The notes beneath the pieces were generated by a model. That model worked only from the letters and a program-made list of their open reading frames with translations. It was not told the origin of the DNA and ran no database searches. Shown here one piece after another: positions 1-64,000 of a stretch of DNA of 64,000 bases. Each line of letters starts with the position of its first letter. Position 1 is the stretch's first letter. Source of the DNA: a virus; the IMG/VR virus record IMGVR_UViG_3300014205_000225, positions 2,826 through 66,825 of that record; one strand, written 5' to 3'. A program made the position numbers and the translations under genes.

Positions 1-90
1 CGCTGCGGCGGCTAACAGTATACCACCCCGTAAATGCTTTAATACTTCTTGGTCAATGATGTAGTCTGAAAGCTCAGCGCCATTTCCCAT
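1..90 (-). CDS. hypothetical protein, runs off the window (MGNGAELSDYIIDQEVLKHL...)
   Basis: GGAGG RBS before ATG at 90; open frame to base 1; not in ORF track. Confidence 0.5.
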   Translation of the reverse strand, partial: MGNGAELSDYIIDQEVLKHLRGGILLAAAA

Positions 91-361
91 TACTAACCTC
101 CCTTTCTGTTGAGTCTATCATGGATTTATATTTCCTTGCCGCCTCGAGCGTCCTTTCCCATACCACATCAAACGACATATTGGATGGGTACCCGGCTTCC
201 CTTTTAGCAGTCAAAAGCCACCCTTTCTGTATTGCAAGGCTTGCTTTCAAATACTCGGCCTTTCTTTCCGCTGCCCCGGCACGTCTGTCCGCTTCATCCA
301 GCTCTTTGCGCATTGCCGCAAGTTCTGCTTCTAGTGCCGCTACCTCTTTGAGTTTGGACAT
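74..361 (-). CDS. hypothetical coiled-coil protein
   Basis: ORF 74..421; GGGAGG RBS favours start MSKLKEV at 361. Confidence 0.7.
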   Translation of the reverse strand: MSKLKEVAALEAELAAMRKELDEADRRAGAAERKAEYLKASLAIQKGWLLTAKREAGYPSNMSFDVVWERTLEAARKYKSMIDSTEREVSNGKWR

Positions 362-378
362 TGTCTCAGTAACCTCCC

Positions 379-534
379 TTATCTCCAGCCCTTTTTGGCT
401 TCCCTTAAAGACCCACCGCATACCTTGTCACAGGTATTTCTTTTCTCAAAGCTGCTTTTCGATTCCCCTGGTTTTTGTTCCAAAACCTTATTACACCAGC
501 CACAAACCCGTGTTTTTCCCTGTTCTTCTGTCAT
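379..534 (-). CDS. small zinc-finger-like protein (CGWC...CDKVC)
   Basis: own translation MTEEQGKTRVCGWCNKVLEQKPGESKSSFEKRNTCDKVCGG..., AGGAG RBS, ATGA overlap with upstream gene. Confidence 0.6.
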   Translation of the reverse strand: MTEEQGKTRVCGWCNKVLEQKPGESKSSFEKRNTCDKVCGGSLREAKKGWR

Positions 535-701
535 GGTATACTCCTAGCAAGTTTGACGATGTGGGCAATGATTGACACCAAGTAAATAACTGCTAAACAT
601 AAACATGGAAGCTCCGCCCAGTCTTTGTTTTTTCTTGAAACAATAAATCCGATAAAGTAGATGAAAAATGCTATCACGGCAAACCATATACCAGTCTCCA
701 T
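531..701 (-). CDS. small two-TM membrane protein
   Basis: METGIWFAVIAFF... two hydrophobic stretches; follows 3D-domain gene. Confidence 0.6.
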   Translation of the reverse strand: METGIWFAVIAFFIYFIGFIVSRKNKDWAELPCLCLAVIYLVSIIAHIVKLARSIP

Positions 702-703
702 GA

Positions 704-1312
704 TTATTCCCCCAGCCAAATAGCCGTGGCGTTCTGTCTCCCAAAGGCTTTCGCCGCTTGTTTTTCCGGGCACCAAATATCCACAGAGTCAGAAAGCCGT
801 TTATTCATCACATCATTTTTATAAACAATCCCCTGCATCCCTTCCCCGGCTAAAATAACCCTTTTTCCAAAAGGTATAGGAATGTCCCTGCTGAAAGCGG
901 CTCCACCGGGAACAACATGCTCGTTATTTGCGGTTGTCCATGGGGCGCTGTCTGTTTCTTCCGGAGTGCTGGTGTATGCGGAAACGAAAACGTCTTTGTA
1001 GGATACACGGTTCGCGTCCCAGGGTTCATCGAAAATCAGGCTTAGTACCTTTGCGCTTCCCTCATAATGCTGCCGGTATAAATCGCGTTCCTTTTCTGCA
1101 TTTTCCGCCGTTCGTGTAACCCTGTCGAGTTTGTCCTGCATTCCGATACTATAATACACAGCCCCGACGGCGCTTGCGGTAAGGATCAGCACTAAAAGCA
1201 AACTAAGGAACACAAGTTCATAAACATCCTCTTCTGTCTCCCGGAGCTGTTCTTTAAGCCCTTTGACTGCATTTCCCTTGATGGAGTTTCCTTGATAGAT
1301 GTAGTGCGGCAT
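704..1312 (-). CDS. membrane-anchored 3D-domain (RlpA-like double-psi beta-barrel) protein
   Basis: TM segment, coiled coil, then AYTSTPEETD...TAN...PFGKRV...DVM...VDIW 3D pattern; AGGAGG RBS. Confidence 0.7.
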   Translation of the reverse strand: MPHYIYQGNSIKGNAVKGLKEQLRETEEDVYELVFLSLLLVLILTASAVGAVYYSIGMQDKLDRVTRTAENAEKERDLYRQHYEGSAKVLSLIFDEPWDANRVSYKDVFVSAYTSTPEETDSAPWTTANNEHVVPGGAAFSRDIPIPFGKRVILAGEGMQGIVYKNDVMNKRLSDSVDIWCPEKQAAKAFGRQNATAIWLGE

Positions 1313-1324
1313 AAGATACCTCCT

Positions 1325-1792
1325 CTAAATCCCGTAAGATTCCCGTAAATGTTTACGATAAGTTTTCCAGGCTTGGCAAGAAGGTTTGTCGGAGCAATAT
1401 ACACAGAAAGAACTATCCGTCCATAGCGCCCCACCTTCTTGAAACCTGAATTTCCGCGCATAGCAAAAGGCCTCTTCTTGCTCATTATTTATGCGAACAT
1501 GCCCACCCCTCGGCCACTCTCCCTGATTGTAGCATTTGGGGGGTTCCCCAGGGGCTACCGTCCGGCGGCTTTTCTTGCAGGGGGGTTGCTCAAGAACAGC
1601 CCCGGTTTCCCGTGGGATGTTTTGCACGGAGGGGGTTTCCTTCATAACCTCTTTCCATTTGGCATACCCGCGTTTCCATTCCGAAATAAGTGCTGGATCT
1701 GTAAATGAATGGTCTCGTCCTCGGCGCCCATCCCTAAAAGCCGCTTGAAGGTCCTCCTCTGATGGGGCTACCCTTTTTACTGTCCTCGCCAT
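1325..1792 (-). CDS. hypothetical protein with C-terminal Cys cluster
   Basis: ORF with AAGGAG RBS. Confidence 0.7.
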   Translation of the reverse strand: MARTVKRVAPSEEDLQAAFRDGRRGRDHSFTDPALISEWKRGYAKWKEVMKETPSVQNIPRETGAVLEQPPCKKSRRTVAPGEPPKCYNQGEWPRGGHVRINNEQEEAFCYARKFRFQEGGALWTDSSFCVYCSDKPSCQAWKTYRKHLRESYGI

Positions 1793-1918
1793 GTTGCTCT
1801 CCTTACTTGGATACGGAAGTTGTGCTGGCTTTTGTCAAGTCCGGAGTCACCTCTACGTTTGCGCAGCAAGTGCTCACCATGATAGTAAACAGAACAATAA
1901 CTATCCATTGTTCGCTTA

Positions 1919-3679
1919 TCATGCATTCCTCCGTTTTATGCTTTGTAAGAGTTGGACCATTCCGGCTTCCATTGCACAGTCTTTTCCATCAATAATCGCG
2001 TCAATTACCTGTCTTTTTTCTTCTTGCGAGGCTAGTATATCCTCTTCAATGGTATCTCGGGCAACAAGATACCAAGCCGTTGCCCCATGCGGATCGCTGA
2101 TCCTACCGTAGCAGCGTTCTTCTGCCTGTTCATGGTCTTTTGGGCTATCCCAAAATTCCAGGAAGCAAACATCTTGCGCGGCGGTAAGGGTCAAGGCTTC
2201 TTTAGCAGCCAAGGTGCCCAGGAAAACCCGTGTATCGTTGTGCCTGTATTCCCGGCAAGCCCCTGGGTCAATGTCGTGCTTATCCTTTTTAACCCCGCAT
2301 TTTGCACAAGCCTGAAACCTTGTTTCAGCGTCCCTTTTTTGAATGTCTGTGCAACTGCCATCCACAACTACCATTGATTCTGGTTTAAATGCCTGCTTCA
2401 TTTCAGAGATGGTTTCTTTGTGATGGGCAAACAGAATGAGCTTTTCTTCCCCATCCAAAAAATCCTCCACCCATTGCAGGCATTTCTTCATCTTGAGTTT
2501 TACTACTAATTGTTTCAGCTTATTGATGCGCACTAAGGCCTCCGCCCGTTGTGCGCTTGTCAAGGAAGACGGGTCTTTGTCCTCCAACCAACTAAGAAAA
2601 TCCCTGTCTGCGTATCGGTACTCTTTCATTTCCTTTGCACTAAACTCCAGATACACCGTAGTTCGTGTCATCTTTGGTAAGTCCGGCAGTACCTCAGCCT
2701 TTGTACGGCGAAGGAGAACCTTGTGTTTAGTAAGCACTTCATGAAACTCCTTCTGGTTACTGGCCCCGTCAAAATCCCAGCCAAAAAATCCCTTTTTAGC
2801 TCCACAGTATTTGATGGCGAATGGGAAAAATGCAGGGAAAATGTCGGGGCGCACAAGATGCAGCATGGGGTAAAAGTTCTTCGGGCGATGTTTTATCGGG
2901 GTACCGCTGCTTCCGATAACATGCGGCACCTTCCCAGCGAGTTGATAAACCGCCTGGGTTCTGCTGCTGGTCATCTCTTGCAGATATTGACATTCATCAA
3001 TCAAAATAGCCTGGGGGTCTATTTTCTTAATATCCGGTCGCAGATGTGTTGCTACCCCCCGGCCTTTACAAGCCGGGCATTTTTTTAGGTCGGCCCCCTT
3101 CTTCACTTTCTTTTTTCCTTTACACTTGGGGCATGGTTCATTGTAAAACAGTATATCATAGTTTATGATATGGATGTCCGCTTCTTCGAGCACGTTTCCA
3201 CGCCGCCATTCTCCGCTTATTACAGAAACCCGGCCATTTGGCACGATGTACTTGGCTTCGTTGTAATACCCCCATTTGGCATTGCTAGGGCACACAACCA
3301 CGGCTGGGCGCACGTCTGGCCTGTATTGTAGCCAAGCCAGTTTGGTAGCAGTTTTCCCCAAACCCTGCTGATCCCCGAGAATGGTTCTCCCGTCCGCTGC
3401 TTCTATGTGCTCTACCCCTAAAATCTGATACGGCTTTAGGGGGCGTTTGATCCCGTTTATTTTTATTGCGCTGGGGCGCCCCACCTTTTTAACCTGAGCA
3501 GGTACGGAAAACCCCCATGCCGTGAGCTTTTCCACGCTCTCCAGGCAATAGGGGGCCGTCCACATTTTCTGGCCCTGGTCCCACCGTCTTCCAGAAAGCG
3601 TTTTTACCTGTGCAATGGTTTTTGGGTCGTATGGAAACGATATAAACATCGAATTTCCATCAATGCGTACTTTTTTCAT
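1919..3679 (-). CDS. SNF2-family (SMARCAL1/HARP-like) helicase
   Basis: N-terminal HARP-like FPYDPKTI...RRWD, GLGKT Walker A, DECQ, SGTP, QAEER motifs. Confidence 0.9.
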   Translation of the reverse strand: MKKVRIDGNSMFISFPYDPKTIAQVKTLSGRRWDQGQKMWTAPYCLESVEKLTAWGFSVPAQVKKVGRPSAIKINGIKRPLKPYQILGVEHIEAADGRTILGDQQGLGKTATKLAWLQYRPDVRPAVVVCPSNAKWGYYNEAKYIVPNGRVSVISGEWRRGNVLEEADIHIINYDILFYNEPCPKCKGKKKVKKGADLKKCPACKGRGVATHLRPDIKKIDPQAILIDECQYLQEMTSSRTQAVYQLAGKVPHVIGSSGTPIKHRPKNFYPMLHLVRPDIFPAFFPFAIKYCGAKKGFFGWDFDGASNQKEFHEVLTKHKVLLRRTKAEVLPDLPKMTRTTVYLEFSAKEMKEYRYADRDFLSWLEDKDPSSLTSAQRAEALVRINKLKQLVVKLKMKKCLQWVEDFLDGEEKLILFAHHKETISEMKQAFKPESMVVVDGSCTDIQKRDAETRFQACAKCGVKKDKHDIDPGACREYRHNDTRVFLGTLAAKEALTLTAAQDVCFLEFWDSPKDHEQAEERCYGRISDPHGATAWYLVARDTIEEDILASQEEKRQVIDAIIDGKDCAMEAGMVQLLQSIKRRNA

Positions 3680-3888
3680 ACCTGTACCCCGAAAACTCCT
3701 ATCGAAGCGGTACATACCCCGTACAAAACTTTCTGGGCATACCGCTTTCTTGTTAAAGGATTCGATACCAAAGATGGGTCTTCGTATTTTAAGATGCTCG
3801 CTGAAATGAGTGCTTCAACCGGGAGGGCGTCAAAATACAGCTCCTCCCCAGTTTCCAGATTTAATACCATTGTCATTTTAGTTTTCAT
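3676..3888 (-). CDS. hypothetical protein
   Basis: ORF with RBS, ATGA overlap with helicase. Confidence 0.6.
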   Translation of the reverse strand: MKTKMTMVLNLETGEELYFDALPVEALISASILKYEDPSLVSNPLTRKRYAQKVLYGVCTASIGVFGVQV

Positions 3889-3896
3889 ATCACCCC

Positions 3897-4073
3897 CTAA
3901 TCTTGCCAAAAAGGCTTTTTGTCAAATTCAATGAAGTACGTCCACCCCAGCTCCCACATGAGGCACGCGGTAGGGCTCTCGAGTACGGAACGCTCCGTCC
4001 ATTCTCCCATACCCTCCAAACCGCCGATGAGCATTTCCCCCCGTGCTCCTGCATGTCTAATAACGATAGTCAT
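3897..4073 (-). CDS. hypothetical protein
   Basis: AAGGAG RBS before MTIVIRHAG. Confidence 0.6.
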   Translation of the reverse strand: MTIVIRHAGARGEMLIGGLEGMGEWTERSVLESPTACLMWELGWTYFIEFDKKPFWQD

Positions 4074-4083
4074 GGTAATCTCC

Positions 4084-4254
4084 TTATTCTGTAAAGTGAA
4101 CACCCATTTCGTTGAGAGTCCGTCTATTTAGCCAAGTGTCCGGAACTAGCCATGCGTGAAAGTACCGGCTATATTTACCCCCGAGCAGTTGTACACAGCA
4201 CTTGGCCTGATGAAAGTTATCAACCTTATAGATGCGGAGCATCGATTGCGGCAT
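4084..4254 (-). CDS. hypothetical protein
   Basis: GGAGG RBS before MPQSMLRIY. Confidence 0.6.
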   Translation of the reverse strand: MPQSMLRIYKVDNFHQAKCCVQLLGGKYSRYFHAWLVPDTWLNRRTLNEMGVHFTE

Positions 4255-4256
4255 TT

Positions 4257-4553
4257 CTATTCCTCCATTTCTGTTAGAGTAGTAGCAAGCCATTCCAGCA
4301 TGGCCTGTTTTTCCGCCTTTTTGTAAAATGCGGCGCAGGTATGTTCGAGCACGTTTTCTGGGATTTTGTTATCCATGACCCATTCCAGAAACTTGTCGCT
4401 AAACATCGGCCCACGGAAAACCTCCCTTTTATGCACAGTGGCCAGTATTACCAGTTTTTCGTTTTCGATATAGTACGGCGCGTTTACGCAATAGGCGCGC
4501 TGTTCTACATCTTCCTGATACTCATTTGATACGGATTGTTTTGCTTGTTTCAT
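4257..4553 (-). CDS. hypothetical protein
   Basis: AAGGAG RBS, tight packing. Confidence 0.65.
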   Translation of the reverse strand: MKQAKQSVSNEYQEDVEQRAYCVNAPYYIENEKLVILATVHKREVFRGPMFSDKFLEWVMDNKIPENVLEHTCAAFYKKAEKQAMLEWLATTLTEMEE

Positions 4554-4564
4554 TGTCTGTCTCC

Positions 4565-4831
4565 TTATTCTGTGAAGGTGAAGGATTGCAGGTCCGCCAT
4601 GATCTTTTCAGCGTGCTCATGCGGAATCCCGTAACGGCACTGAATAATGCCCGTGCAGCAATACCCCTGTTCGTATTCATCGAAATATGCGCAAGCTACT
4701 TCAAAGGCATCTAAAAAACTAATGGGGTGGGAATGTTCGAGGTATGTTGCCAGGGTCGCCATCGCGGCTGGCAAATTATGGGGGAAGTGAGTTTTAAAAA
4801 CCCGTTGAGCAAGAGCTAACTCGGCTTTCAT
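4565..4831 (-). CDS. hypothetical protein
   Basis: repeated RBS cassette (CCCCACTGGGAAAAAGGAGA) before MKAELAL. Confidence 0.65.
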   Translation of the reverse strand: MKAELALAQRVFKTHFPHNLPAAMATLATYLEHSHPISFLDAFEVACAYFDEYEQGYCCTGIIQCRYGIPHEHAEKIMADLQSFTFTE

Positions 4832-4872
4832 GCTAATCTCCTTTTTCCCAGTGGGGTTGGTGCCGTACCAAT

Positions 4873-4900
4873 AAAATAACACAATAAAATAAAAAAACAA
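4873..4900 (-). promoter_or_regulatory. phage promoter motif copy 1 (TTGTTT-TTTTATTTT-ATTG-TGT-TATTTT)
   Basis: same layout at 48585-48612 and 57264-57291. Confidence 0.6.
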
Positions 4901-5320
4901 GCTAAAAATAACACAAAATGCTTTCCCGGTTCTGGGAGCACCCCTTTGTCTGCGTTATCTGCTTTTCCTGTCTCTTTTTACAATGGCACGGATAATGCCC
5001 TCCGTCGTTTTTTGGCCGTTTGTACCCTTTGGCGTGCTATACGAAACCGCCGCAAAAAATACACCATAAAGAGAAGTGATAAACAATACATCAAACAGTT
5101 TCATAGTTTCGCTCCTTTAATCGTTGAGGATACGTGCTTCCAGACTATGCTCCGCGTTTTTGTTAGATCAAGGTTTTTAAAATCGCCGCCGCTACTGTGA
5201 AAATCACAATGAACAGGGCATGGGTCACAACCGCACGGGTCCACCTGTAAAACAATTCTTGATTAATGGTTTTTCTGTCGTTCACTCCCATAATGACCTC
5301 CCTTTGGAAAGTGATGCGTA

Positions 5321-5358
5321 CCATACAACCCCCAGGCAAAAAACCTGGGGGCTGGAGC
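5321..5358 (-). repeat. early-region intergenic hairpin motif copy
   Basis: CAGCCCCC...TTGCC...GGGGGTTG-TATGG, related to 6706-6738 and 9095-9127. Confidence 0.75.
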
Positions 5359-5364
5359 TATGCA

Positions 5365-6669
5365 TCAATCTCGCATGTAAACAACCTCCCCGAATTTGGG
5401 CAAGAACCCAGAAACAAAGCTGGGGCGTTCTGTGCATATCCACAAGGTCCGGAAACTGCTATTTTCCGGAGTCGGCCCCATCAGGTCCGTGATATAGATA
5501 ATCCCGTATATCTGTTCCGCTAGTTCCCCAGCCCATTCAAAGGGGGCTCTTAAATCGGTCCCGCCACCCCCGTATGTCGCGGAAATTTTAAGGGGGGTCC
5601 CTTTTGTAAAAACGTCGATGTGCCGTACTTTGCTATCAACGTGAAGCACATATACCTTGTCAATGGGGTACTGATGAAGCGCGCTATTAACCTCGGCAAG
5701 GAGCGCCGCCTGCTGGTCCAGAAGGCTCCCACTTGTGTCCAGGGCAATTACCAAGCTCTTGAGCTTTTTGCCTGTTTTGCTTGGCAAGTGAACCCCCCTG
5801 CTAATCAGGGAGCGGTTCGGGCGCATCCAGTTTGAACGGGTCATGGCCGATGCCGTACAAAATCGCCGCAAAACAGCTTTCCACGGCATGGTCGGGCGCA
5901 TATCCTCCAAAAGGCTTTTGATGTTTCCTGGCAACTTTCCGCATCGTTCGGCATGTCTCGCCGCCGTTCCTTCATTAACGACCCACTCCGTCGCCATCTG
6001 TTCCATTTCAGCGGGGCTGGCCTGTTCGCCGTTTTCGTTGACGGCGTCCACAAACCGCCCGGTCTTTGGGTGGCTCCACGGTTTTTCCTGGGCTGAGGTA
6101 CCGCTTTCCCCGCTGGGTTCCCCAGGGGTCTCGCTTGGCGTACCCTTTTCCCCCGTTTCCTGGGGGTTGTCCCCTTGGTTGTCCCCCAGTTTGTTATTTG
6201 TAGGGGGGTTGCCCTGCTCCTGGGGTTCCCCGTTTTTGTCATCGCCGTTTTTTGCGGCATCCTCTTTTTCTTGTTCGTGCGCTTCTGCTCGGATTGTTTC
6301 GTAGATGCGCTCTGCGCTTTGATTTTTAAACCGTGCGTCGCACAACCTGCCATCTATCGGAGTGAGACCTGCATCGAGCAGGATGTTGTTTACAGCGTGG
6401 TCACAAGCAATGTTCCACAAATCAGCATCCCGTCCGCTCCTCCGGAAAAGGTGGAGGCATCCGACGTGCTGTTTCTCATGCAGAAGGGCGGTTATACATT
6501 CCGCATCGCTGAGGCTGTTTACGAACTGGGGATTGTAGCGAATTTCTTTGCCATCCGTGCAAAGGGTCTGTTCCCGTGCATCCTCCACCAAGGGGAGGCG
6601 GAGCAGCCCATGCGCGAAAAACGGGTAATCCTGGATAATTCGCGTCCTGATTTTTCTAATGTCTGCCAT
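5365..6669 (-). CDS. DUF2201-type metallopeptidase + VWA-like domain protein
   Basis: HEKQH zinc motif, WNIACDHAVN, MIDAS DTSGS, GGGGTD, YITD. Confidence 0.9.
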   Translation of the reverse strand: MADIRKIRTRIIQDYPFFAHGLLRLPLVEDAREQTLCTDGKEIRYNPQFVNSLSDAECITALLHEKQHVGCLHLFRRSGRDADLWNIACDHAVNNILLDAGLTPIDGRLCDARFKNQSAERIYETIRAEAHEQEKEDAAKNGDDKNGEPQEQGNPPTNNKLGDNQGDNPQETGEKGTPSETPGEPSGESGTSAQEKPWSHPKTGRFVDAVNENGEQASPAEMEQMATEWVVNEGTAARHAERCGKLPGNIKSLLEDMRPTMPWKAVLRRFCTASAMTRSNWMRPNRSLISRGVHLPSKTGKKLKSLVIALDTSGSLLDQQAALLAEVNSALHQYPIDKVYVLHVDSKVRHIDVFTKGTPLKISATYGGGGTDLRAPFEWAGELAEQIYGIIYITDLMGPTPENSSFRTLWICTERPSFVSGFLPKFGEVVYMRD

Positions 6670-6705
6670 AAAATCTCCTTTCTGTTATTTGTTGGCGTCC
6701 TTCCA

Positions 6706-6738
6706 TACAACCCCCATACCGGCGAGGCATGGGGGCTG
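6706..6738 (-). repeat. early-region intergenic hairpin motif copy
   Basis: 33 bp, 1 mismatch to 9095-9127. Confidence 0.85.
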
Positions 6739-6748
6739 AAGCAAGGCG

Positions 6749-7855
6749 TCAAATATACAAATCCCCGTTTTTAATGCGAAATTCCGTAAACGGGCGGGTC
6801 TTTGTTAGTTTCGGATGTAGGCGCTCACATTCCTTGAAAAAGAGCACCTGCCATTCCTCGGAAACCCTTTGCAGGTACTCCGAAAACGGGGCGATGCTGG
6901 CAAAATCAGCAATGTTCGCCAGTGATGAGGTGAGCACGTATAGGGTGTCCAGCCTTTTTGGCAAGGGGGCTGAAGCGGGGTTGTTCTTAATTTCCTTAAT
7001 ACTCGGCAGATCCTCGAAGTTGGTCAGGAATGTGAGGTAGTCCTGTCCGGTAGCTTCCCCGAGTGCCCCTATTATGGCGGGCGTCCGGATACTTGGTGGC
7101 AGGTCATTGAGCTGGGCGATTTTGTACCATATCCGGGGGCATGGGAAGCTATTTCCCCGGTCATTCGCATCAAATACCAAAAGGGTATCCCGCCTCCATT
7201 GGATATACCCGATTGTCCGGTAGTCAATGCCGTCCTTGCGCGCCCGTGCCAGCCAGTCATCAACATTCGGCTCAAGTACAACATGGGTCCAAAAACGGGT
7301 CCCAAGGTGTTTCCCCATCTGATGAGCGAAAGTGCCGTCCTCGGCCCGATTGGATGCCGCGATAATTATCCAGTTTTCGGGGAGGGTATAGGACCCGATA
7401 GCGCGGTCATTTATCAACCCTAGCAAAGCCTGTCGGACGTTTTCATCCTCACTGTTCATCAGCTCGTCGATGAACAGAATCCCCCCGCGCCCATTATGAG
7501 GAGGAAGCAAGGAGCCCACTGGGGGCGCCCATCTGGTAAAACCGTCCACTATTTCCGGGATACCGATAAGGTCATAACTCTGGATCAGGCTCCCGCGAAT
7601 TTCAATGCACCACGGGCGGGTCCGGTATTTCCCGGTCGCCTTTTCAAAACAACGCCCATTTCTCACCTCATATTCCTGGTACTCCCCGGCAAAAAGGTCA
7701 TCGGCTCCCTGCTGGATGATATTCGATTTACCTATTCCGGGAGCCCCCCATACCATGAGGGGCTCGCGAAGTTGTGCGGTAATCTTTACAAATTCCTCGA
7801 GCTGTTTTTGGGAAATCGTGTTCCCCGTTGTTTGTCTTTGCGTACCTTTTGTCAT
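6749..7855 (-). CDS. MoxR-like AAA+ ATPase
   Basis: GAPGIGKS Walker A, LFIDE Walker B, AASN, FPCPRIW; adjacent to VWA gene. Confidence 0.9.
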   Translation of the reverse strand: MTKGTQRQTTGNTISQKQLEEFVKITAQLREPLMVWGAPGIGKSNIIQQGADDLFAGEYQEYEVRNGRCFEKATGKYRTRPWCIEIRGSLIQSYDLIGIPEIVDGFTRWAPPVGSLLPPHNGRGGILFIDELMNSEDENVRQALLGLINDRAIGSYTLPENWIIIAASNRAEDGTFAHQMGKHLGTRFWTHVVLEPNVDDWLARARKDGIDYRTIGYIQWRRDTLLVFDANDRGNSFPCPRIWYKIAQLNDLPPSIRTPAIIGALGEATGQDYLTFLTNFEDLPSIKEIKNNPASAPLPKRLDTLYVLTSSLANIADFASIAPFSEYLQRVSEEWQVLFFKECERLHPKLTKTRPFTEFRIKNGDLYI

Positions 7856-7860
7856 GGTAG

Positions 7861-7887
7861 TCTCCTTTTCCCAGTGGGGTGGATGGT
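7861..7887 (-). repeat. 27-bp RBS/leader cassette identical to 9047-9073
   Basis: ACCATCCACCCCACTGGGAAAAGGAGA. Confidence 0.9.
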
Positions 7888-7955
7888 TTTTGGGCGTAAA
7901 CGCTCCATATAATGCCGAAACAGGCAAAACCCCCGTTTCGGCACTAGAGCAGGGT

Positions 7956-8804
7956 TCACATGAAATACTCGCTCATTTTTACGGCGAGCTCGTCCGCTTT
8001 ATCAACGACCTGATCAGCATACATGGCATCTTCGCGCAAGTCTTTCGCGTCCACGTCAAAACATTCGCGAAGCTCTGCGATAGTTTGGTCAAACTCTGCG
8101 TCCCCGGCGACGTTCTGTTTGCTGGCCCGGTCGATTCTGTTTAGCATGGCCTCAACGCTCGCCTTGCTCACGCCACCCTGATAAATTTTCATGCTCAGGT
8201 CGCCGATAGCCTCGTACAATTCTTCGTAGAGGCCTTTCATCGCGTTCCGCATTGTTTCGGCGGTTTCGCGTTCAATTTCCGCGCGAATCGCCTCCACGTC
8301 CTCCGCCCCTATTTCCACCCTAAAGTCCCCAGCGGTCGGTATGGGGAAAAACAGGATTTTCACATTAAAACTTTCGCGAACCTGTTCCTGAGTGGGGTAG
8401 TCATCCGCTTTAAACAACCCCCCCAGGTGTTCAGCGGATTTTGCTTTTTCCAGTGCCTCCGGGTACTTGTCAGCAAAGTCCTGAGCAGCCTTTTCAATCT
8501 GTGCAATGAGGCCGCGAATCCTGGTCGTGTATTCCGTGAAGGCGGCGGTCGCCAGGATGCGTACCCCGTCCCGCCCCCAGGGGCGTGTCAACGATTCATG
8601 AGTTGTGCGCACCTGGCCGATCAGGGTATTGATCTCGGCCATGCTAGATGGGTGGAACAGGTTTTTAATAAACTTGCCCGCTTTCTCCTCTGCTTGGTTG
8701 TCCTGGGTTGTTTTGCGGGATGCACCTGCATCCGTTCTGGTCTTAGTTATTTGTGAGATTCTCAGGTCAACGAGCATCGCTTTTTGCACAAGGGTTCCGG
8801 TCAT
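7956..8804 (-). CDS. DUF3150-like helical protein
   Basis: AMLVDLRIS...LTRPW...GVRIL...LGGLFKADDYP pattern; usual neighbour of the AAA/VWA pair. Confidence 0.65.
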   Translation of the reverse strand: MTGTLVQKAMLVDLRISQITKTRTDAGASRKTTQDNQAEEKAGKFIKNLFHPSSMAEINTLIGQVRTTHESLTRPWGRDGVRILATAAFTEYTTRIRGLIAQIEKAAQDFADKYPEALEKAKSAEHLGGLFKADDYPTQEQVRESFNVKILFFPIPTAGDFRVEIGAEDVEAIRAEIERETAETMRNAMKGLYEELYEAIGDLSMKIYQGGVSKASVEAMLNRIDRASKQNVAGDAEFDQTIAELRECFDVDAKDLREDAMYADQVVDKADELAVKMSEYFM

Positions 8805-8813
8805 GGTAGCCTC

Positions 8814-9041
8814 CTATTTCCACAAGCTGGCGATAAAAAGGGTCCGCTCCGCCATGTCGCGAGTCGCGGGGCTGTTCGGGCACAGTTCCAAGTATCTGGT
8901 TGCCCGAGAGGCCAAAAGGTGAAGGCAGGCGGTATTCTCAGTTCTGTTTACCCCGTGCCCTAACATCCGGTCACAGTGTTCAGCCGAGCGGAGCACCTTT
9001 TTTGCCTGTCCGCGCCAAAAGTCCGTCATGTTACGTTTCAT
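8814..9041 (-). CDS. hypothetical protein
   Basis: RBS cassette before MKRNMTDFW. Confidence 0.6.
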   Translation of the reverse strand: MKRNMTDFWRGQAKKVLRSAEHCDRMLGHGVNRTENTACLHLLASRATRYLELCPNSPATRDMAERTLFIASLWK

Positions 9042-9046
9042 GATAA

Positions 9047-9073
9047 TCTCCTTTTCCCAGTGGGGTGGATGGT
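9047..9073 (-). repeat. 27-bp RBS/leader cassette
   Basis: identical to 7861-7887; variant at 4837-4862. Confidence 0.9.
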
Positions 9074-9094
9074 ATTCGATGCAGGTGCGCATCT

Positions 9095-9127
9095 TACAAC
9101 CCCCATACCGGCAAGGCATGGGGGCTG
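9095..9127 (-). repeat. early-region intergenic hairpin motif copy
   Basis: CAGCCCCCATGCCTTGCCGGTATGGGGGTTGTA. Confidence 0.85.
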
Positions 9128-9139
9128 GCGTTGAGCACC

Positions 9140-9595
9140 TTATTCAGCGGCGGTTTCCGGGGTAGCTTCCGGGGTAGCTTCCGGGGTAGCTTCCGGGGTA
9201 ACGGGGACGAAGTATTTGTAAGGTTTTTCTTGGGTACGGTGAACGGCGATGCCCCGTGCTTTAAGATGATGGTCGAACTGGCAATTGACCGTGGTTTTCA
9301 TCCCGGAGGTGTTTCGTTCCGGGAAAATCAGTGCGAGTTTTTTAAGCATGTCTTCCTTGGTGATGGGTCCCGCTTTAAGGGTGGACAGTATAACGGCGCA
9401 TACCCCCAGGGGTTTGTTGGCGGCGTCTTCTTTTTTTGCGGCCTCGATGCGCGCCTTGCGTTCCTCATTCTGGCGGCGCCGCTCTTCCCCAGCTTTTTCC
9501 CGCTCCGCCTTGCGCGCAGCCTTTTTAATTTCCGCAGGGGTCATCTGGGGGGCCTGGGTGGCGGCGGTTTCCACGGTAGCGGCGATTTCGGTCAT
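9140..9595 (-). CDS. putative winged-helix DNA-binding protein, first gene of leftward operon, ATPE tandem repeat at C-terminus
   Basis: AGGAGG RBS; C-terminal domain resembles that of 56616..57209. Confidence 0.7.
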   Translation of the reverse strand: MTEIAATVETAATQAPQMTPAEIKKAARKAEREKAGEERRRQNEERKARIEAAKKEDAANKPLGVCAVILSTLKAGPITKEDMLKKLALIFPERNTSGMKTTVNCQFDHHLKARGIAVHRTQEKPYKYFVPVTPEATPEATPEATPETAAE

Positions 9596-9726
9596 TGTTT
9601 CCTCCTAAAGTTGAGTTTCGGTAGCGGCGGCGGTTTTCGCCATGTACCCCCGCAAGGCACAGCGGGGGGCGGGCGCGCAAGGGGCGCGCCCGTGGTCGGG
9701 GGGCCAATCCCCCTTGCCTATATATA

Positions 9727-9744
9727 ATGCAAGTGGGTGACCAA
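9727..9744 (-). promoter_or_regulatory. sigma54-type -24/-12 promoter (leftward)
   Basis: TTGGTCACCCACTTGCAT: GG-N10-GC with TTGC. Confidence 0.55.
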
Positions 9745-9828
9745 AATGACCAAAAACCTTTAAAAAAGTGCTTTTTCCCGAAAACCCTTATAAAACAGCG
9801 ACTTACATGATCGGGGTATTTTGTTCAC

Positions 9829-9846
9829 TTGGTATGCCGCTTGCAT
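9829..9846 (+). promoter_or_regulatory. sigma54-type -24/-12 promoter (rightward)
   Basis: TTGGTATGCCGCTTGCAT. Confidence 0.55.
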
Positions 9847-9858
9847 AGCGTGGGAAAA

Positions 9859-9875
9859 GGAACAATTTTTGTTCC
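9859..9875. promoter_or_regulatory. palindromic operator/UAS GGAACAATTTTTGTTCC
   Basis: exact reverse complement of 9980-9996. Confidence 0.6.
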
Positions 9876-9979
9876 CGCCTGTAACATTTTTTGCTGTTCA
9901 TAAGTGCCCGCTGTAAATAGGTGAAATCACTGCTCTTTTTCGTGCGGAATTTGGGTATCAACAGGATATGAACAAGGCA

Positions 9980-9996
9980 GGAACAAAAATTGTTCC
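9980..9996. promoter_or_regulatory. palindromic operator/UAS GGAACAAAAATTGTTCC
   Basis: exact reverse complement of 9859-9875. Confidence 0.6.
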
Positions 9997-10069
9997 CCCC
10001 GGAAATCGGCCCTGTAAGGGGTTGGAAATCTTTTCATCCCACCCCCGCGCACAACAAAAAGAGCAGGGA

Positions 10070-10082
10070 AATCAATAACTTA
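10070..10082 (+). promoter_or_regulatory. IHF binding site
   Basis: AATCAATAACTTA matches WATCAANNNNTTR. Confidence 0.6.
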
Positions 10083-10126
10083 GCGAAAAACCATAGATTC
10101 CCCAGCAAACCTATTTTTCTGCTCAT

Positions 10127-10156
10127 TTGACTGTTCCCTTGGTATGGGATATGCTA
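10127..10156 (+). promoter_or_regulatory. late promoter upstream of terS (overlapping sigma70 TTGACT-17-TATGCT and sigma54 TTGGTATGGGATATGCT)
   Basis: both spacings fit exactly. Confidence 0.55.
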
Positions 10157-10246
10157 GTTTGTACCCCGCAAAACAGTCAACAACCCAGATCCCCAAAAAA
10201 CAGCACTGGGATCAACCATACCCATATCGAAAAGGAGACCGCTACA

Positions 10247-11050
10247 ATGGCCAGAAAGTACCACGCCCATCAAAAAACCCACCTCACCGAGGAGGCAATT
10301 CCGCAAGACATACGGCAAGACGCCACCCAAGCTCTGTTAGTTACCACCCAGCAAAATCCCCTCGATACGGTACAGATAAAGGATCAAGATACAGGGGAAT
10401 TCCTCCCCATTGAAGAGGTAATCGCCCAGTACAGAAAGGCACCTAAAGGACCGGGAGGAGCCCCAGGTACATATGATCCCGAATTCCACCCAAGGGCCGC
10501 GTTTTTATTATGCGCCGAGCACGGGTGTAACCACCCTACCCTTGCCACTCATTTTGGTGTTTCCCCTTCTACAGTAAAGGCCTGGGTATGGCGTTATCCA
10601 GAGTTCGCGGTTTCTGTAAAAAACGGATGGAGTTATCACATGGTCAATTCCGCGGAGCGGGCGCTGGTTAAGCGCGCTTGTGGCTATGTTCACGAGGAGG
10701 TGAAATATGCTCGAGTTCCTATATATGAAACGATCTTTACACCAGCCGGGGAGCCCCGCAAGGTTGTTACGGGGTTCGAGGAGGTAGTCGCCGAACGCAC
10801 GGTTAAGCAACAGCCCCCGGATACTACCGCGCTTATGTACCTGCTACAGAACAGGGATGGCGCCAGGTGGAAGAATGTGCGCAAGGTGGAACAGCACGTG
10901 CAAGTAGACCATACGTTGCCAGGCACCCCCACCACGGCCACCCCAGCGCAAGCCGTGGTCGAGCTTACAACCGCAGAGCTAGAACAAGTGTCCGCCACGG
11001 CAGCCCGCCTTGGCATGTTACCGGGCACGGGCACGGGGAACGCTGGGTAA
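10247..11050 (+). CDS. terS: terminase small subunit
   Basis: HTH (LATHFGVSPSTVKAWVWRYPEF), ALVKRACGY, PPDTTALMYLLQNR..W; precedes terL. Confidence 0.85.
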   Translation: MARKYHAHQKTHLTEEAIPQDIRQDATQALLVTTQQNPLDTVQIKDQDTGEFLPIEEVIAQYRKAPKGPGGAPGTYDPEFHPRAAFLLCAEHGCNHPTLATHFGVSPSTVKAWVWRYPEFAVSVKNGWSYHMVNSAERALVKRACGYVHEEVKYARVPIYETIFTPAGEPRKVVTGFEEVVAERTVKQQPPDTTALMYLLQNRDGARWKNVRKVEQHVQVDHTLPGTPTTATPAQAVVELTTAELEQVSATAARLGMLPGTGTGNAG

Positions 11051-11054
11051 CAGG

Positions 11055-11260
11055 TGGCCGGGGAACCGCGCGGGACAGGGGTACCCCCCCACCATACCCA
11101 AGGGCAACCATACCCAGGGGACCGGGACCGGGGGACAGCGGGGGGACACCCCCCAGGGCAGGGCAGGGGGACGGGGGGAGCCCAGGCACACGGCGCCGGG
11201 GGGGACCGGGGCAGGGCAGGGGGACCGGGGGGGCACCCCCCCCCCCTTGCCGGCGGATAC
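11055..11260. repeat. G-run-rich non-coding region between terS and terL
   Basis: many GGG+ tracts, repeated CAGGGCAGGGGG, GGGGGG..CCCCCC hairpins. Confidence 0.7.
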
Positions 11261-11416
11261 CACCCATAGAGGCTGGTGCGGGCTCCCAACAGGATACGGG
11301 GAAATTTTCTAGGATATAGGAAATGACCCCTTTTTCCTAATAAGGGGTGAAAAATAAAAAGGGTATTTTGCCGGGGAAAAATTTTTAGAAATTAGGAAAT
11401 AGGGGGACCACTGATC

Positions 11417-12877
11417 ATGACACGCACAATGCAGGATGCAACAATGGCGCAGGTAGGGGCCATGTTTGGTAATAAGAAGGTGATGCAGGCAGTACAAAAG
11501 GAGCTTGCGACAAGGAAGCTGCGGTCTTTCATAAAAACGATGTGGAGATACTTGGACCCGGCGCCGTACATACACGGATGGCACATTGATTGTATTTGTG
11601 AGCATTTGGAAGCGGTGTTGGCCGGGGATATTAGGCGGTTGTTGATTACGATGCCGCCGCGTCATATGAAAAGTATTGCGGTTTCTGTTTCATTCCCTGC
11701 TTGGGCATGGTTAAGTGATCCGAAACTTCAGTTTTTGTTTGCTTCGTATGCGCATACGCTTTCCATTCGGGATTCGACTAAGTGTCGGCGGGTTATTGAG
11801 AGTCCACTTTATCAAGAGTTTTGGAAAGATTCCTTTCAGTTGACTACTGATCAGAACACTAAGATCCGGTTTGACAATGATCAGGGTGGGTATCGAATCG
11901 CAAGTTCTGTGGACGGGGCTATCACTGGGGAAGGTGGGGACATCATAGTGGTGGACGACCCGCATAACGTGAGACAGGCAGAAAGCACCACTCAGCGCCA
12001 GGCAGTTTTGGACTGGTGGGACGAGGCTATGAGCACTCGTTTGAATAACCCAAAAACTGGTAGGATGATCATTGTTCAACAGCGTGTCCATGAAAACGAC
12101 TTGGCCGGACACGTTATGGAGGTGGGGGGATGGACTCATTTGAACTTGCCTGCTAGATATGAGTCTGATAACAAATGTATCACTCCAATATGGAAAGACC
12201 CCCGTGTTTTGGAAGGAGAATTGCTTTGGAAAGAGCGTTTCGGGGAAGAAGAGATGGTTGCTCTGGAACGGGCGCTCGGGCCTTACGGTACGGCAAGCCA
12301 ACTTCAGCAACGCCCTTCGCCAAGAGAGGGGGGCTTGTTCTTGGCCGATAAAATAGGGATTCATGAATTTGCCGTTGGAATGGTCCCGGAAAACGGGTGG
12401 GTCCGTAGCTGGGATAAAGCCGGTTCCGTGCTCACAGGGGCTTATTCCGTTGGGGTTAAGTTCGGAAAAACAAAAGATGGAAGATTTGTTATCGGCGATG
12501 TTGTTCGAGGACAATGGGGCAGCGCAAAACGAGAACGCATGATAAAACAAACTGCGGAAATGGACGGTAGCCTCTGTCCAATTATCATAGAACAAGAGCC
12601 TGGATCTGGTGGAAAAGAGTCTGCGGAAAATACGGTACGCAACCTTGCCGGGTTTTTCGTTATTGTGGACAGACCTACCGGAAACAAAGAAACCCGCGCA
12701 TATCCCCTCAGTTCTCAAGTAAACATGGGAAATGTTCTTCTGCAACGCGCCCCTTGGAATAAAGCCCTGTTAGACGAATTTCGAATGTTCCCAAACGGAA
12801 AATACAAAGACCAAGTGGACGCCACGAGTGCAGCATTCAATTATCAATGTGGGAAAAGAGTTGCAGGAGGGTGGTAA
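11417..12877 (+). CDS. terL: terminase large subunit
   Basis: MPPRHMKS, ITGEGGDIIVVDDP, SWDKA, EQEPGSGGK, FPNGKYKDQVDA. Confidence 0.97.
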   Translation: MTRTMQDATMAQVGAMFGNKKVMQAVQKELATRKLRSFIKTMWRYLDPAPYIHGWHIDCICEHLEAVLAGDIRRLLITMPPRHMKSIAVSVSFPAWAWLSDPKLQFLFASYAHTLSIRDSTKCRRVIESPLYQEFWKDSFQLTTDQNTKIRFDNDQGGYRIASSVDGAITGEGGDIIVVDDPHNVRQAESTTQRQAVLDWWDEAMSTRLNNPKTGRMIIVQQRVHENDLAGHVMEVGGWTHLNLPARYESDNKCITPIWKDPRVLEGELLWKERFGEEEMVALERALGPYGTASQLQQRPSPREGGLFLADKIGIHEFAVGMVPENGWVRSWDKAGSVLTGAYSVGVKFGKTKDGRFVIGDVVRGQWGSAKRERMIKQTAEMDGSLCPIIIEQEPGSGGKESAENTVRNLAGFFVIVDRPTGNKETRAYPLSSQVNMGNVLLQRAPWNKALLDEFRMFPNGKYKDQVDATSAAFNYQCGKRVAGGW

Positions 12878-12905
12878 TTTAGCGATAGTACCGCAAAGGA
12901 GGAGA

Positions 12906-12990
12906 CGGTCGGAAACGACCGCCCCGCAGCGGTCGGAAACGCCCGGTCGTTTATATAGTAAAGAAAAGGGTCATTTTTAAAAGCTATATA
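12906..12990 (+). repeat. origin-like element; 31-bp exact inverted copy of a segment inside the replication initiator gene (61024-61054)
   Basis: AACGACCGCCCCGCAGCGGTCGGAAACGCCC plus shared AGAAAAGGGT and AAAAGCTA. Confidence 0.8.
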
Positions 12991-13034
12991 GCAAAAAATA
13001 AACCTAGTGAAACTGATGTAGGAGACTATTGGAA

Positions 13035-14513
13035 ATGAGAACAAATAAAACTAACCCCTCCACCAATGTCCAAGACGACCTCCGATTCCAAGCCCTCTCC
13101 ACTCTCGTCTCCAGGTCCGTTCTTTCCTCTTATTTGGGCCAGAGTTATAACGGGAACCGAGACCTGTACGCCGCTCTCGGTTATGTGGGGGACTCCGAAT
13201 TATCGTACAACCACTACTATGCTCGATATGCGCGCCAAGATATCGCCCAGCGACTCATTGACGCCCCGGTGACAGCAAGTTGGCGAGATGTTCCGAAACT
13301 TGTAGATGGAACAGAGGGTAATGACGACTCTACTACCGCTACACCATTTGAAAAAGCCTGGGCAAACCTTGTGCGAAATAGAAAACTGCGGCTGTTTAGC
13401 GCATTTCAGAATGTTGACAGGTTTGCCGGACTTGGTCAGTACGCGATTCTTGTGCTTGGATATGAAGGAGACGCAAATCTGAGTCTTCCTGTTATCCCTT
13501 CCCAAAACAAGAAATTGGCATACCTTCGAGCATTTGGGGAGGGTAGCGTGGGGATTGGTACATTGGAAAACGACCCGGCAAACCCCCGGTATGGAATGCC
13601 CAAATACTACACTATCAAATCAACAACGATGCCGCAACGGGATATGATCAGGAATATCCATTGGTCTCGGATTATCCATGTGATTGACGGCCTCACGGAA
13701 AGCCCAACTTACGGGATCCCACGTCTTAAATGCGTTTTCAATCGGTTGATGGATTTGGAAAAGGTGGCCGGGGGTAGCGCCGAGATGTATTGGCGTGGCG
13801 CACGTCCAGGCATGCAGTTTGACCTTGACCCAGAAAGCATGATGACCCCGGAAAGCAAGGACGCTTTAAAGACGCAACTGGACGAGTACGAAAACAACCT
13901 GCGCCGTATTTTGAGAACGCAGGGGGTTAAAATCAACCCATTGGCCCCTCAAGTGGCGGACCCCGAAAAGTTTATTGATACACAAATCACTCTAATTTCT
14001 GGGGCTACCGGAATTCCAAAACGGATTCTTACAGGAAGTGAGCGCGGGGAATTGGCAAGTACACAGGATGCGCATAACTGGAACACCATTGTTCATGAAC
14101 GAAGAACCGATTTTTGCGAACCTAACATTTTGTGCCCGTTCATCGAACGCATGATCGAGCATGGGGTTATCCCGGAAACAGACGAAGGGTTTTATACGGT
14201 GGAGTGGCCGGACTTGTTTGCCCCATCGTCCAAAGAACAGGCCGAAGTTTCCAAAATGCGAGCGGAAGCATTGATGATGTACTGCAACAGCCTTACCGGG
14301 CCATCTATTATCCCTCCGGCTGTGTTTGTGGAACTTATCATGGGCTTTGACGGAAGCAAGCTCAAAAAGATTCTTGATGCAATGAAGGAATTTCAAGGTT
14401 CTGAAGATGAGGCCCATATTTTCGAAATTATGGGGACGGATGATGCCGCGCAAGGGGGGCGTAATCCAAATCAAGAACAAGAAGAGGAAGAAGAAATGGT
14501 GGGTGCAGAATGA
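13035..14513 (+). CDS. portal protein (DUF1073 family)
   Basis: RQDIAQRLIDAP, IHWSRIIH, SGATGIPKRILTGSERGELAS; position after terL. Confidence 0.9.
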   Translation: MRTNKTNPSTNVQDDLRFQALSTLVSRSVLSSYLGQSYNGNRDLYAALGYVGDSELSYNHYYARYARQDIAQRLIDAPVTASWRDVPKLVDGTEGNDDSTTATPFEKAWANLVRNRKLRLFSAFQNVDRFAGLGQYAILVLGYEGDANLSLPVIPSQNKKLAYLRAFGEGSVGIGTLENDPANPRYGMPKYYTIKSTTMPQRDMIRNIHWSRIIHVIDGLTESPTYGIPRLKCVFNRLMDLEKVAGGSAEMYWRGARPGMQFDLDPESMMTPESKDALKTQLDEYENNLRRILRTQGVKINPLAPQVADPEKFIDTQITLISGATGIPKRILTGSERGELASTQDAHNWNTIVHERRTDFCEPNILCPFIERMIEHGVIPETDEGFYTVEWPDLFAPSSKEQAEVSKMRAEALMMYCNSLTGPSIIPPAVFVELIMGFDGSKLKKILDAMKEFQGSEDEAHIFEIMGTDDAAQGGRNPNQEQEEEEEMVGAE

Positions 14514-15412
14514 GCGCGTTATCCTGCGCCTGTAATTCCGCCGCAAGAACCGACCCGACGCATTCGTTGATCTTACGAAAAAAATTTGAGGCGGAGTTTA
14601 AACGCCGGTATACCAGAGTGAAGCGAACCATCGTTGATAGCATCGTTGTCAATGACGCTTTTGGAATAAACAGAACACCAGATAAATTTTCTGGGATGGT
14701 GTTCATGCAAGCGGCGCAGCCTGGACAATTTTCTGGGCTGACGTTGGACGAACAGGTCGCGGCCTTTGACGAGTGGTTTGCGGAAGAACTTCGCATGGAG
14801 ATAGAAGAACAGGCCGACCCGGAAAAAGAGGAAAATTCCTTTCTTTGGTTGCTTATCTTGGCGGCTTTTGGAAAGGGGCTTTTTCGGGGTCGGGCGGAAG
14901 CGGCCCGTGCGGGGTATCCTGTCACAAGATACACCGCTACACCCCTCCCACGTCAGATAATGGCAAACCCAGGTGTGAGCGAACGGGTGTTCTACATACT
15001 ATCTAGATCTTTTGAAGATTTGAAGGGTGTAAACGTAGCCATGCGTTCAGAATTGCGGCGTATCTTAGCCCAGGCTATCACAGAAGGCGTGGATACGAAA
15101 ACAATGGCCCGAAGAATCACCGCCATTATTGACAGTATCGGAATTAGAAGGGCTACGCTGATTGCAAGAACGGAAACCATCGCTGCGCATCACATGGCGA
15201 ATATCGCGGAGTACCGTGCAGCGGGTGTTATCGGTGTTCGTCTATTGGCGGAATGGGTAACAGCCGGGGATGCCCGTGTATGCCCCAAGTGTCAGGAACT
15301 TGCCAGAATGGACAATGGCATGGGTCCAGGTATCTATACGTTAGATATGATTGAATTTATGATACCCGCGCACCCTGGGTGTCGATGTGTCGCTTTACCA
15401 ACATCAGTATGA
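14510..15412 (+). CDS. minor head morphogenesis protein (SPP1 gp7/Mu F-like)
   Basis: RATLIARTET, TAGDARVCPKC, PAHPGCRC. Confidence 0.92.
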   Translation: MSALSCACNSAARTDPTHSLILRKKFEAEFKRRYTRVKRTIVDSIVVNDAFGINRTPDKFSGMVFMQAAQPGQFSGLTLDEQVAAFDEWFAEELRMEIEEQADPEKEENSFLWLLILAAFGKGLFRGRAEAARAGYPVTRYTATPLPRQIMANPGVSERVFYILSRSFEDLKGVNVAMRSELRRILAQAITEGVDTKTMARRITAIIDSIGIRRATLIARTETIAAHHMANIAEYRAAGVIGVRLLAEWVTAGDARVCPKCQELARMDNGMGPGIYTLDMIEFMIPAHPGCRCVALPTSV

Positions 15413-15483
15413 GGCGTGTAAAATAAATCTATTTACTTCGGAATATCTCTGGTGTATTTTAAATATTGATTTGGAGGTTTTCT

Positions 15484-16932
15484 ATGCGCACTCGACATGA
15501 AATATTTCATCAGGTAAATAATAGAGGCGCACTTCTTCCTATTCGTATTGAACAATACGAAGGGAAGCCTCACATGGTGGCCCCCGTGGTTTTTTTGGCG
15601 GAAGGTGTCCACTGTGGATCTAACGGCCCCTTGTATTACCCGTTATCTGAATTAGAAACATTTGTCGAAGCCTGGAATGGTGTCCCGGTAGTGGTACAGC
15701 ATCCTCAGGAAGGAACAGCAAACAGCCCCGCTGTGATTGATAGGCAGGGAGTCGGGCGGCTGTTCAATGTCTATCTAATGAATGATCGTCTCAAAGGCGA
15801 AATTTGGATAGACCAAAACAAATGCCGCGAACAATTCCCGCAAATCCTTCACTACTTGGAAACAAACCAGCCCCTGGAAGTATCCACAGGGCTTTTTACA
15901 GAAGACGATGGTGTTGCTGGAACGTGGAATGGAGAAGAGTACGTTTCTACTACACGGCACTATCGCCCAGACCATTTAGCCCTGCTCCCAGGTGGAACAG
16001 GGGCGTGTAGTTGGGCGGATGGATGCGGGGTTCGTTTAAATCAGGGACAAGGAGAGGACATTATGGCAAAATACCAACCCATTATCACGGTGAACCAAGA
16101 AGACCTTCGGGAACGAGTTGATAAGGTTCGCAGAGTAGTTGATAGCCTGGATTCCCCCGTTGCTATCAATTATACCCTTGCCATTTACGAGGATTCCGTG
16201 GTATATGCTGTTGAACCCGGCTCGCAGTCGACCCCAGGTATCGGAAGGAAGTGCTACAAACGGGGGTATACGATGGACGCCGCTGGGGCCGTATCCCTTT
16301 CCAACGATATTCAGGAAGTTGTGGAAACCAGATCTTTTAACCCTGTTTCGAGTCTTGCAAATAACAACTCAACCGAGCATTCGCAATCAAAGGACGAAAA
16401 CAACGATGAAGGAGGTACTGTAATGGCAAAAAATACGAAAGAACGTGCGGACAAGGTTTCGGCGCTGCTCGCCACCAATGCGGGTTTTTCTGAAAACGAC
16501 CGGGCAATGCTGGAAGGTTTGGAGTGTGCCCAATTCTCCAACATCGAAAAATTGGCTGCGCGCCCTGTGGAGGTAGTTGCCCAAAATACCGCCCCCACCA
16601 TCATTGACACCGAAGAAACGCTGCTTGCTGTTGTTTCCCCGGAACTGAAAACCAAGGTCGAGATGGGTATTGCTGCCCATAACGAGTCTCGGGCACAAGC
16701 GATCAGCACCATCAAAGCAAACGCCGCCAATCCGTTCACCGATGATGTGCTGAACACCAAGTCGCTTTGCGAATTGGCCGCTTTGGCCAAGTTGGCTGGC
16801 GCCTCCGTACAAGCCCCGGCTGCTCCGCAAACGAGTTTCGCCGCAAATGCTGGTGATGCCCCTCCGGCAACTTCTGGGGGAGACGCTGTGGAACCCTTGG
16901 CAATCCCCAAAATGAACTGGGAACAAAAATAA
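15484..16932 (+). CDS. prohead protease/scaffold (DUF2213 family)
   Basis: WNGVPVVVQHP, LEVSTG, PDHLALLP..GACS; low-complexity scaffold C-terminus. Confidence 0.85.
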   Translation: MRTRHEIFHQVNNRGALLPIRIEQYEGKPHMVAPVVFLAEGVHCGSNGPLYYPLSELETFVEAWNGVPVVVQHPQEGTANSPAVIDRQGVGRLFNVYLMNDRLKGEIWIDQNKCREQFPQILHYLETNQPLEVSTGLFTEDDGVAGTWNGEEYVSTTRHYRPDHLALLPGGTGACSWADGCGVRLNQGQGEDIMAKYQPIITVNQEDLRERVDKVRRVVDSLDSPVAINYTLAIYEDSVVYAVEPGSQSTPGIGRKCYKRGYTMDAAGAVSLSNDIQEVVETRSFNPVSSLANNNSTEHSQSKDENNDEGGTVMAKNTKERADKVSALLATNAGFSENDRAMLEGLECAQFSNIEKLAARPVEVVAQNTAPTIIDTEETLLAVVSPELKTKVEMGIAAHNESRAQAISTIKANAANPFTDDVLNTKSLCELAALAKLAGASVQAPAAPQTSFAANAGDAPPATSGGDAVEPLAIPKMNWEQK

Positions 16933-16958
16933 TTTTCTTCTGACAAGGAGGTAACATC

Positions 16959-17426
16959 ATGGCATGGACGAAACGTAACACTGTGCTTCTCAAGGACTAC
17001 ACCGGGATTCGCGAAGAGTTTGTGGCTGCGGCGGCAATCGCTCCCGGACACCTGTGCGAAATTACCACTGCCGGGAAAGTGCAGGTACACAGCGTTGCAA
17101 CCGGCAACGTCACCCCCGCCCTCATTGCCCTGGAAGATTCCATGCAGGGTAACGATGTGGCGGACAACTATGCGGCTGGCGCGGTGGTACAATGCGCCGT
17201 TGTACGTCCTGGCGACCGGGTCCAAATGAAGGTCAAAGACGGGCAAAACATCGCTATCGGCGACAAACTGGAAAGCGCCGGAGACGGTACGGTTCAGAAA
17301 CATACCGTGGACTCCACTGGGGTTTACTACTACAAGAGCATCGTTGGCATCGCTCTTGCAGCGGTGGACATGAGTGGTTCTGCCGGGGTTGACCCTGACG
17401 GCTTCATCGACGTAATGATCGTTTAA
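16959..17426 (+). CDS. head decoration/cement protein
   Basis: position before MCP; IAIGDKLESAGDG motif. Confidence 0.75.
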   Translation: MAWTKRNTVLLKDYTGIREEFVAAAAIAPGHLCEITTAGKVQVHSVATGNVTPALIALEDSMQGNDVADNYAAGAVVQCAVVRPGDRVQMKVKDGQNIAIGDKLESAGDGTVQKHTVDSTGVYYYKSIVGIALAAVDMSGSAGVDPDGFIDVMIV

Positions 17427-17456
17427 TTTACACCATACCCAACAAGGAGGAATACC

Positions 17457-18503
17457 ATGGATCTTATCGTCAATGGAGCAGCAATCGGTTCGGTTGCTCA
17501 ACGCCTGCAATCTACCGGGATGAGCGTCAACGCGCTCCGGCCCTGGCTCGAGCAGAGCGGGAAAGCATTTATCAACCTCAACGGCGCCGCAATGCCCACC
17601 GTCAACGCCACCCTACGCAAGGATGAGTGGAAAGCCTACGATGAAGCCATCATTCGTGCTGCCCAGGCGCGCCTTACCGGCGTCGCAGACCTGGAACGCC
17701 GTGGCCTGGTTTACACCCTCGGAAACGGACTCGGTAAAACCGTCCTCGAGTACGAAGACGCCAGCGACATCAATGAAGCAGAAGTTTCGATGGATGGGGC
17801 GCGCCGCTCCAAGGGCGACGCCGTTGATTTTTCGCTCAAGTACCTGCCCCTCCCCATCGTACACAAGGATTTTGACATTAACGCCCGTACCCTGGCCGCT
17901 TCCCGCACTACTGGGGATCCGCTCGACACTTTCATGGCTGGCCTGGCTGGGAAAAAGGTTGCGGACCGTATTGAAGGCCTCCTGTTTAACGGCCTTACCG
18001 TCGGTGGCGTGAATTACACCTTTGGCGGTGGCACCTTGTACGGGTACACCAATCATCCCAATCGGAACACCTACACCCTGTCTGCTGGCTGGACGGCAAC
18101 TGCGGCTACCGGCTCCTCGATCCTGGCCGACGTTCTCGCCATGCGCCAGAAATTGGTGGACGACAAGAAGTTCGGCCCGTATGTACTCTACATCCCGACC
18201 AACTACGAAAGCGTCATGGATGAAGACTACTCCACCGGCTACCCCAAATCCATTCGTACCCGGATCATGGAACTGAACAACATTTCGGAGATTAAGGTTT
18301 CCGAGGACTTGGCCGCGAGCAACGTGGTCATGGTTTCCATGAACACGGAAACGGTGCGCCTGGTTAAAGGCATGGACATTACCCCTGTTGAATGGAGCAG
18401 CGAAGGCGGTATGCTGCATCACTTCAAGGTCATGGGTATCCAGGTGCCGCAGATTCGCGCCGACCAGGACGGCAAGTGCGGCGTCTGCCACGCCTCGGCA
18501 TAA
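17457..18503 (+). CDS. major capsid protein (HK97 fold, encapsulin/Linocin-like)
   Basis: TLRKDEWK..DEAII, PLPIVHKDF, YGYTNHPNR, GPYVLY; high-expression codon bias; followed by terminator. Confidence 0.9.
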   Translation: MDLIVNGAAIGSVAQRLQSTGMSVNALRPWLEQSGKAFINLNGAAMPTVNATLRKDEWKAYDEAIIRAAQARLTGVADLERRGLVYTLGNGLGKTVLEYEDASDINEAEVSMDGARRSKGDAVDFSLKYLPLPIVHKDFDINARTLAASRTTGDPLDTFMAGLAGKKVADRIEGLLFNGLTVGGVNYTFGGGTLYGYTNHPNRNTYTLSAGWTATAATGSSILADVLAMRQKLVDDKKFGPYVLYIPTNYESVMDEDYSTGYPKSIRTRIMELNNISEIKVSEDLAASNVVMVSMNTETVRLVKGMDITPVEWSSEGGMLHHFKVMGIQVPQIRADQDGKCGVCHASA

Positions 18504-18529
18504 TTCAAATCTTAACCAATCGTAAAATT

Positions 18530-18571
18530 ACATGCCCCGGCCTCTATGTAAGGGGGTCGGGGCATGTGTTT
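18530..18571 (+). terminator. intrinsic terminator after MCP
   Basis: ACATGCCCCGGCC...GGTCGGGGCATGT-GTTT hairpin. Confidence 0.7.
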
Positions 18572-18591
18572 ATTTAGAAAGGGAGAATAAC

Positions 18592-19056
18592 ATGGCCCGG
18601 AAAACCGAAACCAAAAAAGCCCAAGTAGCCGTAGAAAAACAAACCGACCCCCTCACCGCAAAAAGAGAAACCGTGCGTACGCTTGTTTCCGACCCCGATG
18701 GTACCACTACCATACCCCAGCAAACGAACGTGGCCCTGGCGCCAAGTCTGGCGCAAGAACCCGCACAAATGTTTCGCTACCGCCGTCGCCCTGGCTTTCG
18801 CCCTTACAAAATCGGGGGGAATACCTACGAAGCTGGGCAGGTTTATGAAACCCCTTGCGCCGGGACAATCCCTGCGGCGTTTCTTGATGGGTGGGATGTG
18901 TTGGACGACCCTTCCAATATGATTGCAGCGAGGCTTCCTGAGATTCGTCCTACTGAGGGCGGATTTGATGTTTTTTCGGCGGAAGGCCGCAAGCTGAATG
19001 ACCGACCCCTCTCCATGAAACGTGCAGAGGAATTTGCCAATGGCCTCAATTCCTAA
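18592..19056 (+). CDS. hypothetical virion-associated protein
   Basis: GGGAG RBS; follows MCP. Confidence 0.7.
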   Translation: MARKTETKKAQVAVEKQTDPLTAKRETVRTLVSDPDGTTTIPQQTNVALAPSLAQEPAQMFRYRRRPGFRPYKIGGNTYEAGQVYETPCAGTIPAAFLDGWDVLDDPSNMIAARLPEIRPTEGGFDVFSAEGRKLNDRPLSMKRAEEFANGLNS

Positions 19057-19645
19057 ATTATGGGATGATGCTACTGTTTTTATTCTTGGGGGTGGACCGT
19101 CCTTGGCTAAAGTGGACGTGTCCACCCTCCAAGATAAACGGGTCATTGCCTGTAACGCCGCATTTTACATTGCTCCTTGGGCGGATGTTTGTTGGTTTGG
19201 GGACGGCCGGTTTCATGATTGGAATATCGAACCCTTGTCCAAATTTGGTGGTCTAAAACTGACATGCGCTGATAGGCAAAAATGGTCTCCGGGTATCATG
19301 CAGATCAACAGAGGGCGGCGGATGTACGGAATTGACACCGATCCTTCTCGAGTATGTTGGAATAGAAGCACCGGCGGAAGTGCGCTAAATGTGGCATACC
19401 ATTTGGGAGCGAAGAAGATAGTGCTCCTTGGGTACGATATGAAAATGGTAGACGGTGTTCATAATTGGCATACCTACCACAAGGCTTCTCCGGATAAAGA
19501 CATTTATCAAAAAAGGTTCCTAGAGGCTTTCCCTCACATACATCGAGAACTGCTTGCGTTGGGCGTTGAGTGTTATAATGCCACAGAGGATAGCGCCTTA
19601 TTGGAATTTCCGTTTGTTACAATAGAAGAGGCTCGTTTATGGTGA
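19040..19645 (+). CDS. Maf/DUF115-like (GT29-like fold) putative glycosyltransferase
   Basis: VFILGGGPSL, VIACNAAF, STGGSALNVAYHLGAKKIVLLGYD. Confidence 0.65.
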   Translation: MASIPKLWDDATVFILGGGPSLAKVDVSTLQDKRVIACNAAFYIAPWADVCWFGDGRFHDWNIEPLSKFGGLKLTCADRQKWSPGIMQINRGRRMYGIDTDPSRVCWNRSTGGSALNVAYHLGAKKIVLLGYDMKMVDGVHNWHTYHKASPDKDIYQKRFLEAFPHIHRELLALGVECYNATEDSALLEFPFVTIEEARLW

Positions 19646-20271
19646 CGGTCGCTTGTGTATATAAACCCGGGAAGGGCTTTTCCACTGAATACGTTTACCG
19701 CTTACGGGATGGGTTGCTAAAGCAATCTGTCCCTTTTAAGTTTTTATGCCTGACAACAGACCGGGATTTGGTTCGAATTTTGGCAGATGACGCACGTCAT
19801 ATCCCAAGTATTCTTCCTGGGTGGTGGAATAAATTATTCCTGTTTTCCCCTATCATGCCGCTCGGACGGATTGTTTACTTTGATCTGGACACTGTCATAT
19901 CTGGGGATATAGAAAACCTTTTGTCTTATACAGGGGAAAAACCTTTGTTTTTGGATGATTTTTACTACCCTGGGAACTTGGCGACCGGAATAATGGCCTG
20001 GGAAGGGGAACAACTCTCTTTTCTGTACGACAAGTTTATGAAAAACAAGGGAGCTATTATAGGGGAATGTGATAGGGGGGCGAGAAGTAATGTAGGAGAC
20101 CAGGCCTATTTACGAAAGGAAATACGGAAAGAAGACTGGCTCCCGGTGCAGGGTATTCAAGAAGGGGTGCTTAGTTATAAGAAAGATATGAGAACCAAGC
20201 AAAACAAAACTGCAAATATTGTATGTTTCCACGGGCATCCAAGACCGCATGAAGTTGGTTGGAGGGTGTAG
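19639..20271 (+). CDS. GT-A fold (GT8-like) glycosyltransferase
   Basis: GWWNKLFLF, YFDLDTVI (DxD), GDQAYL, VCFHGHPRP. Confidence 0.8.
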   Translation: MVTVACVYKPGKGFSTEYVYRLRDGLLKQSVPFKFLCLTTDRDLVRILADDARHIPSILPGWWNKLFLFSPIMPLGRIVYFDLDTVISGDIENLLSYTGEKPLFLDDFYYPGNLATGIMAWEGEQLSFLYDKFMKNKGAIIGECDRGARSNVGDQAYLRKEIRKEDWLPVQGIQEGVLSYKKDMRTKQNKTANIVCFHGHPRPHEVGWRV

Positions 20272-20290
20272 ACGCAAAGAATAAAATGGT

Positions 20291-20319
20291 TTGCGGACAA
20301 CCCGCGCTTGTTGTAGTAT
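20291..20319 (+). promoter_or_regulatory. sigma70-like promoter at start of GC-rich fibre module
   Basis: TTGCGG-N17-TAGTAT. Confidence 0.45.
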
Positions 20320-20353
20320 AAGCATCAGTGGAGAGAAGATAGGGAGGTGTCGT

Positions 20354-20614
20354 TTGGGCATAACGCTGGAACCTATCGAAGCACCAGCCGTCTACCTGCT
20401 GCGCTCCGGCCCGTTCCATATCAAGCACGGCGACCCCTACACCCTGGCGGCTGTGGTCGAGGTGGTTGGGGATGTGGCAGAGATCAAGGGCGCCACGGGG
20501 CGACTGATGGAAATTCCCGCCATCCGTGCCGAGATGAAGCGGCTTGGAGTCCGGCAGGTACGGTGGCAGCGCAGCGTTGCCGGAGAGATGATTTTGCACA
20601 CGATGGAGGTATAG
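20354..20614 (+). CDS. hypothetical protein
   Basis: GGGAGG RBS then TTG start. Confidence 0.6.
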   Translation: MGITLEPIEAPAVYLLRSGPFHIKHGDPYTLAAVVEVVGDVAEIKGATGRLMEIPAIRAEMKRLGVRQVRWQRSVAGEMILHTMEV

Positions 20615-21025
20615 ATGGACTTAAACGCCAACCTGCAACCGATCCTCGCCGAACTGACCGCAGACCCGGAAGAACGGGGCTATGCCGCCATGACGGTCGA
20701 TCAAGTTGTATCATCCCTGACCGCGCCGATTTCGATTGAGCGGGGAATCCTGACAAGTGGGGAAATCCACAACGCCATCTCCCCGGCTGATTTCGTCGGG
20801 CTGACCGACGTAAACCGGCAGTATGTGCGGGACATCCTCAGTCTCGGGAGCGTGGACGTTTCCAGCGGAACCAACGCGCGTGACGTTCTTGTCTCGGTTT
20901 TTGCCGGGAAGCAAACACTGACCAATCTGGCGGCACTGGTATTGACCAGCACCAGCCGCGCGCAACAAATCGGCTACAGCGAGATTACCGCCGCGATGGT
21001 TGAGCGGTGTCGGGAGGTGATGTAA
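20615..21025 (+). CDS. hypothetical structural-module protein
   Basis: GGAGG RBS; ELTADPEERGY...SRAQQIG. Confidence 0.7.
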   Translation: MDLNANLQPILAELTADPEERGYAAMTVDQVVSSLTAPISIERGILTSGEIHNAISPADFVGLTDVNRQYVRDILSLGSVDVSSGTNARDVLVSVFAGKQTLTNLAALVLTSTSRAQQIGYSEITAAMVERCREVM

Positions 21026-21411
21026 TGGGTGGGTTTACGCAAGGGGCATTTTCCGACCTAGGCACTCAGAATCAAACGATTGCCGCCAGCGGAAACTATG
21101 TTTTCGGCGCTGTATCAAACGCCGGAAAAACCAGCACAACGGTTGCCGTGGACGTGACCTACAACGCCAGCGCGACCAAAGGCGTCGACATCCTGATTGA
21201 GCGCGAAGCAACCAACACCCCCGGCTACGAGTCGCAGGCCTCGGCGTGGACGATTCCGGTGCCGTTTACGGCTGGAACGACCGTGACGAAAACCGTCAGT
21301 CTCGACGGAAATCTGTTCGGCGAGTGTCAGGTAAGGGTGGTCAACACGGATACCGCGCAGTCGGCCACCGCTGTCAACTGCCGCATCGCACAGAGTACAT
21401 ACGCCGCATGA
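21025..21411 (+). CDS. hypothetical beta-rich structural protein
   Basis: TAATG overlap. Confidence 0.7.
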   Translation: MGGFTQGAFSDLGTQNQTIAASGNYVFGAVSNAGKTSTTVAVDVTYNASATKGVDILIEREATNTPGYESQASAWTIPVPFTAGTTVTKTVSLDGNLFGECQVRVVNTDTAQSATAVNCRIAQSTYAA

Positions 21412-22967
21412 TTTTTCGTCCTGACATAAAACCCCCCATGTGGGGGCCACTTAGTGCTGTGCAGTATGCTGTGATGGTTAATGCTGAGCGGATGGGGATA
21501 GATCCCTCGGCGTTAAAATTGGTTTCCCCTTTCTGGGAGACCGCGGGCAGCATCATATATGACGCCACCCTTCAAAACGACATATCGACGACTCTGCCGC
21601 TGTGGGTGCCAGCAGGCTACAGATGCAGCACAACAAATAAATTTTCGCCGGGCAAAACATTGGCGACGTTGCTTGGCTCGACAACATCTCCATTCACGAT
21701 CTTGACACTTGCAGATATAGTTTCGCGGCCAACATCATCTAACTTTTTACTTGGTCAATACCAAGATGGCGGGACTGGGTATGATCTAGGCTTTTATCAG
21801 TCGTCTTCCACGAGGATCATATCGTACTATTATAAGTCCGGATCAAATGTACAATTATCGCCCGGAGTCGTAGAGAGCGGCGCAAGCATAAGCCTCGGGG
21901 TTACTTGGGACGGGGCTAGTATCACGGGGTATTATGGTGGAGCCTTAGCCTCTATTGCGTCGCATAGCTCGGCGCTTACGACGACACACACGTTTAAGGC
22001 TGGTGGGGTGGGGGCGGGTGGGAACGGGACACATGACCACAAATTTCTGATCGTGTGTTCATCCGCGCTTACCGCTGACCAGATCGCCCAACTCCACGCC
22101 ACCCCCTACGCCCTGCTCATGCCGGTATCGCGCCCTGTGTATTTTGATCTTGGGGCGACAACTGGCGCGACGCTAACCACCGACAGCGCCTGGAAAATCT
22201 ACACGGACGCCGAGATTGACACCGCATGGGCTATCCGCGCCGAGCTGAGCCAATCCGCCGCATGGGCCGTCTTTACCCGCGCCGATGCCGAGAGCGCGTG
22301 GAGCATCCGCACATCAGCCGAGGCGGAAACGGCGTGGACGGTTCGCGCCGGGTTGGATACGCCGACCGCGTGGCCCATTTCCACCGCAGCCGACACGCAG
22401 ACGGAATGGCAGATCAAGGCCGGACTCGACGCGGAAACGGCGTGGCCGATCTTCACCGCCGTCGATACCGCTACCGCGTGGGCTATCCTCGATTCCCTGG
22501 CCCTGGAAACACCCACGGCCTGGGCGATCCGCAACGCCCTCGCCGCCGATGCCGCGTGGAGTATCCGCACCGCCCTCGATACCGGAAGCGCGTGGGCGAT
22601 CCTCTCCCGGCTGGACCGGGAAACCGCCTGGCAGATACTCGGCGCTGGCATCCTCGACACGCCGACCTCTTGGGCCATCCGCGCGGATCTTGATCAGGCG
22701 ACCGCATGGACGATCAAGACCAGTCTCGACGCGGACACGGACTGGACCATCATCAACGGGATGGACACGGCGACGACCTGGGACATCCTGCAAGGCTTCG
22801 CCACCGATACCGCATGGCAGGTTTACCGGGGACTCGACACCGCAACCGCCTGGAGCATCATCAGCGATACGGTCCCCGAGCCGGTGAAAGTGTTCATGGC
22901 CGAGCGCCGGGATTTCATCATCAACGCCGAAAAACGAATCTTTATCCTCCTCGCAGAAAGGAAATAG
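21408..22967 (+). CDS. fibre protein: LamG/concanavalin-like domain followed by 19 twelve-residue Trp repeats
   Basis: GVTWDGASITGYYGG...ALTADQIAQLH LamG pattern; repeat (D/E)TAWxI. Confidence 0.75.
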   Translation: MIFRPDIKPPMWGPLSAVQYAVMVNAERMGIDPSALKLVSPFWETAGSIIYDATLQNDISTTLPLWVPAGYRCSTTNKFSPGKTLATLLGSTTSPFTILTLADIVSRPTSSNFLLGQYQDGGTGYDLGFYQSSSTRIISYYYKSGSNVQLSPGVVESGASISLGVTWDGASITGYYGGALASIASHSSALTTTHTFKAGGVGAGGNGTHDHKFLIVCSSALTADQIAQLHATPYALLMPVSRPVYFDLGATTGATLTTDSAWKIYTDAEIDTAWAIRAELSQSAAWAVFTRADAESAWSIRTSAEAETAWTVRAGLDTPTAWPISTAADTQTEWQIKAGLDAETAWPIFTAVDTATAWAILDSLALETPTAWAIRNALAADAAWSIRTALDTGSAWAILSRLDRETAWQILGAGILDTPTSWAIRADLDQATAWTIKTSLDADTDWTIINGMDTATTWDILQGFATDTAWQVYRGLDTATAWSIISDTVPEPVKVFMAERRDFIINAEKRIFILLAERK

Positions 22968-22970
22968 ACC

Positions 22971-23453
22971 ATGGCCGCAACTCTCGTTTGGCGCCTCACC
23001 GGCGGAGCCAGCAACAGCGACCCCAACGCCAGCCTCGGCGGAGCCCGCAGCAGCAATGCCATCAGCGGAACCGCGATGAATAACCTGTTCGACAACGTGA
23101 GCGCCGCCGAAGCGAGCGCCGGGGATAGCGAATATCGCGCCCTGGACTTGTACAACAGCGGCGACGCGGCATCCTCTGGCACTGAGCTTTACATGAGCAC
23201 GCCGACGAGCAGCACGTCTACCGAGCTGCAATTTGGTCTGGAGGCGTCACCGGTGGACAGCACCACCAGCATCGTCGATGAGTCGACCGCCCCGGCCGGG
23301 GTCAGCTTCGCCGCCGCGACCACCGGCAGCCGGTTGATCATCCCCGCTATTGCTGCAAGCAGCGGTTGCCGGGTGTGGATCAAGCGGGTCGTCTCGGCAA
23401 GCGCTCCGAACACGGCCAGCGACAGCGGTACTATCACGGTGGAGTACGCATAA
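22971..23453 (+). CDS. structural protein of fibre module
   Basis: SDPNASLGG...NNLFDNVS..E...GDSEYR pattern. Confidence 0.7.
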   Translation: MAATLVWRLTGGASNSDPNASLGGARSSNAISGTAMNNLFDNVSAAEASAGDSEYRALDLYNSGDAASSGTELYMSTPTSSTSTELQFGLEASPVDSTTSIVDESTAPAGVSFAAATTGSRLIIPAIAASSGCRVWIKRVVSASAPNTASDSGTITVEYA

Positions 23454-23764
23454 TGCGGACCCTGGCGGGCGGTAAGCAACCTGCTGAGACATTTCTTGTC
23501 GGTGTCGATTTCTCGCCGGTTTTGGCGACTGGCGAGAGCCTCGCACTGGTTGGCAGCACCTGCACCGCGCGGGTGTACGGTACGTCCACCGATGCCACGG
23601 ATACGCTTATTGAAACGGGAAGCCTGGAGGTTTCCGGGACTGTGCTGCAAGCGCGGCTGGTAGACGGTGAAGATGGTGTGTACTACCTGGTTGAGTTCCG
23701 CGCCGCAACATCGGACGGTAATCTCTACGAGCAGGACGTCATGGTAGGAGTGAGCAACGGATGA
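23453..23764 (+). CDS. putative fibre adaptor protein
   Basis: KQPAE...VDFSPVLATGESL...TSDG; TAATG overlap. Confidence 0.6.
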   Translation: MRTLAGGKQPAETFLVGVDFSPVLATGESLALVGSTCTARVYGTSTDATDTLIETGSLEVSGTVLQARLVDGEDGVYYLVEFRAATSDGNLYEQDVMVGVSNG

Positions 23765-23876
23765 GTCAGCGCGAAACGATCTTCATTAACCTATTCGCCT
23801 TGTGCGAGGGCACCGAATGCCACCAGATTACGTTTGTTCAGGACATAACCAAGTAACTCGACGGAAAGGGTGCGTG

Positions 23877-24077
23877 ATGATTCCTAAATTTTTTAAGTGG
23901 CTCCTTGGCGAACATTTGGCAAGTTCTCTTTCAAGTATCCTGGTCGGCGCGGCTATGGTGGCTGGTGCTGCTGCGGCCTCTGGTGACATTGATGCTGAAT
24001 CACTCATAACGGCTGCTGCCGTTGGGGCGGGCACTACCATTACCGGGATGGTCGGAAGAAGATACGGAGAAAAGTAA
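23877..24077 (+). CDS. small membrane protein (possible holin)
   Basis: two hydrophobic segments, basic C-terminus. Confidence 0.45.
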   Translation: MIPKFFKWLLGEHLASSLSSILVGAAMVAGAAAASGDIDAESLITAAAVGAGTTITGMVGRRYGEK

Positions 24078-24388
24078 TGACCTATTCCCTGCCGTATACC
24101 ATACGCCACAAGAGCAAGCGTACCGGAAAAATAATTATAGTCCCACTCGGAAGACGGTCTGATGGGGCTACCGGGGCTATCGATATTTGGTCGGAGGCCT
24201 GGTGGGTTCATGATGAATTATGTCTAAAAGGTACGTGGTCTGATGGAACAAAGGTCACAAACCTGGAAGCAAGTTTAGAATTATTTGATATATTGTGGAA
24301 AGAAGGACGGCGTGTTAGGGCGGTATTTTGGGGGGTCGCTACCTGGATATTTGGTGGCGGGGAAGCCAGAAAGAACGGGATGTGGTGA
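24077..24388 (+). CDS. DUF1353-like protein
   Basis: IIVPLGRRSDGAT...AWWVHDELC. Confidence 0.65.
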   Translation: MTYSLPYTIRHKSKRTGKIIIVPLGRRSDGATGAIDIWSEAWWVHDELCLKGTWSDGTKVTNLEASLELFDILWKEGRRVRAVFWGVATWIFGGGEARKNGMW

Positions 24389-24511
24389 TGGCGCATTGCG
24401 AACCGGGTAAGGGGCACCGTTGTTCATATAGCCCGACAGGGTGGTGTAACGCGGATATTCACGAATGCGCCAAGACAAAAGGGTGCCTAATGCCAGGAGG
24501 AGGAGTAACAA

Positions 24512-24814
24512 ATGCCGCCGATTGAGTCTATTTCGAGTTGGTTGTTTTGGGCGTTGATCGGCGTTGTTCTCTATGTATTTAAAGGAACAAAAGACGAGAT
24601 ACGCAAAGAACGGGAACAACGAGAACGCTTATTTGAAAAAGCGGAACTAAAGTTTGACCAATTCACGGAGACGCTTTCCGAAGTAACGGCACAAGTACAC
24701 GCAAGAATTTCAAAACTGGAAAGAAGTGTAGATGGTCTTTGGGGCGAGCACCGTATTCTAAAAGACACCCATTGCCGGTCACATCATGCGGAAAAAGGTG
24801 GTTTGGATGTATGA
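24512..24814 (+). CDS. membrane-anchored coiled-coil protein
   Basis: N-terminal TM, coiled coil; strong RBS. Confidence 0.65.
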   Translation: MPPIESISSWLFWALIGVVLYVFKGTKDEIRKEREQRERLFEKAELKFDQFTETLSEVTAQVHARISKLERSVDGLWGEHRILKDTHCRSHHAEKGGLDV

Positions 24815-24838
24815 CACAAAAATAGATCGGGGGTAAAT

Positions 24839-25210
24839 ATGGCGCGAGTATTTCAACCGGATGTGGAAAAGATCATAGATGTTGTGGATGGGATAGACTT
24901 TTCCCCGTTCATTACCGCCGCGTCCCTCTTGGTTGATCGACTTTTAGTCGGCACGGGTCTGAGCGATGCCGAGTTAAAAGAACTGGAACGGTGGCTTGCC
25001 GCGCATTTTTTGGCGATACGAGACCCAAGGGTTCGCCAACGGAGCATCGGTGACAGCAAAGAGACTTATGCCATAAGCGGGGGGTATAAAGGTGGTTTGG
25101 ATGCCACCCCATACGGACAGCAAGCAATGGTACTGGATTGGACAGGAACATTGATGAACACCGTCGGGAAGAAGGCGGTAATTCTGGACGCCGTTGTGGA
25201 GGAATACTGA
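24839..25210 (+). CDS. head-tail connector (adaptor)
   Basis: ELERWLAAHF, GLDATPYGQQAMVLD. Confidence 0.8.
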   Translation: MARVFQPDVEKIIDVVDGIDFSPFITAASLLVDRLLVGTGLSDAELKELERWLAAHFLAIRDPRVRQRSIGDSKETYAISGGYKGGLDATPYGQQAMVLDWTGTLMNTVGKKAVILDAVVEEY

Positions 25211-25560
25211 TGAACATTGCCGCGCTACTTCATCAACATGCTGTATACTGGTGCCCGTCTAGTATAGACGGATATGGCAAAACAACTTTCCTACCCCCGG
25301 AAGATGTTGTGGTGCGCTGGCAAGATGTGCAAGAAGAATTTGTTGATAATGATGGACGTTTACAACGCGCCCGGTCTGTTGTATATTGCAACAAACCTTT
25401 AAAAGAAGGAGGCTTCCTGTATTTGGGCACTCTTTTTTCTATTCCGGTCGCATACAGGGGAGCCCCAGACAAACTGGCCCTTTCTCAAATGGTTCGTAAA
25501 TTACAAACATCCCAAAGCGTGTCAGCAACCTATCAGCTATATAAGGCATATACGACATGA
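25210..25560 (+). CDS. head closure/stopper protein
   Basis: AVYW...DGYG...P..VRWQD; position. Confidence 0.7.
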   Translation: MNIAALLHQHAVYWCPSSIDGYGKTTFLPPEDVVVRWQDVQEEFVDNDGRLQRARSVVYCNKPLKEGGFLYLGTLFSIPVAYRGAPDKLALSQMVRKLQTSQSVSATYQLYKAYTT

Positions 25561-26030
25561 ACACCAGTAAGAACCTAATCATTACCGGGCAAGATGACGT
25601 TATCAAAGGTTTACAACAAGCCCTTGATAAAATGATCTTTGCGTCGGAGCGGGGATTGGTTACTGCTGGCATGTTTATAAAGAACAAGGCCGCGCAAAAA
25701 GCCCCGATTGATACAGGGAACCTTAGGAATAGCGGGTATGTGGTGTCCAATTCTGGAAAATTGCATAGCGAGACACCTTCTTTCAGCGATCTACGAAAGG
25801 ATTCCGCAATACAGGCCGCAAATTTTGCTAGTGCGGTTGCGGAAAGTCGTGCTATTGTTTCCGGAAAGCAACCAAAGGTCATGGTAGGCTTCGCAACAAC
25901 GTATGCTGCATCGGTTCATGAACATACCGATGTGCCCCATGCGACAGGAGAGGCAAAGTTTCTTGAAAATACACTGAAAGACATGGCCTCTCAAATATTA
26001 AGGCTGATTAAATCAGAGGCGTTTCTATGA
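25557..26030 (+). CDS. HK97 gp10-like tail completion protein
   Basis: APIDTGNLRNS, YAASVHE, GEAKFLE. Confidence 0.85.
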   Translation: MNTSKNLIITGQDDVIKGLQQALDKMIFASERGLVTAGMFIKNKAAQKAPIDTGNLRNSGYVVSNSGKLHSETPSFSDLRKDSAIQAANFASAVAESRAIVSGKQPKVMVGFATTYAASVHEHTDVPHATGEAKFLENTLKDMASQILRLIKSEAFL

Positions 26031-26428
26031 ACAGCCCTGCAAAAGACATGGCAGACCTTATTTGCCTTTCCTCCAGTCCAATTTCTGTTATCGGATTTGG
26101 AGTGGACGTTTTTGTAGGTATGCTACCCCAAACTCCGATTGAGTGCGTCACGTTCTATAATACAAACGGATGGTCGTCAGCGGCAAACTATACCTATGAG
26201 CGACCAACGATACAGGCGCTTGTCCGCACCAGTAGTTACGAGGCAGGGTATGCCCTAGCACATGCAATAAAAACCCATTTGCACGGCCAAAATGGCGTGA
26301 CGATAAACAATGCAAGGTACATACAAATACTTGCAGAGGGGGACGTGGTGGACCTACCCCCGGAAGAAACAAAGCAACACCGGCTTTTTTCGATAAATTT
26401 TGCGGCACATAGGACAATAGCAACATAA
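26027..26428 (+). CDS. tail terminator protein
   Basis: position before tail tube; PTIQALVR, FSINF. Confidence 0.75.
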   Translation: MNSPAKDMADLICLSSSPISVIGFGVDVFVGMLPQTPIECVTFYNTNGWSSAANYTYERPTIQALVRTSSYEAGYALAHAIKTHLHGQNGVTINNARYIQILAEGDVVDLPPEETKQHRLFSINFAAHRTIAT

Positions 26429-26444
26429 CAAAGGAGAACACATT

Positions 26445-26864
26445 ATGAGCCTAGCTGTTTCGGGTGTAGGGACATCGTTTAAACGGTCGGACATGGCTTC
26501 CACGCCTGCATTTACGGCCATTTCTGAAATTAACAACATTACTGGGCCGAGCATGTCCCGCGAAACCATTGATGTTACGTCGTTGGATTCTACTGGTGGC
26601 TACCGCGAGTTTATTGCGGGCTTCCGGGATGCCGGGGAAATTCAGTTTTCGATGAACTTCTCCCAAGCCGGGTACTTGCTCATGAAGGATGATTTTGAGT
26701 CCGACGCCCTTCGGGATTACCAGATCGTGTTGCCGGACGCAGGGGCAACCACGTTTGACTTTAGCGGTCTCGTCGTGGAACTGCCTTTGGACATTCCGAT
26801 GGATGACAAAATCACCTGTAACATTTCGATTAAAATTTCCGGCCAGGTTACTGTTAGCTCGTAA
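26445..26864 (+). CDS. major tail tube protein
   Basis: ITGPSMSRETIDVTSLDS..YREFIAG.RDAGE, ISGQVT. Confidence 0.9.
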   Translation: MSLAVSGVGTSFKRSDMASTPAFTAISEINNITGPSMSRETIDVTSLDSTGGYREFIAGFRDAGEIQFSMNFSQAGYLLMKDDFESDALRDYQIVLPDAGATTFDFSGLVVELPLDIPMDDKITCNISIKISGQVTVSS

Positions 26865-26954
26865 ATGACCTGATTATCCAATAACCCAGTTCCCCCTTCC
26901 GCATAAAGGTATGTAGAAGGGGGAACAATTCCATACTATACAAGGGAGACGCAC

Positions 26955-27344
26955 ATGGCACTTCTTACCAAGCAAGCTATTTTTTCGGCGCAAGACCTTC
27001 CCTATGAAGATGTTCCTGTTCCTGAGTGGGGAGGGGAAGTTCGTTTGCAGGCTCTTACAGGGGCACAACGGGATGCTTGGGAAATGGATATGTTCGGGGC
27101 AGATGCTTCCAGGCGTAACATGAAAAACGCCAGGGCAAAGCTCATTGTACGGTGCGCAGTTGATGAAACAGGCGCCCCGATATTCACCAGAGAGGACGTG
27201 AACGTGCTTGGTGAAAAAAGCGCCGCTGCCCTGGACCGTTTGTTTTCCGTCGCTAAACGCATTAACCGCATCGGGACGGAGGATGTAAACGAACTGGTGG
27301 GAAACTCCAACACCAGCCCAACAGACGATTCTACTTCCGTTTAG
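26955..27344 (+). CDS. tail assembly chaperone (G)
   Basis: VPVPEWGGEVRL, LGEKSAAALDRL. Confidence 0.85.
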   Translation: MALLTKQAIFSAQDLPYEDVPVPEWGGEVRLQALTGAQRDAWEMDMFGADASRRNMKNARAKLIVRCAVDETGAPIFTREDVNVLGEKSAAALDRLFSVAKRINRIGTEDVNELVGNSNTSPTDDSTSV

Positions 27345-27631
27345 CGTTGGCGCTGGGAAAAACGGTTAAACAACTGCTTGAGGAAATATCGAGTGCAGAA
27401 TTATCGGAGTGGATGGCTTATGAGGTGCTAGAGCCTTGGGGGGAAACCCGCGCAGACTATCGCGCCGGTGTAATCTCCTCCACTTACATAAACTGTAAAC
27501 TCAAGAAGGGGGCCAAAAAGCACAAACCGGCGGATTTTATGCCTCGGTTTGGTCCTCCTAAGAAGCAAAACCCAGAAGTGATAAAGGAATTGCTCATGGG
27601 TTTGGTATCAGTTACGAAACACAGGAAATAG
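27299..27631 (+). CDS. tail assembly chaperone C-terminal extension (GT) via -1 frameshift
   Basis: G GGA AAC slippery site at 27299-27305; -1 frame reads KLQHQPNRRFYFRLALALGKTV into ORF 27347..27631. Confidence 0.85.
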   Translation, partial: GKLQHQPNRRFYFRLALALGKTVKQLLEEISSAELSEWMAYEVLEPWGETRADYRAGVISSTYINCKLKKGAKKHKPADFMPRFGPPKKQNPEVIKELLMGLVSVTKHRK

Positions 27632-27643
27632 GGGGTAGCGGGG

Positions 27644-30289
27644 ATGGCGACGGTCGGTGTACTTGCAGTAATGTTGACGGCTAACCCCGCTGCTCTTGTC
27701 TCTGGGATTCGTTCTGCGCAAAATGCCGTAAATAATTTTTGCGACAATGGCCTGGACAAGATGCAAAAAAAGATGCAGCACGTAGAATCCCAAGGATTTG
27801 TACGTCTTCAAAAAGCTGCGCTTAGTTTCAAAAATGTTATGGCCTCCGGTATATTCGGAGTAGGGATTAAAAGTGTCATTGAAACAGGCATGGAATTTGA
27901 ACGCCTGGAATACAAGATGATTGCAGCAACCGGATCGGCGGCGCTTGCTGCAAACGAACTTGGGTTTGTACGATCAGAATCTGAGAGACTGGGGCTACGT
28001 CTAAAAGACGCGGCCAATATGTTTGGTACTCTGGCAGCAAGCGCCAAAGGGACAAGTCTTGAGGGAGAAAAAATACGGCAGGTATTTACTGCTGTTTCTG
28101 AAGCCGCTACGGTAATGAGGCTTTCCTCTGAAGATGTAAACGGCGCCCTGTATGCCATTTCGCAGATGATTAGCAAGGGTAAGGTTTCCATGGAAGAGCT
28201 TCGCCAGCAATTAGGCGAGCGCCTTCCAGGGGCTTTGTTACTTGCCCAGCGATCTATGGGATTGACTGGGGAAGAATTTGACAAGCTGATAACAAAAGGT
28301 GGTCTTACCGCAGACGTATTTCTTCCGAAATTGGCCGCAGAAATGCAACGTACCTACGGGGAAGCCGTCCCAAATGCGGTTAAGTCAACGCAAAGTGAAT
28401 TGAACAGGTTTTTAACTACCTGGGACGATATAGTAAATACGATTGCAAGAAGTGGCGTAATTGAAGCATTCCGTTTAATAATGAAAACTGCTGCGGAAGT
28501 TTTCAAATACATCAATTTTGTGACAAGTAATTTTGTGGCCCTCATTATAAAGGGGTTTAACATACTTGAGCGTGATTTGAAGACGGTTTGGGCGGAGATA
28601 GAGTTTACATGGAGAAGCGTTTGGGGTGAACTTATCTTCGATTTTTCCAGTGGTCTTGTTCAAATTGCAGAGGGTATCGACTGGATTAATGCAAAATTGA
28701 ACGGGGCTTCCGCACCATCTTCTACAAGTGGGATAAGAAAACTGGCTGAAGATATGTCTGCATACGGCAGGGACGCCGGAATGACCGTAGAGCAGTTTCA
28801 GGCGACAGCGGAAGCATATAGGAAAGAGGCGGAAAACTTAAATAAATCTGTGGATGAAATACTGTACGAACGATACCGCGCCCTTTACGAAAAACCAATT
28901 ATTCAAGCACCTATGACCCCAACTGTCGATCCCCCGACTACAAAAAAGGACGGCACGTTGTCTTCGTTAAGCAAAGACGCCGAAAAGGCTGACAAGGCTC
29001 TGGTACAATATAAAGAGCATTTGGAAGACCTACATGGGGAAATGGCTACTTGGGCGCAGGGTGTTGGCCCTACCGGATTTACCAAGGAAATTCAAGACGC
29101 AGAAAAGAAATACAAAGATGTTATCCAAAATATAGCAAAGTGGGGAAGAGATGCCCTAGAAAATGGGGTGCCTGCTAGTTTTATAAAGGAACAAACAGAA
29201 GCCGCAATGAAGATAGCGGAGGAAGCCAAGTCCTCTTACATGCGCTCTGCTTGGGAGCAAGAAGAGGCTGCTTATGCCGAAGAAAATAAGCGGTATGATG
29301 CGGAACAGGCGTCCCTTGCCAAGCAACAGCGGGAAATTGAAATAAATGAAAAATTGGCGGAGCTGGCCTTAGCAGAAAAGACGTACACAATGGGTACGTT
29401 AGATATTCTGGAAGAGAGAATAGCTGCACAAGAAGAGCTGCTTATATCGGAACAGGCATATTTAGAGACTATCAATAAACAAGAGAATCTCTCGGCATGG
29501 CGAGACCAACTAGCAGCCGTTAATGATGTGAAGCGGTCGCTTATCGAATTACGGGATGAGTACACCACTTTAACAGGTACAGCTATGGAGGGGGTTCAAC
29601 GTGGGTTGTCTAGCTACTATGCGGACCTAGAAAAAAACTCACCTTTTACTAGAATGGCTGGGTTGGCAAAATCTTCTGCGGAGTCAATGCACGGTGCATT
29701 TTCGGAAGGGTTCTTTTCGTTGATGAAAGGGGATTTTAATTCTCTATCGGGCACGTTTAAAAATTTTGTAGATGACCTTAGTCAAGCCTTCAATGAGACG
29801 ATCGCGGACATGCTTGCTGACTGGGCAATGGCGCAAGCAAAGGGACTTTTTTCAGCGGAAGGTGGTAGCACATCGCCAGCATCCAACTCCTCCTCGAAAT
29901 GGGGTGGGTGGCTATCTACTCTTGGTAGTATGGCTGCGTCTTATTTTGGAGGAGGTGGTGGATCTGCTGCTACTGACACAGGTGGATCGTTTGCTTCTGC
30001 GGACTCTTTCATGGCAACGGGAAATTATTCCGTATCCGGGAACCGTGCTTCTGGTGGGGTTGTCAACAAGAATGACATGTACCTTGTTGGGGAGCATGGA
30101 CCTGAATTATTTGTTCCATCCACTAAAGGTCGTATAGTAAATAATGACGACACATATTCACAACAATCTCCAATAATTGTGAATATGAATATAACTACCC
30201 CGGATGCAAATAGTTTCCGCGCATCCAATGCCCAGATAGCGGCGCAAGCTGCCAGCGCCCTTACCATAGCGGCTAGGAGGAATGGATGA
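27644..30289 (+). CDS. tail tape measure protein
   Basis: SQMISKGKVSMEELRQQLGERLPG, C-terminal RASGG..YLVGEHGPELFVP. Confidence 0.95.
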   Translation: MATVGVLAVMLTANPAALVSGIRSAQNAVNNFCDNGLDKMQKKMQHVESQGFVRLQKAALSFKNVMASGIFGVGIKSVIETGMEFERLEYKMIAATGSAALAANELGFVRSESERLGLRLKDAANMFGTLAASAKGTSLEGEKIRQVFTAVSEAATVMRLSSEDVNGALYAISQMISKGKVSMEELRQQLGERLPGALLLAQRSMGLTGEEFDKLITKGGLTADVFLPKLAAEMQRTYGEAVPNAVKSTQSELNRFLTTWDDIVNTIARSGVIEAFRLIMKTAAEVFKYINFVTSNFVALIIKGFNILERDLKTVWAEIEFTWRSVWGELIFDFSSGLVQIAEGIDWINAKLNGASAPSSTSGIRKLAEDMSAYGRDAGMTVEQFQATAEAYRKEAENLNKSVDEILYERYRALYEKPIIQAPMTPTVDPPTTKKDGTLSSLSKDAEKADKALVQYKEHLEDLHGEMATWAQGVGPTGFTKEIQDAEKKYKDVIQNIAKWGRDALENGVPASFIKEQTEAAMKIAEEAKSSYMRSAWEQEEAAYAEENKRYDAEQASLAKQQREIEINEKLAELALAEKTYTMGTLDILEERIAAQEELLISEQAYLETINKQENLSAWRDQLAAVNDVKRSLIELRDEYTTLTGTAMEGVQRGLSSYYADLEKNSPFTRMAGLAKSSAESMHGAFSEGFFSLMKGDFNSLSGTFKNFVDDLSQAFNETIADMLADWAMAQAKGLFSAEGGSTSPASNSSSKWGGWLSTLGSMAASYFGGGGGSAATDTGGSFASADSFMATGNYSVSGNRASGGVVNKNDMYLVGEHGPELFVPSTKGRIVNNDDTYSQQSPIIVNMNITTPDANSFRASNAQIAAQAASALTIAARRNG

Positions 30290-30912
30290 GTTTCATAGAG
30301 TCCCCAACATTTCCAGGTAAAGTAAGTTATGGGTCAACGGGTGGTCCAAGTTACCGCACCACTATTGTTGAAATGGTGAGCGGGCGAGAAAAACGAAACA
30401 TCGAATGGTCGCTACCGCGCATGAAGTATAATGCCGCCTTTGGGGTATGCACATTACAAGACCTGGAAACGGTTATTGCTTTTTTTCATGCTTGTTATGG
30501 GCGGGGGCACGCATTCCGGTACAAGGATTGGTCTGATTTTAAGAGTTGCGGCATAGAGGAAACTGTTTCCGCAACGGATCAGCTCATTGCATTTGGTGAT
30601 GGAAGCACAACGGCCTTTCAGTTACTCAAGGTATATACGGTAGGGACAGCGACCCTTGCTCGGGATATTACGAAACCTGTTTTTGGAACTGTAAAGATCG
30701 CAATCGAAGGAGTTGAACAAGCATCCGGATGGACCGTAAATACGACTACGGGGATTGTTACATTTTCTTCTGCGCCTGCTAATCTAGCACAAATCAGGGC
30801 AGGGTATGAATTTGACGTACCTGTACGCTTTGATAGCGACGAAATGCAGCTATCCCATTCGGATTGGAAATGTGGGACTTTGTCAATTCCAATAATTGAG
30901 GTGCGCCTGTGA
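30286..30912 (+). CDS. distal tail protein (DUF2460, GTA-like)
   Basis: YGSTGGP.YRT, SGREKRN, FRYKDWSD, FDVPVRFD. Confidence 0.9.
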   Translation: MSFIESPTFPGKVSYGSTGGPSYRTTIVEMVSGREKRNIEWSLPRMKYNAAFGVCTLQDLETVIAFFHACYGRGHAFRYKDWSDFKSCGIEETVSATDQLIAFGDGSTTAFQLLKVYTVGTATLARDITKPVFGTVKIAIEGVEQASGWTVNTTTGIVTFSSAPANLAQIRAGYEFDVPVRFDSDEMQLSHSDWKCGTLSIPIIEVRL

Positions 30913-31748
30913 AAGTTCTGACAACCAGTATCAGTAATCATTTGACTCAAGACGTGACCACGATCGCGACTTGTTGGGAAATTGCTAGAAGGGATGGTAT
31001 AACTTTGCGCTTTACCAGCCTTGACCAAGACCTGACCATCGGTGGTAACGTCTATTCGTCACTTGCGGGGTACACCCCCAGTGCCGTTGTTTCTACTAAT
31101 GACTTTGCCGTTGATAATATGACCGTGGACTCTGTTTTGGACGTGGACGTGATTACAGAGGAGGACTTGCTCGGTGGGATTTACGACGGTGCTTCGGTGC
31201 GGATTTTCCAAGTCAACTGGGCAGATCCTGATGGTGGTGAGATTGACCTAAAGACAGGTACCATTGGCGAGGTACGTATCGCCGGGGATCGCTTCGTCGT
31301 CGAGCTGCGCGGGCTGACCAGCGCCTTGCAGACGAGCATTGGAGAAGTATATAGCGCATCGTGCAGGGCTAGTTTTGGTGACTCACGTTGCAAGGTGCTG
31401 TTATCTACACTAGAAGTGGCCGGGGCTGTTACCGCTGTCAACACCCGTCTTGATATAGCGACAACTTTAACTCAAGAAGATGGCTATTTTACTTATGGTC
31501 GCATCGAATGGCTTACAGGGAATAATGTAGGACAAATGCTTGAGATAAAAGGGTTTGTTTCTTCGGTTGTGTCCATGGTGCTGCCGCCGCTGAACGACGT
31601 TGTTGTTGGGGACACTTTTAAAATTGTTCCTGGATGTGACCGTACACTAGATACCTGTGTCAGCCGTTGGGATAATGTACTTAATTTTCGTGGGGAGCCG
31701 TATGTTCCCGGTATTGAAGCCGTTATTGCCCCTGGGAGACGGACATGA
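30909..31748 (+). CDS. baseplate hub (DUF2163/BR0599, GTA-like)
   Basis: CWEIARRDG, CRASFGDSRC, GCDRTLDTC, NFRGEP. Confidence 0.9.
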   Translation: MKVLTTSISNHLTQDVTTIATCWEIARRDGITLRFTSLDQDLTIGGNVYSSLAGYTPSAVVSTNDFAVDNMTVDSVLDVDVITEEDLLGGIYDGASVRIFQVNWADPDGGEIDLKTGTIGEVRIAGDRFVVELRGLTSALQTSIGEVYSASCRASFGDSRCKVLLSTLEVAGAVTAVNTRLDIATTLTQEDGYFTYGRIEWLTGNNVGQMLEIKGFVSSVVSMVLPPLNDVVVGDTFKIVPGCDRTLDTCVSRWDNVLNFRGEPYVPGIEAVIAPGRRT

Positions 31749-32158
31749 TTAAACGACAGACCATTATCGACGCGGCGCGAACCTACCTGGGAACGCGCTT
31801 CAAACATCAGGGGAGGATCAAGGGCGCGGGTATCGATTGCGTCGGGCTGGTACTGTGCGTCGGTATCGACGTTGGGCTCGATCTTCCTCGTTATCTCGAT
31901 TACAGCCGACACCCGGACGGAAAGACCCTGCAAGACCGCCTCGAAACGCACATGCAGCGCATCCCAGAGGCCGACGCCCTGCCAGGTGACGTGCTGCTTT
32001 TTCGTGGTAAAAGCCAGCCCCAGCATGTCGGCATCATCTCAGCCCCTGGGTACATGGTTCACGCCCATTTGAGCTATCGTAAAGTGGTTGAACACCGCAT
32101 AGACGCCACTTGGCGGGCGTTGATTATCCGCCCATATCGTTACCCAGGGGTCGAGTAA
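31745..32158 (+). CDS. NlpC/P60 tail peptidase
   Basis: YLGTRFKHQGR..GIDCVGLV, QHVGI. Confidence 0.92.
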   Translation: MIKRQTIIDAARTYLGTRFKHQGRIKGAGIDCVGLVLCVGIDVGLDLPRYLDYSRHPDGKTLQDRLETHMQRIPEADALPGDVLLFRGKSQPQHVGIISAPGYMVHAHLSYRKVVEHRIDATWRALIIRPYRYPGVE

Positions 32159-32842
32159 ATGGCTAACGTCGTCTTTGGGGCAATTGGTGCTTGGATTGCC
32201 CCTTCAGGATATGCTGCGCTGGGCTATGCTATCGGTAGTGCTGCGGGAACCTACCTGGCTAATTCCTTGGCCAGCCCGTTGCAGCTACCTGATCAGATCG
32301 GTCCACGTCTCGGGGACTTGGCAATTCAGAGTAGTTCCTTGGGTAACTGCATCCCTGTAATCCATGGGTATTCGAAGATAGCCGGAAATATTATATGGAT
32401 GCCAGAACTGGAAGAAATACGTCACGAGGATACCCAAGAGATTGACGGTGGTAAGGGTGGTTCTAGCGGTGACAGCGAAGTGACGACGGTTTGGTACACC
32501 TATAAGGCTTATTGTGCCATCGCCCTTGCTGCCGGACTCATAACCAGTATTTTGCGTATTTGGGCGGATGATGTGCTGGTTTACGATATAGATACCATTG
32601 TAGAAACCAAAACGGTTGTTGGTGGGGTGGAGGTTATAACCACTGACATTCTAAATACCCTGCACCCACGTATATATCTTGGAACAGAAGACCAACTTCC
32701 AGACGCGCTCCTCGAATCTCGTATCGGCGTTGGGATGACCCCCGCCTTTCGCGGGCTGGCCTATGTGGTTTTTGACGGGATGCCGCTGGAAGCATACGGC
32801 AATCGCCTGCCGCTGTTTTCGTTCGAGATTGAGGGGATCTGA
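32159..32842 (+). CDS. stand-alone paralog of the tail-tip protein N-terminal region
   Basis: GPRL..L, IPVIHG, RIWAD, GTEDQLPD, PAFRGLAYVVF shared with next gene. Confidence 0.8.
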   Translation: MANVVFGAIGAWIAPSGYAALGYAIGSAAGTYLANSLASPLQLPDQIGPRLGDLAIQSSSLGNCIPVIHGYSKIAGNIIWMPELEEIRHEDTQEIDGGKGGSSGDSEVTTVWYTYKAYCAIALAAGLITSILRIWADDVLVYDIDTIVETKTVVGGVEVITTDILNTLHPRIYLGTEDQLPDALLESRIGVGMTPAFRGLAYVVFDGMPLEAYGNRLPLFSFEIEGI

Positions 32843-35800
32843 TGGGGTCGGTTTTTCAAGGGGCATTCCAGGGGGCATCAATCGGCGGGCAGGTCGGCGG
32901 TCCATGGGGCGCGGTCATCGGCGCGGTGGTCGGCGCCGCCGCCGGGGCGATCTACGCCCACAACAACACGGCCAACGCTCCGCAAGCCGCCATGGCCGGA
33001 CCCCCACGGCTCAACGAGCTGGGCATCACCGGCGCCACCCTGGGCAATCCCATCCCCCTGCTTTATGGAAGGAATAGAATATCTGGTCAATATCTTTGGA
33101 TGGCCGGAATTGAACAACGTGTCACGGTGGTTGAGCATGAGGTACAAACGACCAAGGACGACACCGATATTGTATATGAATACTTTTATCATTATTACCT
33201 GAGCTGTGCGTTTGCGCTGTGTCATGGTAAGGCAGTTGGGTTGCGTCGTATCTGGATGAGTGACCAGATTATATACGAAAATGGGGTGTATTTAAATCGC
33301 CCTGATATACAGGGGCACGATATTAATAATGAAACCCCTACGGAAAAAAATGCCGATAAGGACTGGGCTACTAATATCCGTTTTTACAGAGGGACAGAAG
33401 ATCAATTACCAGACGTAATGCTCGAAACCACCTTTGGTGTTGGAAAAACCCCGGCGTTTCGTGGTTTGGCTTACGTGGTTTTCGACAGGCTTTACCTGAC
33501 CACGACTCAGACAGGTTACTCGGCCATCTCCCTGCCAGAATTTAAATTCGAAATAGATGGCCAAAAGTGCATGGTCCATGCATATACTACAACAAGACCA
33601 AGTCCAGCGTTTTCCCTTAGTTACTATCGAAAACGCAGCGATGAATTTGTGTACGATTCTTTACGCTCTTCCGCTTTTTCCTCATACACAGCCAGGGATA
33701 TTTTGATTGGCGCTCGTACCCCGTTTTTAAAAGATGTGGAAAGCGCCCCTATTGTTTTTACAAAAGGTGCGCCAACAACCGAAGAAATACCAGCAGCGGA
33801 AATAATAGATGCGGTCCCATTGTTTCCAGCGTTTGCAGACGACCCATTAGATGAAACCCGTTGGAGTTACCAGCAAATTATCGACGATATGAAGGACATT
33901 GCTGCTACGTACCCATCCGCTGAATATGATGTGGTGGGGTACAGCGTCTTGGGGAGGGAAATAGGGGCTTTACGGTTGTTTGATGACGGCAGAAGGCCCA
34001 TAATCTGCATTAGTCAAGGGATACATGGGGATGAGCGGGATGCTGCGGCAGCCTGTTCTAAATTGTTGCGATCTGCGCTTTCTGGAGGGTCTACTCCTGT
34101 TTATAATGATTTGCGGGACTTGCTTTCCGGACAGGCCTCTCTCATATACAATGCTTTGAGGGAGTCCTTTTCCATATATTTGTTGGGTACCGTCAACCCA
34201 GATGGCATGACCGCCCCAGTTATTTCAGAGTATGGAGGGACAGGTACCCGTAACAACGCCAACGACGTGAACCTTAACCGCAACTGGCCCTATTACTGGT
34301 ACGTCAGCGGCGACACGGACAAAGGCGCATACCCGGCAAGCGAACCGGAAACATACCATATCATTAACTACCTTTCTAAAGTCGACACAGTTGTTGTTGA
34401 TGGGATGCTTTCTAGGGTATCGCGTGTTTCCAGAATTATTTGTCATTTGGACCTTCATGGATGGAACAGTCGCACAAGTTGGGGGTTACTAACAGAGCAA
34501 ATCTATCATGACAAGGATACTCAGCGAAACCAAAGAGCTGCGAATCTATTTGGGGATCATTTTCTAAGGGAATATGACTGGTCGAACCATACCCTAATCA
34601 ACGGTGTCCCGGCCCTGACTGAATTTCGTAGTGCCCGTAAGCCGTATATCTACACCTGGATTAAGAACCGCTCGCGGTGGGATTCCTTTTGCGGGCTACT
34701 CGAATACCCCCAGCACGAAAACGTCGGGGTCATTGCCTCGGCTTGTTACGCGATTCTTCTGGGTCTATGTGCCGCCGCCGTCGACGCCGAACAAGAAAAT
34801 CTCGGTGGCGCGGTCATCACCCCCGCCCTCGACCCGCCGCTGAATCAAAACTCGCTGCTGACCGCCTGGGATGCCGCCAATCGCCGCCCCAACTACTTCA
34901 GCGTCAACGGTTTGCGCCTGACCCAACTCAACCCGGCTGGACGTATTTATGTGCGTTCATACCGTCCAGAACAGGTCGGCTGGCCAATTCAGTTTTCCGG
35001 TGCTGGGTATGCCATAGCTAATGGTTGGTTTTATGTGATCGGTGGCGAAAACGACGCCTATTCACTACCATCATGCAACGGGGAAAGCCTGGAAACCGGC
35101 GTAAAGAGTTGGGATCAGGGTATACCTGTTTCCGCAACACATGGGGCGGCGACAAGCGATGGAATGAACCTTTATTTCGCCGGGGGCTATAACAACGCAA
35201 CCGCAAGCTACCTCGACGGTGTTTACCGCGCCGCTGCCCCGCCTTTGGTTTGGGACCGTGTTGCCACCCTGCCAGCCGGAGTGCAACGCTGTTCAATGGC
35301 CTTTTCTGGCGGCAAACTCTACCTCTCCGGGGGGCGTACCGCCTCAGGGTATCAAACCGCTATCTGGCGCATCGATCCCGCAACCGGCGTAACCGACCTG
35401 TTCGGCAACATGCTCACAGCTCGTGGCTGGCACACCAGCGCCGTTTACGACGGAAACCTCTATGTTTTCGGCGGGTGGGGTGGTGCAGAGACCCTGGCAA
35501 GCTGTGAAAAGATTAACCTGACGACCGGAGTCGCCACGGCCATCACCCCCATACCATTCAGCCGAGCCCAACAGGGTATTGGCACGGATGGGAACATGGC
35601 GTACCTTTGTTGCGGTCGTAGTGGCACAACCATATTTCCCACGGTCTATGCTTACGATATGGCGTCAGAAACTGTTTCCGAATTGACATACGCTATGGTA
35701 TCCATAACTGATGGTGACGATGGTGACGAACCAACTACATCTAAACCCTATCGCCTGAGCCCCGCTTGTTTTGTTCACCCAGACGACGGTACATTGGCGA

Positions 35801-38433
35801 TAGTCGGTGGTGAGAAGAGCGACGGGCTGACCAGCGACAGCTACTATTTCATTGACATTGACAACGGCGACGGCTACCTGCGTCAGACCGATGACGCTCA
35901 CTGGGGGTACATCCGCCCTACGCAAGCCTTTTACGGCACCCCTGGGGAACACTATGCCGCCCAGGTGGCGGTACGCAACGCAGACGAGCCCAACGACGAG
36001 AAAAACCCGTATGTGCGGTTGACAGTCATTATCGGTCCAATCGCTACACCGCAACGCAAGTTACGTCTGGGATATACGGTACCACCACAAGACGGGTTCC
36101 ATACCTATACCCTACCCTTTACTTTGCAGCCTGATGAAACAGAATTTCGTATCTACCTGCGCCATTACGGCGGCGGCACTCGGGTCGATATTGGTGCGCT
36201 GCAAGTGCTCTCCGGCGTGACAGCAGGGGTGATCGTGCCAGAAGAGGGCAAGGCTGCGGATACTATGGAAGTGGAATTTTCGACGGGTCTGAGTATTAGT
36301 GGGGCGTTTTCTCCTATTTGGGGCTCTCAACAACCCATTGAACAGACAGTCATGACATTGACGTCCGACTTTAACGGGGACGGCGTTGTAGATCTGAGTG
36401 ATTTTACTAATGCCCCCTTGGCTGTTGGGGTGCTTTTTGACAATTATACGAAACCAACTCCCACGGAAATATCATTAAAATGGGTGTCTACAGAAGACTA
36501 TTCCAATCCAGAGTACAGTACGCAATTCCCTGATATTGCGTATTATGAACCGACTGGAAAATTTGTTCTTAATTACCGTATTAGTGGAGTAGACTACTCT
36601 GAAGATTTAACGGGTGTTCTTCCTCTTAATCATGCCCGTACTAATCGGGAATGGCGGCGAGATGTAGTACAATGGGGAATTAAGAAAAATGTTTTTTATA
36701 TATGGTACTATGGTCGGGTGTTTTACAAGAATTTTGAGGCCTTTTCCGTCGCCAGACTTTTACTTTCTATTGCATCGGGAGTCGTTATGCGTAATAGCCG
36801 AAACTTGTCCGCTATTGTTGCTGATTTATGTAACAGGGCTGGGCTATCCTCATCACAAATCGACACCGGGGGTATTACCGGGGAAGTTATGGGGTATGCT
36901 ATCGCTAACCAAAGTAGCGTTCGCAGCTATCTCGAACCCTTACGTACAGCCTATGGTTTTGACTTAGTTGAAAGGAATGGTAAGTTGTATTTCATCGACA
37001 AACGGAGGGATTTTGTCAAGACAATCCTGTATGAGGATCTTGTCAGCGAAGGTGGTTCGAATCCCATATCCGTTTCTCGTGCAGAAGAACGCAACATGCC
37101 GCAAAAGGTAATCACGATCTACCCGGATCAGGACTCCCGATACCAGCAGGCTAGTCAACAGGCCCAGCGGTTCACCGTTGCCAGTCGACAAAGTATGAGC
37201 ATGGCCATCCCCATTGTAATGACAGCAGACAAAGCCCGTCAAATAGCGGAAATTGTTATGTATGAACAATGGATGGGGCGCACCAGTTTCGAATTTTCCA
37301 CAAGCTATACTTATGAAATGTTGGAACCTGGGGACTTAGTTTATGTGCAAAGCAAGGATCGCACATGGCCGGTACGGTTGCTCAATAAAAGCTCCGGCCA
37401 AAATGGGGTTATCCGTTGGACAGCTATTGCAACAGATCCGGAAGTTCTTACCAGTGACGCCGTTGGTGGTGCCGGGTTGCCGCTAACAGAAAAGTATGCA
37501 ATATATCAAACCACAGCAACCCATTTACTAGACATTCCGATGCTCATAGACTCCGACAATAATGCTGGGTACTATGTGGCAATGGGTCCTACTTTTGAAG
37601 ATCTTGGAACATGGGTTGGAGCGAATCTATATCGTTCAACTAACAACATAGACTATACGTCTATCTTATCAGTGGCGCTTGCTGCTGGAATAGGATTCAC
37701 ACAAACGGCGCTTGCAGACGGGCCGACCCATTTATGGGACGAAGCTGCAACAGTTGACATAATTATGCGAAACTACGATTTGGAAAGCATAACAGCGGAT
37801 CGGGTACTAAACGGCGAAAATGGGATTCTGCTTGGGTCTGAGGTGCTTCAGTATAGAGAAGCTGAGATGCTTGCCGTAGACACATACAGGCTCAGCGGCT
37901 TATTGCGTGGACGGCGTGGTACAGAATGGGCTACTGGGACGCATGTTGCCGGGGAAAGGGCCATCCTCTTAGCCCCCGGTCTTCTTCAAAGGCACGTCCC
38001 GGACATAGATCAAATAGGTTTGGAACGATACTATAAGGGCGTTAGCGTCTACCACGACCCAAATGACGTGCTTGGTTTTGTTTTCACGCCTACCGCAGCG
38101 GGACTCAAGCCTTATAGCCCATGTCATGCCAAAGGTACCAGAGATAGCAGCGGCAACTTGGCCCTGGCCTGGGTTCGCCGCACCCGCGTCGGCGGCGGCT
38201 GGAACGACAACACCGACGTGCCCCTCTCCGAGGCGACGGAAACCTACGAAGTCGACATTTACAACGGTCTGAACATTGTGCGCACCATCACCGGGCTTTC
38301 CACCGCCGCCTGTTCCTACACCGCCGCCCAGCAGATCGCCGACTTCGGCGCCGCGCAAAGCGCCGTCACCCTACGCATCTATCAACTCTCCGCCACCGTC
38401 GGGCGGGGTTATCCCTTGGAGGTAACGCTATGA
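32842..38433 (+). CDS. tail-tip/host-specificity protein (GTA megatron-like) with inserted M14 zinc carboxypeptidase and Kelch repeats
   Basis: GTA-type N- and C-termini (LSGLLRGRRGTE, WVRRTR); HGDE, NLNRNWP, DLHG; YVIGG/YFAGG/YLSGG/YVFGG. Confidence 0.88.
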   Translation: MGSVFQGAFQGASIGGQVGGPWGAVIGAVVGAAAGAIYAHNNTANAPQAAMAGPPRLNELGITGATLGNPIPLLYGRNRISGQYLWMAGIEQRVTVVEHEVQTTKDDTDIVYEYFYHYYLSCAFALCHGKAVGLRRIWMSDQIIYENGVYLNRPDIQGHDINNETPTEKNADKDWATNIRFYRGTEDQLPDVMLETTFGVGKTPAFRGLAYVVFDRLYLTTTQTGYSAISLPEFKFEIDGQKCMVHAYTTTRPSPAFSLSYYRKRSDEFVYDSLRSSAFSSYTARDILIGARTPFLKDVESAPIVFTKGAPTTEEIPAAEIIDAVPLFPAFADDPLDETRWSYQQIIDDMKDIAATYPSAEYDVVGYSVLGREIGALRLFDDGRRPIICISQGIHGDERDAAAACSKLLRSALSGGSTPVYNDLRDLLSGQASLIYNALRESFSIYLLGTVNPDGMTAPVISEYGGTGTRNNANDVNLNRNWPYYWYVSGDTDKGAYPASEPETYHIINYLSKVDTVVVDGMLSRVSRVSRIICHLDLHGWNSRTSWGLLTEQIYHDKDTQRNQRAANLFGDHFLREYDWSNHTLINGVPALTEFRSARKPYIYTWIKNRSRWDSFCGLLEYPQHENVGVIASACYAILLGLCAAAVDAEQENLGGAVITPALDPPLNQNSLLTAWDAANRRPNYFSVNGLRLTQLNPAGRIYVRSYRPEQVGWPIQFSGAGYAIANGWFYVIGGENDAYSLPSCNGESLETGVKSWDQGIPVSATHGAATSDGMNLYFAGGYNNATASYLDGVYRAAAPPLVWDRVATLPAGVQRCSMAFSGGKLYLSGGRTASGYQTAIWRIDPATGVTDLFGNMLTARGWHTSAVYDGNLYVFGGWGGAETLASCEKINLTTGVATAITPIPFSRAQQGIGTDGNMAYLCCGRSGTTIFPTVYAYDMASETVSELTYAMVSITDGDDGDEPTTSKPYRLSPACFVHPDDGTLAIVGGEKSDGLTSDSYYFIDIDNGDGYLRQTDDAHWGYIRPTQAFYGTPGEHYAAQVAVRNADEPNDEKNPYVRLTVIIGPIATPQRKLRLGYTVPPQDGFHTYTLPFTLQPDETEFRIYLRHYGGGTRVDIGALQVLSGVTAGVIVPEEGKAADTMEVEFSTGLSISGAFSPIWGSQQPIEQTVMTLTSDFNGDGVVDLSDFTNAPLAVGVLFDNYTKPTPTEISLKWVSTEDYSNPEYSTQFPDIAYYEPTGKFVLNYRISGVDYSEDLTGVLPLNHARTNREWRRDVVQWGIKKNVFYIWYYGRVFYKNFEAFSVARLLLSIASGVVMRNSRNLSAIVADLCNRAGLSSSQIDTGGITGEVMGYAIANQSSVRSYLEPLRTAYGFDLVERNGKLYFIDKRRDFVKTILYEDLVSEGGSNPISVSRAEERNMPQKVITIYPDQDSRYQQASQQAQRFTVASRQSMSMAIPIVMTADKARQIAEIVMYEQWMGRTSFEFSTSYTYEMLEPGDLVYVQSKDRTWPVRLLNKSSGQNGVIRWTAIATDPEVLTSDAVGGAGLPLTEKYAIYQTTATHLLDIPMLIDSDNNAGYYVAMGPTFEDLGTWVGANLYRSTNNIDYTSILSVALAAGIGFTQTALADGPTHLWDEAATVDIIMRNYDLESITADRVLNGENGILLGSEVLQYREAEMLAVDTYRLSGLLRGRRGTEWATGTHVAGERAILLAPGLLQRHVPDIDQIGLERYYKGVSVYHDPNDVLGFVFTPTAAGLKPYSPCHAKGTRDSSGNLALAWVRRTRVGGGWNDNTDVPLSEATETYEVDIYNGLNIVRTITGLSTAACSYTAAQQIADFGAAQSAVTLRIYQLSATVGRGYPLEVTL

Positions 38434-39113
38434 CCACTCCCAACCTCGCGCTCCCCGAGCTGGTCGCCAGCCAGGCGCAAAAAGAAGTCACCCATAACGA
38501 GGCCCTGGCCATCATCGACGCCCTGCTCTGCGGCGGCGTCGTCAACCGCACCCAAACCGCAGAGCCGACCAGCCCCGCCAACGGCGATTGCTACATCGTC
38601 GCCGCCACCGCCACCGGCCCTTTTACCGGGCACGAAAACCACCTGGCCCACTATTATTCAGGCTCCTGGCGCTTCTACATCCCCAAGGAAGGCTGGCATG
38701 TCCGGGTGAAAGACGAAGACATCCGCGTCGAATGGAACGGCACGGCCTGGGATGACACCGCAACCTTCGGACCGCGCACCGACACTTTCAGCCAGTGTTT
38801 GAAAATCCGCCGCAACAATGCGGTCGTCGGCTCCATCGACAACAACGCCAGCGGCATCCGCGTCAAAGCCACCGCCAACGGCAACGCCGCCCTGGTCAAC
38901 GACAGCAACAATGGCCTGACGATCACAGAAGCGGGGGGAGCGTCCTTTGACCTCCCGGTTATCTGCAACGGGTATACCGTGGCAACACTTCCATCGGCAT
39001 CCTCTTTTACGAGAGGTATGATTTACGTTTCGGATGAATCAGGTGGGGCCACTCTAGCTTTCTCGGACGGGTCTAACTGGCGCAGGGTTTCGGACCTGGC
39101 GATTGTTTCCTAA
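38430..39113 (+). CDS. DUF2793 tail fibre-like protein
   Basis: TPNLALP...QAQKEVTHNEAL..ID; AFSDGSNWRRV. Confidence 0.88.
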   Translation: MTTPNLALPELVASQAQKEVTHNEALAIIDALLCGGVVNRTQTAEPTSPANGDCYIVAATATGPFTGHENHLAHYYSGSWRFYIPKEGWHVRVKDEDIRVEWNGTAWDDTATFGPRTDTFSQCLKIRRNNAVVGSIDNNASGIRVKATANGNAALVNDSNNGLTITEAGGASFDLPVICNGYTVATLPSASSFTRGMIYVSDESGGATLAFSDGSNWRRVSDLAIVS

Positions 39114-39129
39114 TTTCTTTGGGGGTTTT

Positions 39130-39651
39130 GTGGATAAAAAACGAGAAAGAGCTTGGAAAGGTGTATGTATCCATCATTCGTTTAGTCCTGACAGGAAAAC
39201 GTCTGACTGGGAAGGGATTCGAAGGTTTCATACAAGTTACAGGCAAGACGGGCAGATTATCAGTAAAGGCTTGTATGAACGGCTAAAGTCCTATAAGGTT
39301 TCCGGACTTACCCCACCTTGGAGTGACATAGGGTATCATTTTGGGGTAGAATTGGTTGGGGAGGGCTACGTTGTAAAGGAAGGGAGGCCATTGAACAAAT
39401 CTGGGGCACATTGCCCATGTATTAACTCTACTCACATAGGAATTTGCGTTGTAGGTAATTTTGACGCAAACCACTTACCTACCCCTGCCCTGGTTGTTTT
39501 AACGCAACTGGTAAAGGATTTGGCGCGACGATACGGGTTTATTTTAACAGAGCCTGGGGTAGTTACCTACCATAACCAACATTCGCAGAAAACATGCCCT
39601 GGAAAACTATTTCCGACTCTTGAAACTTTTTTGAAAATGCTCGATAAGTAG
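39130..39651 (+). CDS. endolysin, N-acetylmuramoyl-L-alanine amidase (Amidase_2)
   Basis: IHHS, WSDIGYHF, GRP...GAHC, IGICVVGNF, H...KTCPG. Confidence 0.92.
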   Translation: MDKKRERAWKGVCIHHSFSPDRKTSDWEGIRRFHTSYRQDGQIISKGLYERLKSYKVSGLTPPWSDIGYHFGVELVGEGYVVKEGRPLNKSGAHCPCINSTHIGICVVGNFDANHLPTPALVVLTQLVKDLARRYGFILTEPGVVTYHNQHSQKTCPGKLFPTLETFLKMLDK

Positions 39652-39659
39652 GTTGCAAT

Positions 39660-39705
39660 ACCTGGGCGGCGGCCCCTTCTCTCCCTCCGCCGCCCAGGGT
39701 TTTTT
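39660..39705. terminator. terminator between convergent arms
   Basis: CCTGGGCGGCGG...CCGCCGCCCAGG then T-run. Confidence 0.8.
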
Positions 39706-40273
39706 ACTTCTGATAAATGAACAAGGCTACCTTCCTGCTACCAATTGATTCCTTGTAAATGGTGGGGTGCCCAAGACAGGAAACCACATCTTCCTTTGCC
39801 CATTCGCTCAAATGGCGCTCATTCTCGTTACCGGCCACGACCTTGTTTCCCAGCCACTCCTTACCAAGTGGGAGGGAAAGCACAAAGGACTTATTGGGTA
39901 TTTTGTACAATTCGACTAGAACGTCCTGTGCCACTGGTTTTGGTAAATGCTCAATAACATCCCCGGCCATAATAATGTCATAGGACACAGGGCTTCTACG
40001 AACCAGAAAATCCCAAATGTCGGCGCAGTAAATTTTGTCGTAGATAGGAGATAGCCAGGGTTGTTTTTCAATATACGGACGGAAAATCTCCACTCCTTCG
40101 ATATTTACAAGCCAATCTTCCTTGAAAACTCTCCCGTGGTACACATCCAAATATTCCCGAAATAAGTGGCCCCATTTCCCGAAACCAATTCCAACATCCA
40201 AAACAGATCTTGGGTTTGTGGACATAACAGTTTTAATGATGGTTGGGATAAAGTCTGGCAAAGAGCTAGGCAT
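39704..40273 (-). CDS. class I SAM-dependent methyltransferase
   Basis: VLDVGIGFGKWG, GVE, GDVIEHL. Confidence 0.85.
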   Translation of the reverse strand: MPSSLPDFIPTIIKTVMSTNPRSVLDVGIGFGKWGHLFREYLDVYHGRVFKEDWLVNIEGVEIFRPYIEKQPWLSPIYDKIYCADIWDFLVRRSPVSYDIIMAGDVIEHLPKPVAQDVLVELYKIPNKSFVLSLPLGKEWLGNKVVAGNENERHLSEWAKEDVVSCLGHPTIYKESIGSRKVALFIYQK

Positions 40274-40296
40274 TGGTTTTTCTCCTTCTGCGTCGA

Positions 40297-40914
40297 TTAG
40301 TAGGGGGTGACTCGTATGGTGGAAATTTGTACGCGACGCATAAATTCGCCATACGTGATCTTTTCTTCGTTAAACGAGTGATAGAAATTTTTCCTGTCCC
40401 ATCCATCCGGGTCCAGGATTACCAGCCCTTTTGTTTCAGTCAACCAATCGCGGCTTGTTTTCAGCTCCGATTGTTTCCGCTCATGTTCTGCTTTGAACGG
40501 ATAAGCAAAATCACGGATAAATTTATACGCCATTGCCAGCACTTGGATAGCCTCCTCATATACGGAAAAGGGGGCGGCATCTTCTGCCTGTAATTCCGTC
40601 TCCAATTCCATAAGTTCGTTCTTCAGTGTGCCGAGCGCCCTGTTTTTGCCTGGGTGCGGCCCGTACTTTCTGTCTCCATCACTTAGTTCCAAGGCCAAGT
40701 CCCTCATAACACTGTCAGAAAGCGCCGGGTCTTTTGGCTTACCCACCTGTTCTGAAAATGGCTTGCCTTCCTGGGTAAGGGATCGATACAAAATTTCGAG
40801 GCAGTCTTCTTCAATTTCTGGGGGGAACCCGTGTTTGATACCGGCTTTTTCAAAGGAAGTTAGGTAGGCTTGGTAAACCTGCTGAATGCGTTGTTTAATA
40901 GGTTCCGTGCTCAT
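40297..40914 (-). CDS. hypothetical protein with MazG-like helical domain
   Basis: KYGP...ELMELE...EEAIQVLAMAYKF; C-terminal ILDPDGWDR motif. Confidence 0.5.
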   Translation of the reverse strand: MSTEPIKQRIQQVYQAYLTSFEKAGIKHGFPPEIEEDCLEILYRSLTQEGKPFSEQVGKPKDPALSDSVMRDLALELSDGDRKYGPHPGKNRALGTLKNELMELETELQAEDAAPFSVYEEAIQVLAMAYKFIRDFAYPFKAEHERKQSELKTSRDWLTETKGLVILDPDGWDRKNFYHSFNEEKITYGEFMRRVQISTIRVTPY

Positions 40915-40922
40915 AATGATCC

Positions 40923-41540
40923 TTATTGGTAGGAGATTTGACTTACCTTGTTCACCATCTTTACTTCGATGCGTTTGTCCGCCCCTTCAATTTGGTCTGG
41001 GATGTGGCTAATGATAATAAGCTGCACCCCGATTTTTTCGCTTATTTCTTTCATCATACGCGCCCCCTTTTCCGGAAGGTCCCCGCCTTTCAGCCATTTT
41101 AGCGGTTCGTCCAAAATAAACACAGGGCGCGTCTTTGGTCGGCACAGGTTCCAAAGCGCAATGCGTAAGGCAAAGGCCGCAACGTCAACCGCCCCTCCAC
41201 CGCTTGCATCTATGGGGCTTACACGGTTTCCATTTCTTGAGAACCAAATGTCCGCTTCTACCCGGTTGCGTCTTTGCACAAATTCCAATTCAAATTCGTA
41301 GGGATTGTCGAACACCCCAAACATCGCCAAGCTGACCAATTCACTAATCTGATATTCCAGTTGTTTTTGTGTTTGTTGGGCGACATGCCGGACAATAGTC
41401 AAGGCTTCATCACAGCACCTTTCGTGGATTGCCGCATCGGTAGCCTCTTCTTGGGCTTCTTGAAAAGCCTGCTTGTCCGCTTCCAGCATCCCCTTTGCGC
41501 GTTCCAGGGCCGTGAAAAACTTGGTTGGGTCACAGACCAT
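40923..41540 (-). CDS. SbcC/Rad50 ATPase C-terminal part
   Basis: SGGG signature, FALRIA, ILDEP Walker B, IISH. Confidence 0.88.
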   Translation of the reverse strand: MVCDPTKFFTALERAKGMLEADKQAFQEAQEEATDAAIHERCCDEALTIVRHVAQQTQKQLEYQISELVSLAMFGVFDNPYEFELEFVQRRNRVEADIWFSRNGNRVSPIDASGGGAVDVAAFALRIALWNLCRPKTRPVFILDEPLKWLKGGDLPEKGARMMKEISEKIGVQLIIISHIPDQIEGADKRIEVKMVNKVSQISYQ

Positions 41541-41778
41541 ACTTAGCCTCCATATCCTCGACGAGTGCTTTGATTTTTTCATTTAGGGCGTCTTCCTGTT
41601 TTTGCAGGGAAGATAGAAGCGCAATGGCCTCCTCCTCACTTTTTACCCCAAACTCTTTTTCAAGACGCTCGTGGAGTTGCTGTAACGCCCCTTCTGCACG
41701 GGAAAACTCCGTTTTTGTTCTCTCAATCTTGTCCTTCAGGTCCATGAGCCGCTTTTCCAACTTTTCTATGTTCGCCAT
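41530..41778 (-). CDS. coiled-coil protein (probable SbcC middle segment)
   Basis: heptad pattern; GGAGG RBS; between sbcD and C-terminal part. Confidence 0.65.
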   Translation of the reverse strand: MANIEKLEKRLMDLKDKIERTKTEFSRAEGALQQLHERLEKEFGVKSEEEAIALLSSLQKQEDALNEKIKALVEDMEAKYGL

Positions 41779-41806
41779 ATCAATACCTCCTTAGTGGGTT
41801 TTCTAT

Positions 41807-42754
41807 TTATGTGGCATCCGCTAGTTCTTTTTCAATGATGGTTCTGACGCGCTTTCGTATCCTGTTTTCTGAGATGTACTGTTCGACATTGATTTTGAAA
41901 TTTAATCCAATGTCATCCCCACCATGAAGACGGCTCACGAATAGGTCAAGGCGTTCTTCCTTACCTTTGGTACTGTCGATATGTTCCCGGCTTACTACCC
42001 CCTGATCGATTGGTAGGTATACCGGGCAAACCACCCCAAGTTTTTGGTTATATAGATACACGCGGGGGCGGTGTTCTGCTTGGGCGGCGGTACTTCTCAT
42101 AAGGCTACCGGGGTTTACCAACAACTTGTCCCCACGTTTTACCACGAAGGGGGTATGGTTGTGCCCCGTAAGAATAAGGCTTGCAGGTACGGCGTCCAGC
42201 AATTCTTCCGCCGAAGGGTCCGTACACCCAGGCCAAGGGGCTGTCAAGAGAAAAGTCATTGTATGGATGACGGCTACGTCGTAAAAGACACCCTTGTCAA
42301 ATTCCAACTTCTCCCCCCAAGGGATACCCAAAATGCTCAAGTCCCCCAACACCCCGCTTCCTGTAATATCTTCCACAACATTGGCGGCTTTTAAAACCCC
42401 GAACCCGCTTTTGTCTATGTTGCTCAGGCTGTGTTCCGGTAAATCATGATTGCCTGGGATGCTGTAAAATTTATAGGGTAGATTGCGGATAGCCCACCCG
42501 AGCAAGTACGGGCTTGGTTTGCTTTTGCCAAAAAGATCCCCAGAATCCAAAATAGGGCAGTTGTATTTTTCTTGCAAACTTCTGATAAAGGCTATCTTGT
42601 TGCTTTGAGCTTCCCAGTAGTTGTCCGTTCTGCATACAGGGGTGTCGTCTCGTAAGTGAATATCCCCGGTAAGGATGGCGTCCACATGCTGTAATTTGTC
42701 AACTACACCCCCGGAATGCTCTTCAGTTTCTTGGGGCCGCTTTACCCTTGCCAT
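41807..42754 (-). CDS. SbcD/Mre11-like metallophosphoesterase nuclease
   Basis: GDIH, GDLF, GNHD, GHNH, NPGSLMR. Confidence 0.92.
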   Translation of the reverse strand: MARVKRPQETEEHSGGVVDKLQHVDAILTGDIHLRDDTPVCRTDNYWEAQSNKIAFIRSLQEKYNCPILDSGDLFGKSKPSPYLLGWAIRNLPYKFYSIPGNHDLPEHSLSNIDKSGFGVLKAANVVEDITGSGVLGDLSILGIPWGEKLEFDKGVFYDVAVIHTMTFLLTAPWPGCTDPSAEELLDAVPASLILTGHNHTPFVVKRGDKLLVNPGSLMRSTAAQAEHRPRVYLYNQKLGVVCPVYLPIDQGVVSREHIDSTKGKEERLDLFVSRLHGGDDIGLNFKINVEQYISENRIRKRVRTIIEKELADAT

Positions 42755-43049
42755 ATATTTCCTCCAGACGACGTCGTGCCGCGCCAATAACGGTATCTTG
42801 AACGTAAAACCCACGGACGTTTCTCACCGCCCACAATATCCATTCTGGGTGCCGATTAATGATTGTTTCTATGGTGCAGGTTTCGTAAGGCCCAAATTCT
42901 AAAACAGATAGCTTTGTTCGGATGACTCGTTCTTTCGGACGGTATAACCGCTCCATTTCTTGTATTTCTTCATCGGTAAAGTCTTTTTTCGTTTTCACAG
43001 GACACCGCAATAAGATTCTTTTTGTGGAGTCTTGTGCTGCATCGGCCAT
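42723..43049 (-). CDS. hypothetical protein with ExoX C-terminal-like motif
   Basis: FGPY...IETII...PEWILW. Confidence 0.55.
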   Translation of the reverse strand: MADAAQDSTKRILLRCPVKTKKDFTDEEIQEMERLYRPKERVIRTKLSVLEFGPYETCTIETIINRHPEWILWAVRNVRGFYVQDTVIGAARRRLEEIYGKGKAAPRN

Positions 43050-44170
43050 TAACTTTCTTCGGACCGCCGCCGCCGACTTTGGTTGTTCTGCTGGTTGTTT
43101 TGGTGGGATTGTTCGCATGAGGAATCAGCCTTTCCGCACAAAGGGCAAATATCAGGCATTAACGCATTAAATTCTTCCGAATACTTCTTAATCTCCCCCC
43201 CTTTTTTCGATACCAAGGAGCCCCCAGTTTTTATTTCAAGGAGTGCGTCTTGTAATTTGCAAACAGAGTTTTCTATAAAAACCCCGTCTTTTAACAAGGT
43301 GCTTAATTTGGCGGTTGCCGCAGGTGCCCCGTCTAAGTTTGGTAGCTTTGCCAAAGAGGTGCATATTGTTTGGATATTATAAATGATTTTTTGAAGCGGT
43401 TCCGTTTTTTCAAAAAGCCCCTTTATGTCGCTAAGGTGCTTTGTTGCAGAAACATCCGCTCTTTTCATCTTGGAAAGGAATACGCGGGTCTTGTCAACAA
43501 AATCAGAGAGCGTGGAAAGCTCCCGGACCATGTTTTCTATATCATCCCGTTTTCGTACCGTGTTGGCCTGCTTTTCCATTAACGCTTTTAGCAGGGCGCA
43601 GTCCTTTTCCATGTCTTCGATATAATCGTACTGGGCGACTTTCTCCTCTAAGGTTTCTACCCTACGGACACAAAGGGCGTGATCCCTTTTAGCAGAAAGC
43701 AATTCTTTATTAATATTCGAAATAGTTGTATCGATTATATCTAGATTGACAATTTTGTTCAAATACCGGGCCACTTCCCCGCCGGTAGAACCGAGAAGAA
43801 ACGGGGCGTCCATTTGTGTCTGAACATTTACATTTCCGATACAAAGGGCGTCTTGAATTTCCTTAGGCGGTTCCCCGGAACCAAAGGCCCGCAGTTCTTT
43901 TCCATTTAAGATGTAGCAGTTATCCTTGTCCGTGCGTTTTCTTGTAATGGTAGTGCCGTCGGTAAGGGCGATCGTCACAGCCGTATCGCCGCCCCAGTAG
44001 CTTCGAAATGCGTCTCCGCCTGGTTTGTTGTAGATTACCCAGTAAAGGGCGCGAAACAGGGCGCTTTTGCCGCTATCCGATTTTCCTACAATCGCATTTA
44101 CCCCATCAGACAGTTCTATCTTTGTGTCTTTGTGAGATTGGAAATTTTGTAAATGGATGCTTTTTATCAC
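43049..44170 (-). CDS. SbcC/Rad50 ATPase N-terminal part with zinc hook
   Basis: NFQSH, GKSDSGKS Walker A, CPLC near C-terminus. Confidence 0.9.
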   Translation of the reverse strand: MIKSIHLQNFQSHKDTKIELSDGVNAIVGKSDSGKSALFRALYWVIYNKPGGDAFRSYWGGDTAVTIALTDGTTITRKRTDKDNCYILNGKELRAFGSGEPPKEIQDALCIGNVNVQTQMDAPFLLGSTGGEVARYLNKIVNLDIIDTTISNINKELLSAKRDHALCVRRVETLEEKVAQYDYIEDMEKDCALLKALMEKQANTVRKRDDIENMVRELSTLSDFVDKTRVFLSKMKRADVSATKHLSDIKGLFEKTEPLQKIIYNIQTICTSLAKLPNLDGAPAATAKLSTLLKDGVFIENSVCKLQDALLEIKTGGSLVSKKGGEIKKYSEEFNALMPDICPLCGKADSSCEQSHQNNQQNNQSRRRRSEES

Positions 44171-44598
44171 TTAGCCCTCCTCCCCTCAATTTCCCGCCAT
44201 TCCATCCGGCCCCAGTGCCATCGATGCGTTTTGTACCCATCTTCATCATAAACAAAGAGGGGGGTGCCTTCTGGGTATCCTGTCATATCTACTGGGTTTA
44301 TCTCTAACCGCCGCTTTTCCCCAACTACCCGGCAATCCGGGTCGCTCAACATGCTGGTGGTACTGAACCCCGAACCATCTTTGTGCTTTTCAGCGGCACT
44401 TCCATCCATGCGCGGGTTATATACCCATTGCAGGCGCGCTCCACAATTAGGGCATTTGTAAAACCACAGTCGTCCAGTCTGGTTTCCGGAACCATCTCCA
44501 TAAACTGGGGCATCTAAAACAAGCCCCACTGTTTTACAGGCCCAGCATTTTCTTTCTACACCGTCTTCCGTGGGCTGTGTTTTCTTTGCTCGGGCCAT
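44167..44598 (-). CDS. zinc-ribbon hypothetical protein
   Basis: CWAC...CPNC. Confidence 0.6.
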   Translation of the reverse strand: MARAKKTQPTEDGVERKCWACKTVGLVLDAPVYGDGSGNQTGRLWFYKCPNCGARLQWVYNPRMDGSAAEKHKDGSGFSTTSMLSDPDCRVVGEKRRLEINPVDMTGYPEGTPLFVYDEDGYKTHRWHWGRMEWREIEGRRAK

Positions 44599-44600
44599 GT

Positions 44601-45023
44601 TTATTTTCTCCCTTTTTTGTGCCCAGGGATAAGTCGTAACAGGTCAAAGAAAACATCCATGTCTATTGTAACAAGAGCAGATTCGCGATCCCGTCTTGTT
44701 ACCAATAACCAGTCTGTGCTTGGGAGTTGGTTGGCTTTTGCTTGCCGCACAGCATCCGGAAAACTGAAACTGTTCCCGGCCTTACATTCCACGCTCCAAG
44801 GAAATGCCTCCCGTGCATCAGCAATAAGACGAATGTCCGTGCCATTTTGTCCCATTTCCCGGCTGGCTATCATTTCGTCTTTACCAAAAGTGTACCCGGT
44901 AAGTATGCTGATTTTCTCACCTGTCAATTTTTGTAAGTTGCGCCCTTTTGCTTTCGCGCTACTTGTTTTAATCTTTTTTTTCTTTACTGGGGTTTCCCCA
45001 GCGGCACAGGTTCTCGGAGACAT
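44601..45023 (-). CDS. Holliday junction resolvase (PD-(D/E)xK)
   Basis: SAKAKGR, GTDI, SVECK, QAKAN. Confidence 0.8.
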   Translation of the reverse strand: MSPRTCAAGETPVKKKKIKTSSAKAKGRNLQKLTGEKISILTGYTFGKDEMIASREMGQNGTDIRLIADAREAFPWSVECKAGNSFSFPDAVRQAKANQLPSTDWLLVTRRDRESALVTIDMDVFFDLLRLIPGHKKGRK

Positions 45024-45035
45024 TGCTGTACCTTT

Positions 45036-45254
45036 CTACGCAAAAAGTCCACGCTGGATAGCAATCCATTCTTCAATCAGTAAAGGGACGGGGTTGTCGG
45101 TGTTAAGCATTGTCTGTTCGTCTTCTTCGATAGGCCAGTTCTTAATGTGCGCCTTCTTGAGACTGACCCCGCTGTCCAGCATAACCGAGCTGTTCCCAAT
45201 GAAAACGACTTTTGCATGGATAATTACTTTGGACATATATAGGCACCCCTTCAA
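45036..45254 (-). CDS. hypothetical protein
   Basis: LLIEEWIAIQRGL C-terminus. Confidence 0.6.
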   Translation of the reverse strand: MKGCLYMSKVIIHAKVVFIGNSSVMLDSGVSLKKAHIKNWPIEEDEQTMLNTDNPVPLLIEEWIAIQRGLFA

Positions 45255-46342
45255 TATTTGGGTTTTCGGTCTAGCCGCAAAGAGGCTTCTATTTCGCTCC
45301 AGGCTTCCCCGGTTATTTTCCTCAACTCCTTTTCCAAGTGGCCATCTTCAATGGTGCGGATAAGTTTTTCCCTGGTACAACTCAGGTCAAAATGAGTGGC
45401 ATTGATTTTTTGCCCCGTCTTCGTCCAATACCCCTCACTCTGTAGAAAGTCTATGCAACTTCCTATATCGTCGATACCGTAGTCGTAGAAAATGGGTAGC
45501 GTTGTATCTCGACGTTTCCCCGTGATTTTGTTTTTGGTTGTCTTGAGTATGGCGTCTACCCCAACAACCCGCTCCCGTTTTTTGTGCGTTTTGCCTATTG
45601 CCGCCCATACCTCATGGGTTGCATAAAACTTGAGGGCGCGCCCCCCGGCCCGCGTTTTTTTGCTAAAGCTCATGGGGTCGATATTGTCGCGGGTTTGGCT
45701 GATAATAATAAGCAGGGAGTTTGTCTTGCTAATTTTTCGAATGATAAGGCGGAACAATTCACTCATCCCTTTTGCCTTTGTCATTCCATAGCTGCCTTTT
45801 ATATCCTTGCCCTTTGCCCGAGCCATTCGCTGTTCCTCGTACTTGTTTATTTCCTCTTCACTGCCAATGGAATCGAGGCTGTCAAGTACATAGATAAACG
45901 GGCGCCCGTCGTCCAGAGCATCGTGGACGTTGTCGCAAAAAGCCTGCACAGTGTCGCTGGCAGGCTTGGCGGTGTCCTGGTTTGGTGGTTCGATTCGGTC
46001 AGCAACCTTATCCCCAAATAGATAAGGAATGTCAAAGGCGCAGGCTGCTTCGGCATCGTCATAGATAAAGCGGTAGTCCTTAAACCGTTTCAGCATGGCT
46101 GCTTCGGCAAAGGCTGTCAGGGCAAGAAATGTTTTGCCGCTGGAGCTGTCCCCGATAATGTTTGCCATTGTGCCCAAGGCGTACCCACCGTCAGCGCGGT
46201 CACTCAGCATCAAGTTAAACAATGTGCTCCCAGTAGGCAAAAAACCGGAAGCATCCATAGGACGCGAGCTTCGTTCTTTTGGCTCTTCTACGGAAGCGTT
46301 AATTTGTTCGCCTATGTCAGACACATTATTTTTTCGGGCCAT
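45251..46342 (-). CDS. recA: RecA/UvsX-like recombinase
   Basis: GDSSSGKT, DAE, LDSLDS, ISQTRD, GGRALKFYA. Confidence 0.92.
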   Translation of the reverse strand: MARKNNVSDIGEQINASVEEPKERSSRPMDASGFLPTGSTLFNLMLSDRADGGYALGTMANIIGDSSSGKTFLALTAFAEAAMLKRFKDYRFIYDDAEAACAFDIPYLFGDKVADRIEPPNQDTAKPASDTVQAFCDNVHDALDDGRPFIYVLDSLDSIGSEEEINKYEEQRMARAKGKDIKGSYGMTKAKGMSELFRLIIRKISKTNSLLIIISQTRDNIDPMSFSKKTRAGGRALKFYATHEVWAAIGKTHKKRERVVGVDAILKTTKNKITGKRRDTTLPIFYDYGIDDIGSCIDFLQSEGYWTKTGQKINATHFDLSCTREKLIRTIEDGHLEKELRKITGEAWSEIEASLRLDRKPKY

Positions 46343-46526
46343 TTTCCAGAAACTCCTCAAGAAGTTTTTTGTTCACATTCCAACGGCTACCTTCACCAAG
46401 TGGTTGGTATCCGAGGTTATTCGCCTTAATCCATTTGATCATGGTGGCATATACACAATGAATACCTTTCTTTTTGGCAAGCTCTAAAGCGGTCGGAACA
46501 CCTATCATCTCTACTTGGTCATTCAT
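46326..46526 (-). CDS. small HTH (excisionase-like) DNA-binding protein
   Basis: ATMIKWIK...GSRWNVNK. Confidence 0.6.
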   Translation of the reverse strand: MNDQVEMIGVPTALELAKKKGIHCVYATMIKWIKANNLGYQPLGEGSRWNVNKKLLEEFLENGPKK

Positions 46527-46546
46527 TGCGGTGTCCTTTAGTAAAA

Positions 46547-46636
46547 GCCTGGGCCGGTGCTACAAGGATAGATGCTTCCAACCACTCTCTATCACCCTTT
46601 GGGTAGGGTAGCTCCGTTTACTTTTCTTACCAAGGC
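46547..46636 (-). ncRNA. putative structured RNA motif, copy A (downstream of ssb)
   Basis: GCCTTGG-TAAGAAAAGTAAA-CGGAG...CACCG-GCCCAGGC; matches copy B. Confidence 0.55.
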
Positions 46637-46642
46637 AGGTCG

Positions 46643-47755
46643 TTATGCGCGGCGGCGTCCACCACGTTCTTCGCGTTTCAGCCTGTCTTTTTCATCGGCG
46701 CACTCTTCCCACTGCTTGCATTTGTCACATTCGTCATGGGCGTCGTTGTCTTTACCCCATTTGAACCCATTAGGGCATTTCTCGGAAGAGTCTTCGTCTT
46801 CGTCCTGGCCCTTGCGATTTTTCTGGGGTGCCTGTTTGCGGCCACGAGGGGCGGGTTTTTCATCTTCCGGCTCTTCCTCCGGCTCTTCTGGCTCTTCCCA
46901 CGGTTCCTCCGGTTCCTCTTCCTCAACAACCCGGCGGCGGCGCGCAGGTGTTTCTTCCTTGTTGGTATTGCGACGCCGTGGGGCTTCTTCTTCCGCGTCA
47001 TCGTCCTTCTCGTCATCGTCGTCGTCTTGTACAACGTCTGTACCGAACAAAATGGCCTTCAGTTGTTCTGCTGTCAAGATGTTGAGCGCCTTGTCCAAGT
47101 CAACCGCCTTGTCCAAGTATTTGGGGCTCAGGTCCTCCCGATCCACAAAGTCAATGCGCTGTGCTTCGAGGAAGGCGTTTTTGCCGAGTTTCTTTTCTCC
47201 AAAACGAACTTTCAGCGTGTACCCGCCTTTAAGCATGGGAAAGTCAAGGTACTGTTCGTCGACGTTGCGCAATTCATCTTCAATAATGCGCCCAAAGAGG
47301 TAGCTGCTCATGTCGAAAACATACTGCTTCCCATTGATAAGCACGTTATACAGTTCCCGTTCGCTGGGCTTGAGAGCCTTAACAACATCCGGGTCCGTGT
47401 TTTTGTCCTTGCTGAGAAGTGCGTATTCCGCGCAGATGGGGCACGGCTTACCGATGCTTTTGAGGCAAACGTACCGCTTATCTTCGTCGCCGATATTGCG
47501 GTGAATCCAGTAAATACGGCGGTGCCATTCTTCCCCGGCTTTTACCCCGTCCGGATTGCGGCTTTCGCTCACAATGTAGGGGAAAATGTCAATTTCGTAG
47601 GTACCTTTTTCCGGGCTGAAAAACTCAATGCCGTCCGGAAGGCGTACTGTACCGCCCCCGGTGTTTTCGCTCTTGCGCTCTTCCAAGCGTTGGCGCATAC
47701 GGTCGCGCATACTCCCGCCGGAACTTCTTTCTTCTTTCTTTCCAACTCGAGCCAT
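46643..47755 (-). CDS. single-stranded DNA-binding protein (gp32-like)
   Basis: HRNIG...VCLKSIGKPCPIC, ERELYNV, long acidic tail. Confidence 0.8.
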   Translation of the reverse strand: MARVGKKEERSSGGSMRDRMRQRLEERKSENTGGGTVRLPDGIEFFSPEKGTYEIDIFPYIVSESRNPDGVKAGEEWHRRIYWIHRNIGDEDKRYVCLKSIGKPCPICAEYALLSKDKNTDPDVVKALKPSERELYNVLINGKQYVFDMSSYLFGRIIEDELRNVDEQYLDFPMLKGGYTLKVRFGEKKLGKNAFLEAQRIDFVDREDLSPKYLDKAVDLDKALNILTAEQLKAILFGTDVVQDDDDDEKDDDAEEEAPRRRNTNKEETPARRRRVVEEEEPEEPWEEPEEPEEEPEDEKPAPRGRKQAPQKNRKGQDEDEDSSEKCPNGFKWGKDNDAHDECDKCKQWEECADEKDRLKREERGGRRRA

Positions 47756-47788
47756 GTGTCTTTCTCCTTGGTTTGGGGTTGATTTAGT

Positions 47789-47862
47789 GCCGGGCCGGTG
47801 GGGTATCCGCTAGGGTTTTAGCACCGTCGCTGCCCATCCTCCGTTTACTTTCCTTACCCGGC
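47789..47862 (-). ncRNA. putative structured RNA motif, copy B (upstream of ssb)
   Basis: GCCGGG-TAAGGAAAGTAAA-CGGAG...CACCG-GCCCGGC. Confidence 0.55.
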
Positions 47863-47867
47863 TTTTC

Positions 47868-48044
47868 CTACTTGCGTTTCTGTCTGCTTTGTGTTCGGCG
47901 CAGTGTGTCAATTTGGTCGAGCATGTCTTCAAAAACCCCGTCTGCATCTTCCCCTTCGCACAGGTCTACTTCAATGTCTATGCGGGTGCTTTCATAATTT
48001 CCGTCATTGTACGTTTTTCCTAAACGGAGTGTCTTTAAATGGGC
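47868..48044 (-). pseudogene. protein-like reading frame with no canonical start at its 5' end (AHLKTLRLGKTYNDGNYESTRIDIEVD...)
   Basis: 59 codons directly after TAA TAG; NxGNYESxRID phage-like motif. Confidence 0.45.
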
Positions 48045-48047
48045 CTA

Positions 48048-48545
48048 TTATTCCCCAGGGTTCATGCGGCGACGCTGCCTTTTTCGCAGGTCGTCACGTT
48101 CTGCTGTTTTGATAGATTCCCGTGTTTCCTGGGAAACCTCGGTAACTTCGGGGGCGCTGAAATATTGCTGCCCGTGGAGGCGCACAAGGTTTTCCAGGGC
48201 GCACTTTCTTTGGTCAAAGGCCCGTACCGCCGCACCGAGCAACTCAACCAAATGGGATGCTTCGTGGACATTGTTCCGGAGTTTTCCGTAGGTCTCGTCC
48301 AATATGATTGCGTTACCGATACCGGCTTCCGTGACCTTGCCACCAAGCCCATACGACTCCGGGTCTTGTCTAATCGCAAGGTCAAGATTAGCCTTTTTAA
48401 CTTCCAGGGCTTCCTTGGCTTTATCAAGGGCGTATTTTGCTTCTGCGAGAGCCTCCGCGTACTTGAAAAACCGGCGTGGTTGGTCTACCCACTCCGTTTC
48501 AAGAGCATACATATCAATTTGCAGCTCTTCTTCATACTCGTTCAT
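48048..48545 (-). CDS. UvsY-like recombination mediator
   Basis: LQID..ALETEW..QP, KVTEAGI, AFDQRK.ALENLV. Confidence 0.7.
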   Translation of the reverse strand: MNEYEEELQIDMYALETEWVDQPRRFFKYAEALAEAKYALDKAKEALEVKKANLDLAIRQDPESYGLGGKVTEAGIGNAIILDETYGKLRNNVHEASHLVELLGAAVRAFDQRKCALENLVRLHGQQYFSAPEVTEVSQETRESIKTAERDDLRKRQRRRMNPGE

Positions 48546-48584
48546 AAAACCTCCCTTGGATATGTGTGTTTTGCTGTTAAATGT

Positions 48585-48612
48585 ATAGTAACACAGCAAA
48601 ATAAAAATACAA
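48585..48612 (-). promoter_or_regulatory. phage promoter motif copy 2 (TTGTAT-TTTTATTTT-GCTG-TGT-TACTAT)
   Basis: shared layout; upstream of uvsY/ssb/recA. Confidence 0.65.
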
Positions 48613-48636
48613 CATAAAAATATAAAAAACAATGAA

Positions 48637-48795
48637 TTATACCTTGCCAGTTATCTGTATTTCAGCAATTTGCGCATCCCGTACCCCGCCCAGGGCGTAA
48701 CTTTCGTTCCATTCAATTTCGACAGTTTCTATTAAAATGCCGGTTTCTTCCTGCACTTTCATAAGGGCGTCTCGTAACACATCGTAGACTGTCAT
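48637..48795 (-). CDS. hypothetical protein (MTVYDVLRDAL...)
   Basis: AGGAGG RBS; own translation, 52 aa. Confidence 0.6.
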   Translation of the reverse strand: MTVYDVLRDALMKVQEETGILIETVEIEWNESYALGGVRDAQIAEIQITGKV

Positions 48796-48805
48796 GATTT
48801 TCCTC

Positions 48806-49720
48806 CTACCCGTTCAATGCTGTGTATGATGCTAAAACTAACCCCGAGCGGCCATTGTTATAAAACGGTTCTTTGAACGCATCCATAACCAAGAACGCTT
48901 GTGGGTCATCATTGTTGAGCAAAACGCTGGCGCAGTACCCCATAACAGCAAGCCTGGTTTGTTCAATGTCAGCCTCTTCCAACCCCTTGAGAATGGCCGC
49001 TACCGCCTTCCAAGGGGAGCGTTTTATCAATGCCCGGCAAAGGTCGATAGCCGCGTTTTGTTCCGCTGCTGTCTTTTGTGCGGCTTTCTTTTGGTCTCTT
49101 GGGGACAGGTCGATAACCTTTTCCAAAACTTGTAGGGCGTTGCGCGGGCTCCCCAGGGAATCTTGGGATATTTGTTGCAAGGCTTCCGGTTCGATTGTCT
49201 TTCCTTCTGCTTCTACAATTTCGGAGAGCAGGTTGGAAAGTTGTCGCTCTGATAGCGGTGCAACATTGAACGGTACACAGCGCCCCCGCACGGTAGGGAG
49301 CAGTTTTTGGGGGTCCGTTGTGCAAAGAATGAAATACACATGCTCCGGAGCATCTTCCAATGCTTTCAGAAGCGCATTTTGCGCATCATTCGTGAGCTTG
49401 TGGCACTCATCCAAGAGAAACACGCGACAAGAGCCTTCAGAGGGGGAATAGCGCATTTTAGAACGAAGGTCGCGGATCGTATCAATACCGCGAAAATCCG
49501 CTGTGTCCAGTTCATAATAGTCTTGTCCTTTACATCCAAGGTTTCCTGCAACGATGCGACCCAGCGTTGTTTTCCCGCAACCGCTGGGGCCGTTAAACAT
49601 AAAGGTGTGAGGAATATCTTTTTTGTCCCTGGCCAGCACAGCCTCAAGAGCTTTGATTGTTGCTTCATTGCCAAGAACTTCATCAAACGATTTTGGACGA
49701 TAATCAGTTGCAAAGGGCAT
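48806..49720 (-). CDS. clamp loader, DNA polymerase III gamma/tau-like
   Basis: YRPKSFDEVLG, GPSGCGKTT, DECHKLT..AQNALLK.LE, RGRC. Confidence 0.92.
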   Translation of the reverse strand: MPFATDYRPKSFDEVLGNEATIKALEAVLARDKKDIPHTFMFNGPSGCGKTTLGRIVAGNLGCKGQDYYELDTADFRGIDTIRDLRSKMRYSPSEGSCRVFLLDECHKLTNDAQNALLKALEDAPEHVYFILCTTDPQKLLPTVRGRCVPFNVAPLSERQLSNLLSEIVEAEGKTIEPEALQQISQDSLGSPRNALQVLEKVIDLSPRDQKKAAQKTAAEQNAAIDLCRALIKRSPWKAVAAILKGLEEADIEQTRLAVMGYCASVLLNNDDPQAFLVMDAFKEPFYNNGRSGLVLASYTALNG

Positions 49721-49740
49721 TCTTGTCTCCTTTTTGTAGG

Positions 49741-50040
49741 TTATCTGGGGACTGCACGGGTTTCCGACGTTTTGTTGACTTGCTCTGCCGCCCGTATACC
49801 GTACCCGGCAATATCAATCCAGGGGGATTCCCCGAATGGGTCGTTGTCCGTGGCTAATCTACACAGCTTATCCAAAACCCTGGCGATTGGTAAAACAACG
49901 TCCATTTTTTCAACTGGTATCCCGTCCGGGTATAGGATCTTTAGCATAGCCGTAGTTTTTATGTAAGCGTCCCCATACGCCTTGTTTTTCTCCGAAACAA
50001 TCCTTCCTATTTCTGCCCCGAGTGTTTCAAAATTGGTCAT
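49741..50040 (-). CDS. nucleotide-modification-associated (DUF1599/Nmad1-like) protein
   Basis: KNKAYGD, RVLDKL.R, ESPWIDIAGY. Confidence 0.65.
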   Translation of the reverse strand: MTNFETLGAEIGRIVSEKNKAYGDAYIKTTAMLKILYPDGIPVEKMDVVLPIARVLDKLCRLATDNDPFGESPWIDIAGYGIRAAEQVNKTSETRAVPR

Positions 50041-50232
50041 GATACGTCTCCTTTGCTGATTGGTATGCCCCCCATATCTTCAACTTTATTTCCCTCCATT
50101 TACCCAATACCGTTCTCCTTGTAACATGCCCCCATGTTTTTGGGTCGTCATCCTAGCTCCACAGCATTTGACGCACATCCCGGAATGTAAGTCCTGTTCT
50201 AAATCGGTGGTATTCATTTAATTCTTCCGGTG

Positions 50233-51600
50233 TCATAAAATACCAGATAAATCAAGTTTCCCCTTTTGGCTCCAAGGGGTGTCCACAGGGCTTCCCTCTA
50301 CATCCGCCAACATTGGAACGGTTATCCAAGCATAGTGTTCTACTAATTCCCGTTCCATGACCCGGTGTAACGTCCGCACAACCAATTCCAACTCACTCGG
50401 ATGCACGTCCAAGACCATCTCGTCGTGAATTTGCCCAACAATGCGACTTTTCCAATTATCTCTAATAGAAATTTCTGTAACACGGCACAAACTCCACAAA
50501 AGACAATGAAACGCGCTACCCTGTATCGGGTAATTAACGGCGTCGTTTCTAGACATAACCGTTTGGCAGCGGAAACCAGTATAAGTATCGAAGTACCCCT
50601 TGTTTTGGTACGCTTCCCACCAGTCCTCTTTCCATTGTGCGTACACTGGAAAGCGGGTATACCAAAAAGACCGCTCCACTTTCTTAACGTGGTTTTCAAA
50701 TGCTTCCGGAGTACCAATCCCGACTTTTTTCATGTGCCGTAGCAGGGGGGTCCCGTCTGCAAGTTTTGCATAATCCTCGTTGAGAACGTCCTGCCACATC
50801 CCTTCGGCACAACTCTTATACCAATCCCCATAGAACTGAGCAAAAACAAATTTTCCCTTGGCAATGTTGCGCACCGGCTTAATAATTTGGGGGGGTTTTA
50901 GCTTAAACAGTTCCAAGGCCATGTCTCGGTGCATGTCCTTGGAGCTGTCTTTATTATAAGTGGTCATTGTTGGGTCGTGGTGGTAGCTGTTTGCTATGCG
51001 TACTTCCGCACCGCTATAATCAGCGCACAGCAACAAATGCCCTGGGCGGGGGATTATCGCTTGTCTAGCAAGCAACTTCATTTCCGGGTCGCGATTTGGT
51101 ATATTCTGAAAATTAGGGGAACTGCTGCTTGATCTGAAAGTAATGACGCGGTTCAAGTTGAAGAATGGGTGCATTACCCCATCAATTTGCTCTTTTAAGA
51201 AATTCCCGAGGTACGTTGTTTTTATCTTTTCAAGTTTGCGGCATTCCAAGAGCTTTACAATATCCGCTTGCCCGGTAGCTCGGAGGGACTCTTCGTCCGT
51301 ACTTGCTTTTCCACTTGCAGTCTTCTTAGATGGGGTGTACCCCAAATCAGAGTACAAAATTTGTGCAAGGTGGTCATTGCTTGCGGGGTTAAACTTTCTT
51401 CCATAGACCTTTCGTCCGGCGGCAAATAGGGGGCTGTCTTGAAGCTCCCCCATTGTATTTTCGATACGACGTTCCACTCTGCGGATTGTTTTATTGCAGT
51501 ACGCAACATCGATACAAAGCCCTTGTCGCTCCGCCAGCGCCAGCGCCCAGGTGCCCCGGTGTAGCAAAGAAAACGCTTCACTTGTGACCGGCATTAACAT
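50233..51600 (-). CDS. family A DNA polymerase, polymerase domain
   Basis: SSSSPNFQNIP, ADYSGAEVR, R..AK..F..FYG, NYPIQGSA, QIHDE. Confidence 0.95.
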   Translation of the reverse strand: MLMPVTSEAFSLLHRGTWALALAERQGLCIDVAYCNKTIRRVERRIENTMGELQDSPLFAAGRKVYGRKFNPASNDHLAQILYSDLGYTPSKKTASGKASTDEESLRATGQADIVKLLECRKLEKIKTTYLGNFLKEQIDGVMHPFFNLNRVITFRSSSSSPNFQNIPNRDPEMKLLARQAIIPRPGHLLLCADYSGAEVRIANSYHHDPTMTTYNKDSSKDMHRDMALELFKLKPPQIIKPVRNIAKGKFVFAQFYGDWYKSCAEGMWQDVLNEDYAKLADGTPLLRHMKKVGIGTPEAFENHVKKVERSFWYTRFPVYAQWKEDWWEAYQNKGYFDTYTGFRCQTVMSRNDAVNYPIQGSAFHCLLWSLCRVTEISIRDNWKSRIVGQIHDEMVLDVHPSELELVVRTLHRVMERELVEHYAWITVPMLADVEGSPVDTPWSQKGKLDLSGIL

Positions 51601-52832
51601 TGCATATCCTTTAATAAATCGAACAAGTGCCCTTGTTGTTTCTGGGCCAGTTGATATTCAAGCAAAGCATCGAGGCCGTTGTAAATGAGAAGTTCCTTTT
51701 TGGGGGCTAAATGGATGCGGTTAAAAGCGTTGCCGCCGTGAGCGCGTTCTTCTTCCGCATCTGCTTTAAGGTAATCCAAAACAGCGTCCTCATATCCAAG
51801 GACACCTAGTTGCACATACGTTTGAAATTTTAACCCAGTTATGTCGTTTCTATTGTCAAGCTGATGTGTAACCAGCATGGTATCCCATATCCAATTATTG
51901 ACACCATGCCCGCAAATAATGTTTGTCCATAAGTCCTCAAATTTCATATTCTGCGCTATCTTGCCAACGCCGCTTTCCATCAATTTTCGCCATGCCCGGA
52001 GAGTACCCCGTTTTTTGGGCCATTCAAAGGCGAAGGCTTTATTCATGTCGTTACATACAGCGCAAGAAACAATTCGGTGTCCCTGTCTGTATGGTTTCAG
52101 TCCAGTTGTTTCATAGTCAAAAGCAACCTCTCCCATATCCGATTTTGTCATATCATACAATAAGTCTTCAATGTCCGACTCTTTGTCTAATATTTCAACG
52201 CACTTAAATTCGTCGGTATATGATGGGAGGGGGGTAGTTAAAAGCCCCGCTGCCAAAGCCAAGTCCTTGCGCCAAATTGCAAGCACGGAGCGGTTTTTCT
52301 CTGCTACCTGGGCAACATGGTTGGGAGACATAACCGGCACAATCCACGCGCCAAATTCGCGGTCTGGGATGGCCCACCCGCGCCATTTGTCGATGCCACC
52401 GATACCGCCATTTACCCTGTGCCCAACTAAACTTTCTACCGCGCCAATCCCAAGGGCGATTATCACATTCGGACGCATCTTTTCTATTTCCGCCAAAACA
52501 TCTGGTCGGCAGTATTCCACTTCTAGGGGGGTCGGTTCCCTATCTCCTTTTGGGCGGCACTTTACCGCATAGGTTTTTCGGCAATCAAGCCGTAGGTCTA
52601 ACCCTACCCTGTTAAGCTCTTTCCGTAACAGGTTATCTCCGGCACCAAACCCCTCTTCATCCTCCCTGGCGTTTGGCCTGTCCGCAATTACAAGAACCTT
52701 CGTCCCTTTTCCATGCGTTTCCATTTTGGCAATATTGCATTGTAGATGAAGGCCGCACCCTAGACAGCCCTTTATTTTTCTAATCGTTGCCGCAGTTGCC
52801 GTTTCTTGTGTAGTAAAAAACCCTTCCACCAT
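51594..52832 (-). CDS. UDG-like domain + 3'-5' exonuclease (N-terminal half of split polymerase)
   Basis: C..C.L, VKCRP..DREPT, IIALG; FDYETTGL, QNMKFE, DTML, YNGLDA. Confidence 0.88.
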   Translation of the reverse strand: MVEGFFTTQETATAATIRKIKGCLGCGLHLQCNIAKMETHGKGTKVLVIADRPNAREDEEGFGAGDNLLRKELNRVGLDLRLDCRKTYAVKCRPKGDREPTPLEVEYCRPDVLAEIEKMRPNVIIALGIGAVESLVGHRVNGGIGGIDKWRGWAIPDREFGAWIVPVMSPNHVAQVAEKNRSVLAIWRKDLALAAGLLTTPLPSYTDEFKCVEILDKESDIEDLLYDMTKSDMGEVAFDYETTGLKPYRQGHRIVSCAVCNDMNKAFAFEWPKKRGTLRAWRKLMESGVGKIAQNMKFEDLWTNIICGHGVNNWIWDTMLVTHQLDNRNDITGLKFQTYVQLGVLGYEDAVLDYLKADAEEERAHGGNAFNRIHLAPKKELLIYNGLDALLEYQLAQKQQGHLFDLLKDMQC

Positions 52833-52843
52833 ATCACCCCTTT

Positions 52844-53854
52844 TCAGTTTTTAGGAAGAAGTGACACCACATGCGTCCATTTATCGCCGGTGAATTTGAG
52901 CTTTTGTTTTCCGACAACGGAAGTTCCCCCGTACCGCAAAATGTCCATAAAAAATTCAGCGTTGATGATAAACTTGGCCTCCCCTGCAAAACGGATGCGC
53001 ATCTCTTCTTCCAAAAAACCATAATCACCTTCTCCGCGAACAAACAAACGTCCTTCGGAAATGGTTATGGTAATCATACTGCCAGCACCTTTTAACTGGT
53101 TTTCCCCAAAAACCCCGGCGCGATCGATGGCTTCGATGAGCCCATCCGACCATTTAATGTCTTCTCCAGTAAACACCATTATTTTAGAGATATCCGGGTA
53201 GGTATCGGCGAAGGTTCTGCAACAAAACAAGACGTCATTTTCAAGTGCAAAATGAAGCCACCCATCAATAAGGGCCGCGGATACCGGCGTATGCACGATA
53301 AGACTTTTTGCAGCTTCTGCCGGGATAAGGTATTCCCCAACTTCTTTATCCAGGGCGTACTGAGTAAGCCGGAAATTGTCGCAACTTTCCGCAATATTTC
53401 CGTTAATATGTACGCAAGTCAATAGTGGGCGGCTTGCGTCTTTACTTGTGCTGAACAGGCAGAATTTTACAGCTTCGCAGAAGTTTTCTGGCAGCTGCTC
53501 CCATTGCACGTTGTCTTTTCCCTCATTGAAAGGAAGTTTAACGTCCTCGTCCATGCGGATACCGGCTTTGGACTTTTTACCGTGAACGCGCAGCTGCCCG
53601 CTTTCCACAAAAACGTCCACTTCTTCATCATTGCTCTTTTTAAGCATGGTTAGCAATTTGCCACCGTTGACAGCCCCCTCTACATCCAGGTCTATCGGGT
53701 GGCTAATGGAAATTTCGTCGTTGTATGTGTATACGCGCCCACCTTGAAAAATAAAGCAGTCACTTTGTTCAATGACCGCTTTGTTTGCAAGACCCGGATT
53801 AACAAGGGACAGGATATCAATTAGGTACTGCTTTTTGATTTTCATAGGGAGCAT
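52844..53854 (-). CDS. sliding clamp, DNA polymerase III beta-like
   Basis: STSKDASRPLLTCVHI, SCDNFRL, YPD. Confidence 0.8.
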   Translation of the reverse strand: MLPMKIKKQYLIDILSLVNPGLANKAVIEQSDCFIFQGGRVYTYNDEISISHPIDLDVEGAVNGGKLLTMLKKSNDEEVDVFVESGQLRVHGKKSKAGIRMDEDVKLPFNEGKDNVQWEQLPENFCEAVKFCLFSTSKDASRPLLTCVHINGNIAESCDNFRLTQYALDKEVGEYLIPAEAAKSLIVHTPVSAALIDGWLHFALENDVLFCCRTFADTYPDISKIMVFTGEDIKWSDGLIEAIDRAGVFGENQLKGAGSMITITISEGRLFVRGEGDYGFLEEEMRIRFAGEAKFIINAEFFMDILRYGGTSVVGKQKLKFTGDKWTHVVSLLPKN

Positions 53855-53862
53855 CCTTTAGG

Positions 53863-55029
53863 TTATAGTCCAAAACCAGCCGCTTGTTCCTGATGATCGC
53901 AGTTAAAAGTCCAGGGCCATTCTGGTATAGATTTTTCAAGGTCGAGGAAATAGATGATGTTAAGTTCGTCCCGTAGCTTGTACTGATTACTTATCCCGGG
54001 AACCAGTATGGTTTCTACTTGTCGTAATCCACCGGAACTTTTTCCTATCCACCGTTCATTTTCTTTCAGCGTATAGGTTTCCTGTTCCATACGAAAGTCA
54101 CTTTCCCCAAGTTGGTATCCCTTTTCATGGATGTATTCGAGAAACAGGTTCTTAACAACCGGGGAAACAGTTGTGATGTGTTCTTGAAATTCAGACTTAC
54201 TCGGGGAACGATTGGAAACGTCAATTTTCCAGCTTTGTTCGTTATAGATATAACGCCCGTCCCGTTTACGGGGTATGTATATACCGCCTAAACGCCCTGT
54301 CACAACCCAACTCGTACTGTCCACGCTGTACCAAGGGTAACGGAGCATAAGGGGTAGGGAGGTCATACCAAACCCGTGTACCTTAATTCTTGGGGAGCCG
54401 GATTTATCGCAAATGTATTCCGAGAAAATTCTGTCTAACCATTTGAGTAAATTGCTGGTAGAGATTGGAACCATGCCCCCAAGTGCGATGTACTCGTATT
54501 TGTCGAGGTAGCGCAGTAACCATTTTTCGTCTTCCCCGTAGTGAAAACAGGGGAGCGGGGCGAGCCCCATCCGCTCCATCTTTTTCTGATTGTCCCAGGT
54601 AGCTTGTGGATCGCCAATAACATCAAGGTTTGCGTAAACTTCAAGAAATGGTTCGATTTCTTTTATATATCTGGCGTATTCTTCTATGTCTATCGTAACT
54701 CCCTTGGTAAACGCAGAAAACGCCCCGGAATCCAGAAATAGATTCACACCGTTTTCTAGGTTTTTCAGAAACCATTTTGTTTCAAATCCAGAGTTACAAT
54801 GAAAATAAGAATGCAGTTTGGACCCTTTTTTGAAAAGTTCTTGTAAACAAAGTTCTTCGCTGGACGCCACGGTTGTTCCAGCAAGATACAATTTCATTTT
54901 TAATGTCTCCAAGAAATGTTTACGCTCATTGTGGTTTGTTTCGTCCGCTACATAGAAAAAAGAATGCAGGGCGTTTTTGGTATGCTTGGAATGGTGCGTG
55001 TTACTTTCTGCGGCAATGTAAATTTTCAT
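53863..55029 (-). CDS. dpdA: DpdA-like deazaguanine DNA transglycosylase (TGT family)
   Basis: [39 protein letters not shown]; next to folE/queC. Confidence 0.8.
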
Positions 55030-55883
55030 TTTATAAGTGTCATAAATTCTGCTCTAGTTTCCGGTTTGGTAAGCAATACCCCACGCATGGCACTACTTAC
55101 CGTTTCCGAACCAAACTTTTGCACCCCACGCGATTCCATGCAGAAATGACGGGCGCGTATAACAACAGCCACCCCAAGGGGTTGTAAATGGGTTTCGAGG
55201 GCGTCCGCAATTTGGTTGGTAAGACGTTCTTGCACTTGTAACCGTCGAGCGTACATGTCCGCGAGACGCGCCAATTTAGACAACCCAAGGATCTTACCAT
55301 TCGGGATGTACCCGATATGGGCCACTCCAAAGATTGCGGCGAGATGGTGTTCACAATGACTGAAGATTGGGATGTCCTTGACAACGACCATCTGATCGTA
55401 GTTTTCTGCACCGTCCTCAAATACTTTGAGAAGTTCTGCTGGGTTTTGCTTGTAGCCGGATGTCCAATATTGCCAAGCCTTGAGAAACCGCTTTGGAGTT
55501 TCCTGTAACCCTTCCCGGAAAGGATCCTCCCCGATATATTGAAGAAGACGCATACAGATATCCTCGGCACTTGCTTCCTCGTCCCTTTCCCAAGGGAAAA
55601 CCACCCAGCCAAGGTCTTTATCGATGGTTGTTTTGTCAACAAGGGCCACGAAATCTGTATTCGGGAAGTTCTTTTTGTAATAGTCCCTGGTACGGCCGCT
55701 GTCTACGATATCGTCGAGGATAATATCCGCGATTTCCGGTGTATGAACATTGGTGGCGTGCTTGAGAAATCCTGCTGCAATCATTCCACCACGGGGCACT
55801 CCGAAAACGCGAACACCCTTTTTGTCAATAACCTCAAGACCTTCAAAGACGGACTCCCAGGACAGTTTGTATATATTGGACAT
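55026..55883 (-). CDS. folE: phosphoribosyltransferase - GTP cyclohydrolase I fusion
   Basis: N-term [23 protein letters not shown]; C-term [39 protein letters not shown]. Confidence 0.92.
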
Positions 55884-55884
55884 T

Positions 55885-56544
55885 TTACACCTCGTAAGAA
55901 ATAGGATCGGTTACTCCATGATTAGAGAACGCTTCCAATCGTTCGACACAAGATCCGCACTTGCCACAGCTTAATGGTTGGTCTTTGTAGCAAGTACGAG
56001 TCAGGTGATACGGAACATCGTTTGACAGCCCCCAGGTGAGAATTTTGGTTTTGTCCCAACAAAGAATGGGGGCTATGACATGTACCGCCCCATCCGTACC
56101 CCAGGAAATTGCTTCGTTCATAGCGTCGTAGAAAACAGGTCGGCAGTCTGGGTAGATAGCGTGATCCCCAGAGTGAATACCAATAGCAATCGAATCCGCA
56201 TTAATAGACCAGGCCAAACCACTTAGGATAGAAAGAAAAATGATGTTACGGCCGGGAACGACTGTTTTGGACATGCTTTTATCAGTATAATGACCTTCCG
56301 GAATCTCTCCACCAGATTTAAGCAGGTTCGATTTGAAAGAGGACATGACACTGGAAAGGTCGATTTCTGTCAATGGGATATTGTAATGCTTGGCAACAGC
56401 ACGGGCCGCTTCATTTTCATAGGGGTTATGCTTACTCCCATACGAAAAAGATACACCGTGGACTTCGTTACCTTGGGAAAGGAGCAGGGCCAGTAGAGTT
56501 GTAGAATCCATTCCACCGGAAAGGGACATGACGATTTTACTCAT
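55885..56544 (-). CDS. queC: 7-cyano-7-deazaguanine synthase
   Basis: [31 protein letters not shown]. Confidence 0.96.
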
Positions 56545-56559
56545 AAAGCCTCCCGTGAA

Positions 56560-56600
56560 TACACCGATAGCGGTAGAAAAGACTACCGCTATCGGGGTGT
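56560..56600 (-). terminator. long hairpin after wHTH-like gene
   Basis: CCGATAGCGGTAG-aaaaga-CTACCGCTATCGG perfect stem. Confidence 0.6.
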
Positions 56601-56615
56601 TGGCCGAAGATCCGA

Positions 56616-57209
56616 TTACTTGATGAAGTATTGTTTCTTGTCGTTCTTTTCGACTTGCAGACCTTTTTCTTTTTGCAGGCGCCCGGAAAGCTGGATGCGG
56701 GCGGTCGTGGCCATTTTTTCCGGTTCCCGTTCCGGAAATTTCTTAGACAGTTCCGCGACGATCTCCTCAATGGTGCTGGGGTTTGCAGAAATAATGGAAA
56801 CGATCGTGGCAATAACACCGTCTTTCTTTTCCTTGGGCACCTTGGCCGGTTTTTCCGCTTTGGGAACCTTGGCCGGTTTTCCCGCTTTGGGAACCTTGGC
56901 CTCTTCTGTTACTGCACCGGCCTTTTCGATGGCGATTGCCAGTACGGCAGCGTGATCGTCGTTGTCCGGGTCGAGGATCGCGGCCAGGGTACTCCAGACG
57001 TTCGGGCTGAAGTTATCGGTTTCCTGGATACCGTCTTCCGGGGTAATGTTACCCTCCTCGTCAGCGCCGATGGCGTTGTTGATGATGCTTTCCGTAAGAA
57101 CCTGGGCTTTCACGGCGACCGTTTTGATTTTCGGGTCCAGTCCCATGACGCTGTTCATCTCGTTCGCGCATTCCCTCAGTTCCGCCGCTCCCACTTTTTC
57201 TTCGCTCAT
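56616..57209 (-). CDS. putative DNA-binding protein with KVPKAxKPA repeats and C-terminal winged-helix-like domain
   Basis: AGGAG RBS; own promoter; C-terminus resembles 9140..9595. Confidence 0.7.
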   Translation of the reverse strand: MSEEKVGAAELRECANEMNSVMGLDPKIKTVAVKAQVLTESIINNAIGADEEGNITPEDGIQETDNFSPNVWSTLAAILDPDNDDHAAVLAIAIEKAGAVTEEAKVPKAGKPAKVPKAEKPAKVPKEKKDGVIATIVSIISANPSTIEEIVAELSKKFPEREPEKMATTARIQLSGRLQKEKGLQVEKNDKKQYFIK

Positions 57210-57263
57210 GATATGTCTCCTGTTAAGTAGTTGGCTGGTTTTTACCAGCACCGTGTTTTCTCT

Positions 57264-57291
57264 ATACTAGCATGGGAAAATAAAAAGGCAA
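57264..57291 (-). promoter_or_regulatory. phage promoter motif copy 3 (TTGCCT-TTTTATTTT-CCCA-TGC-TAGTAT)
   Basis: shared layout. Confidence 0.65.
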
Positions 57292-57322
57292 GCAAAAAAC
57301 GCAATAAAATAAAATTTATTTT

Positions 57323-57925
57323 TTAGGGAATCTCAAGTAGCTTATGCAATTGAACCGACAAGATATACCCATATTCCCTACACAGCTGAATAGCGTATTC
57401 TGTGTTTCTGCGATTTTGTGCAAGGTCTTGCTCGTCCATTGGTTGTATATAAACGGGCGGCTCCTCTGTTCCTGGTTCCGGTATAGGACTAGCATTACCA
57501 GCCTTAACCAAACATTTCCATGCGGAAATCTTGCCGTACAACCGTTTGTCCACACGACTATTCGGTTTTGGACTACATACAATGGTTAGCTGCGGACTGT
57601 TATATGGCAGGTCTTCTTGATAAAATGTTCCGTTGGTCTCGATTTGAACCAAGTACCCGCTGTCAAATAATGCAGAGCATAGCTCTTTCAGCGGTTGCAT
57701 CATTGGTTCCCCGCCGGTAATAACGATCAGCATTTCCGCCCTTGTAACCTGTTTAATCTTTTGTATAAGGGTGGGGATGTCCAAGCAATCAACAATGCTG
57801 TTATGGTCCGTATCACAAAAAGGGCAGGAGAGGTTACACCCGGCAAGTCTTACGAAAATAGCGGGGTGTCCTGTAAATGGACCCTCCCCCTGGATAGATG
57901 GGAATATTTCTCTTACGCGAATCAT
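57323..57925 (-). CDS. queE: 7-carboxy-7-deazaguanine synthase (radical SAM)
   Basis: SIQGEG, CNLSCPFCDT, TGGEP, IETNG, SVQLHK. Confidence 0.95.
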   Translation of the reverse strand: MIRVREIFPSIQGEGPFTGHPAIFVRLAGCNLSCPFCDTDHNSIVDCLDIPTLIQKIKQVTRAEMLIVITGGEPMMQPLKELCSALFDSGYLVQIETNGTFYQEDLPYNSPQLTIVCSPKPNSRVDKRLYGKISAWKCLVKAGNASPIPEPGTEEPPVYIQPMDEQDLAQNRRNTEYAIQLCREYGYILSVQLHKLLEIP

Positions 57926-58344
57926 ACCGCCCTCCATTCGGCGTAGGCGGTAGCGGTTTCCCATACTCGCACAAAATCGACAGACTGTTTTAGTCTGCTT
58001 GTCAATTCCCCTGCAATGTACTCGGCCATGTTCTCCGCAGTTGGTTCCCCTTTAAACGGAATGACCGTGGCAAAGCCATTACCAGCCAACTCCATGGCTT
58101 GGGGAAACATCGGGTCTTCCTTGTCTAAAATTAAAGCATGGTCCCAATTACCAATAATATCCTCCATTTGTTGTTTAAGGTCTTTGAAGTCCAGTACCAT
58201 GCCGTTTGCTTTGCGGGGGGCCATCATGTTGTCCCGTATACCAACTTGTACCACGTAACTGTGCCCATGAATATAACGGCACAGCCCTTTGTGGCTTGGT
58301 AAACGATGCGCGGCCTCAAACGCAAAATCTTTTACAACAATCAT
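57922..58344 (-). CDS. queD: 6-carboxytetrahydropterin synthase
   Basis: FEAAHRL, C.YIHGHSY, MVLDF, WDH, PTAEN, VWET. Confidence 0.95.
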   Translation of the reverse strand: MIVVKDFAFEAAHRLPSHKGLCRYIHGHSYVVQVGIRDNMMAPRKANGMVLDFKDLKQQMEDIIGNWDHALILDKEDPMFPQAMELAGNGFATVIPFKGEPTAENMAEYIAGELTSRLKQSVDFVRVWETATAYAEWRAV

Positions 58345-58355
58345 TCGCAGTCTCC

Positions 58356-59897
58356 TCATTTTTTCCTGGGTTGTATCCAATAACTGGATAGGATGGGGCG
58401 TCCCATTTCTAAACGCCCTAATAGAGCAACTTCCCGCTCTGCTGATAAATCTTCGCGTACTAGCAATTCACCGATCCGCAAAATACCGTCCCCCTTTTCT
58501 TCTGGGGTTTGGTTCAGTCCATATACCGCAGTGACATGACTGTATTTTCGTTTGTCTTCGCTAAAGTTTTTGAGTTTAACGCTTTTTTGATCATAGCTTG
58601 CCGCGTCGGCCTGTGTTGCCGTTATAACACATGCTCGGCGTTTCTGACTAAGTCTCCGCAACGCCTTCCAGGTATCATTTATTTGGTGCCGCGCTTCTTT
58701 GCGTGTATCTTCCGGGGCTAAAATGTCTGCATAGTCCCCAACAATCACGTCCGGGATAAATCCATCTTCTATTTCCCATCGGTCCAACACAGCGTCAAGT
58801 TGTCGCACATTCACGGAATCGTTTGGAAAACAGGCCAATTTAAAACCCTTCCCCCGGACTCTTTTGACGTACCGTTCCCCTTCCCGTATGGCTTCTTGCC
58901 ATGTCAACGGTTTTACAGGGGCGCGCATTTCCCACCAATATGCCCCCTTGTACCTGTTAGGGTGTTCCCTTTTACAGTAGTCGCATGGTACATACCCGGA
59001 GGCCTCGTCAAAGGATAACTTAGCACCGTCAATCATACACCCGAATGTTCCTATTCTGTTTGCCATTTGGCAGGTGTCGTTTTGATTTAGCGCGCAGTCC
59101 AAAATTGGTACGAGCAGCCCACCGCAATACTTGGCGTCGTCACTCCGCTTTGCTAAATAAATATGCTGTCGTCGAACCATTTGGTCCTGTGACATATCAC
59201 CAAGTCCAAAAAAGGCCACATTGCAGCGTTCCCGATGCGCCCACATAGAAAGGGTCATCAAAAGCCATGTTTTACCCCGCTTCTCCGGACCTTGAAGACA
59301 TATAAGTGATTCCCTTGTAAATTGGCTGTTCCACATATCCCCGATAGCCCCAGGCAACTTAAACAAAGGCTCTTCTCTGGAAGCAAACCCAGCTTGTATT
59401 GCTTCTACATCTGTGAATGGGTCTATCCCAACTTTGCCCGGTTTTTCTACGGTATTAAATTTGGAAACAAGCTCCTTAGCCTCTTCCATATCCCCGGCAT
59501 TTAGCGCGCCACGAACATCGTCTAAATGGTTTCTTAGCGACTGTTCCTCGAAATATGCAATGGACTGGTCGAGCAGGTAGTCCACATTAAATTTGTCTGC
59601 GCGTTTATATTCATCGTCAATACTTGCTAAAAATTCAACGATGTACTCTGCATTATCTGGGTCTAGCGTTTTTTCAGCATGGTATTGGTAAAGATCCCGA
59701 ATATGCGGCCCAGGGGCTTTATTGTACTTCTCAAAATATTCCAGACACCACTCTGCAACGGACCTAATCGGGTCCACTGTTAAAAAATCGGTTTTGAAAA
59801 CAGGGGTTACTTCCCGTAAATACCGATCACTTACAATCATTCCAGTAATAATATTGCGTTCTATATGACTTGTAGGCTTTCTTCTCGACACTGCCAT
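58356..59897 (-). CDS. DnaB-like (SF4) replicative helicase
   Basis: GPEKRGKT, DYADIL, ITATQA, FSED. Confidence 0.85.
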   Translation of the reverse strand: MAVSRRKPTSHIERNIITGMIVSDRYLREVTPVFKTDFLTVDPIRSVAEWCLEYFEKYNKAPGPHIRDLYQYHAEKTLDPDNAEYIVEFLASIDDEYKRADKFNVDYLLDQSIAYFEEQSLRNHLDDVRGALNAGDMEEAKELVSKFNTVEKPGKVGIDPFTDVEAIQAGFASREEPLFKLPGAIGDMWNSQFTRESLICLQGPEKRGKTWLLMTLSMWAHRERCNVAFFGLGDMSQDQMVRRQHIYLAKRSDDAKYCGGLLVPILDCALNQNDTCQMANRIGTFGCMIDGAKLSFDEASGYVPCDYCKREHPNRYKGAYWWEMRAPVKPLTWQEAIREGERYVKRVRGKGFKLACFPNDSVNVRQLDAVLDRWEIEDGFIPDVIVGDYADILAPEDTRKEARHQINDTWKALRRLSQKRRACVITATQADAASYDQKSVKLKNFSEDKRKYSHVTAVYGLNQTPEEKGDGILRIGELLVREDLSAEREVALLGRLEMGRPILSSYWIQPRKK

Positions 59898-59898
59898 A

Positions 59899-60645
59899 TT
59901 AACCCCTGTCCTGTAAACGGCGGTCCGTTCCATTCAAAAATATAATATTACGCCCACATAACCCCAAAATTCTGCTTGCAATCCTATCCCCAACAACATC
60001 GCTTATTTCTTGAGGGGTTAGGTTAGATGTAAAAATGGTTTGCGAGCCTTCTCTATACCGCCGATCTATGATTAATCCTAACGTAGCAACCGTCCATTCC
60101 GTCGGTTTTTCTGCACCAATGTCATCTAGTACCAAGATATTTGCAGAAGTGTATTTGTCCAGCACCTCTACCTCGTTGGCCTTTCCATTATAACAAGACC
60201 GTATTTCTAAGAGCAGGTCCGCCGACGTTACGAACAAAGCCCCAAATTTGCCGGACTGTTCCATTTGCGCCAATAGCAAGGCTACTGCGGCATGTGTTTT
60301 CCCTACACCACGGCTCCCGGTAAACAGGGCGCTTTGACCAATTAACGGTCTTAGCTTAACACAGTCTTGGATAGATGCTTTTTGGTACTCTTTTGGTATA
60401 CAAGCCTTTTCCATAATGGTGTTCTTATGCAGGGAAAATAATTTCAAGGCATTGGTCTGTTTTGTGTCCACGGCACATTCTTCACAAATGAGCAATGCCC
60501 CGTCAACATCAACTCTGATGGGGTTTTTCTTGCAATGCGGGCACGTTCTAGGCTTAGTCAAGTTGAATAACCTTTCCGATTCCCGCATATTTTCCTGAAT
60601 CAGTGTTTTTGTTTCCTTTTCCAAGAAATTTGTTCGCGCCACCAC
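59899..60645 (-). CDS. DnaC/IstB-like helicase loader
   Basis: GSRGVGKT, LVLDDIGAE, TSNL, DRIASR. Confidence 0.9.
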   Translation of the reverse strand: MVARTNFLEKETKTLIQENMRESERLFNLTKPRTCPHCKKNPIRVDVDGALLICEECAVDTKQTNALKLFSLHKNTIMEKACIPKEYQKASIQDCVKLRPLIGQSALFTGSRGVGKTHAAVALLLAQMEQSGKFGALFVTSADLLLEIRSCYNGKANEVEVLDKYTSANILVLDDIGAEKPTEWTVATLGLIIDRRYREGSQTIFTSNLTPQEISDVVGDRIASRILGLCGRNIIFLNGTDRRLQDRG

Positions 60646-61432
60646 TGTCTCCTTTTATATCGAAAAGACCGCGCCATTCGTTAGCCATGCTTTGCTGCAT
60701 TATGGCGACGGCGAGGTCGGCATCCCCATTAGAAAGGTTTACGAGCTTCGCACCGACATTAGAAGTTCGGATGGGGGATTTGATTTGTTTTCGGTATGAA
60801 ACAAACTCATCCCATGTATTCATTAGCCTGCGGCTATCTAAAAACTGGACTGGGAATGCTTTTATTAGAGCCGTGTCTTTTTTTGGGGTGGGAGGTGATA
60901 CAGCCCCAGGTGGTATGGTTCTTCTATGGGCTGGTTTTGTTACCTGCTGGGTGTTTGAGATCATTTCGCTGTGTAGCTTTTTATTCTCTTTAACCTTACC
61001 CTTTTCTGTAATAGTAATAGGCAGGGCGTTTCCGACCGCTGCGGGGCGGTCGTTCGCGCCCGGTACGGGGGGAACCTTTCCACCACTTTCCTCACCAGAC
61101 TCTTGCCCAGGTTGTGTTGGCCTGAAAATCTCATGATACACAAAATAGTATTTGTTCGGGGCATGGTTTAGCCTGTCCACCCCACTAGGCCGCTCCACTT
61201 TAATAAACCCCTCGGTTTCCAGTTCTTTTAGCAACTTTCGTACCCGTTCAGAACTGAGACCAATTTCTTCAGCGAGAACTTCTTGCTTTGGCCAGCAATA
61301 CCCCTTTTCCCCGGAATATTGGGAAAGACGTGCCCATAGTAGTTTTGCGGAGGAGCTTAGGTTTGGATAGCGGAGGAGGCAGTTAGGGAGGAACGAGCCA
61401 ACGAACATTCGATATGGGACGAATAGGTCCAT
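60554..61432 (-). CDS. replication initiator (lambda O-like, N-terminal wHTH)
   Basis: LSSSAKLLW..L, CWPKQEVLAEEIGLS..RVRKLLKEL...GFI; C-terminal QSMANEWRGLF; upstream of DnaC. Confidence 0.85.
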   Translation of the reverse strand: MDLFVPYRMFVGSFLPNCLLRYPNLSSSAKLLWARLSQYSGEKGYCWPKQEVLAEEIGLSSERVRKLLKELETEGFIKVERPSGVDRLNHAPNKYYFVYHEIFRPTQPGQESGEESGGKVPPVPGANDRPAAVGNALPITITEKGKVKENKKLHSEMISNTQQVTKPAHRRTIPPGAVSPPTPKKDTALIKAFPVQFLDSRRLMNTWDEFVSYRKQIKSPIRTSNVGAKLVNLSNGDADLAVAIMQQSMANEWRGLFDIKGDSGGANKFLGKGNKNTDSGKYAGIGKVIQLD

Positions 61433-61456
61433 AGAAATACGCTCTCGTAAGTTTTG

Positions 61457-61540
61457 AAAAAGCAAAGGCTGCTGAGGGATGGTGACGGCACCCCTGCAAC
61501 AGCCTTGCTCTACAACACTGAAAACGCTAACCCCGTCACG
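61457..61540 (-). promoter_or_regulatory. attenuator-like leader of initiator gene
   Basis: terminator hairpin 61461-61509 + U-run; loop CCGTCAC complementary to upstream GTGACGG (61533-61539). Confidence 0.6.
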
Positions 61541-61566
61541 GTATATTGCGTTATTTTTGAAACTAC

Positions 61567-61595
61567 ATTTTAGCATTAGCCCCGTTTGGTTGCAA
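61567..61595 (-). promoter_or_regulatory. sigma70 promoter for initiator
   Basis: TTGCAA-N17-TAAAAT with TGn extension. Confidence 0.6.
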
Positions 61596-61598
61596 GCC

Positions 61599-62525
61599 TT
61601 ATTTATGCAATAATTCCATCATAAGGTCTGCGGCCTCTGTTTGTGGCATATCCCCAGGGTCCAGCTCATCATCCGTACAAAGCACTTCCACGTCAATACC
61701 ACGGGCGGAAAGTAGGTTTGCCGCCCTGTCTGCTCTATCCTGTGCGGAAGGTTCCGGATCAAATAGCAGGAATGCCCGTGTAAACTTTCTACAGAACAGG
61801 TTTAATTGTGGAATCGTGAAACCAGTTCCGAAAGTTGCAACTGCCCCAGGCCCAAGTCTCCAAGCATCCGCAGCACCTTCTACAATGACAGCGGTATCCC
61901 CCGGTACAAGGTCTATTCCGTACAAAGTATGTTTGTGATGTACCACTTCATTTTCCATTGCACATGCTTTGTATTTTAGATCGCTTTTCCCGGTAATGTC
62001 CCGACCTTGGTAGCTTACCATTTTCCCTTCTAAGAAAATTGGTATGATAATACGGTTACGGTATTCGCCAACTGGGCCAGTACCCAAAAGCCCCCACGTT
62101 AAAGCTACATCCTCGGGGTCAAATTTGCGGCCAGCAAGGTATTTACGGTGCCTGGGTAACATGGGGCCGCAACCACCGGGAAGGCGCAGGACAACGGGCG
62201 CTAGGTTACTGCTGACCCGTATTTGTATTTCTTTCCGTGCTTTGCGCCCTGTTTCATACTTTCGGATAATTGTAAGGGCTTTCTCTTTGTTGCATTGAAG
62301 AGATAACCGCACAACATCTACTAGACGATGTTTCCCACAATGCCAACAATTCACCGCCCCTGTTTCTAGATGGTAGCCAAGAAACCACTTGCCCCGGTGT
62401 CCGCAAAATGGGCAGTATGTTTGCACCCATCCTGGACGATTGTGTTTGGTGCCTTCTGTCCTGTATTGGATACCCTGTTCGGAACATAGCCGGATAAAAT
62501 CAATCACCGCAACACCTTTTATCAA
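61599..62525 (-). CDS. DNA primase (Zn finger + TOPRIM)
   Basis: CPFC...CWHC, RIIIP, YQGR, IVEG..D, FD, DPGD. Confidence 0.9.
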   Translation of the reverse strand: MIKGVAVIDFIRLCSEQGIQYRTEGTKHNRPGWVQTYCPFCGHRGKWFLGYHLETGAVNCWHCGKHRLVDVVRLSLQCNKEKALTIIRKYETGRKARKEIQIRVSSNLAPVVLRLPGGCGPMLPRHRKYLAGRKFDPEDVALTWGLLGTGPVGEYRNRIIIPIFLEGKMVSYQGRDITGKSDLKYKACAMENEVVHHKHTLYGIDLVPGDTAVIVEGAADAWRLGPGAVATFGTGFTIPQLNLFCRKFTRAFLLFDPEPSAQDRADRAANLLSARGIDVEVLCTDDELDPGDMPQTEAADLMMELLHK

Positions 62526-62969
62526 GATTCCCTGGAATGGAGTGCATGGGCATTGAGAAGGTCGTCATACAACCCATCTTTCTTGTGTTGTTCAAAATGC
62601 TGCATTGCTTTGTTGGTAAGCTCCATATCTGGTTGGACGTTTTCGTCATTTGTGCACAATAATGGAGGAGGGATTCACCCGGCTTGACGCGCGAAGTTGG
62701 GCTAAAAATTACTGCAACTGCTTTTCGTCTTTCACGTCAGTGCTCCATGGAAGCCCGTTTTTTTCTTCAAACTGCACAGTCGCATAGGAACCGTATAATA
62801 TTTTGGTCCCAGCTGATAGCGTTCTCCACCCGCCCACACATCTTATTTGCGATTTCCTGTTGGGCGCGGACAACACCGTTTTGATAATGATTCGTCATCT
62901 TCATACTCCTCCAAAAGTTCCTGATCGTTCATGGCTTACCGGCCTTTCTTTAGCTGTGTTTGTTATTGA

Positions 62970-63155
62970 TTACCTTCCGCGCTTGCTTTGCTTTTCCAGC
63001 TTCTCTATTTTCTTCAACAACTTCTTGTGACAACGACTGCATATCAGATATTCCGTTGAGTCGGCTTCCACCATGTACCCCCTAGCAAAACCTTCTCCGT
63101 CGTAGAACAGCCGTGTTCCACATTCCCTGCACGAGCAATAGTCTATTCCAGCCAT
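62970..63155 (-). CDS. small zinc-finger protein
   Basis: CRECG...CSRC; GGAGG RBS. Confidence 0.6.
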   Translation of the reverse strand: MAGIDYCSCRECGTRLFYDGEGFARGYMVEADSTEYLICSRCHKKLLKKIEKLEKQSKRGR

Positions 63156-63164
63156 TTAGCCCTC

Positions 63165-63809
63165 CTATTTGCATGGGGTTTTTTCTTTGCAATCCTTGCA
63201 GTCCGGCCCGCAGTCGGCAAACAAGATCGGCTCTTTTGCTTTGCATTGAAGATATATCTCGGTTGCAAGTTCCCTGATTTCCCACTGGGATTTTTCGCAC
63301 ATACGCTGCGTGAAGAAGTGGCGTAGTTCTCTGGCATTCATAGTCATGACCAGTTTAGTGGTGGCTGCGTTTGGCAGTACAAAACGGGCATCTTCTGCTG
63401 GGATGCCTTTCTTTGTCATGAAGTCATATGCGGCTTCCGCTGCTATCAGTGCCCTTTCAAACTCCTCAATAACTTCAACGTCTTGTTTGCAGGACTCAGG
63501 CAAGACATATCCGCAACCTGACCCATTGCCAAATTTTACAAAACGTTGTGACTGCTGGCTGAAAGAAGCAATACGATACCTGACCAGTTGGTGCGAGCAA
63601 GCGCGGCTGATTCCTTCAATGGCGAAGGTGAAGCTGGCGTGTTCCAGGATTGACTCGTGCCCATAATCAATGACCCGCTTAACCATAGGGCCGCACTTGT
63701 CTGGGTGAAGGTCAGCTTCGGTTGGGAAGCCTTCATGGGTGCAGATCCAAGCAGCGGTAGCTACGAGCTTGGTTGCATTCGGTGTTGATGCTAGTAGGGT
63801 TACTTTCAT
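63165..63809 (-). CDS. thyX: flavin-dependent thymidylate synthase
   Basis: GHESILEH, SRACSHQLVRYR..SFSQQSQR, EDARFVLP, SQWEIR. Confidence 0.95.
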   Translation of the reverse strand: MKVTLLASTPNATKLVATAAWICTHEGFPTEADLHPDKCGPMVKRVIDYGHESILEHASFTFAIEGISRACSHQLVRYRIASFSQQSQRFVKFGNGSGCGYVLPESCKQDVEVIEEFERALIAAEAAYDFMTKKGIPAEDARFVLPNAATTKLVMTMNARELRHFFTQRMCEKSQWEIRELATEIYLQCKAKEPILFADCGPDCKDCKEKTPCK

Positions 63810-64000
63810 TTGTTACCTCCAAAAGTGTTAATAGAGAATATCCAACCAGCGGAGCGGTCCCTGCGGGCAGCTCACCGCGCCGCGTTATATGACTACCAAA
63901 GATTAAACGGGCAAAAAATTACAGACATTCGTGTCTTGCTTGGAGTTTCAATCAGTGCAGAACGCCACCCCCGTACCTTAATGACTTTGCTTTGTTTGCC

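Follow-up and report, generated by a model that had tools for sequence, protein, structure and literature searches.

A non-coding second copy of a phage's origin-like module between its terminase and portal genes: a candidate docking site for the initiator

Why would the gap between two late genes of a phage carry sequence that is also found, in inverted orientation, inside the gene for the phage's own replication initiator? The locus that raises this question belongs to an uncultured phage known from a linear IMG/VR virus record of 66,825 bases (91% complete according to CheckV), of which bases 2826-66825 were analyzed; this stretch of 64,000 nucleotides is referred to here as the window, and positions are counted from its first base. 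The features around both copies are collected in Table 1. The intergenic copy had been placed between a terminase and a portal gene in the original prediction, a setting that the Pfam and PHROG matches of its two neighbors bear out. The other copy lies in a gene with an "O-like" match, surrounded by further replication genes.

Table 1. Genes and sequence features around the two copies, in window coordinates.
Feature	Position	Strand	Identification and remarks
Small terminase subunit (terS)	10127-11050		phrog_309
Terminase large subunit (terL)	11417-12877	+	stop codon 12875-12877; PHROG phrog_38, E=1e-91; Pfam Terminase_6C
terL-portal gap	12878-13034	+	157 nt; lineage-specific insertion
Origin-derived segment, pseudo-coding initiator-linker copy	12906-13017	+	local alignment to the 61-kb copy; conceptual translation
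Iteron block, intergenic copy	12906-12949	+	half-sites CGGTCG 12906, CGACCG 12916, CGGTCG 12930, CGGTCG 12944
31-nt core, intergenic copy	12914-12944	+	exact match, same as initiator-gene copy
AT-rich tract, candidate DNA-unwinding element	12950-13019	+	76% AT; contains islands AGAAAAGGGT and AAAAGCTATATAGC
Portal gene	13035-14513	+	ATG 13035; Pfam Phage_portal_3, E=2.4e-36; phrog_146, E=4.3e-68
SbcC-like exonuclease	43049-44170	-	recombination set adjoining replication genes
RusA-like Holliday-junction resolvase	44601-45023	-	recombination set adjoining replication genes
UvsX/RecA-like recombinase	45251-46360	-	recombination set adjoining replication genes
DnaB-like helicase	58356-59933	-	downstream of initiator; weak DnaB_C match, E=2.2e-4, under Pfam cut-off
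DnaC/IstB-like helicase loader	59899-60645	-	downstream of initiator; Pfam IstB_IS21, E=1.5e-13
Replication initiator	60554-61576	-	HTH_36, residues 72-125; phrog_678 "replication initiation O-like", E=2.7e-19
Origin module in initiator linker	60960-61062	-	position of the iteron blocks of relatives
31-nt core, initiator-gene copy	61024-61054	-	same as intergenic copy; encodes ..NDRPAAVGNA..
Primase	61599-62525	-	upstream of initiator; Pfam DNAG_N and Toprim_2

The phage also encodes a polymerase and a clamp loader of its own. The DNA polymerase gene, at 50233-52832 (-), is split or frameshifted, and the adjacent open reading frames at 50233-51600 and 51594-52832 (-) match positions 834-1227 and 469-828 of phrog_17, respectively. 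As to the initiator, its true start is probably M49 at 61432 and not the start of the listed 340-residue open reading frame, and the homologs P0003 and P0004 begin at the position equivalent to M49 in the homolog alignment. Its Pfam matches are HTH_36 and weak HTH families only, and its comparison with solved structures gave no sequence match at E up to 1. Repeats of other kinds were observed elsewhere in the window. Between terS and terL, at 11153-11234 (+), a G-rich 29-nt sequence (CCRGGGCAGGGCAGGGGGAC..) occurs twice at a distance of 53 nt and could be a candidate packaging site. In addition, a 60-nt unit occurs nine times at 22211-22858 (+), in a region of 62% GC, its copies being spaced by multiples of 36 or 6 nt; this is probably the repeat domain of a structural (tail or fiber) protein.

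The exact inverted match of 31 nt from which the prediction had started is present precisely twice in the window, and also only twice in the whole 66,825-base record; no third copy was found in either at up to three mismatches, where chance would predict none, and none of 100 shuffles yielded two matches. Direct repeats of CGGTCGGAAACG had been claimed as well, and these were recovered at 12906 and 12930, together with one more at 61027 (-); three occurrences compare with 0.35 expected in the window, a count reached in one of 100 shuffles. Likewise, the downstream islands AGAAAAGGGT (12962-12971) and AAAAGCTATATAGC (12979-12992), said to be shared, do have counterparts at 61 kb. The homology proved wider than had been described, a gapped local alignment of 12906-13017 with 61062-60960 scoring 104, with 85 of 113 columns identical (75%), 11 gap columns and exact runs of up to 31. 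With the same aligner, 1952 random 220-nt pieces of the window gave a mean score of 22.3 (sd 4.1) and a maximum of 45. The duplication is thus real and far beyond chance. Each copy is sense-oriented with respect to its own local genes, an agreement that has even odds of arising by chance.

We then focused our attention on the anatomy of the intergenic copy. Its iteron block holds two exact 12-mers CGGTCGGAAACG, 24 nt apart, and the palindrome CGACCGC-N6-GCGGTCG at 12916-12935. The half-sites CGGTCG/CGACCG occur 31 times in the window, but at least two of them within 60 nt only at the 12.9-kb and 61-kb loci. The AT-rich tract that follows ranks fourth in AT-richness among the non-overlapping 70-nt stretches of the 64-kb window. 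The module in the initiator gene has one exact iteron and one degenerate one (CGGGCGCGAACG, 9/12), again 24 nt apart, and two exact half-sites, at 61033 and 61047 (+ strand coordinates), against four in the intergenic copy; its order is CGGGCGCGAACG-ACCGCCCCGCAG-CGGTCGGAAACG-CCCTGCC.., and the AT content of its tract is approximately 66%, as against 76% in the intergenic copy. The AT-rich motif AAGAGAATCA, found in relatives as described below, has no match in the intergenic copy and one 9/10 match in the gene module. Moreover, the scan for promoters and terminators found nothing in the terL-portal gap; one promoter-like and one terminator-like site were found inside terL, which equals the chance rate. 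No RNA data set was listed as containing this stretch, a result that has no bearing on expression.

That an initiator of this type carries its origin in the linker that follows the HTH domain had been the premise of the prediction, and it holds for the family. We compared 12 IMG/VR loci with related initiators (the L010 locus ends at the match, before its linker). In eight of the 12, the linker after the HTH contains direct repeats of at least 10 nt with a spacing of 23-48 nt, most of them palindromic. The iterons in the linkers of relatives number two or three, are spaced 23/24 or 48 nt apart, and lead into an AT-rich tract. A tandem AT-rich motif of the AAGAGAATCA type, spaced 13-15 nt, lies 3' of the iterons in eight of the 12 loci, and since this spacing is not a steady multiple of three, it is a repeat at the level of the DNA and not of the protein. 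The tandem motif was seen in L012-L018 and L020, which are very different phages (e.g., at 10391-10427 of L014 and 10381-10405 of L015). In the nearest relative with DNA (L009, initiator 48% identical), two exact 20-mers lie 24 nt apart and are followed by TCGTTTATAAGTAAAGAAAAG, and the corresponding period of eight residues is also seen in the linker peptides of P0002, P0011 and P0004. The 61-kb copy is located at the same position, its ..NDRPAAVGNA.. peptide belonging to the linker that joins the winged helix to the conserved C-terminal domain. Judged by its architecture, the level at which the assignment is made, the gene copy is a putative lambda-style origin inside the initiator gene, of a type that is family-wide.

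The linker varies among close relatives of the initiator. Members P0008 and P0009 of its cluster have the linker of the window, and in P0002 and P0011 the N- and C-terminal domains are nearly identical to those of the window, with a very different linker (..GENNRSGAGENNRPFISKEKNQIEESKKLHT..). Overall, P0001, P0008 and P0009 on one side and P0002 and P0011 on the other are approximately 95-100% identical in both domains and represent two linker alleles; in P0009, the C-terminal variants of one allele go together with the linker of the other. From these sequences, the cassette that carries the origin appears to be exchanged by recombination. Two alleles in near-identical initiators also mean that such exchange could yield the patchy 31-nt identity between the two copies without selection.

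The intergenic copy was derived from coding sequence. Its conceptual translation gives ..TVGNDRPAAVGNARSFI.. and, after a shift of the frame by one base, SKEKG..KLYSK, which reads as initiator linker with two 8-residue units. In addition, the intergenic stretch TCGTTTATA(T)AGTAAAGAAAAG equals the L009 gene sequence in 21 of 21 bases bar one inserted T. As the insert reads as linker and matches the gene of a relative, it was copied from the gene, and not the reverse. The window's own initiator gene has diverged at this TCGTTTATAAGTAAAGAAAAG stretch, where it reads CTGCCTATTACTATTACAGAAAAG, so the intergenic copy is nearer to the ancestral linker than the present gene is. A 7-nt direct repeat, AGGAGAC, was noticed by eye at 12900-12906 and 13020-13026, exactly flanking the origin-derived segment; by a rough, informal count, a bracket of this kind would coincide with the borders of the alignment by chance in a few cases per thousand. 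When the segment and one AGGAGAC are removed, a 44-nt junction is left, in which AAAGGAGGAGAC, a strong ribosome-binding site, is normally spaced from the portal ATG.

Next, the distribution of the second copy was considered. In the relatives with a related portal gene (L003-L008), the distance from the terL stop to the portal ATG is -1 to +1 nt in six of six, versus the 157-nt gap found here. Portal identity is 68% for L003 and 43% for L004-L008; because the latter five are almost alike, the six junctions represent two independent lineages. Six distant records (G006, G007, G008, G009, G010 and G012, four of them rated 100% complete) were searched with their own iterons, allowing one to three mismatches, and none has an iteron outside the initiator linker (G011, for which no iteron was definable, was left out of the count). 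The L009 iteron was found neither in the rest of the L009 record nor in that of L003. The second copy is thus not a trait of the family, and this family of phages does not need it. No cultured relative was found: in the phage collection, tblastn yielded a single weak hit, with 28.8% identity across 36% of the query, and the DNA search a single one at chance level (E=0.1). The metagenome scan provided three loci, all distant, and the prokaryote genome contigs one distant locus; the scan of viral contigs with the initiator alone returned none.

Near relatives do carry the insert. The terL-portal gap is covered in Logan contigs of four other metagenome runs, from four studies, and the insert is present in all four. 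In X8, a 151-nt contig covers 12864-13013 with two differences, and in X3, a 192-nt contig covers 12915-13106 with three; the gene copy is present in X3 too, where it shows up through loose ends at 12914 and 12944 that are its normal flanks. The two remaining runs have shortened inserts. The 5949-nt contig of X5, with 158 substitutions over 3101 bases, is without approximately 23 nt within 12891-12922, which takes away the first iteron and the CGACCG arm, and without the 30 nt at 12990-13019, and has 3 extra nt near 12972; of the 62 gap letters of this 3.1-kb alignment, 56 fall in the terL-portal gap. X7 is without the same 30 nt (12990-13019) and has further gaps. The parts missing in X5 and X7 are therefore at least dispensable. 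The second iteron and the proximal AT-rich part of the insert are free of indels in X5 and X7 among the variants listed (40 of 239 substitutions and 12 of 24 indels, from contigs that cannot show rare variants). Joints that would indicate inversion between the two inverted copies were not found in the run contigs. The original prediction had taken absence or decay of the copy in relatives, together with failure of the initiator to bind it, as the sign of a chance recent duplication; the absence is borne out for distant relatives, in the six records and at the six tight junctions, and among the near ones two of four are shortened.

What, then, may the intergenic copy do? Our preferred reading, held with modest confidence, is that this second, non-coding copy of the phage's putative origin module offers the initiator another place to dock, where it would act as a late origin or as a fork barrier. 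In the original prediction, a second origin or an initiator-titration site had been put forward beside a coupling to packaging or to late read-through. A second origin or initiator-binding site is still the best reading, given that iterons followed by an AT-rich tract, an SPP1-like arrangement, are present in the intergenic copy; for the coupling to packaging or read-through, we found nothing in support. According to the mechanism that we propose, the primary module would be the one in the initiator gene, with linker iterons after the winged-helix domain and then an AT-rich tract, as in lambda. Approximately 113 nt of such a linker would have been duplicated into the region where ribosomes bind ahead of portal, creating the 157-nt gap, and binding of the initiator there would provide a second docking site within the late operon, like oriR of phage SPP1. 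Since the iteron core is common to both copies, the initiator would be expected to bind the intergenic one, and we consider such binding likely. Whether the copy has a selected function seems an evenly balanced matter, and that it actually fires as an origin is rather doubtful. If it does fire, late transcription would cross this second origin in the same direction as early transcription crosses the first. Alternatively, a tight protein roadblock could stall forks and aid a switch to recombination-driven synthesis of concatemers, and the encoded RusA-like resolvase, SbcC-like exonuclease and UvsX-like recombinase are parts that this barrier model needs. In lambda, the minimal unwinding unit consists of two iterons and the adjoining AT-rich tract (PMC7466680), and the intergenic copy, with two exact iterons beside a strong unwinding-type tract, equals this unit in layout. 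Cumulative GC skew gave no origin signal: it turns near 8-10 kb and 37-40 kb, at neither copy, and these turns look like changes of gene direction, as seen from the strands of the open reading frames.

The main rival to this reading holds that the copy is a neutral relic, left by a templated or illegitimate insertion of approximately 113 nt of linker DNA at the portal ribosome-binding site that became fixed and is now eroding; the initiator may still bind it, with no benefit to the phage. We consider this possible but on the unlikely side. It agrees with the absence of the copy from distant relatives (none of six records, six of six tight junctions) and with the deletions inside the copy in X5 and X7, including the concentration of 56 of 62 gap letters of X5 there. 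The AGGAGAC repeat brackets exactly the homologous segment, as a one-off insertion would leave it, and the exchange of linker cassettes among close relatives makes stray copies plausible. Nevertheless, the non-coding copy retains more origin features than the coding one (four versus two half-sites, two exact 12-mers, 76% AT), and a 21-nt stretch of it agrees fully with the gene of a relative that shares only 48% identity in its initiator. Furthermore, the insert was kept in four of four runs from four studies, and its second iteron and proximal AT-rich part are free of indels among the variants listed. A further possibility, which we judge improbable, is that the origin is moving out of the initiator gene and that the intergenic copy has by now become the superior origin, or works as a late one. 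The full ancestral origin would then survive in the non-coding copy, with both exact iterons, all four half-sites and the strong unwinding tract, and the coding copy would have lost two half-sites and some of its AT-richness; transcription of the late operon would drive firing at the head of the packaging and portal module and feed concatemer synthesis. If true, this would show, in nature, an origin in the course of relocating through duplication and subfunctionalization.

The remaining explanations place the function of the shared sequence elsewhere. It could work at the RNA level, with the hairpins acting in mRNA, for instance on portal translation or transcript stability. Both copies are sense-oriented, mutually exclusive hairpins are possible (CGGTCG-GAAA-CGACCG or CGACCGC-N6-GCGGTCG), and the first of these, which had been predicted, is part of the minimum-energy fold. 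However, the fold z-scores of -2.27 and -2.25 are modest, as 6 and 5 of 200 shuffles fold equally well; the stretch 12600-13300 has no Rfam match at E up to 1, the gap has no terminator-like site, and the hairpin is not conserved, as X5 has lost the CGACCG arm. In addition, the palindromes of relatives are unrelated in sequence and share the 24-nt spacing, which fits protein-binding sites in DNA, and an RNA element is thus very improbable. Less probable still is an insertion, at both loci, of a mobile mini-element or of a sequence mimicking a host repeat, either of the REP-like kind or a solitary CRISPR repeat. A GC-rich palindrome followed by GAAAC and the 7-nt direct repeat flanking the insert would be compatible with it, but an exact search with a 26-nt core found nothing, either in IMG/VR or among genomes covering 185,579 species, and the record has two copies only. 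Moreover, the gene copy is in frame, at the iteron position of the relatives, and the intergenic copy keeps the codon phase of the initiator linker. A packaging-related site (pac or a cos accessory) adjoining the terminase genes is, to our judgment, just as hard to credit: the position directly after terL is what speaks for it, but the site is absent at the junction in six of six relatives with a related terminase and portal, and its sequence derives from the initiator gene. No pile-up of read or contig ends was seen there, although contigs show such ends unreliably.

The reading as a second initiator site has its closest parallel in Bacillus phage SPP1, in which oriL lies inside gene 38 and oriR in a non-coding gap among the late head genes, each consisting of direct repeats together with an AT-rich unwinding element (PMC6316719, PMC3485210). 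The SPP1 initiator gp38 (G38P) binds both origins with nanomolar affinity, and its binding at oriR has been proposed to stall forks and trigger the switch from theta to sigma replication (PMC6316719, PMC3485210). As a control, the interior of gene 38 was aligned with the gap between genes 7 and 8 in the SPP1 record (X97918), giving 98 of 138 identical columns, a longest run of 15 and direct orientation. The two phages are alike in having an origin module inside the initiator's own gene, putative in the phage studied here, and a second, similar module in a non-coding gap of the late head-gene region, with both modules sense-oriented. The short arc between the sites makes up approximately 28-29% of the genome and includes the terminase genes, and the similarity within the pair is of the same kind (98/138 columns in SPP1, 85/113 here). 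On the other hand, the initiators are without sequence similarity (BLASTP versus gene 38, E=5.9), and no Pfam Phage_rep_org_N match at E up to 0.01 was obtained here, so the SPP1-type layout is analogous and not homologous. The early genes are on the opposite strand here, hence the inversion of the copies in the genome; the second copy lies between terL and portal, whereas it follows gene 7 in SPP1; and the phage studied here has, unlike SPP1, its own polymerase and clamp loader. Binding and function were shown for SPP1, whereas we infer them here from sequence. By this analogy, the second copy is a new candidate example of the known SPP1-type two-site design.

Lambda resembles the phage studied here in the layout of the initiator gene, whose middle part, past the N-terminal DNA-binding domain, carries iterons and then an AT-rich tract, and in the helicase-loader gene that comes after the initiator (PMC7466680). 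It differs in having a single origin, with four or six iterons, whereas the present lineage has an extra non-coding copy; moreover, the initiator here matches HTH_36 and not Phage_rep_O, and only the "O-like" families of PHROG match it.

To these may be added the satellite phage P4, whose ori and crr are two separated sites with the same initiator repeats; the alpha protein, a primase-helicase, binds them, and crr is needed in cis. Both crr and the P4 origin are named in a published account (PMC9942202).

Taken alone, the locus would be an ordinary instance of a known design. To our knowledge, two-site origin layouts have been characterized experimentally in few phages only, with SPP1 as the chief case, and what the second site does is so far a model even in SPP1. 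The present example rests on an unrelated and widespread initiator family (HTH_36, "O-like"). Its insertion is datable, being absent from relatives and bracketed by a 7-nt repeat, and natural deletion variants exist that reveal which parts are dispensable. Given a host, it would provide a clean test of the role of a second initiator site.

Follow-up and report, generated by a model that had tools for sequence, protein, structure and literature searches.

Two copies of a conserved, predicted structured phage RNA element flank a gp32-like gene

The minus strand of the window, a stretch of 64,000 nt from a 66.8 kb virus record that was analyzed as a whole, carries two similar RNA-like elements, one on each side of a gene for a gp32-like single-stranded-DNA-binding protein (ssb). 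This arrangement raises the question of whether the elements belong to ssb, as an autoregulatory signal would, or to something more general. Judged by sequence comparison, both copies are members of a conserved, structured phage RNA family, and the idea of an ssb-specific regulator is corrected for this window.

The two copies in the window

The two elements, which the first-pass annotation had described on the minus strand at 46547-46636 (copy A) and 47789-47862 (copy B), could be confirmed. They are listed here together with their parts and with their matches to R1, a covariance model built from other phages.

46643-47755, minus strand: gp32-like single-stranded-DNA-binding protein gene (ssb, 370 aa), between copy A and copy B
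47789-47862, minus strand: copy B, canonical family member (R1 match 47787-47864, 77.5 bits, E 2e-19)
47862-47857 with 47794-47789, minus strand: closing stem P1 of copy B, G47862-G47857 with C47794-C47789 (6 bp), plus U47856.G47795
47844-47856, minus strand: J1/2 of copy B, U (paired with G47795) followed by AAGGAAAGUAAA, a one-sided 12-nt purine strand
47833-47843, minus strand: P2 5′ strand of copy B, CGGAG-G, followed by the AU bulge and GGG (P3 5′ strand GG and loop G)
47808-47832, minus strand: variable arm P4 of copy B, CA, GCGAC...CUAGC and G
47796-47807, minus strand: 3′ core of copy B, GAUACC-C-CACCG, with loop GAUA, P3 3′ strand CC and P2 3′ strand
46547-46636, minus strand: copy A, divergent copy (R1 match 46546-46637, 36.6 bits, E 8e-8)
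46636-46630 with 46553-46547, minus strand: P1 of copy A, with a U.C mismatch at 46632/46551, plus U46629.G46554
46617-46629, minus strand: J1/2 of copy A, U followed by AAGAAAAGUAAA

Copy A starts 6 nt past the ssb stop codon (46643-46645). Copy B follows a small ORF whose stop codon is at 47868-47870 and precedes the ssb start codon (47755), with 33 nt between its end and that codon. Within the window, the 16-mer TAAGRAAAGTAAACGG has two occurrences and no more, 46614-46629 and 47841-47856, each on the minus strand. Scanning the window with R1 returned exactly copy A and copy B, the next best hit reaching 13.2 bits (E 0.3), and the whole 66.8 kb virus record likewise has R1 matches at these two sites only.

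The shared parts are as first described, namely a closing stem, the one-sided purine strand UAAGRAAAGUAAA and the stem CGG-A-G/C-A-CCG, the last being found in both copies as CGG-A-G-N / N'-C-A-CCG. The closing stems are indeed largely paired, with 6 bp in copy B and seven positions including one U.C mismatch in copy A. The inner stem GAUA/UAUC that had been claimed to co-vary between the copies had to be dropped, as copy B contains no UAUC. Covariation between copy A and copy B is limited to the pair adjoining CGGAG, which is C-G in A and G-C in B; beyond this pair copy A has UAC/GUA and copy B the family core AU-GGG...GAUACC.

Copy A retains P1, J1/2 (UAAGAAAAGUAAA) and CGGAG/CACCG. It has no AU-GGG...GAUACC head and carries instead an extended stem CUAC/GUAG bearing two hairpins in the single-sequence fold; the R1 alignment places 50 nt where the head should be. 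It is the sole exact match to the 16-mer in which a closing stem is combined with a non-canonical interior. Copy A is retained in near relatives, one of which, from run X3, has even repaired the P1 mismatch at 46632; copy A is therefore not simply decaying. The window represents a case of duplication in which one of two copies was remodelled. The single-sequence folding energies of both copies are unremarkable against shuffled sequences (z -0.34 and -0.85), so that the support for the structure comes from comparison among sequences and not from stability.

A phage RNA family with a near-invariant core

The family has members in two cultured phages, Ralstonia RSP15 and Vibrio 1.121.O, and in some 100 contigs of uncultivated phages. 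Among 47 IMG/VR stretches with the 16-mer, 27 contain the whole motif, and searching with another pattern, whose anchor is the other half of the motif, yielded 102 viral stretches; gathering members through two anchoring patterns brings ascertainment bias. R1 matches 94 of 99 loci, with one match each. Among cultured phages, blastn returned RSP15 and Vibrio phage 1.121.O only; matches to Microbacterium (E 0.8) lie within the variable region and look like chance. Besides the Ralstonia and Vibrio phages, the host range covers Variovorax and Lysinibacter contigs with tRNA arrays and a contig of a MAG labelled Berkelbacteria. The phages that carry the element differ widely in host and habitat. A pattern search in bacterial genomes gave 18 stretches, of which only L141, L148 and L153 have the full motif; the remaining 15 correspond, by our own estimate, to the number that chance would give in 596 Gb. 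In 5,426 E. coli genomes no blastn match to copy B was obtained at E up to 10.

The element is normally single-copy. Exactly one match was found in each of the 15 other phage records that were searched whole, including eight virus records that are at least 90% complete (102-368 kb) and the complete RSP15 genome. The only record with two matches is that of the phage studied here, whose second copy (A) is the one without the canonical head.

In run X15, which is labelled RNA-Seq, the summed contig depth is 7086 over the 36-nt core and 0-17 elsewhere on the stretch, a weak hint at abundance. Runs with the RNA-Seq label consist of contigs and are flagged "probably DNA", and no RNA data set is listed as holding the sequence. 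The X15 contigs over the core derive from other family members, and the uncovered parts of the stretch in runs X13 and X15 carry no meaning.

Around 36 core nucleotides are near-invariant across the family. Covariation, wrongly placed in the inner stem at first, is real in the relatives, where it is strong for P1 and for one P2 pair (N/N'); none of 500 shuffles attained the observed score. Paired cells amount to 95.2% for P1 and 94.1% for N/N', compared to 32-51% in slid controls, and RNAalifold independently recovered 14 of the 15 proposed pairs. Furthermore, the first P2 pair is changed from C-G to A-U in L163. If the opposite strand were read, the closing U.G pair found in 55 of 75 distinct sequences would turn into C.A, and this together with the strict strand bias argues that the element acts as RNA. 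The J1/2 purine strand is near-invariant even in members found by the pattern that does not specify it. P1 may stack on P2, as the zero-nucleotide 3′ junction by itself suggests.

The periphery is variable. P1 has no fixed length (4-15 contiguous pairs, mode 6) and is followed by A/U-rich sequence with neither CCA nor any other conserved flank (58 members each). The base pairs of P4 covary (columns 62/96, mutual information), and the arm is dispensable, being replaced by 8 nt without a hairpin in L023, the minimal member with 56 nt. Element sizes range from 56 to 197 nt, and a subclass with insertions has self-complementary hairpin loops. Pseudoknot covariation was not detectable by mutual information, a test for which the purine strand is too invariant.

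In agreement with the first-pass annotation, which had not recognized the element as any known riboswitch, ribozyme or terminator, an Infernal-type check against Rfam 15 matched no family, the window giving 0 matches at gathering score. With the threshold relaxed to E 10, only mir-154 and sR44 were returned for 46300-48100, both at chance level and overlapping neither copy; at E up to 5, nothing overlaps the element at four other member loci. A known riboswitch is contradicted by the placement, which is not upstream of one functional gene class. A scan of 46000-48700 revealed no minus-strand terminator-like site by either copy, so that the elements are not intrinsic terminators. A coding reading, with the invariant AUG as start codon, was rejected on visual inspection, the lengths of the variable region not being multiples of three. 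The element has possible resemblances to the K-turn, sarcin-ricin, UAA/GAN and T-loop motifs, to RNase P CR-I (AGGAAAGU), to the 16S 790-loop and to the anti-Shine-Dalgarno sequence.

Four 15-mers of the element have no literal match in papers, and a description of the motif was not found in the literature by words either. With neither an Rfam 15 match nor a literature description found, the family appears to be previously uncatalogued. The excerpted text of Fremin et al. 2023 (PMC10690425) reports 12 candidate RNAs upstream of GP32 genes as well as many tRNA-like candidates, and the family may be among the 10,006 unnamed candidates mentioned there.

Relation to ssb and to phage tRNA arrays

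The gp32-like assignment of ssb comes from its homologues and its neighborhood. The protein has no Pfam or PHROG match of its own, and a PDB sequence search gave no match; PF08804 (gp32) is carried by 4 of 68 homologues, and the homologue in L044 has a weak gp32 match (E 9e-4). Neighboring genes in the window are UvsY-like, RecA-like, RusA-like and clamp-loader genes. Scanning metagenomes with the protein gave 2 loci, of which one merely duplicates L001.

The position of both copies at a gp32-like gene, with copy B 33 nt ahead of the start codon, would fit a translational operator bound by the gp32-like protein, that is, autoregulation as in T4 gene 32, which had been suggested at first. The relatives speak against any such special tie. 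Among 80 loci of gp32-like relatives, a single R1 match was found, in L163 (66% identical protein), and there the element lies only downstream of the gene and not at a conserved position in the 5′ leader. It is likewise only downstream in L044 (37% identical protein) and is missing from L001-L005. Moreover, most of the family is found within tRNA arrays or next to genes for terminase, clamp loader and primase. The operator reading is therefore considered highly improbable. What is kept in three phages, with proteins 37-66% identical, is the position downstream of the gp32-like gene, and a U-rich run after P1 occurs only in the three copies downstream of ssb.

In 36 of 60 member loci the element is located inside a tRNA array, where 423 tRNAs are on the same strand as the element and 0 on the opposite one. 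About a third of the members (22 of 60) lie within 30 nt of a tRNA; in L009, L011 and L035, the element is 4 nt after a tRNA-Leu and 8 nt before a tRNA-Asp. There is no fixed side or distance relative to the tRNAs across the family. For the remaining 24 of 60 members, the fetched locus has no tRNA and the element lies between same-strand ORFs, with gaps of about 8-35 nt in L044, L058, L059, L088 and L109. Neighbors other than tRNAs are genes for terminase subunits, clamp loader, primase-polymerase and gp32-like proteins, and at the member loci examined no conserved partner gene adjoins the element. The family has the features of an orphan small RNA, namely a structured non-tRNA on the tRNA strand, within the array and with tRNA-like spacing; the window itself, with 0 tRNAs by ARAGORN, does not.

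As the element occupies tRNA-sized slots in arrays, a non-canonical tRNA comes to mind, or a DNA-level signal such as an origin, a recombination site or a protein-binding palindrome. In none of 22 loci did ARAGORN call the element, and RF00005, the tRNA model of Rfam, matched the neighboring tRNAs and not the element. Some P4 loops can be read as 7-nt anticodon loops; the anticodon-like reading of P4 was rejected on visual inspection, many members having tetraloops or no P4 and hence no anticodon loop. A tRNA-like minihelix is not seen either: P1 has 4-15 pairs instead of 7, and there is neither CCA nor a T-loop sequence. Because P1 varies in length and no CCA follows, the element is no mimic of a tRNA acceptor stem. 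The strictness of the strand bias and the closing U.G pair favor RNA over a DNA-level signal, and both variants of this reading are very unlikely.

We tentatively favor a gene-like, trans-acting small RNA that is cut out of long transcripts. The element would then encode a small phage RNA of about 60-130 nt with a compact fold, normally from one functional copy per phage. It would be transcribed within long multi-gene transcripts, either tRNA arrays or else operons of replication or packaging genes, and released by the host nucleases that mature neighboring tRNAs and mRNAs. The variable-length P1 would be stacked on the invariant P2 (CGG-A-G-N / N'-C-A-CCG), and the purine strand, the AU bulge, the GG/CC stem and the loop G-N-A / R-G-A-U-A would pack on this stack to form a sequence-specific core, which would bind a partner conserved across very different hosts. 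For the phage studied here, copy A would be the ancestral copy, located downstream of the gp32-like gene and having lost its canonical head, with the canonical copy B upstream; excision of both elements would also cut the mRNA on either side of ssb. The excision or stabilization of the ssb mRNA that had been suggested at first may be a by-product of such processing. In a bolder and rather unlikely version, the trans-acting RNA would be a decoy or sponge, neutralizing either a defence nuclease or some host factor that is universally conserved.

The data show the family with its fold, placement, strand and copy number; from them we infer that the RNA is released in free form, acts in trans and has a conserved partner. 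For a trans-acting RNA speak the placement in tRNA slots, the single copy and the conservation across hosts. Against it, processing by RNase P or RNase Z is an assumption, with P1 varying in length and no CCA present; no conserved partner gene adjoins the element; copy A is retained by near relatives; and the 24 of 60 loci without tRNAs show the tight fit between ORFs expected of a cis intercistronic signal.

Such a cis element, recognized by a host or phage nuclease or RNA-binding protein, would set mRNA ends and stability with no functional free RNA, for which the T7 RNase III sites are a model. In tRNA-less phages it fits tightly between same-strand ORFs while leaving room for the next ribosome-binding site, one gene is bracketed by two copies here, and the downstream position at the gp32-like gene is the one kept in three phages. 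Operon punctuation signals recur, whereas this element is single-copy in genomes of 102-368 kb; most members are located in untranslated tRNA arrays, and their extreme conservation across phages of unrelated hosts exceeds the usual need of a nuclease entry site. We regard the cis reading as doubtful.

A near-invariant junction core combined with variable peripheral stems is the pattern of known small ribozymes. The element follows it with a compact core of ~36 near-invariant junction nucleotides and peripheral stems that are variable or, as in the 56-nt L023, dispensable, and a putative new class of small self-cleaving ribozyme, cutting the long transcript at or inside the element, is a possible but rather unlikely explanation. 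In arrays it would free neighboring tRNAs; here it would excise the ssb mRNA with structured ends. The distribution is that of a phage-only, sporadic element between genes and next to tRNAs, and HDV-like theta ribozymes adjoin phage tRNAs according to the excerpted text of PMC10879173. The absence of a known ribozyme, as first supposed, was borne out by the Rfam models for hammerhead, twister, twister-sister, pistol, hatchet, hairpin and HDV-like ribozymes, which remained without a match even at E up to 10. A general processing device would hardly be expected to occur only once in a large genome whose fetched locus has 10-27 tRNAs; there is also no fixed side or distance to tRNAs and no detectable pseudoknot covariation. 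The specific version in which a ribozyme, single-copy in many unrelated phages, cuts the ssb mRNA from the replication operon by means of the two copies here is likewise thought unlikely.

Significance and comparison with known phage RNAs

Small stable RNAs without explanation have been known in phage tRNA clusters since T4, and a new, sharply defined family now joins them. Conservation of this kind, as read from sequence, suggests that the RNA is catalytic or that it binds a universal host component; if true, each of these would be new to phage-host RNA biology. The element is directly testable, since the cultured phages Ralstonia RSP15 and Vibrio 1.121.O carry it.

The T4 gene 32 operator, a 5′ pseudoknot bound by gp32, is similar insofar as copy B, too, is a structured RNA located shortly before a gp32-type gene. 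In contrast to that operator, the element is not conserved with the gene family (1/80) and is mostly found away from ssb genes.

The RNAs rnaC (species 1) and rnaD (species 2) of T4 are also non-decoding small RNAs of orphan function inside a phage tRNA cluster. By annotation, they are on the tRNA strand and abut tRNAs, like the array members of the new family. The new family, unlike rnaC and rnaD, also occurs outside tRNA arrays, and it has no sequence like the T-arm-like GGTTCGAATCC in which rnaC ends. Homology to rnaC or rnaD was rejected: with filters off, R1 reached at best 8.8 bits (E 0.81) in T4 69000-74000, at a site that coincides with neither of the two.

Ribozymes with the HDV fold form a nested double pseudoknot and cleave at their own 5′ end, immediately after a tRNA. 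In gut phages, HDV-like theta ribozymes sit beside phage tRNA genes, according to the excerpted text of PMC10879173. Compared to these, the new element has a nested stem-junction fold with no detectable pseudoknot and no fixed position relative to tRNAs, and the Rfam HDV models gave no match at the element.

GOLLD and ROOL, phage and prophage RNAs of unexplained function, are "often near tRNA islands", as stated in the excerpted text of PMC12286853. They assemble via kissing loops. The insertion subclass of the new family, with its self-complementary hairpin loops, is reminiscent of them. GOLLD and ROOL are ornate RNAs of 500-800+ nt with Rfam models of their own, which have no match here, whereas the new element comprises 56-197 nt and a single small core.

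Two related elements on either side of ssb

The first-pass annotation had described two related elements around the ssb gene, and both are present on the minus strand, on either side of the open reading frame at 46643-47755. Its account of the motif was correct overall, except for the inner stem GAUA/UAUC of copy B, which contains no UAUC. The 64 kb window contains a 16-mer common to both copies at these two places and nowhere else.

Features at the ssb locus
47862 down to 47789, minus strand: copy B, GCCGGG-U-AAGGAAAGUAAA-CGGAGG-AU-GGG-[CAGCGACGGUGCUAAAACCCUAGCG]-GAUA-CC-C-CACCG-G-CCCGGC
46643-47755, minus strand: ssb (gp32-like) ORF of 370 aa, between copies A and B
46636 down to 46547, minus strand: copy A, GCCUUGG-U-AAGAAAAGUAAA-CGGAGC-[UAC...two hairpins...GUA]-G-CACCG-G-CCCAGGC

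Copy B lies 5 nt past the stop codon of a small upstream ORF, with its 3′ end 33 nt ahead of the ssb ATG, and copy A starts 6 nt past the ssb stop codon. The closing stem (P1), the purine strand and P2 (CGG-A-G-N / N'-C-A-CCG) are kept in copy A, which has lost the head (AU-GGG...GAUACC) and is unique in that respect. The only compensatory difference is in the pair adjoining CGGAG, which is C-G in copy A and G-C in copy B, and neither copy exceeds shuffled sequence in folding stability. Close relatives detected in DNA sequencing runs have kept both copies. Among the differences listed for them, none falls inside copy B, the flanking positions 47686, 47879 and 47904 differ, and a change at 46632 in one relative turns the P1 mismatch U.C of copy A into G-C.

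Just 5′ of copy B, a frame without stop codons runs for about 58 codons (47868-48044, minus strand) and ends at 47868-47870; no ATG, GTG or TTG start in it gives at least 40 aa. A similar small basic-tailed ORF ends at the ssb start in the viral locus L163.

Searches with the 370-aa protein itself gave no match in Pfam, PHROG or the PDB sequences. The name ssb is nevertheless reasonable, because PF08804 is carried by 4 of its 68 homologues, the homologue in locus L044 matches gp32 (E 9e-4), and UvsY-like, RecA-like, RusA-like, SbcC-like, clamp-loader and family-A polymerase genes are neighbours. By its homologues and neighbours, it is a distant gp32-type protein.

Among 80 viral loci encoding gp32-like relatives, the element was found only in L163 (66% identity), as a canonical copy with a long variable arm (P4) located 8 nt after the gene; upstream of the gene no element was detected. 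L044 (37% identity) has the same arrangement, with the element downstream only, and L001-L005 (41-49% identity) lack it. The downstream position is therefore the older one in the small gp32-like clade. The same distribution argues against autoregulation of the gp32 type, which had been proposed from the sequence alone. In the window lineage, a canonical copy B is additionally found upstream of ssb, and its P4 resembles that of members located in tRNA arrays, such as L058 and L087.

All three copies downstream of a gp32-like gene have a U-rich run behind P1 (UUUUAC, UUUUAG, UUAUUUU; window 46537-46546, L163 2693-2700 and L044 about 2205-2218). These runs were not called by a simple terminator scan, and array-borne members have none after P1.

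Consensus fold and covariation

Read from 5′ to 3′, the consensus begins with P1, in which the last two pairs are mostly G-C and a U.G pair closes the stem. It continues with AAGGAAAG, (U/C)AAA and P2 with the pairs C-G, G-C, G-C, A.A, G-C and N-N'. An AU bulge is followed by P3 (GG/CC), an internal loop G-N-A / R-G-A-U-A and the variable hairpin P4. In alignment A2, 95.2% of the cells are paired vs. 32-51% with the partners slid, 71 double-sided changes were counted vs. 23.5 in shuffles, and the covariation score was reached by none of 500 shuffles. In the larger alignment A3 (83 distinct sequences), the paired cells amount to 94.1%, 7 of the 8 P1 pairs show double-sided changes, and N-N' is A-U in 40, G-C in 26 and C-G in 16 sequences. 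The same structure was predicted independently by RNAalifold. Mutual information also picked out the pairs at the base of P4 (columns 62/96 and 61/97), and it revealed no pseudoknot.

The invariant P2 and P3 pairs are beyond the reach of covariation testing, and parts of the core were fixed by the search patterns used to collect the sequences. The purine strand is near-invariant even in sequences from a pattern that left it free, and two positions that the pattern did not specify are conserved, namely the first base of GAUACC (G in 78 of 80) and the base behind GGG-N (A in 70 of 82). In L163, which was found via its protein, the first P2 pair is changed from C-G to A-U. P4 is dispensable, as L023 has 8 nt at its site and 56 nt in total. 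P1 varies from 4 to 15 pairs among the members and is followed by neither CCA nor a conserved flank; in its details, the RNA does not resemble a tRNA.

At the pair closing P1 beside the purine strand (A3 columns 9/181), U.G was observed in 52 sequences, C-G in 8 and U-A in 1. A on both sides in 10 sequences recurs as a unit, which suggests that a non-Watson-Crick alternative is tolerated there.

In a subclass of members, one or two additional hairpins interrupt the sequence precisely at the boundary of AAGGAAAG and NAAA. A GACG tetraloop is common in the first of these, and self-complementary 6-nt loops (UAAUUA, UGAUCA, UUGCAA, UGUACA, UCUAGA) are frequent (L071, L077, L098, L103, L123, L135; also L057, L065, L097, L104). 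Among 30 predicted hairpin loops of 15 members, 7 contain a 6-nt palindrome vs. 1.1 expected, a number reached in 0 of 1000 shuffles. Such loops could mediate loop-loop dimerisation or could simply be perfect DNA palindromes.

Reach and genomic placement of the family

A blastn search of cultured phages with the ssb region matched copy B alone; the match is in Ralstonia phage RSP15, where it falls in a part of the tRNA cluster that carries no annotation. In IMG/VR, 47 stretches contain the 16-mer, and 27 of them hold the full motif; the remaining 20 are bare 16-mers, about the chance expectation by our own estimate. A second pattern with the anchors CGGAG-N-AUGGG...AUACC-N-CACCG, leaving the purine strand free, was found in 102 viral stretches and 18 stretches of prokaryote genome contigs. 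The complete motif is present in three of these 18, namely L141 (Variovorax), L148 (Lysinibacter) and L153 (a MAG contig labelled Berkelbacteria). The covariance model R1, built on the 22 sequences of A2 from other phages, matches 94 of 99 fetched loci, with one match apiece, and Vibrio phage 1.121.O at 68.6 bits. No cultured phages beyond RSP15 and 1.121.O were obtained by further blastn, and 5,426 E. coli genomes gave no blastn match.

Searches of 15 other phage records over their full length gave exactly one match per record; the 15 include the complete RSP15 genome and 8 virus records of 102-368 kb with a completeness of at least 90%. The record of the window (66.8 kb, 91% complete) is the sole one with two matches, and the window contains no tRNA genes.

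Placement was determined for 60 distinct members in which P1 is clearly defined. tRNAs are present in 36 of these loci, and all 423 have the same strand as the element (0 opposite). In total, 22 of the 60 members lie at most 30 nt from a tRNA, often in a tRNA-sized slot; in L009, L011, L035 and L126, tRNA-Leu ends 4 nt ahead of the element and tRNA-Asp starts 8 nt behind it. In the 24 loci without tRNA, it lies between same-strand ORFs, and no neighbour gene is common to all these contexts.

Examples of placement beside protein-coding genes
L044: after a gp32-like gene
L083, L109: beside clamp loaders
L062, L079, L127: before small terminase genes
L064, L100: after large terminase genes
L084: before a primase-polymerase gene

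Several loci have further features. In tRNA arrays, ARAGORN calls a permuted tmRNA (L035 4291-4711, tag ANDTQFALVA) and an amber-reading tRNA with CUA anticodon (L041 2275-2350). The Variovorax sp. contig L141 has 27 same-strand tRNAs within 8 kb, and its element, with a 60-nt insertion, is flanked by tRNA-Ala 5 nt upstream and tRNA-Cys 11 nt downstream; the stretch represents either a unit of a tRNA array or a prophage. L033, which belongs to the marine 'UUGGUGG' clade, has its element in a stretch of about 1.2 kb (2700-3880) without a substantial ORF, adjoining a 296-aa gene, and this stretch may contain further RNA genes.

Possible nature of the element and comparison with known RNAs

The family is tentatively regarded, at somewhat less than an even chance, as a gene for a trans-acting small RNA. 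This reading is preferred to a generic cis signal because five features together fit it better: strand-specific pairing, a compact invariant core, independence of the neighbour gene, strict single copy in large genomes and a home among tRNAs. The RNA would be released from long transcripts as free RNA, as tRNAs are cut out, and would presumably have a partner. A weak hint of RNA abundance is given by sequencing run X15, labelled RNA-Seq and probably DNA, with a summed contig depth of 7086 over the 36-nt conserved core (47823-47858) vs. 0-17 elsewhere. In X13 and X15 (wastewater, labelled RNA-Seq, flagged probably DNA), contigs match the 36-nt core only and differ in sequence beyond it, which marks them as derived from other members of the family.

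The main rival readings, each less likely and about equally so, are a new self-cleaving ribozyme and a cis-acting processing or stability element. In both cases, and likewise as a side effect of small-RNA excision, the two copies would cut the transcript upstream and downstream of ssb, and this is the part of the first-pass interpretation that survives.

The family might be among the 10,006 unnamed candidates of Fremin et al., 2023 (PMC10690425). No relation by sequence or fold was found to the T4 species 1 and 2 RNAs, GOLLD or ROOL. By placement, these are the closest known RNAs: the T4 species 1 and 2 RNAs are, like the family described here, orphan RNAs near phage tRNAs, and so are the large GOLLD and ROOL.
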